Assembly: GCA_028713935.1 (NCBI GenBank)
Contig: JAQTNI010000039.1
Location: 1-12,310 of the forward strand
Length of the DNA: 12,310 bases
Direction of reading: 5' to 3'
From: Candidatus Iainarchaeum sp.
GTDB taxonomy: Archaea > Iainarchaeota > Iainarchaeia > Iainarchaeales > GCA-2688035
In this document: piece by piece, positions 1 through 12,310 of the stretch
How positions within the stretch are numbered: position 1 is the first letter of the stretch
Layout of the letters: each line of letters opens with the position of its first letter
Position numbers and translations under genes: made by a program
Notes under the pieces: generated by a model
Database searches by the model: none
Told to the model about the DNA's origin: nothing
Seen by the model: the letters and a program-made list of their open reading frames with translations, nothing else

Positions 1-51
1 CCCGCCGCGCGCGATGGCAAGATAATGATAAAATCAAAATTAACAGATATT

Positions 52-99
52 GCCGCTGTATCTGCGGGCACAAAGGTGCCACAACGCAGAATTAGCGGC
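52..99. other. Extended nested hairpin (16 bp in three helices) abutting the convergent stops at 102-105
   Basis: Direct pairing: 52-57 GCCGCT with 94-99 AGCGGC; 62-66 CTGCG with 85-89 CGCAG; 67-71 GGCAC with 76-80 GTGCC, loop AAAG. There is a 4x4 internal loop (58-61/90-93) and a 4-nt bulge ACAA (81-84). It is GC-rich relative to its surroundings. Confidence 0.45.
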
Positions 100-101
100 T
101 C

Positions 102-917
102 TTAACAGTAATGGATTGACTTAAACTCGTCAAAAGTCAGTCTATTTTTAGAATACAATATGTTGTACCTTAATAAAAAATCTTTGTAAATAAAAAACCT
201 AAAATAGTTCTTTTCTCCGAGTGTTGCCATAATTGTTTCCCAGTCAAAAATTTTTAATTTGGCACAGCAGACAACCAAATCAGTCAAGGAATAATGAGAA
301 TTTGGAAAAATTTCATTAAAAGTATCTCCAATAAAGTGGCTTTTAAAATCCAGCCCAGAAATAAACTTTAACCTTGTGTGCTTTGGAGTTTCTTTTTCAA
401 AATAATCCAAAAGCTTAAAGTTGAAATGGCTTTTGGAATTTGCCACTCTCAAAACATGTTTTATTCCTGCTGAAGCTGAGATGATGCTGTTGATGCAGCC
501 CTCTGCCAATATGCTTTGTATATCTTTTAGAAGCTGCAAACTGTTAGAGTCAATAGTTACGCTGCCTTCTAAACTGACACTGCCATCAAATGTCAATACC
601 CCCAAAGCAAATGCTTTTCTAAAATCTTTCGCAGCAGTTTTGATTAATTGTGGCTCTTTAACTATGTCGCTTTTTTTTCCAAAAGGAAATTCGAAAAATA
701 CATTCAGATATCTTGCAATTACCTTGTTATATTTCTCGGTTTTGAATGCATTCTCTTTTTTTGATTTTCTTACAGCCAAATTAATATCAAACTCTTCTTT
801 AAACCAGCCAGCCCACTTGGTTACAGAAACTTTGCTTGAATCCATTAATCTAATCCCATAATTATTACTAAGAGAACCGTCTGCTGCATGAGCACCAGCA
901 ATCTTGCATAATGCCAT
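102..917 (-). CDS. LAGLIDADG-type homing-endonuclease-like protein, two-motif core (271 aa)
   Basis: Two LAGLIDADG-like motifs about 100 aa apart: LCKIAGAHAADGSLS (aa 3-17) and FALGVLTFDGSVS (aa 102-114). This spacing is typical of monomeric double-motif enzymes. The gene is very AT-rich (14/60 GC in 121-180, counted by hand). Confidence 0.75.
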   Translation of the reverse strand: MALCKIAGAHAADGSLSNNYGIRLMDSSKVSVTKWAGWFKEEFDINLAVRKSKKENAFKTEKYNKVIARYLNVFFEFPFGKKSDIVKEPQLIKTAAKDFRKAFALGVLTFDGSVSLEGSVTIDSNSLQLLKDIQSILAEGCINSIISASAGIKHVLRVANSKSHFNFKLLDYFEKETPKHTRLKFISGLDFKSHFIGDTFNEIFPNSHYSLTDLVVCCAKLKIFDWETIMATLGEKNYFRFFIYKDFLLRYNILYSKNRLTFDEFKSIHYC

Positions 918-950
918 TGTTAACTTCTTGGGGGCCCTAACTGGTTTAGA

Positions 951-1421
951 TTATTGCTGACCTACTTTCAAAAACTCAATTGCATCAATTATCTGCCATT
1001 TCTTAGCTTCAAATGCTTCCTGAGAAACCAAGCTTTTTTCTTTCCAAATTTCAAGCAAAACAGAGATTATTTTAAGAGAAATCCAAGGACAGTTTCTATT
1101 TACTTTTGTCAGTTGCCTTTTAGCAGTACTAAAAGAACAACCAATAGAATTCTGAACCTTTCTAGCAAGCAAATTTTGAGAAGCCTCTTTACAGAGTTCT
1201 GACAAAAGCCCCTTCATGATGAAATTCAAATTAGGGCCATTAGCTTTTATCCAAGAGCCCTTCATATCAGCATCAATCTGGGAATCATGCAGCCTAAGCA
1301 AGTCAAACTTCATAATTATTTCTGGATTTTTGCCCTTTAAAATATTTTGAGACAGGAACTTTCCGCTATTCATAAGAATCGCTTCCACAGAATTCGTTGA
1401 GAATCCGGATGCTTTCGTCAT
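951..1421 (-). CDS. HTH-containing upstream module of LAGLIDADG locus 1 (156 aa), in the same frame as 102..917
   Basis: Helix-turn-helix-like stretch ASQNLLARKVQNSIGCSFSTAKRQLTK. The stop TAA (951-953) is in frame with 102..917. The 11 intervening codons read SKPVRAPKKLT and run straight into MALCKIAGAHAADG. Confidence 0.5.
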   Translation of the reverse strand: MTKASGFSTNSVEAILMNSGKFLSQNILKGKNPEIIMKFDLLRLHDSQIDADMKGSWIKANGPNLNFIMKGLLSELCKEASQNLLARKVQNSIGCSFSTAKRQLTKVNRNCPWISLKIISVLLEIWKEKSLVSQEAFEAKKWQIIDAIEFLKVGQQ

Positions 1422-1515
1422 CCAAATCTTCTGGATTGCTTTTTACAAGCCTTCTTGCAATCCTTATCTCTTCCAGAGTGGGAAGAGGAAACTGAAACCT
1501 TTCTTCAAAATTCAT
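1366..1515 (-). CDS. 49-aa ORF with a strong SD; probably the original N-terminus of disrupted locus 1
   Basis: ATG at 1513-1515 is preceded by GGAGGTG (complement of 1522-1528) at 6-nt spacing. The ORF (MNFEERFQFPLPTLEEIRIARRLVKSNPEDLDDESIRILNEFCGSDSYE) overlaps 951..1421 in a different frame. The upstream part of track ORF 1366..1842 looks like non-coding read-through. Confidence 0.4.
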   Translation of the reverse strand: MNFEERFQFPLPTLEEIRIARRLVKSNPEDLDDESIRILNEFCGSDSYE

Positions 1516-1582
1516 TCGCAACACCTCCAATTTTAAAAAGAATTTTTTCGTGGACGTCTTGCGAATTTTGGAGGCATTAAAC

Positions 1583-1609
1583 GCTTTGGCCTTCCACAGA
1601 AGGCAAAGC
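1583..1609. other. 11-bp hairpin with one bulge and a CACA loop, inside a 368-nt spacer with no convincing CDS
   Basis: GCTTTG(G)CCTTC-CACA-GAAGGCAAAGC. Pairs run 1583-1594 with 1599-1609, with G1588 bulged. Confidence 0.3.
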
Positions 1610-1883
1610 TTTAAGCCGAGAAAATTCGAGTCCAAAAGAAAAAATTCGATTAATTGGAGTGTTGCAATTGAAGAAAAATGGGATTCAGAAGAATTTTTGA
1701 GAAATTGCTGCAAAAAAGCCTTTTTGCCTGAAACAACCTGGCAAAGCGCGCAAACAAGGATATTCAAATTCCAGGCACAAATATTCCACGAAAAAACACC
1801 CAGCGGGGCAATAATAGAAGAAAAATAAATTTTAGTTGGCAAACAAGCAAAGAATAATTAATCAGTTAAGCGCTATTTTTTTC

Positions 1884-2681
1884 ATGTCACACGGTTCCTT
1901 CCAACGCAGGTTGCGGCGACAGGAAAGAAAAAAAAGAATAATTGGAAAATTGGGCCAAAGGCCCAAACCCGACATAACACATGTTTTTTTGCATCCAAGC
2001 CTGCAAGCATTGCGGGAAATAATCAAGCAAGCAGGCCGCGAGTTTTACTCGAGGCGTTCGCCAGAACAAGGTGAAAAAACAATTGGGCAAATCATCAGCG
2101 AACAAGGTTTTGGAATACGGGGAGTGTTTCCGAGCATTCTACGCCTTAAAAAACAAGCCAGTTCCCCAGACAGTTCGATTGCTCCAGAAGAATTGATTCG
2201 CAGGGCTCTCTCTACAGAGGCACATCGCCAAAATGTCCAGCTAGAGTTAAAACGAGTCAGGGAACTTGGAAAAAGACCGGATGAACTTCTTGCGTTTTTG
2301 CACAAGCACTTACCCCAGCTTATTGAAGCCGAACGCACAAGCCACAGGAAAAGATCTGGCACCTGGACCGCTTATGAAACAGACCCAAGATACAGAGTGG
2401 GAATTCTCGTATTCAAAACTCTCAGGCCACCTGCCTCCCACATAGAAGAAGCACTTGCAGAAGCCCAAAAGGACTTAAGTATTTTTGAAGGATACAAGCT
2501 CGCTGCACAAGAAGCCCATATTCAGCTTAGGCAAGTGCACTCTGTTTTTTTGGAAAGAAGAATCAAGTTTTACAAGGATTGGAAAGCGCTCTTGCAAAGG
2601 CTTACGCGCATGACACTAACAGAGCGGAGAGAACTGCAGGAATATGCGCAAAAAATAGAAACAACAGAACAGGAAAAATAA
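1884..2681 (+). CDS. Hypothetical basic protein (265 aa from ATG 1884; the track ORF starts at TTG 1836)
   Basis: Long uninterrupted ORF with a clear compositional shift (28/60 GC in 2221-2280). An ATAATTAA TATA-like box (1851-1858) lies about 26-33 nt upstream of ATG 1884, which fits a leaderless start. I recognise no family. Confidence 0.6.
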   Translation: MSHGSFQRRLRRQERKKRIIGKLGQRPKPDITHVFLHPSLQALREIIKQAGREFYSRRSPEQGEKTIGQIISEQGFGIRGVFPSILRLKKQASSPDSSIAPEELIRRALSTEAHRQNVQLELKRVRELGKRPDELLAFLHKHLPQLIEAERTSHRKRSGTWTAYETDPRYRVGILVFKTLRPPASHIEEALAEAQKDLSIFEGYKLAAQEAHIQLRQVHSVFLERRIKFYKDWKALLQRLTRMTLTERRELQEYAQKIETTEQEK

Positions 2682-2689
2682 TTCAAACC

Positions 2690-2707
2690 GGAATTAAAGG
2701 CAATTCC
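2690..2707 (+). terminator. Hairpin plus T-tract downstream of 1884..2681
   Basis: GGAATT-aaaggc-AATTCC followed by TTTC, 9 nt after the TAA stop. Archaeal termination mainly uses oligo-T, so the hairpin's role is uncertain. Confidence 0.3.
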
Positions 2708-2741
2708 TTTCAAAAAGAACAATAATAAAAAAACTATTGTT

Positions 2742-3638
2742 ATGCATAAATACATGAAAGGAAAAATTCTGATGGTAATTCTGATTGCTCTTGCCTTGCT
2801 TGCAGTTGGCTGCACAACAGCAAATCCCCCGCAAGCCTGTACAATGGAAGCCAAGTTATGCCCAGATGGTTCCAGTGTGGGAAGAGTATTGCCAAACTGC
2901 GAATTCGCACCTTGCCCAGAAACAGGCCAAAACCAAAATATCAAACTTGCTACTGACAAAACCGCATACAATATCGGCGAAACTGTTACAGCCGAATTGC
3001 AGAACAATTCTGAACAATCAATCTTTGTCAAGGTAATCAACATCGCGCAATCCGTTTACCAAAAGAAAAGTGACGGAACCTACGAAGTGCTTGCTCTTCG
3101 CGACCCGACCATTCGCATAATGTCTGTACTCCCACGAACCGAAGAAATCAAAAGCGGGGAAGAAAAATCAGGAACCTGGAATGGTTATGCTTACCAACTA
3201 ATACTATACGAAGACAAAAACCGCATGGCTGAATGGAAACCCTATCAACCAGTCGGAACTTTTAAAATCGAAACAGGTTATTCGTTTGCAATAAACCCAA
3301 TGGACAACAACCAAAGCAGCCTGAAAGAACCAATTATAAAAGTCGAAAGCAACGAATTTGAAATTGCAAACAATCAAATTGCAAACCCCGCTTCAACATT
3401 TTGCATTGAAGAGGGCGGTTCTTCAGTTGATGGAAATTGTTCCTTCGAAACTGTTTCCTGCCCCGAATGGGATTTTTTCCGCGGAAAATGCGGGCAGGAA
3501 TTCACGAATTGCAGCAAAGCAGGGTTTGAAGTTCAAAATGCGGCTGTAACTGAAGGCGAAAGCCAGATGGAATACGGCCTGTGCGTGATTTCTTCAGACA
3601 AAAATTGTTTGCTGCAGGATTTCAACGGAAACTGCTAA
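2742..3638 (+). CDS. Secreted lipobox protein with a DUF333-like Cys-rich C-terminal domain (298 aa)
   Basis: N-terminal signal peptide MHKYMKGKILMVILIALALLAVGC, with the lipobox-like LAVGC. The C-terminal NPASTFCIEEGGSSVDGNCSFETVSCPEWDFFRGKCG matches the DUF333 pattern as I remember it (NPAS.yC...GG...C.f.dG..C.eW.ffrG.C). Confidence 0.7.
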   Translation: MHKYMKGKILMVILIALALLAVGCTTANPPQACTMEAKLCPDGSSVGRVLPNCEFAPCPETGQNQNIKLATDKTAYNIGETVTAELQNNSEQSIFVKVINIAQSVYQKKSDGTYEVLALRDPTIRIMSVLPRTEEIKSGEEKSGTWNGYAYQLILYEDKNRMAEWKPYQPVGTFKIETGYSFAINPMDNNQSSLKEPIIKVESNEFEIANNQIANPASTFCIEEGGSSVDGNCSFETVSCPEWDFFRGKCGQEFTNCSKAGFEVQNAAVTEGESQMEYGLCVISSDKNCLLQDFNGNC

Positions 3639-3649
3639 AAAAATAAAAA

Positions 3650-3925
3650 TCAGCCTGTTGGATTATTTTCATCATTAGGGACAATGCCCAAAGAGTACAA
3701 TTGGTTTAAGCAATCCTTATTTTCCTGGTTTAACAATGAATTCTGGGTTTTGCATTCCTTCAAATCCTGTGCTATCTGCGGAGCAAACAAGGGCTCAATG
3801 TAAAGATGCACAGCAAGGGCACCGATTATCATGCCAAGAATCAGGCAGAACAAAAGCAAAACCGCAGAGCTTGACCAAAAAGATTTTTTGGAACGCTTAT
3901 GCCTGTCCTCTTCATCTTCACCCAT
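3650..3925 (-). CDS. Small single-pass membrane protein (91 aa)
   Basis: GGTGAT SD (complement of 3931-3936) sits 5 nt upstream of the ATG. A charged N-terminus is followed by one hydrophobic helix (AVLLLFCLILGMIIGALAVHLYI) and a polar tail. Confidence 0.6.
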   Translation of the reverse strand: MGEDEEDRHKRSKKSFWSSSAVLLLFCLILGMIIGALAVHLYIEPLFAPQIAQDLKECKTQNSLLNQENKDCLNQLYSLGIVPNDENNPTG

Positions 3926-3966
3926 TTTTAATCACCAAATTACACAATTGTTTTACGATTAACATT

Positions 3967-4236
3967 TTAACGAGTTCTTTTTTTGTAATTTTTAGACTCT
4001 CGTTGCATTTTTTCTACTTCGCGCAGGTGCATTAGAATAGGGCCTGTCCGCAGAACTGGCAGTTCTGCCATTCTTCTTCTAAGTTCTGTAATATACCTTT
4101 TCAAATAAGCTGGAGTTGCAATACTTGGATACTTCAATGGATTCAAAAATTCTTGTCCTCGCGCACTTTTTGTTTGTTGCTGTTTCCTCGATTTCAAACG
4201 CTCTTGTACCCTTCCCATAGACCATTTTCTTGCCAT
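3967..4236 (-). CDS. Small highly basic protein (89 aa), translationally coupled to taw1
   Basis: The ATG (4234-4236) directly abuts the taw1 stop (TGA, 4237-4239). A GGTGA SD lies in the last taw1 codons (complement of 4241-4245). The protein is K/R-rich and I recognise no family. Confidence 0.6.
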   Translation of the reverse strand: MARKWSMGRVQERLKSRKQQQTKSARGQEFLNPLKYPSIATPAYLKRYITELRRRMAELPVLRTGPILMHLREVEKMQRESKNYKKRTR

Positions 4237-5178
4237 TCAATCACCTTTTTTGATTTTCAGTTTTTTTTTGCCGCTTGAAAGCAGGACAACCCTGCTTTCC
4301 TTGCTTTCGCCTGCAATAGTATAATTCAAGTGGTTATTAATTTTTTCTGCAAAGGCCCTTACTTCAGAATGCAAAGGCATGTTTTCAATTTTAAGGCGCT
4401 GCCTGCTTAGACCCACATGCATATATGCTTTCAACTCAATAAAATCCGGTGCTGCTTTTGATAAAATTTTAGCATATTCTCCTGCATTGCACAGATTATA
4501 ATCTTTAACTAAAGTCAGTCTAACTACATTGCGTTCAAAATTATGCAATAAAGAAAGGGAGCGTTGAATTTTCTGCCAGCCATTATGCACTGCGGGTCTG
4601 CAAGATTTAATAAATATTTCTTCATTTGGAGCTGGCAGGGTAACATACATTTGAGTTGGTTGGTGCTTAACCAGTTTTTTTAGCATTTCTGGCATAGTGC
4701 CATTTGTAACAACAAAAGTTGTCATTTTTCTATCACGGATTTCTTCAATTAGTTCAGGAAGTTTTGGGTAAATGCAAGGTTCTGCAACAAGGCTAATTGC
4801 AAAATGCAGTGGTTGCGCTGCTTCCTGCAATCTTTTTCTATTGACAAGGGCATAACCCCCAAAACCAGCCAAAAGCGCTTTATTTTTTTCAATACAACCA
4901 TCAACTATTGAACTTGGGGAATCTACAGGGCCTATCCATTTGTTTTCAGTGAACTCTACAGCACGCCAGCACCAAATGCAACGAAGATTACATGCAGTTA
5001 TTACAGGACTCATCTGTAAACAGCGCCAGCTTTTGATGCCATAAAACTGGGATTTATAGCAAACTCCCTCATTTCGCAAGGCTTTTCTGCACCACAAACA
5101 GGTCTTTACTGCACTATGCTTTCCAACGATTTTATAATGCTGATGCTCTAAAATTTCTCTCTTGGCATTGGATAACAT
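4237..5178 (-). CDS. taw1: tRNA 4-demethylwyosine synthase, radical SAM (Taw1/TYW1), 313 aa
   Basis: Radical-SAM CxxxCxxC motif (CNLRCIWCW). The N-terminus carries the auxiliary-cluster cysteines in the typical Taw1 context (HSAVKTCLWCRKAL..GVCYKSQFYGIKSWRC). Length and the C-terminal KAYMHVG region are typical of archaeal Taw1. Confidence 0.9.
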   Translation of the reverse strand: MLSNAKREILEHQHYKIVGKHSAVKTCLWCRKALRNEGVCYKSQFYGIKSWRCLQMSPVITACNLRCIWCWRAVEFTENKWIGPVDSPSSIVDGCIEKNKALLAGFGGYALVNRKRLQEAAQPLHFAISLVAEPCIYPKLPELIEEIRDRKMTTFVVTNGTMPEMLKKLVKHQPTQMYVTLPAPNEEIFIKSCRPAVHNGWQKIQRSLSLLHNFERNVVRLTLVKDYNLCNAGEYAKILSKAAPDFIELKAYMHVGLSRQRLKIENMPLHSEVRAFAEKINNHLNYTIAGESKESRVVLLSSGKKKLKIKKGD

Positions 5179-5824
5179 TATTTTCCCGTTCCAATTCGTT
5201 TTTACAGAAGTCTATAAAATGCAATAATTCTTGGGCCTTTCTTGATAACAAATACTTGTATTCCTTGTTATTATTGGATACAAGTAAGAAATAACCTTGC
5301 TTTTTCTTACCACTTAGCCAATTCTTTGCAGCAGCTATTTTCACTCCAAATAAATCTGCAAACGCTTTATGCGTTATTGGCTCTTGTTTTTGAATTTCTT
5401 TGAATCTTCTATAACTTCCGTTAGTCTCTTGTTTTAAAATTATACCACGGAGCAATTTTTTCCAGTTGCGCGTGCCTTTGAAGGCACCTATTCTGACAAA
5501 AAAACGCAGGGTTTTTTCACTGCACTTGAAATAAACCCTTTGACCATCATCCCAATTAGCAACAGCAACACAAAACAATTTCAATATTCTCCGATAGTCT
5601 TCACGGTATTCCTTATTTTTATCACTGATATATCCCTGCACTCTAAAATGGCCTTTCTTGTTTTTTGTAAATGAAATTGAACCATCCCCCGTTAAAGTCT
5701 TGGCTAAGAATGCTTCAGCAAAAGCCCTAAGATTGCCTTCTACACAACTCTGTTTTGTTATAACTTCCCTCGCTTTGTCCAAAGACTGCAAAAAAATCTC
5801 TGCAAAAACCGCTCTCTCCACCAC
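5132..5824 (-). CDS. LAGLIDADG locus 2, piece C: second LAGLIDADG motif plus C-terminal wHTH-like region (230 aa)
   Basis: Motif FLAKTLTGDGSISF. The C-terminal ITHKAFADLFGVKIAAAKNWLSGKKKQGYFLLVS looks like a winged helix. The listed start is GTG, and the frame stays open upstream of it. The 3' end overlaps the taw1 start by 47 nt. Confidence 0.6.
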   Translation of the reverse strand: MVERAVFAEIFLQSLDKAREVITKQSCVEGNLRAFAEAFLAKTLTGDGSISFTKNKKGHFRVQGYISDKNKEYREDYRRILKLFCVAVANWDDGQRVYFKCSEKTLRFFVRIGAFKGTRNWKKLLRGIILKQETNGSYRRFKEIQKQEPITHKAFADLFGVKIAAAKNWLSGKKKQGYFLLVSNNNKEYKYLLSRKAQELLHFIDFCKNELERENNVIQCQERNFRASAL

Positions 5825-6444
5825 AACCCAAAAACAATAGTATAACTTTTCGTGGCTTGGATAACTATAACAAGTTGGGTTATGCCTGTGCTTCCTTTGA
5901 ACTTGTTAATTTGATTTTTAATTTTCTCTTCGGGGCAATTGTACGGGTTATAGTGGCAGTTGGCTTTAATCAGGGTTTTTTCTATTCCCATATTTTCCAA
6001 AAAATTGGTAAATTGTCTGTGCTCTTCTATTGATTTGTTGGCAAAAATTAGTCTCGGTGATTGGTTACTCAGCAAATTTGTGAATTTTGTTCCCTCTGCT
6101 TGCAATTGACCTAGGACAGCGCCAAAGTCTATTGGATTAACAAATCGTTTAATTGAAACTTGGTTGGAGCTTCCATTATTTGTTGGATATTTTATAATCA
6201 AAAAAGCTTCTTTGCCTTTGTTTATTTCTTCAACAAAAAATTTGAACCCTCTTCTGGTTTCTTTTGGAATAAAAAACCGTAAATCAATTTGGTTTCCAAC
6301 AAACATTTGAGAAGAAGGAACAAACTGGTTCGCCTTGCGGATATCCACAATTTCTAATGAATCAAACGGGTTCAGACACAAACTCTTTCTTGCATCAGTA
6401 GGAACAAATGCTTTGGCTTGATGTGACTTAGCACAGTAATGCAC
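5758..6444 (-). CDS. LAGLIDADG locus 2, piece B: first LAGLIDADG-like motif (228 aa as listed; frame open up to 6513)
   Basis: Motif FGAVLGQLQAEGTKF, with Glu at the acidic position. There is no ATG near the ORF start (listed start is GTG; the first Met is residue 47). The tail after about 5830 (GLWWRERFLQRFFCSLW) looks non-native, whereas the piece C frame reads well from the same point. Confidence 0.5.
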   Translation of the reverse strand: MHYCAKSHQAKAFVPTDARKSLCLNPFDSLEIVDIRKANQFVPSSQMFVGNQIDLRFFIPKETRRGFKFFVEEINKGKEAFLIIKYPTNNGSSNQVSIKRFVNPIDFGAVLGQLQAEGTKFTNLLSNQSPRLIFANKSIEEHRQFTNFLENMGIEKTLIKANCHYNPYNCPEEKIKNQINKFKGSTGITQLVIVIQATKSYTIVFGLWWRERFLQRFFCSLWTKRGKL

Positions 6445-6470
6445 TTTAGTTATGAAAGTATATTCGTTGT

Positions 6471-6785
6471 TCAGTTTCTTAAGGTAATTCTCAAAGGGAT
6501 TTTGCCTTGTTTTTTAAAGCCGATTTTAGAAACAATTCTGCAAGGAATGTTAAACTTGAAATCTCTGAATATTCTGGCTGAACAAGGAAGAAAACTGATG
6601 TTTTCTGCGTTACCATTAAGACAATAAGTGCCACGGAATATCTGCTCAATTCTGCCTGCGTTTTTCAGCCTATGCAGGCAATGCTTAGCTGAATCATAGG
6701 ATAACGAAAGAGCAATGGAAACATCTTTAATTGCCAAGAACGAATCTTGAAATAAGCTTAGGGCTTTAGCATCAATGTTACTCAT
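6471..6785 (-). CDS. LAGLIDADG locus 2, piece A: winged-helix DNA-binding module (104 aa from ATG 6785)
   Basis: LAIKDVSIALSLSYDSAKHCLHRLKNAGRIEQIFRGTYCL resembles a wHTH of the pattern L.rL.k.G.i..i.RG.Y seen in AbiEi-type N-terminal domains. A TTTAAA box (complement of 6807-6812) lies about 22-27 nt upstream of the ATG. Confidence 0.55.
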   Translation of the reverse strand: MSNIDAKALSLFQDSFLAIKDVSIALSLSYDSAKHCLHRLKNAGRIEQIFRGTYCLNGNAENISFLPCSARIFRDFKFNIPCRIVSKIGFKKQGKIPLRITLRN

Positions 6786-6819
6786 ATTCTTATTGCAATT
6801 TTCTAGTTTAAAGGTATTT

Positions 6820-6930
6820 TTAGAGTGGATTTCCACTGTTAGTATTTTTCATTGCGCTGTGCTGATGCTCCCCAACAACCCTATATTGCTGCTTTACATA
6901 ATTTTCAACAAGCTTTTTTGGGATTTTCAT
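6820..6930 (-). pseudogene. Orphan 5' fragment of a Taw1/TYW1-like gene (36 codons, then TAA)
   Basis: My own translation is MKIPKKLVENYVKQQYRVVGEHQHSAMKNTNSGNPL*. The segment KQQYRVVGEHQHSAMK aligns with HQHYKIVGKH--SAVK at the N-terminus of the intact taw1 in this window: 8 identities and 3 conservative substitutions over 14 aligned positions. It lies 53 nt downstream of the preceding same-strand gene, where a normal gene start would be expected. Confidence 0.55.
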
Positions 6931-6983
6931 TGTTTCAGGCCCCTGAAAAAAATTGTGGAAAAAACAATTAAAAAATAGCGGAA

Positions 6984-7670
6984 TCAATGCCTAAGCCTGC
7001 GCCTAAAGAATTTTCCTGTAACGGGTTGTAAAGCAGGCTTAGGCACTCGCACAGGCTTCATGCGCTCTAATAATTGTCTTAACCTTTCACTAACTTTTCT
7101 GCACTCAACTTCCGGTGCTTTTGGCTTTCGCAGTGTTCCGCGCCAGCGCCAGAGCAATTTCCGCGGGTCCAGGGAAACGTTTAATCCTGCTTTTCCTCTC
7201 CAGCCTTCCTGAGCTTTTAACAGTTTGAATTCGAGCGGAGTAACACGGCGAAAAATAATGTCTCCGTTTCGGGTAACAGAAAAAATCGGGTGAGTTTCAG
7301 CAACAACCGCAGGATTAATCCAGTCTGGAGGATATGCTTTTTCATTTTGGGTTTGTAACAGACCAAACGTTTTGGCTGTTTCTGCAATTGCAATGTGTGT
7401 CTCTTGAATAGCTTGTGCAAATTTGGTTCGCAATAGTCCTCCCACTAATGCATGCGAACCAAAGCCTCCAGCCCATGCGTACTTTTTACTAAGTGCCGCG
7501 TAAATCCCATACCCAAGCATTTCCAATCCGGTTACTTCCACTAGGCCCCTGCTGACACGAATAGTTCTTAGGGAACCGATGGCTTCCTGTATGACAGGAT
7601 TCAAATCCTTGAATTTGATGCGCACAGCATTTTTTTTGAGGATTTGTGCGCGCTGCCAATTTGAAAGCAT
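6984..7670 (-). CDS. Hypothetical protein (228 aa) with a Gly/Ala-rich hydrophobic segment and a basic C-terminus
   Basis: Clean long ORF and the most GC-rich part of the window (34/60 in 7141-7200). A TTTTAAA box lies about 23-29 nt upstream of the ATG, suggesting a leaderless start. It contains the segment GLEMLGYGIYAALSKKYAWAGGFGSHALVGGLL. I recognise no family. Confidence 0.65.
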   Translation of the reverse strand: MLSNWQRAQILKKNAVRIKFKDLNPVIQEAIGSLRTIRVSRGLVEVTGLEMLGYGIYAALSKKYAWAGGFGSHALVGGLLRTKFAQAIQETHIAIAETAKTFGLLQTQNEKAYPPDWINPAVVAETHPIFSVTRNGDIIFRRVTPLEFKLLKAQEGWRGKAGLNVSLDPRKLLWRWRGTLRKPKAPEVECRKVSERLRQLLERMKPVRVPKPALQPVTGKFFRRRLRH

Positions 7671-7854
7671 AAAATAATTATGTTTGAGGAGTTTAAAAAC
7701 TATTGGGAATTGGCAAGTTGCTTTATGGCAGGAAAAAAGGCAAAATGTGTGCTTCCGCCCCTTTATGTAGAACGGCTCGTGAAAAGATTTATAAAGAAGT
7801 AGTGCGTTTTATTAATTAGTAAAAATTACAATTATTTTTGTGTAAAAAAAAGGG

Positions 7855-8133
7855 GTGAAATTTGTGTACAAGTACACTGTTGCAAGGCAGCTAGCTACTA
7901 AAAGAGTAATAACAAACCGCGGTGACGAAGTCGGCAAACTGGCTGATTTCATGGTTGATGAACGCACAGGCGAAATAATCTGCTTAATAGTTGAATTGGA
8001 CAGGGACAGCAAGGTAACAAGAAAACTCGCAAGCAAGAGCAGAACCCTGAATATTCCATATTCGGCAGTAACCGCTGTAAGCGATGTTTTTATTGTGGAT
8101 GAAAGGGAATTAGCAAACGCAGAAGCAGACTAA
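7855..8133 (+). CDS. PRC-barrel domain protein (92 aa; the start may be GTG 7864)
   Basis: VITNRGDEVGKLADFMVDERTGEIICLIVEL fits the PRC-barrel pattern (G..lG.v.d..vD..tG.i..lvv). AGGGGTGA (7851-7858) is SD-like for the in-frame GTG at 7864. Confidence 0.8.
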   Translation: MKFVYKYTVARQLATKRVITNRGDEVGKLADFMVDERTGEIICLIVELDRDSKVTRKLASKSRTLNIPYSAVTAVSDVFIVDERELANAEAD

Positions 8134-8159
8134 AGCCTTTTCTTGGAAAGAAAAGCCTT
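8133..8159 (+). terminator. Hairpin and T-tract immediately after the PRC-barrel gene stop
   Basis: CTTTTCTT (8137-8144) pairs with AAGAAAAG (8148-8155) around loop GGA, and three further pairs follow one mismatch. The 5' arm is itself an oligo-T tract. Confidence 0.3.
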
Positions 8160-8264
8160 GGAAAAAGAACAATTTGCTCCGCAAATTGAATGCTTCGCAA
8201 AAGCCTTTTTGAAAATCCCGCATTAACAATTATTCGCAAGCTAATTATTATGATTAGCATCAGA

Positions 8265-9371
8265 TTAGCCTAATTCTACGATTAACCTGCTTTTTTTCAA
8301 ATCAAAAGATTTTACAAAAGAAAAATTTTTCATTTTATACATAAGGTCTTTTTCGCTTATTTTGCCCTTTGCTTCCCGCAAAATTTCCAAAACCTGCTTC
8401 AATTCAAGGTAATGCACAAAAATCGCTTCGCCTTTTTTGGCACTGGTTTCTGCCTGCTGTTCCAGCCTTGTTTTTGCCTCAAGCTGGGTTGCAAGGCTTT
8501 TTTGCAGCTCCAAAAGCTTTTTTTCGCCTGCAAGGGAAATTGTTTTTTCTTTTTTTCCAAAAAAATCCTTGCAAAAAATTTCTTCAAAGGCATTTTGCAA
8601 AGAACTGAAAGAAGAAATTGTTTTTGCAGAGCCGAAGGCAAAGGGCAGTGCAATTTTTTCAGAACCGCTTTCTGCAAGCACTGGCTTCAGCCTTGCTGAA
8701 TCAATTGAATAAAAAAAGCGGATTTTTTCCGCAATCAGGCCTAATTGTTTTTCCGGCAATTTTTTTGCGGGAGTTTCTTTTGGAATTCCGCATTCAAGCA
8801 GGGCTTCTTCCGCAACAACAGGCGCAATGTTCAGGTTTTTCACTAGCTCTTTCACTATTTCAAAATCGGAATTCCTGAATTTTTCAAAATTTTCAGGGGA
8901 AGCTTCAACAGGGGAAATTCCTTTTGAGCTTGGTGCCCTGTAAAAAGCGCCTTTTTCAAGAGCCCTGTCTTTCCAGTGCTCCCTGCGCAGCACCCCTAAA
9001 ATTTTCATTGCCCTGTCAGTGAGAATGACGTTTCCTTTTGCAAACAGCTCTAAAACCAGAAAAAAATCCTGGAATTCAAAAAAAACAATTCTGTCAAAAT
9101 TTTGCTGAAAAATCCGCATTATTTTTTTTCCTTCAAGATGTTTCCTCAAAAAACCCCCAAAGCCCGAAGAAACCTGCTTTGCTGGCATTGGATAATCGGA
9201 AAGGAAAAAAACCTGCTGTGCAATAATCAAATCCTTTTGGCCCTGCTTTGAATGGAGCTTTATTTTGAGCCAATTGTTTTCAAGCTCCTGGACTTTTCTC
9301 ACAATGCTGTTTTCAATTACCGGCTTTGATTCCGCAACAGCATAGGCAAGAGTCAGATTGGGGATTTGCAT
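8265..9371 (-). CDS. NFACT-N (RqcH/Rqc2/FbpA-like) protein, short form of 368 aa from ATG 9371
   Basis: The N-terminus MQIPNLTLAYAVAESKPVIENSIVRKVQELENNWLKIKL and the FDRIVFFEF block, which carries the conserved Asp-Arg pair, fit NFACT-N. This is followed by an HhH-like region (IVKELVKNLNIAPVVAEEALLECGI) and a coiled coil. The track start (TTG 9410) adds 13 unlikely residues. Confidence 0.8.
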   Translation of the reverse strand: MQIPNLTLAYAVAESKPVIENSIVRKVQELENNWLKIKLHSKQGQKDLIIAQQVFFLSDYPMPAKQVSSGFGGFLRKHLEGKKIMRIFQQNFDRIVFFEFQDFFLVLELFAKGNVILTDRAMKILGVLRREHWKDRALEKGAFYRAPSSKGISPVEASPENFEKFRNSDFEIVKELVKNLNIAPVVAEEALLECGIPKETPAKKLPEKQLGLIAEKIRFFYSIDSARLKPVLAESGSEKIALPFAFGSAKTISSFSSLQNAFEEIFCKDFFGKKEKTISLAGEKKLLELQKSLATQLEAKTRLEQQAETSAKKGEAIFVHYLELKQVLEILREAKGKISEKDLMYKMKNFSFVKSFDLKKSRLIVELG

Positions 9372-9444
9372 TAAAGAAACAGGGAACTTCAGGTTTAAAT
9401 AATTAAGCAATTATTTCTTAATTAACTGAATTGTAAAAATAACA

Positions 9445-9888
9445 GTGGCGAAAAGAATGGTTGAAATTTACAAGGGGCGGAACAGGAGAAAAACAATAAG
9501 GAGAAAACACTGGGAATCGCTTAGGCCTGAAAAAGGCATGAATTTTTTTCTTTATACTGGCAAATCCGGGTCTGTGGGCGGTTTTGACGAGCGCGAAAGA
9601 AAGGAAAGAAGAAAACCCACTTTAAAGGGATTTAAACTCCAGTTGGGTGAAATCAAAAAGGATTATGAAAAAATCACAAGGCAAAGAATAATTATTGAGA
9701 GGCAAAGGTTCCTGAAAATTTTCAGGGATTTGAACGAAGCGAAAAGAACAGCAAATGCGCTCCTAATGCAATACAAAAGCATAAAACAGTATGATACAAC
9801 AGAAGTGCGGGCAAGAATACATGGGGAAATCAGGGAATTGGAGCAAATCAGGGCAGAATGTGAAAGAATTGATGCAGAAAGGAAGTAA
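9445..9888 (+). CDS. Hypothetical K/R/E-rich coiled-coil protein (147 aa from GTG 9445, or 143 aa from ATG 9457)
   Basis: The ORF fills the gap between divergent and convergent neighbours. It has no family signature and no clear SD. Confidence 0.5.
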   Translation: MAKRMVEIYKGRNRRKTIRRKHWESLRPEKGMNFFLYTGKSGSVGGFDERERKERRKPTLKGFKLQLGEIKKDYEKITRQRIIIERQRFLKIFRDLNEAKRTANALLMQYKSIKQYDTTEVRARIHGEIRELEQIRAECERIDAERK

Positions 9889-9898
9889 GAAACAGCCA

Positions 9899-11095
9899 TT
9901 AACCCATAAATTTCAGCATTATTTTTGCCAATCCAGGCCTCTTGACAAGTTTTTTTCCAAGGAGAATAAGCTTTCCCTTTTTATTCATGTCAGCAGAAGC
10001 AATTTTTAGAACATCGTCAATTGTAACTGATTCTGCAAGATAATCAAAATCTTCATTGCTTAATTGTTCAAGCAAATGCCTGACTTTCAGCTTTTTTTTC
10101 AGTTCATTGCCCCTTGTTTCATACCACAAGGAATTGTATTTTGACAAAAATTTTTCCGAAAAATCCTTTTTCTTCACGGCTTCTGCTGCAACTTCAGCGC
10201 AAAGCATTCCTGCTTCCATTGCAATTCCAATGCCACCGCCATGAACAGGGTCTACATGATGCGCAGCATCCCCTGCAACCATCAAATTGTCCTTAACCAT
10301 ATTATCCAAAAAACCGCCGACAGGAATAACTCCTGCATTAACCTCAATAACAGAGCCTTTTGCAAGCCCTGGCTTTGAAGCAATAAACTTGTCCAGATAA
10401 AATTTTGCGGTTTCTTTTTGGGTTCCGCCAATCCCAATGCCGACATTCGCAGTATGTGGTCTTTTAAAAAAAACCCAAACATACCCGCGTGGTGCTATAT
10501 CTGTTCCGAAAAAAAAGTGAATGTGCTTTTCATTGCAGCCAGAAATGTTTGTCATTTCATATTGATAGCCGGAATCAACATCAACAAGCTTGTTTGCTGT
10601 GTTCAGGCCAAGCTGCCTTGCAACCAAAGAATCAATGCCATCAGATGCAATAACCAGATTGCAGGAAAATTCCTTCTGTTCTCCGCCCTGGTTAACCTTG
10701 AGAACAACCAGTCCATTTTCACGCTTTGCTTCAATGACATCTGATTTCACAATTATTTTTGCGCCTTTTTTTGCTGCTTCAATTGCAAGGTGCTTTTCAA
10801 AAATTTTTCTTTCCAAAACAAAGCCCTGCAATTTGCCGGATTTCAATTCAACTGTTTTTCCATTCGGGCTGTAAAGAGTTGCGCCAAAAACTTTTTGGAC
10901 AGCCCACTCCTTGTTAGGCTTAAGATTCAGGCGCTTGAACCATGCCATTCCAAGGCCTTCAGCGCATCTTTTGGGGGGCCCGATTTCCTGTTTCCTGTCA
11001 AGGCCCAAAACTTTCAATTTTTTTTCAGCAAGGGTTTTGCAGGCAGTCAGGCCAGCAGGGCCAAGACCGACAACAATCACATCAAAATGTTCCAT
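9899..11095 (-). CDS. Geranylgeranyl reductase family flavoprotein (digeranylgeranylglycerophospholipid reductase-like), 398 aa
   Basis: N-terminal FAD fold DVIVVGLGPAGLTAC..L..LDRK, then RCAEGL, VIASDGIDSLVARQLGL, and GDAAHHVDPVHGGGIGIAMEAG. These are all characteristic GGR-family blocks. Confidence 0.9.
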   Translation of the reverse strand: MEHFDVIVVGLGPAGLTACKTLAEKKLKVLGLDRKQEIGPPKRCAEGLGMAWFKRLNLKPNKEWAVQKVFGATLYSPNGKTVELKSGKLQGFVLERKIFEKHLAIEAAKKGAKIIVKSDVIEAKRENGLVVLKVNQGGEQKEFSCNLVIASDGIDSLVARQLGLNTANKLVDVDSGYQYEMTNISGCNEKHIHFFFGTDIAPRGYVWVFFKRPHTANVGIGIGGTQKETAKFYLDKFIASKPGLAKGSVIEVNAGVIPVGGFLDNMVKDNLMVAGDAAHHVDPVHGGGIGIAMEAGMLCAEVAAEAVKKKDFSEKFLSKYNSLWYETRGNELKKKLKVRHLLEQLSNEDFDYLAESVTIDDVLKIASADMNKKGKLILLGKKLVKRPGLAKIMLKFMG

Positions 11096-11151
11096 AAAAT
11101 CACTTCAGGTTTTTCCCAGGCTTTTTTTAAAAAAGGCTGTTCCATGGCAAA

Positions 11152-11340
11152 TCACTCTTTTAGTCCTTGAATTAATTCATTTGCGCCCACTGGGCAGATT
11201 AACACACAGGCACTGCAATCAATGCATTTTGCATTGTCAATTGAAATTCGGGTTTCATTCAGCTTTATGGCTGAAACAGGGCAAACCCCTACACAGCCAC
11301 CGCAGTACAAGCATTTCTGAAAATTATTTTTTATTCCCAT
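11152..11340 (-). CDS. 2x[4Fe-4S] ferredoxin (62 aa)
   Basis: Two CxxCxxCxxxCP motifs (CLYCGGCVGVCP and CIDCSACVLICP), both within the last 62 codons of track ORF 11152..11640. A TATA-like TTTATATTAA lies about 25-33 nt upstream of ATG 11340. The longer N-terminal extension is low-complexity and overlaps the opposite-strand gene. Confidence 0.85.
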   Translation of the reverse strand: MGIKNNFQKCLYCGGCVGVCPVSAIKLNETRISIDNAKCIDCSACVLICPVGANELIQGLKE

Positions 11341-11428
11341 AAAAAAAACCAATTTTTTACAAATTAATATAAAGTTGATTATAAAAACCAATTTAAACCT
11401 TTTTGGATTTGTTTTATCAGGCAGGAAA

Positions 11429-11716
11429 ATGGCTATTCCAAAAAACTGGTTTCGGAAAAGAATTGACAGTTGGTTAAAAAAGGGAATAGCCGAGCACAGG
11501 GCATACAGAAATTCCGATGTTCTTGATGAAGAAGAAGCACTTAGGCGCGAGCAAGCAGCAGTGAAAGAAGGGCGGATGGCTGATGCCCGCAATGAAGCTG
11601 AAGCTCGGGAAGAATACAGAGGGTTTAGAAAATGGCGCACTAACAGAAAAAAGCGCCTGCAAAAATTAAGGCTCTGGTTCCTCGGAAAAATAAGATTCGG
11701 AAGAGGCGGAAAATAA
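11429..11716 (+). CDS. Hypothetical charged protein (95 aa), first gene of the hypC cluster
   Basis: ATG 11429 is preceded by AGGCAGGA. Its stop overlaps the next start (TAATG at 11714-11718). I recognise no family. Confidence 0.5.
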   Translation: MAIPKNWFRKRIDSWLKKGIAEHRAYRNSDVLDEEEALRREQAAVKEGRMADARNEAEAREEYRGFRKWRTNRKKRLQKLRLWFLGKIRFGRGGK

Positions 11717-11880
11717 TGTGCCTTGCTGTTCCTGGAAAAATTGTTGAATTAAAGAAAAAAGGAAAAATTGCTGTTATTGACTATGGAAAAGAAAAAAGAG
11801 AAGCAGCAAATTTAATCAATGCAAAAATCGGCGACAAAGTAATTGTGCAGCACAAAAATGTAATTGAAAAAATTGATTGA
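11716..11880 (+). CDS. hypC: HypC/HupF-family hydrogenase maturation chaperone, minimal 54-aa form (absent from the ORF track)
   Basis: My own translation is MCLAVPGKIVELKKKGKIAVIDYGKEKREAANLINAKIGDKVIVQHKNVIEKID*. The N-terminal MCLA(V/I)PGK with Cys2 is the HypC signature, and the later GD.V(I/L)V.H...I..ID also fits. A GAGG lies about 9 nt upstream. Confidence 0.75.
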   Translation: MCLAVPGKIVELKKKGKIAVIDYGKEKREAANLINAKIGDKVIVQHKNVIEKID

Positions 11881-11881
11881 A

Positions 11882-12190
11882 ATGAAGCTTAACAATTTAC
11901 AAAAAGCATTGCTACGACAGCTTGTTATCGCGCAAAGAGAAGAATACAGATGGCTACATCTTGCAATGCAAACCGAACTCGAATTGAAAACAGAGGGGTT
12001 TAACATTGTCATACATACAGAAATGGACAAAGCCAAGTTAGATAGAACTGGGAAAAAACTTTTGATGCTTGACGGGCAGTTTGTGCATGAAATGCACAAG
12101 GCAGGCGACTTAGCAGACTCTCTTGAGGTCAAGTGCAAGCAACAGGGAATTCCTGAAGATTTTATCTTTTCAGTAAAACTAAATGTTTAG
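11882..12190 (+). CDS. Hypothetical protein (102 aa from ATG 11882) between hypC and the next gene
   Basis: The ATG begins 1 nt after the hypC stop (TGAaATG). I recognise no family and see no obvious SD. Confidence 0.5.
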   Translation: MKLNNLQKALLRQLVIAQREEYRWLHLAMQTELELKTEGFNIVIHTEMDKAKLDRTGKKLLMLDGQFVHEMHKAGDLADSLEVKCKQQGIPEDFIFSVKLNV

Positions 12191-12203
12191 TGACATCGGA
12201 TAT

Positions 12204-12275
12204 GTCCCCACTTTGAATGCTTTATTTTAAGTGGGAACTCCATCTTTTTGTTAGAACCCAAAAGGAGGAGTTCCC
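12204..12275 (+). promoter_or_regulatory. Two mutually exclusive hairpins, the second sequestering the SD just before the start codon at 12276
   Basis: H1 pairs 12207-12213 CCCACTT with 12229-12235 AAGTGGG, plus two outer pairs. H2 is a perfect 9-bp helix: 12233-12241 GGGAACTCC with 12267-12275 GGAGTTCCC. H1 and H2 share 12233-12238. H2 covers part of the GGAGG SD (12264-12268) and ends at the base before ATG 12276. Confidence 0.4.
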
Positions 12276-12310
12276 ATGAAATATACAAACGATTTTATTG
12301 ATAAAATAGT
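12276..12310 (+). CDS. 5' end of a CDS running off the window (MKYTNDFIDKI...); possibly HypD
   Basis: A strong SD (AAAGGAGGAG) precedes ATG 12276. The position after hypC, and a loose resemblance to HypD N-termini of the M..i.eFrd form, are the only basis for the HypD suggestion. Confidence 0.4.
   Translation, partial: MKYTNDFIDKI

What the first reader, a model, noticed from the sequence alone, without database searches (positions are those of the whole stretch)
5132..6930. Orphaned Taw1 N-terminal fragment and intact taw1 flank a wHTH-LAGLIDADG cassette, suggesting insertion into a protein-coding 5' end with the end retained or regenerated
A short ORF on the minus strand starts 53 nt downstream of gene 6984..7670. 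It reads MKIPKKLVENYVKQQYRVVGEHQHSAMK and then diverges (NTNSGNPL*). Its core aligns with the N-terminus of the intact taw1 about 1.7 kb further on (EHQHYKIVGKHSAVK), in the conserved Y..vG.HSAVK region that precedes the first auxiliary-cluster cysteine. An AT-rich cassette lies between the two copies. The cassette has its own TATA-like box directly after the fragment's stop, and its last ORF overlaps the taw1 start by 47 nt. The downstream taw1 is complete, so this is neither a simple gene split nor an intein or intron arrangement. It looks like an insertion that displaced the original 5' end while a functional replacement 5' end was supplied or co-converted. That is analogous to integrative elements regenerating the tRNA ends they interrupt. 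To my knowledge, free-standing LAGLIDADG elements doing this in archaeal protein genes have not been described.
Basis: partly seen in the sequence, partly recalled or inferred. Interest (0 to 1): 0.7.

Follow-up and report, generated by a model that had tools for sequence, protein, structure and literature searches.

The report
Homing endonuclease displaced taw1's start
A decaying selfish nuclease gene sits just in front of an archaeal tRNA-modification gene (taw1), with a stranded copy of that gene's first 28 codons left upstream; related archaea show the same scar three more times, so this looks like how the element invades.

Summary
On the minus strand, ORF 6930..6820 begins with 28 codons (6930..6847) that match a Taw1 N-terminal profile at 16.8 bits. 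None of 400,000 random peptides reached 12.5 bits.

The "wHTH-LAGLIDADG cassette" is one roughly 550-aa free-standing LAGLIDADG homing endonuclease gene (HEG), broken here by two frameshifts. Its closest relatives form eight distinct lineages in at least four DPANN groups. In all of them the gene abuts the taw1 start codon on the same strand, while the upstream neighbours differ.

Three other lineages (L073, L013, L009/L010) also carry an orphaned Taw1 N-terminal stub upstream of the HEG. The four breakpoints fall within about 10 codons of each other. The closest relatives of the window genome keep the same gene neighbourhood with no HEG, so empty sites exist.

Best explanation: homing into the taw1 5' coding end, in which the HEG and a replacement 5' end were copied in and the resident 5' end was stranded. 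Which copy is native could not be shown.

The closest precedent is the fungal mitochondrial "mobile ORFs", which replace gene 3' ends. This is a new variant of a known kind. More distant relatives of the HEG sit beside the ribosomal protein P1 gene.

The parts
6984..7670 (-). Upstream 228-aa ORF (context only). It fills the variable slot between the PRC-barrel gene and taw1.
   Evidence: no Pfam family; no homologue in the endonuclease-free relatives L068, L070 and L072. GC is 46%.
6931..6983 (-). 53-nt spacer between the upstream ORF and the remnant's ATG. Inferred to be the position of the ancestral taw1 promoter and start.
   Evidence: sequence. In relatives taw1 starts 25-26 nt after the preceding gene, or 170 nt after PRC. 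Promoter function is inferred, not tested.
6847..6930 (-). Orphaned Taw1 N-terminal remnant, codons 1-28 (MKIPKKLVENYVKQQYRVVGEHQHSAMK). The motif YRVVG..HSAMK is at 6885..6847. The ORF runs on to the stop at 6820.
6837..6846 (-). Left junction, between the last Taw1-like codon and the inferred start of the endonuclease gene.
   Evidence: Homology to Taw1 ends at K28. The alignment to P0121-P0123 puts the start at GTG 6836.
5132..6836 (-). One free-standing LAGLIDADG homing endonuclease gene, now a pseudogene read in three frames. Domain order is N-terminal wHTH, a beta-rich domain, two LAGLIDADG domains and a C-terminal wHTH.
   Evidence: the fused query hits single 546-556-aa proteins; collinear alignment; tblastn of P0122 gives three HSPs in three frames (aa 20-116 at 6788..6507, aa 122-322 at 6483..5881, aa 324-550 at 5878..5186).
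6618..6737 (-). N-terminal winged helix-turn-helix of the endonuclease.
   Evidence: AbiEi_4 at 24.9 bits against a cutoff of 25; coordinates.
6484..6506 (-). Zone of frameshift 1 in the endonuclease gene.
   Evidence: the frame changes between HSPs.
6085..6114 (-). LAGLIDADG motif 1 (LGQLQAEGTK). The acidic residue is invariant in the family.
5879..5886 (-). Zone of frameshift 2 in the endonuclease gene.
   Evidence: The A frame matches KGSTGIT. The B frame matches P.T.Y....EKLYYC of P0122.
5678..5707 (-). LAGLIDADG motif 2 (LAKTLTGDGS). The acidic residue is invariant in the family.
5213..5377 (-). C-terminal winged helix-turn-helix of the endonuclease.
   Evidence: weak matches to eS25 and MarR-type wHTH; predicted helices and strands; coordinates.
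5132..5178 (-). Right junction. The endonuclease frame has no stop where its relatives stop, and runs 47 nt into taw1.
5104..5178 (-). First 25 codons of the intact taw1 (MLSNAKREILEHQHYKIVGKHSAVK). This is the counterpart of the remnant and is inferred to have been copied in with the endonuclease gene.
   Evidence: The foreign origin is inferred, and the tests were inconclusive.
4237..5178 (-). Complete taw1 (4-demethylwyosine synthase, 313 aa).
6860..6870 (.). 11-nt exact direct repeat (minus-strand GAGCATCAGCA). The second copy is at 5138-5148. In the remnant it covers the two extra codons after VVG. In taw1 it encodes EHQH before YKIVG.
   Evidence: D10; p about 0.05. Unexplained.

Best explanation
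The window holds a decaying free-standing LAGLIDADG homing endonuclease gene (HEG) from a lineage specialised on the 5' end of taw1.

Proposed mechanism:
1. The enzyme of an HEG-bearing genome cuts an HEG-free taw1 somewhere in canonical codons 15-25, the conserved Y..VG.HSA.K stretch just before the first cluster cysteine.
2. The downstream broken end invades the donor's taw1 and copies leftwards through the donor's first roughly 15-25 codons and the abutting HEG.
3. The upstream broken end still carries the recipient's own promoter and first codons. It is then joined either to a matching remnant in the donor or by non-homologous joining.

The product is what the window shows: promoter, stranded 5' stub (6930..6847), HEG (6836..5132), then a complete and contiguous taw1 (5178..4237). 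The host keeps a working enzyme. The HEG is placed behind the old taw1 start. The copied-in 5' codons can carry substitutions that protect the new allele from re-cutting.

In this genome the HEG has since picked up two frameshifts and lost its stop, which is the usual end of a homing endonuclease life cycle.

Shown: the identity of the parts, the insertion status, the recurrence, and the clustering of breakpoints.
Inferred: the cleavage site, the direction of copying, which copy is native, how the element is expressed, and immunity of the new allele.
For: The remnant is real:
- 16.8 bits on a Taw1 N-terminal HMM. It is the best non-taw1 six-frame piece. 0 of 400,000 random peptides reached 12.5 bits.

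The cassette is one gene:
- The fused query hits 546-556-aa single proteins at 44-45% identity over 95-96% of its length.
- The alignment is collinear.
- The pieces lie in three frames.

It is a LAGLIDADG enzyme:
- Pfam LAGLIDADG_3 scores 29 bits for P0122, above the 22.5 cutoff.
- The AlphaFold model has pLDDT 84.4.
- The best-ranked Foldseek PDB matches (50 listed, E up to 0.014) are all LAGLIDADG-fold proteins, including the bI3 maturase, I-SceI, I-AniI, I-Tsp061I and the WhiA N-terminal domain.
- The acidic residues E251 and D387 are invariant.

It is free-standing:
- There is no Rfam match in 4800-7200.
- taw1 is full length.

It is site-specific:
- In all eight distinct lineages of close relatives (window, L003-5, L006-8, L009-10, L011/14, L012/29, L013, L073) the HEG abuts the taw1 start on the same strand, within -47 to +40 nt. 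The upstream genes differ.

The scar recurs:
- L073: MLSKEKIKDLEKQGYRLVGNHS. It is 73-82% identical in DNA to its own taw1 5' end, and blastn against the L003 taw1 5' end gives E = 8e-10.
- L013: MLTNEQKKQLQKASYKLVGKN, 17.2 bits.
- L009/L010: MDAKKALEKMHYK, which mirrors that locus's own unusual MDTKTATALQKMHY.
- The breakpoints lie at canonical codons about 15-16, 20-21, 22 and 25. The distance from the remnant's start to the HEG's start varies: 94, 98, 249 and 1047 nt.

Empty sites exist:
- L068, L070 and L072 (Taw1 64-68% identical to the window's) keep NFACT_N - PRC - ... - taw1 - 91-aa-ORF homologue without an HEG.

The pattern fits a selfish element:
- The family is rare, with 234 clusters among 1.84 billion representatives.
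- Several copies are fragmented.
Against: - No test showed which taw1 5' copy is native. At the protein level the intact N-terminus resembles the window's clade more than the remnant does (BLOSUM62 local scores 73/53/66 against 42/34/44). DNA identities are close (0.67-0.69 against 0.56-0.65).
- The tests for a mosaic 5' end in the window and in L012/L013 go in the expected direction but fall within the spread of endonuclease-free genes.
- Four of the eight lineages have no detectable remnant.
- The 228-aa upstream gene has no homologue in the relatives, so the exact ancestral upstream junction is not documented.
- No cleavage site, activity or transcript was observed.
- All copies of the window's own locus carry the HEG. 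No empty allele from the same population was found.
Confidence: 0.72

Rival explanations
1. The stub is foreign and the downstream taw1 is entirely native. The mobile unit would be a taw1 5' fragment from a previous host followed by the HEG, and it landed in the spacer just upstream of an untouched taw1.
For: In the window the intact N-terminus looks more like its clade (MLS..., 19 residues to the VG glycine) than the remnant does. The remnant's best protein-level matches are the HEG-linked N-termini of L013 and L011 (scores 61 and 59).
Against: - The HEG stop sits on or within a few nt of the taw1 ATG in most lineages (at most 47 nt of overlap or 40 nt of gap), which implies the right-hand junction is set by homology inside taw1.
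- Remnants differ in sequence, length and distance from the HEG. In L009 and L073 they resemble the local taw1.
- Double-strand-break repair with an HEG lying upstream of the gene can only include the HEG by copying through the donor's taw1 5' end.
Confidence: 0.14
2. The protein family is a domesticated LAGLIDADG DNA-binding regulator, as WhiA is, that is co-transcribed with taw1 or sits next to the P1 gene. It would not be a mobile endonuclease. The stubs would be by-products of local rearrangement.
For: The architecture is a LAGLIDADG core plus wHTH domains, and the WhiA N-terminal domain is among the Foldseek hits. The position next to two translation-related genes is fixed.
Against: - Both catalytic acidic residues are invariant.
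- The family is very rare and patchy (17 of 185,579 species genomes).
- Pseudogenised copies are frequent.
- The closest relatives of the window genome lack it at an otherwise conserved locus.
Confidence: 0.07
3. An in-situ tandem duplication of the taw1 5' end came first, and the HEG later settled between the copies. Alternatively the stub is kept as a functional upstream leader ORF.
For: In L009 and L073 the stub resembles the local taw1. In the window the stub is still an open 36-codon ORF with a start codon, and its end overlaps the HEG start.
Against: - No stub plus taw1 arrangement without an HEG was seen in any locus.
- Four independent duplications ending in the same 10 codons are unlikely without a site-specific break.
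- The tails of the stubs are not conserved.
Confidence: 0.05
4. The similarity is chance, the arrangement is an assembly artefact, or the element is an intron or intein.
For: The pairwise BLASTP E-value is only 0.005, and DNA similarity between the two copies is low.
Against: - Profile score and null distribution.
- Recurrence in three other lineages.
- Three identical independent assemblies.
- No Rfam intron family.
- No junction pairing above shuffled controls.
- taw1 is complete and of normal length, so nothing needs to be spliced.
Confidence: 0.02

Closest known systems
Fungal mitochondrial mobile ORFs (mORFs) that create hybrid genes. Examples are Allomyces macrogynus atp6 and Glomus sp. 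atp6, atp9, cox2 and nad3 (PMC3630166, which cites Paquin et al. 1994).
   Same: A free-standing endonuclease ORF (LAGLIDADG or GIY-YIG) enters the coding end of a conserved gene together with a replacement copy of that end. The gene stays intact, and the native end is left on the far side of the endonuclease ORF as an unexpressed remnant. The two copies are similar in protein but diverged in DNA.
   Different: Those elements are in mitochondrial genomes and replace 3' (C-terminal) ends, and the mORF lies downstream of the functional gene. This one is in an archaeal chromosome and concerns the 5' (N-terminal) end. The endonuclease lies upstream and inherits the position behind the gene's original start. 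The protein is a much larger wHTH-flanked type. Foreign origin of the replacement end was shown there by phylogeny, and could not be shown here.
Free-standing homing endonucleases of T4-like phages (seg and mob genes, 'intronless homing') (PMC2988022, PMC2790892).
   Same: The endonuclease gene is not inside an intron or intein. It sits between or beside conserved genes, cuts the endonuclease-free allele nearby, and spreads by gene conversion with co-conversion of flanking markers.
   Different: Those enzymes belong to the GIY-YIG and HNH families and act during phage co-infection, with homology on both sides and no duplicated gene end. This is a LAGLIDADG enzyme in cellular archaeal genomes, with a stranded gene start.
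Archaeal intron- and intein-encoded LAGLIDADG endonucleases (for example I-Tsp061I and I-DmoI) and the bI3 maturase.
   Same: The two-domain LAGLIDADG fold with one acidic residue per motif. They are the top structural matches.
   Different: Those are embedded in rRNA introns or in inteins and are 160-300 aa long. This family is free-standing, is about 550 aa long, and has wHTH domains at both ends plus a beta-rich domain. No intron signature was found.
[quoted passage not shown]
   Same: A free-standing endonuclease gene lies between two pieces of one conserved gene.
   Different: There the two halves are complementary and are rejoined by a split intein. Here the downstream gene is complete and the upstream piece is redundant.
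Integrase-driven integrative elements that regenerate the tRNA gene end they interrupt
   Same: The outcome is similar: the element carries a copy of the target's end, so the target stays functional, and a partial copy marks the other boundary.
   Different: The 1.7-kb insert is filled by the endonuclease gene and none of its ORFs matched a recombinase family in Pfam. There are no att-like repeats, only an 11-nt match of marginal significance. The breakpoints vary between lineages.

Membership tests
LAGLIDADG homing endonucleases | Two LAGLIDADG core domains (alpha-beta-beta-alpha-beta-beta-alpha fold) in one chain | tested here: met
   Pfam LAGLIDADG_3 scores 29 bits for P0122, above the 22.5 cutoff. 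The window's piece B reaches only E = 0.019. The AF2 model has pLDDT 84.4. The best-ranked Foldseek PDB hits are all LAGLIDADG-fold proteins, with probability 1.00 for the top 15.
LAGLIDADG homing endonucleases | A conserved acidic residue at the end of each LAGLIDADG motif, needed for metal binding and catalysis | tested here: met
   E251 (LGxLQAEG) and D387 (LLTGDG) are invariant in 9 sequences. Both are present in the window copy at 6114..6085 and 5707..5678.
LAGLIDADG homing endonucleases | Site-specific double-strand cleavage of the endonuclease-free allele | not testable with these tools
   The only evidence is indirect: fixed residence at the taw1 start and clustered remnant breakpoints.
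LAGLIDADG homing endonucleases | Patchy distribution, with occupied and empty sites among relatives and with decay of fixed copies | tested here: met
   Empty sites occur in L068, L070 and L072. There are 234 clusters among 1.84 billion representatives. Copies are fragmented in the window and in L023/L056, L028, L037, L051 and L060.
Free-standing (intronless) homing endonuclease genes | Not embedded in a self-splicing intron or an intein | tested here: met
   There is no Rfam match at E <= 1 in 4800-7200. Junction pairing does not exceed shuffled controls. taw1 has normal length and a normal domain set.
Gene-end-replacing mobile endonuclease ORFs (fungal mitochondrial mORF type) | The endonuclease ORF is flanked by two copies of one end of the target gene. 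One copy is contiguous with the gene and the other is orphaned. | tested here: met
   Seen in the window, L073, L013 and L009/L010. It is the mirror image of the mitochondrial case, at the 5' end instead of the 3' end.
Gene-end-replacing mobile endonuclease ORFs (fungal mitochondrial mORF type) | The contiguous (inserted) end is of foreign origin and the orphaned end is native, shown by comparison with sister genomes | tested here: inconclusive
   the window's intact end is more clade-like in protein than the remnant, and the DNA identities overlap; the L012/L013 and window N-termini are 0.14-0.36 identical to their clade consensus, against means of 0.58-0.64, which is within the spread.
Gene-end-replacing mobile endonuclease ORFs (fungal mitochondrial mORF type) | Resides in a mitochondrial genome at a gene's 3' end | tested here: not met
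   The contig is from an archaeal (DPANN) genome, and the 5' end of the gene is the one affected. It works like this family but is not a member.
Integrase-type integrative elements that regenerate target gene ends | An element-encoded recombinase and identical att core repeats at both boundaries | tested here: not met
   The insert's ORFs are all pieces of the HEG, and Pfam gave them no recombinase family. The only boundary repeat is 11 nt with p about 0.05.
Fractured genes (split intein plus free-standing endonuclease gene) | Complementary gene halves, each ending or starting with a split-intein half | tested here: not met
   The downstream taw1 is complete (313 aa against 309-316 in relatives). 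The upstream piece duplicates codons 1-25.

The most novel reading that the evidence does not exclude
DPANN and other archaea harbour an undescribed family of large (about 550 aa) free-standing LAGLIDADG homing endonucleases flanked by wHTH domains. They spread in cellular chromosomes as 'gene-start replacement cassettes'. The element carries a cut-resistant copy of the first roughly 15-25 codons of taw1, takes over the gene's original promoter and start position, and uses the stranded native start as its upstream homology arm. This would make mosaic taw1 genes across phyla. A sister lineage is targeted to the 3' flank of the ribosomal stalk protein P1 gene.
Probability: 0.45. Interest if true: 0.72.

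Novelty: new variant of a known kind. Interest (0 to 1): 0.6.

Why it matters
In archaea, homing endonucleases are known mostly from rRNA and tRNA introns and from inteins. Free-standing ones that invade protein-coding genes are textbook cases only for phages and organelles.

This locus and its relatives indicate that cellular archaeal chromosomes also host free-standing LAGLIDADG elements. They also show how such an element can enter the coding start of an important tRNA-modification gene without destroying it, by bringing a replacement start.

The finding has three practical uses:
- It gives a concrete, testable target zone (taw1 codons 15-25) for a new set of long-recognition-site nucleases.
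- It explains short taw1-like pseudo-ORFs and broken 'hypothetical' genes upstream of taw1 in DPANN genome bins.
- It warns that the 5' ends of such genes may be horizontally acquired mosaics.

Tried and rejected
1. Group I/II intron or archaeal bulge-helix-bulge intron. Rfam at E <= 1 found nothing in 4800-7200. Pairing between the two junctions was no better than for shuffled sequence.
2. Intein or split gene. taw1 is complete.
3. Recent DNA duplication or att sites. Local DNA alignment of the two window copies found only the 11-nt match.
4. Sequence search of the HEG profile against PDB chains. It returned only weak wHTH matches (eS25, MarR) and no LAGLIDADG protein. The fold had to be shown by structure prediction and Foldseek.
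5. Homology of the 228-aa upstream ORF to the 386/388-aa ORF at the same position in relatives. There is none.
6. A matching orphaned P1 C-terminus on the far side of the P1-linked relatives. The P1 HMM gave no second hit at E <= 1, and a G[LM][GSA].[LM]F motif search gave 0 hits in 45 loci.
7. Tests for a foreign replacement 5' end. These were pairwise DNA and protein affinities and pre-motif identity to clade consensus for the window and L012/L013. They were suggestive but not significant.
8. My first guess at the position of the second frameshift (near 5824) was wrong. tblastn places it at 5879-5886. I also dropped an early idea that a simple TAA-to-TAT change removed the HEG stop, because the reading frames at the junction differ between the window and L003.
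9. Literature. The full-text library holds no paper with both 'LAGLIDADG' and 'TYW1'. None of the titles or abstract openings listed for LAGLIDADG with DPANN, or for free-standing archaeal LAGLIDADG, concerns this family; those papers were not opened.

Full report
ANATOMY OF THE WINDOW

The window is a 12,310-bp contig of a 'Candidatus ainarchaeum sp.' genome bin, a DPANN archaeon. All relevant genes lie on the minus strand, in this order:

| Coordinates (minus strand) | Feature |
|---|---|
| 9410..8265 | NFACT_N gene |
| 7855..8133 (plus strand) | PRC-barrel gene |
| 7670..6984 | 228-aa ORF with no family |
| 6983..6931 | 53-nt spacer |
| 6930..6820 | Short ORF, MKIPKKLVENYVKQQYRVVGEHQHSAMKNTNSGNPL* |
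| 6836..6471, 6444..5758, 5824..5132 | Three ORFs in three frames |
| 5178..4237 | taw1 (Wyosine_form 1.3e-23, Radical_SAM 8.9e-12) |

The same sequence occurs, 100% identical, in two independent assemblies from other sequencing runs. The arrangement and the frameshifts are therefore not artefacts of a single assembly.

IS THE SHORT ORF REALLY A Taw1 N-TERMINUS?

- Pairwise BLASTP against the intact protein gives E = 0.005 for that single comparison.
- I built a 25-position HMM from the N-termini of 114 Taw1 homologues, whose consensus is M.s..kkdLekQGYR.VGnHSA.K.
- I scored every six-frame stop-to-stop piece of the window and of all fetched loci. The fragment scores 16.8 bits. Apart from true taw1 genes, only one other piece reaches a comparable score, and that piece is another remnant.
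- None of 400,000 random 36-mers of matched composition reached 12.5 bits.
- At the DNA level the two copies are not alike. They share only an 11-nt exact match. This is an old or inter-lineage duplication, not a recent tandem repeat.

WHAT IS THE CASSETTE?

- A fused translation of the last two ORFs finds only eight proteins in 5.8 billion. The three best are single chains of 546-556 aa that cover 95-96% of the query at 44-45% identity.
- Their N-terminal 100 residues align with the window's first ORF, and all three window pieces align collinearly.
- tblastn of P0122 against the window gives three HSPs in three frames: aa 20-116 at 6788..6507, aa 122-322 at 6483..5881 and aa 324-550 at 5878..5186.
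- The cassette is therefore one gene with two frameshifts. It also lacks the stop that its relatives have at the taw1 start.
- P0122 passes Pfam's LAGLIDADG_3 threshold.
- An AlphaFold model (pLDDT 84.4) retrieves LAGLIDADG-fold proteins throughout the best-ranked PDB matches.
- The acidic residue of each motif is invariant.
- No intron family matches, and taw1 is full length.
- Conclusion: this is a free-standing LAGLIDADG homing endonuclease gene (HEG). It has wHTH domains at both ends and an extra beta-rich domain.

COMPARATIVE CONTEXT

I looked up the genomic places of the homologues and scanned genome and metagenome collections with the family alignment, which gave 56 more loci. HMM mapping splits the family in two.

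1. taw1-linked lineage.
 - All close relatives (36-45% identity) lie directly upstream of taw1 on the same strand.
 - They form eight distinct lineages: window, L003-5, L006-8, L009-10, L011/14, L012/29, L013 and L073.
 - Their sources label them Iainarchaeota-like, Micrarchaeota, Nanoarchaeota and Aenigmatarchaeota.
 - The HEG stop lies within -47 to +40 nt of the taw1 ATG.
 - The genes further upstream are unrelated from one lineage to the next.
2. P1-linked lineage.
 - The distant relatives (25-36% identity) are never next to taw1.
 - Nearly all that have enough flank sit convergent to the ribosomal stalk protein P1 gene, with the called P1 ORF lying 15-165 nt beyond the HEG match. They often lie between P1 and alaS.

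The family as a whole is rare, with 234 clusters among 1.84 billion representatives. Many copies are fragmented.

THE SCAR RECURS

| Locus | Orphaned stub upstream of the HEG | Intact taw1 N-terminus at the same locus | Support |
|---|---|---|---|
| L073 | MLSKEKIKDLEKQGYRLVGNHS, then unrelated sequence | MLSKTRIKELEKQGYRMVGNHSCIK | 73-82% DNA identity to its own 5' end; blastn E = 8e-10 to the L003 taw1 5' end |
| L013 | MLTNEQKKQLQKASYKLVGKN | MKPLSKEMKLNFKKQHYKIVGQHSACK | 17.2 bits. A 219-aa gene on the opposite strand lies between the stub and the HEG |
| L009/L010 | MDAKKALEKMHYK, about 50 nt upstream of the HEG | MDTKTATALQKMHY | The stub mirrors that locus's own unusual N-terminus |
| Window | MKIPKKLVENYVKQQYRVVGEHQHSAMK | MLSNAKREILEHQHYKIVGKHSAVK | 16.8 bits |

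- In canonical Taw1 numbering the four breakpoints lie at about codons 15-16, 20-21, 22 and 25, a zone of roughly 30 nt.
- The distance from the stub's start to the HEG's start varies: 94, 98, 249 and 1047 nt.
- One boundary is tightly fixed and the other is ragged. The ragged boundary always ends in the same few codons of the target. This pattern is expected from a site-specific break repaired by homology on one side and by variable joining on the other.
- The remaining four lineages show no stub.

EMPTY SITES

- The closest relatives of the window's Taw1 (64-68% identity; L068, L070, L072) have NFACT_N - PRC - (a 386/388-aa ORF, or nothing) - taw1 - a homologue of the window's 91-aa ORF. None has an HEG.
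- The window's stub begins 53 nt after the preceding gene. In those relatives taw1 begins 25-26 nt after the preceding gene, or 170 nt after PRC.
- The 228-aa ORF itself has no counterpart in the relatives. The immediate upstream junction is therefore not documented, and the slot between PRC and taw1 is variable.

MECHANISM (INFERRED)

1. The enzyme cuts an HEG-free taw1 in the Y..VG.HSA.K coding stretch.
2. The downstream end invades an HEG-bearing donor and copies through the donor's first codons and the abutting HEG.
3. The upstream end keeps the recipient's promoter and first codons, and is joined to a donor remnant or by end joining.

The host keeps a contiguous taw1, and the stub marks the old start. 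This is the mirror image of the fungal mitochondrial mobile ORFs. Those carry a replacement C-terminus of atp6, atp9, cox2 or nad3 and leave the native C-terminus downstream (PMC3630166).

I could not show which copy is native:
- In the window, the intact N-terminus is more clade-like in protein than the stub, and the DNA identities overlap.
- The divergent first roughly 14-16 residues of the window, L012 and L013 proteins fall within the spread of HEG-free genes.

The alternative that the stub is foreign and taw1 untouched therefore keeps some weight. It fits the conserved right-hand junction poorly.

- The cassette is one broken gene, not two or three genes.
- The 'TATA box' after the stub's stop probably lies inside the HEG reading frame, which starts at GTG 6836 by alignment.
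- AT-richness is modest, 35.4% against 39.5% GC.
- The integrase and tRNA analogy describes the outcome, not the mechanism.
- End-replacing endonuclease ORFs have been described, though not in archaea and not at 5' ends, as far as the searchable literature shows.

VERDICT

This is a new variant of a known kind: an archaeal chromosomal, 5'-end version of endonuclease-driven gene-end replacement, carried by an uncharacterised LAGLIDADG family that has two target-specific lineages. The window's own copy is a decaying relic. Interest is 0.6.

Noticed in passing
L015-L067 (for example L017 3986-5665, L036 4022-5650, L020 872-6575): More distant members of the same endonuclease family (25-36% identity) are never at taw1. 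Nearly all with enough flank lie convergent to the ribosomal stalk protein P1 gene (Pfam Ribosomal_60s), with the called P1 ORF 15-165 nt beyond the HEG match. They often lie between P1 and alaS, in MAGs labelled Woese-, Pace-, Aenigmat- and Bathyarchaeota and 'Methanosarcinales'. No orphaned P1 C-terminus was found on the far side.
   Followed up: partly
window 5138-5148 and 6860-6870: An exact 11-nt direct repeat (minus-strand GAGCATCAGCA). In the stub it covers the two extra codons after VVG (EHQH). In taw1 it encodes EHQH just before YKIVG, in a different register. Its significance is marginal (p about 0.05). It could be a templated repair scar or chance.
   Followed up: partly
window 5200-5215 (minus strand, about 30-40 nt upstream of the taw1 ATG); also L003 about 7607-7615 and L009 about 6950-6958: TATA-like A/T-rich motifs (TTTATAGA, TTATTAGA, CTTATAAAA) lie inside the 3' coding end of the endonuclease gene, at the distance from the taw1 ATG where endonuclease-free relatives have their ATATTAAAG box. 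They could be a promoter for taw1 carried by the element.
   Followed up: no
window 3967-4236 (minus strand): A very basic 89-aa ORF starts directly after the taw1 stop. It has no counterpart in the relatives, where the homologue of the next ORF (window 3925..3650) follows taw1 directly. It may be another lineage-specific insertion.
   Followed up: partly
window 6984-7670, with an inverted repeat at 6988-7000 / 7033-7045: The 228-aa ORF upstream of the stub has 46% GC against a window mean of 39%. It has no Pfam family and no homologue at this position in relatives. Relatives have an unrelated 386/388-aa ORF there, or nothing. A perfect 13-nt inverted repeat with a 32-nt loop sits at its 3' end.
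   Followed up: partly
L013 3081-3740 (minus strand): A 219-aa ORF with no significant Pfam family lies between the orphaned Taw1 stub and the endonuclease gene. It is absent from the related locus L012/L029, whose homology to L013 starts only at L013 position 3811. It could be donor flank copied in during integration, or a later insertion.
   Followed up: partly
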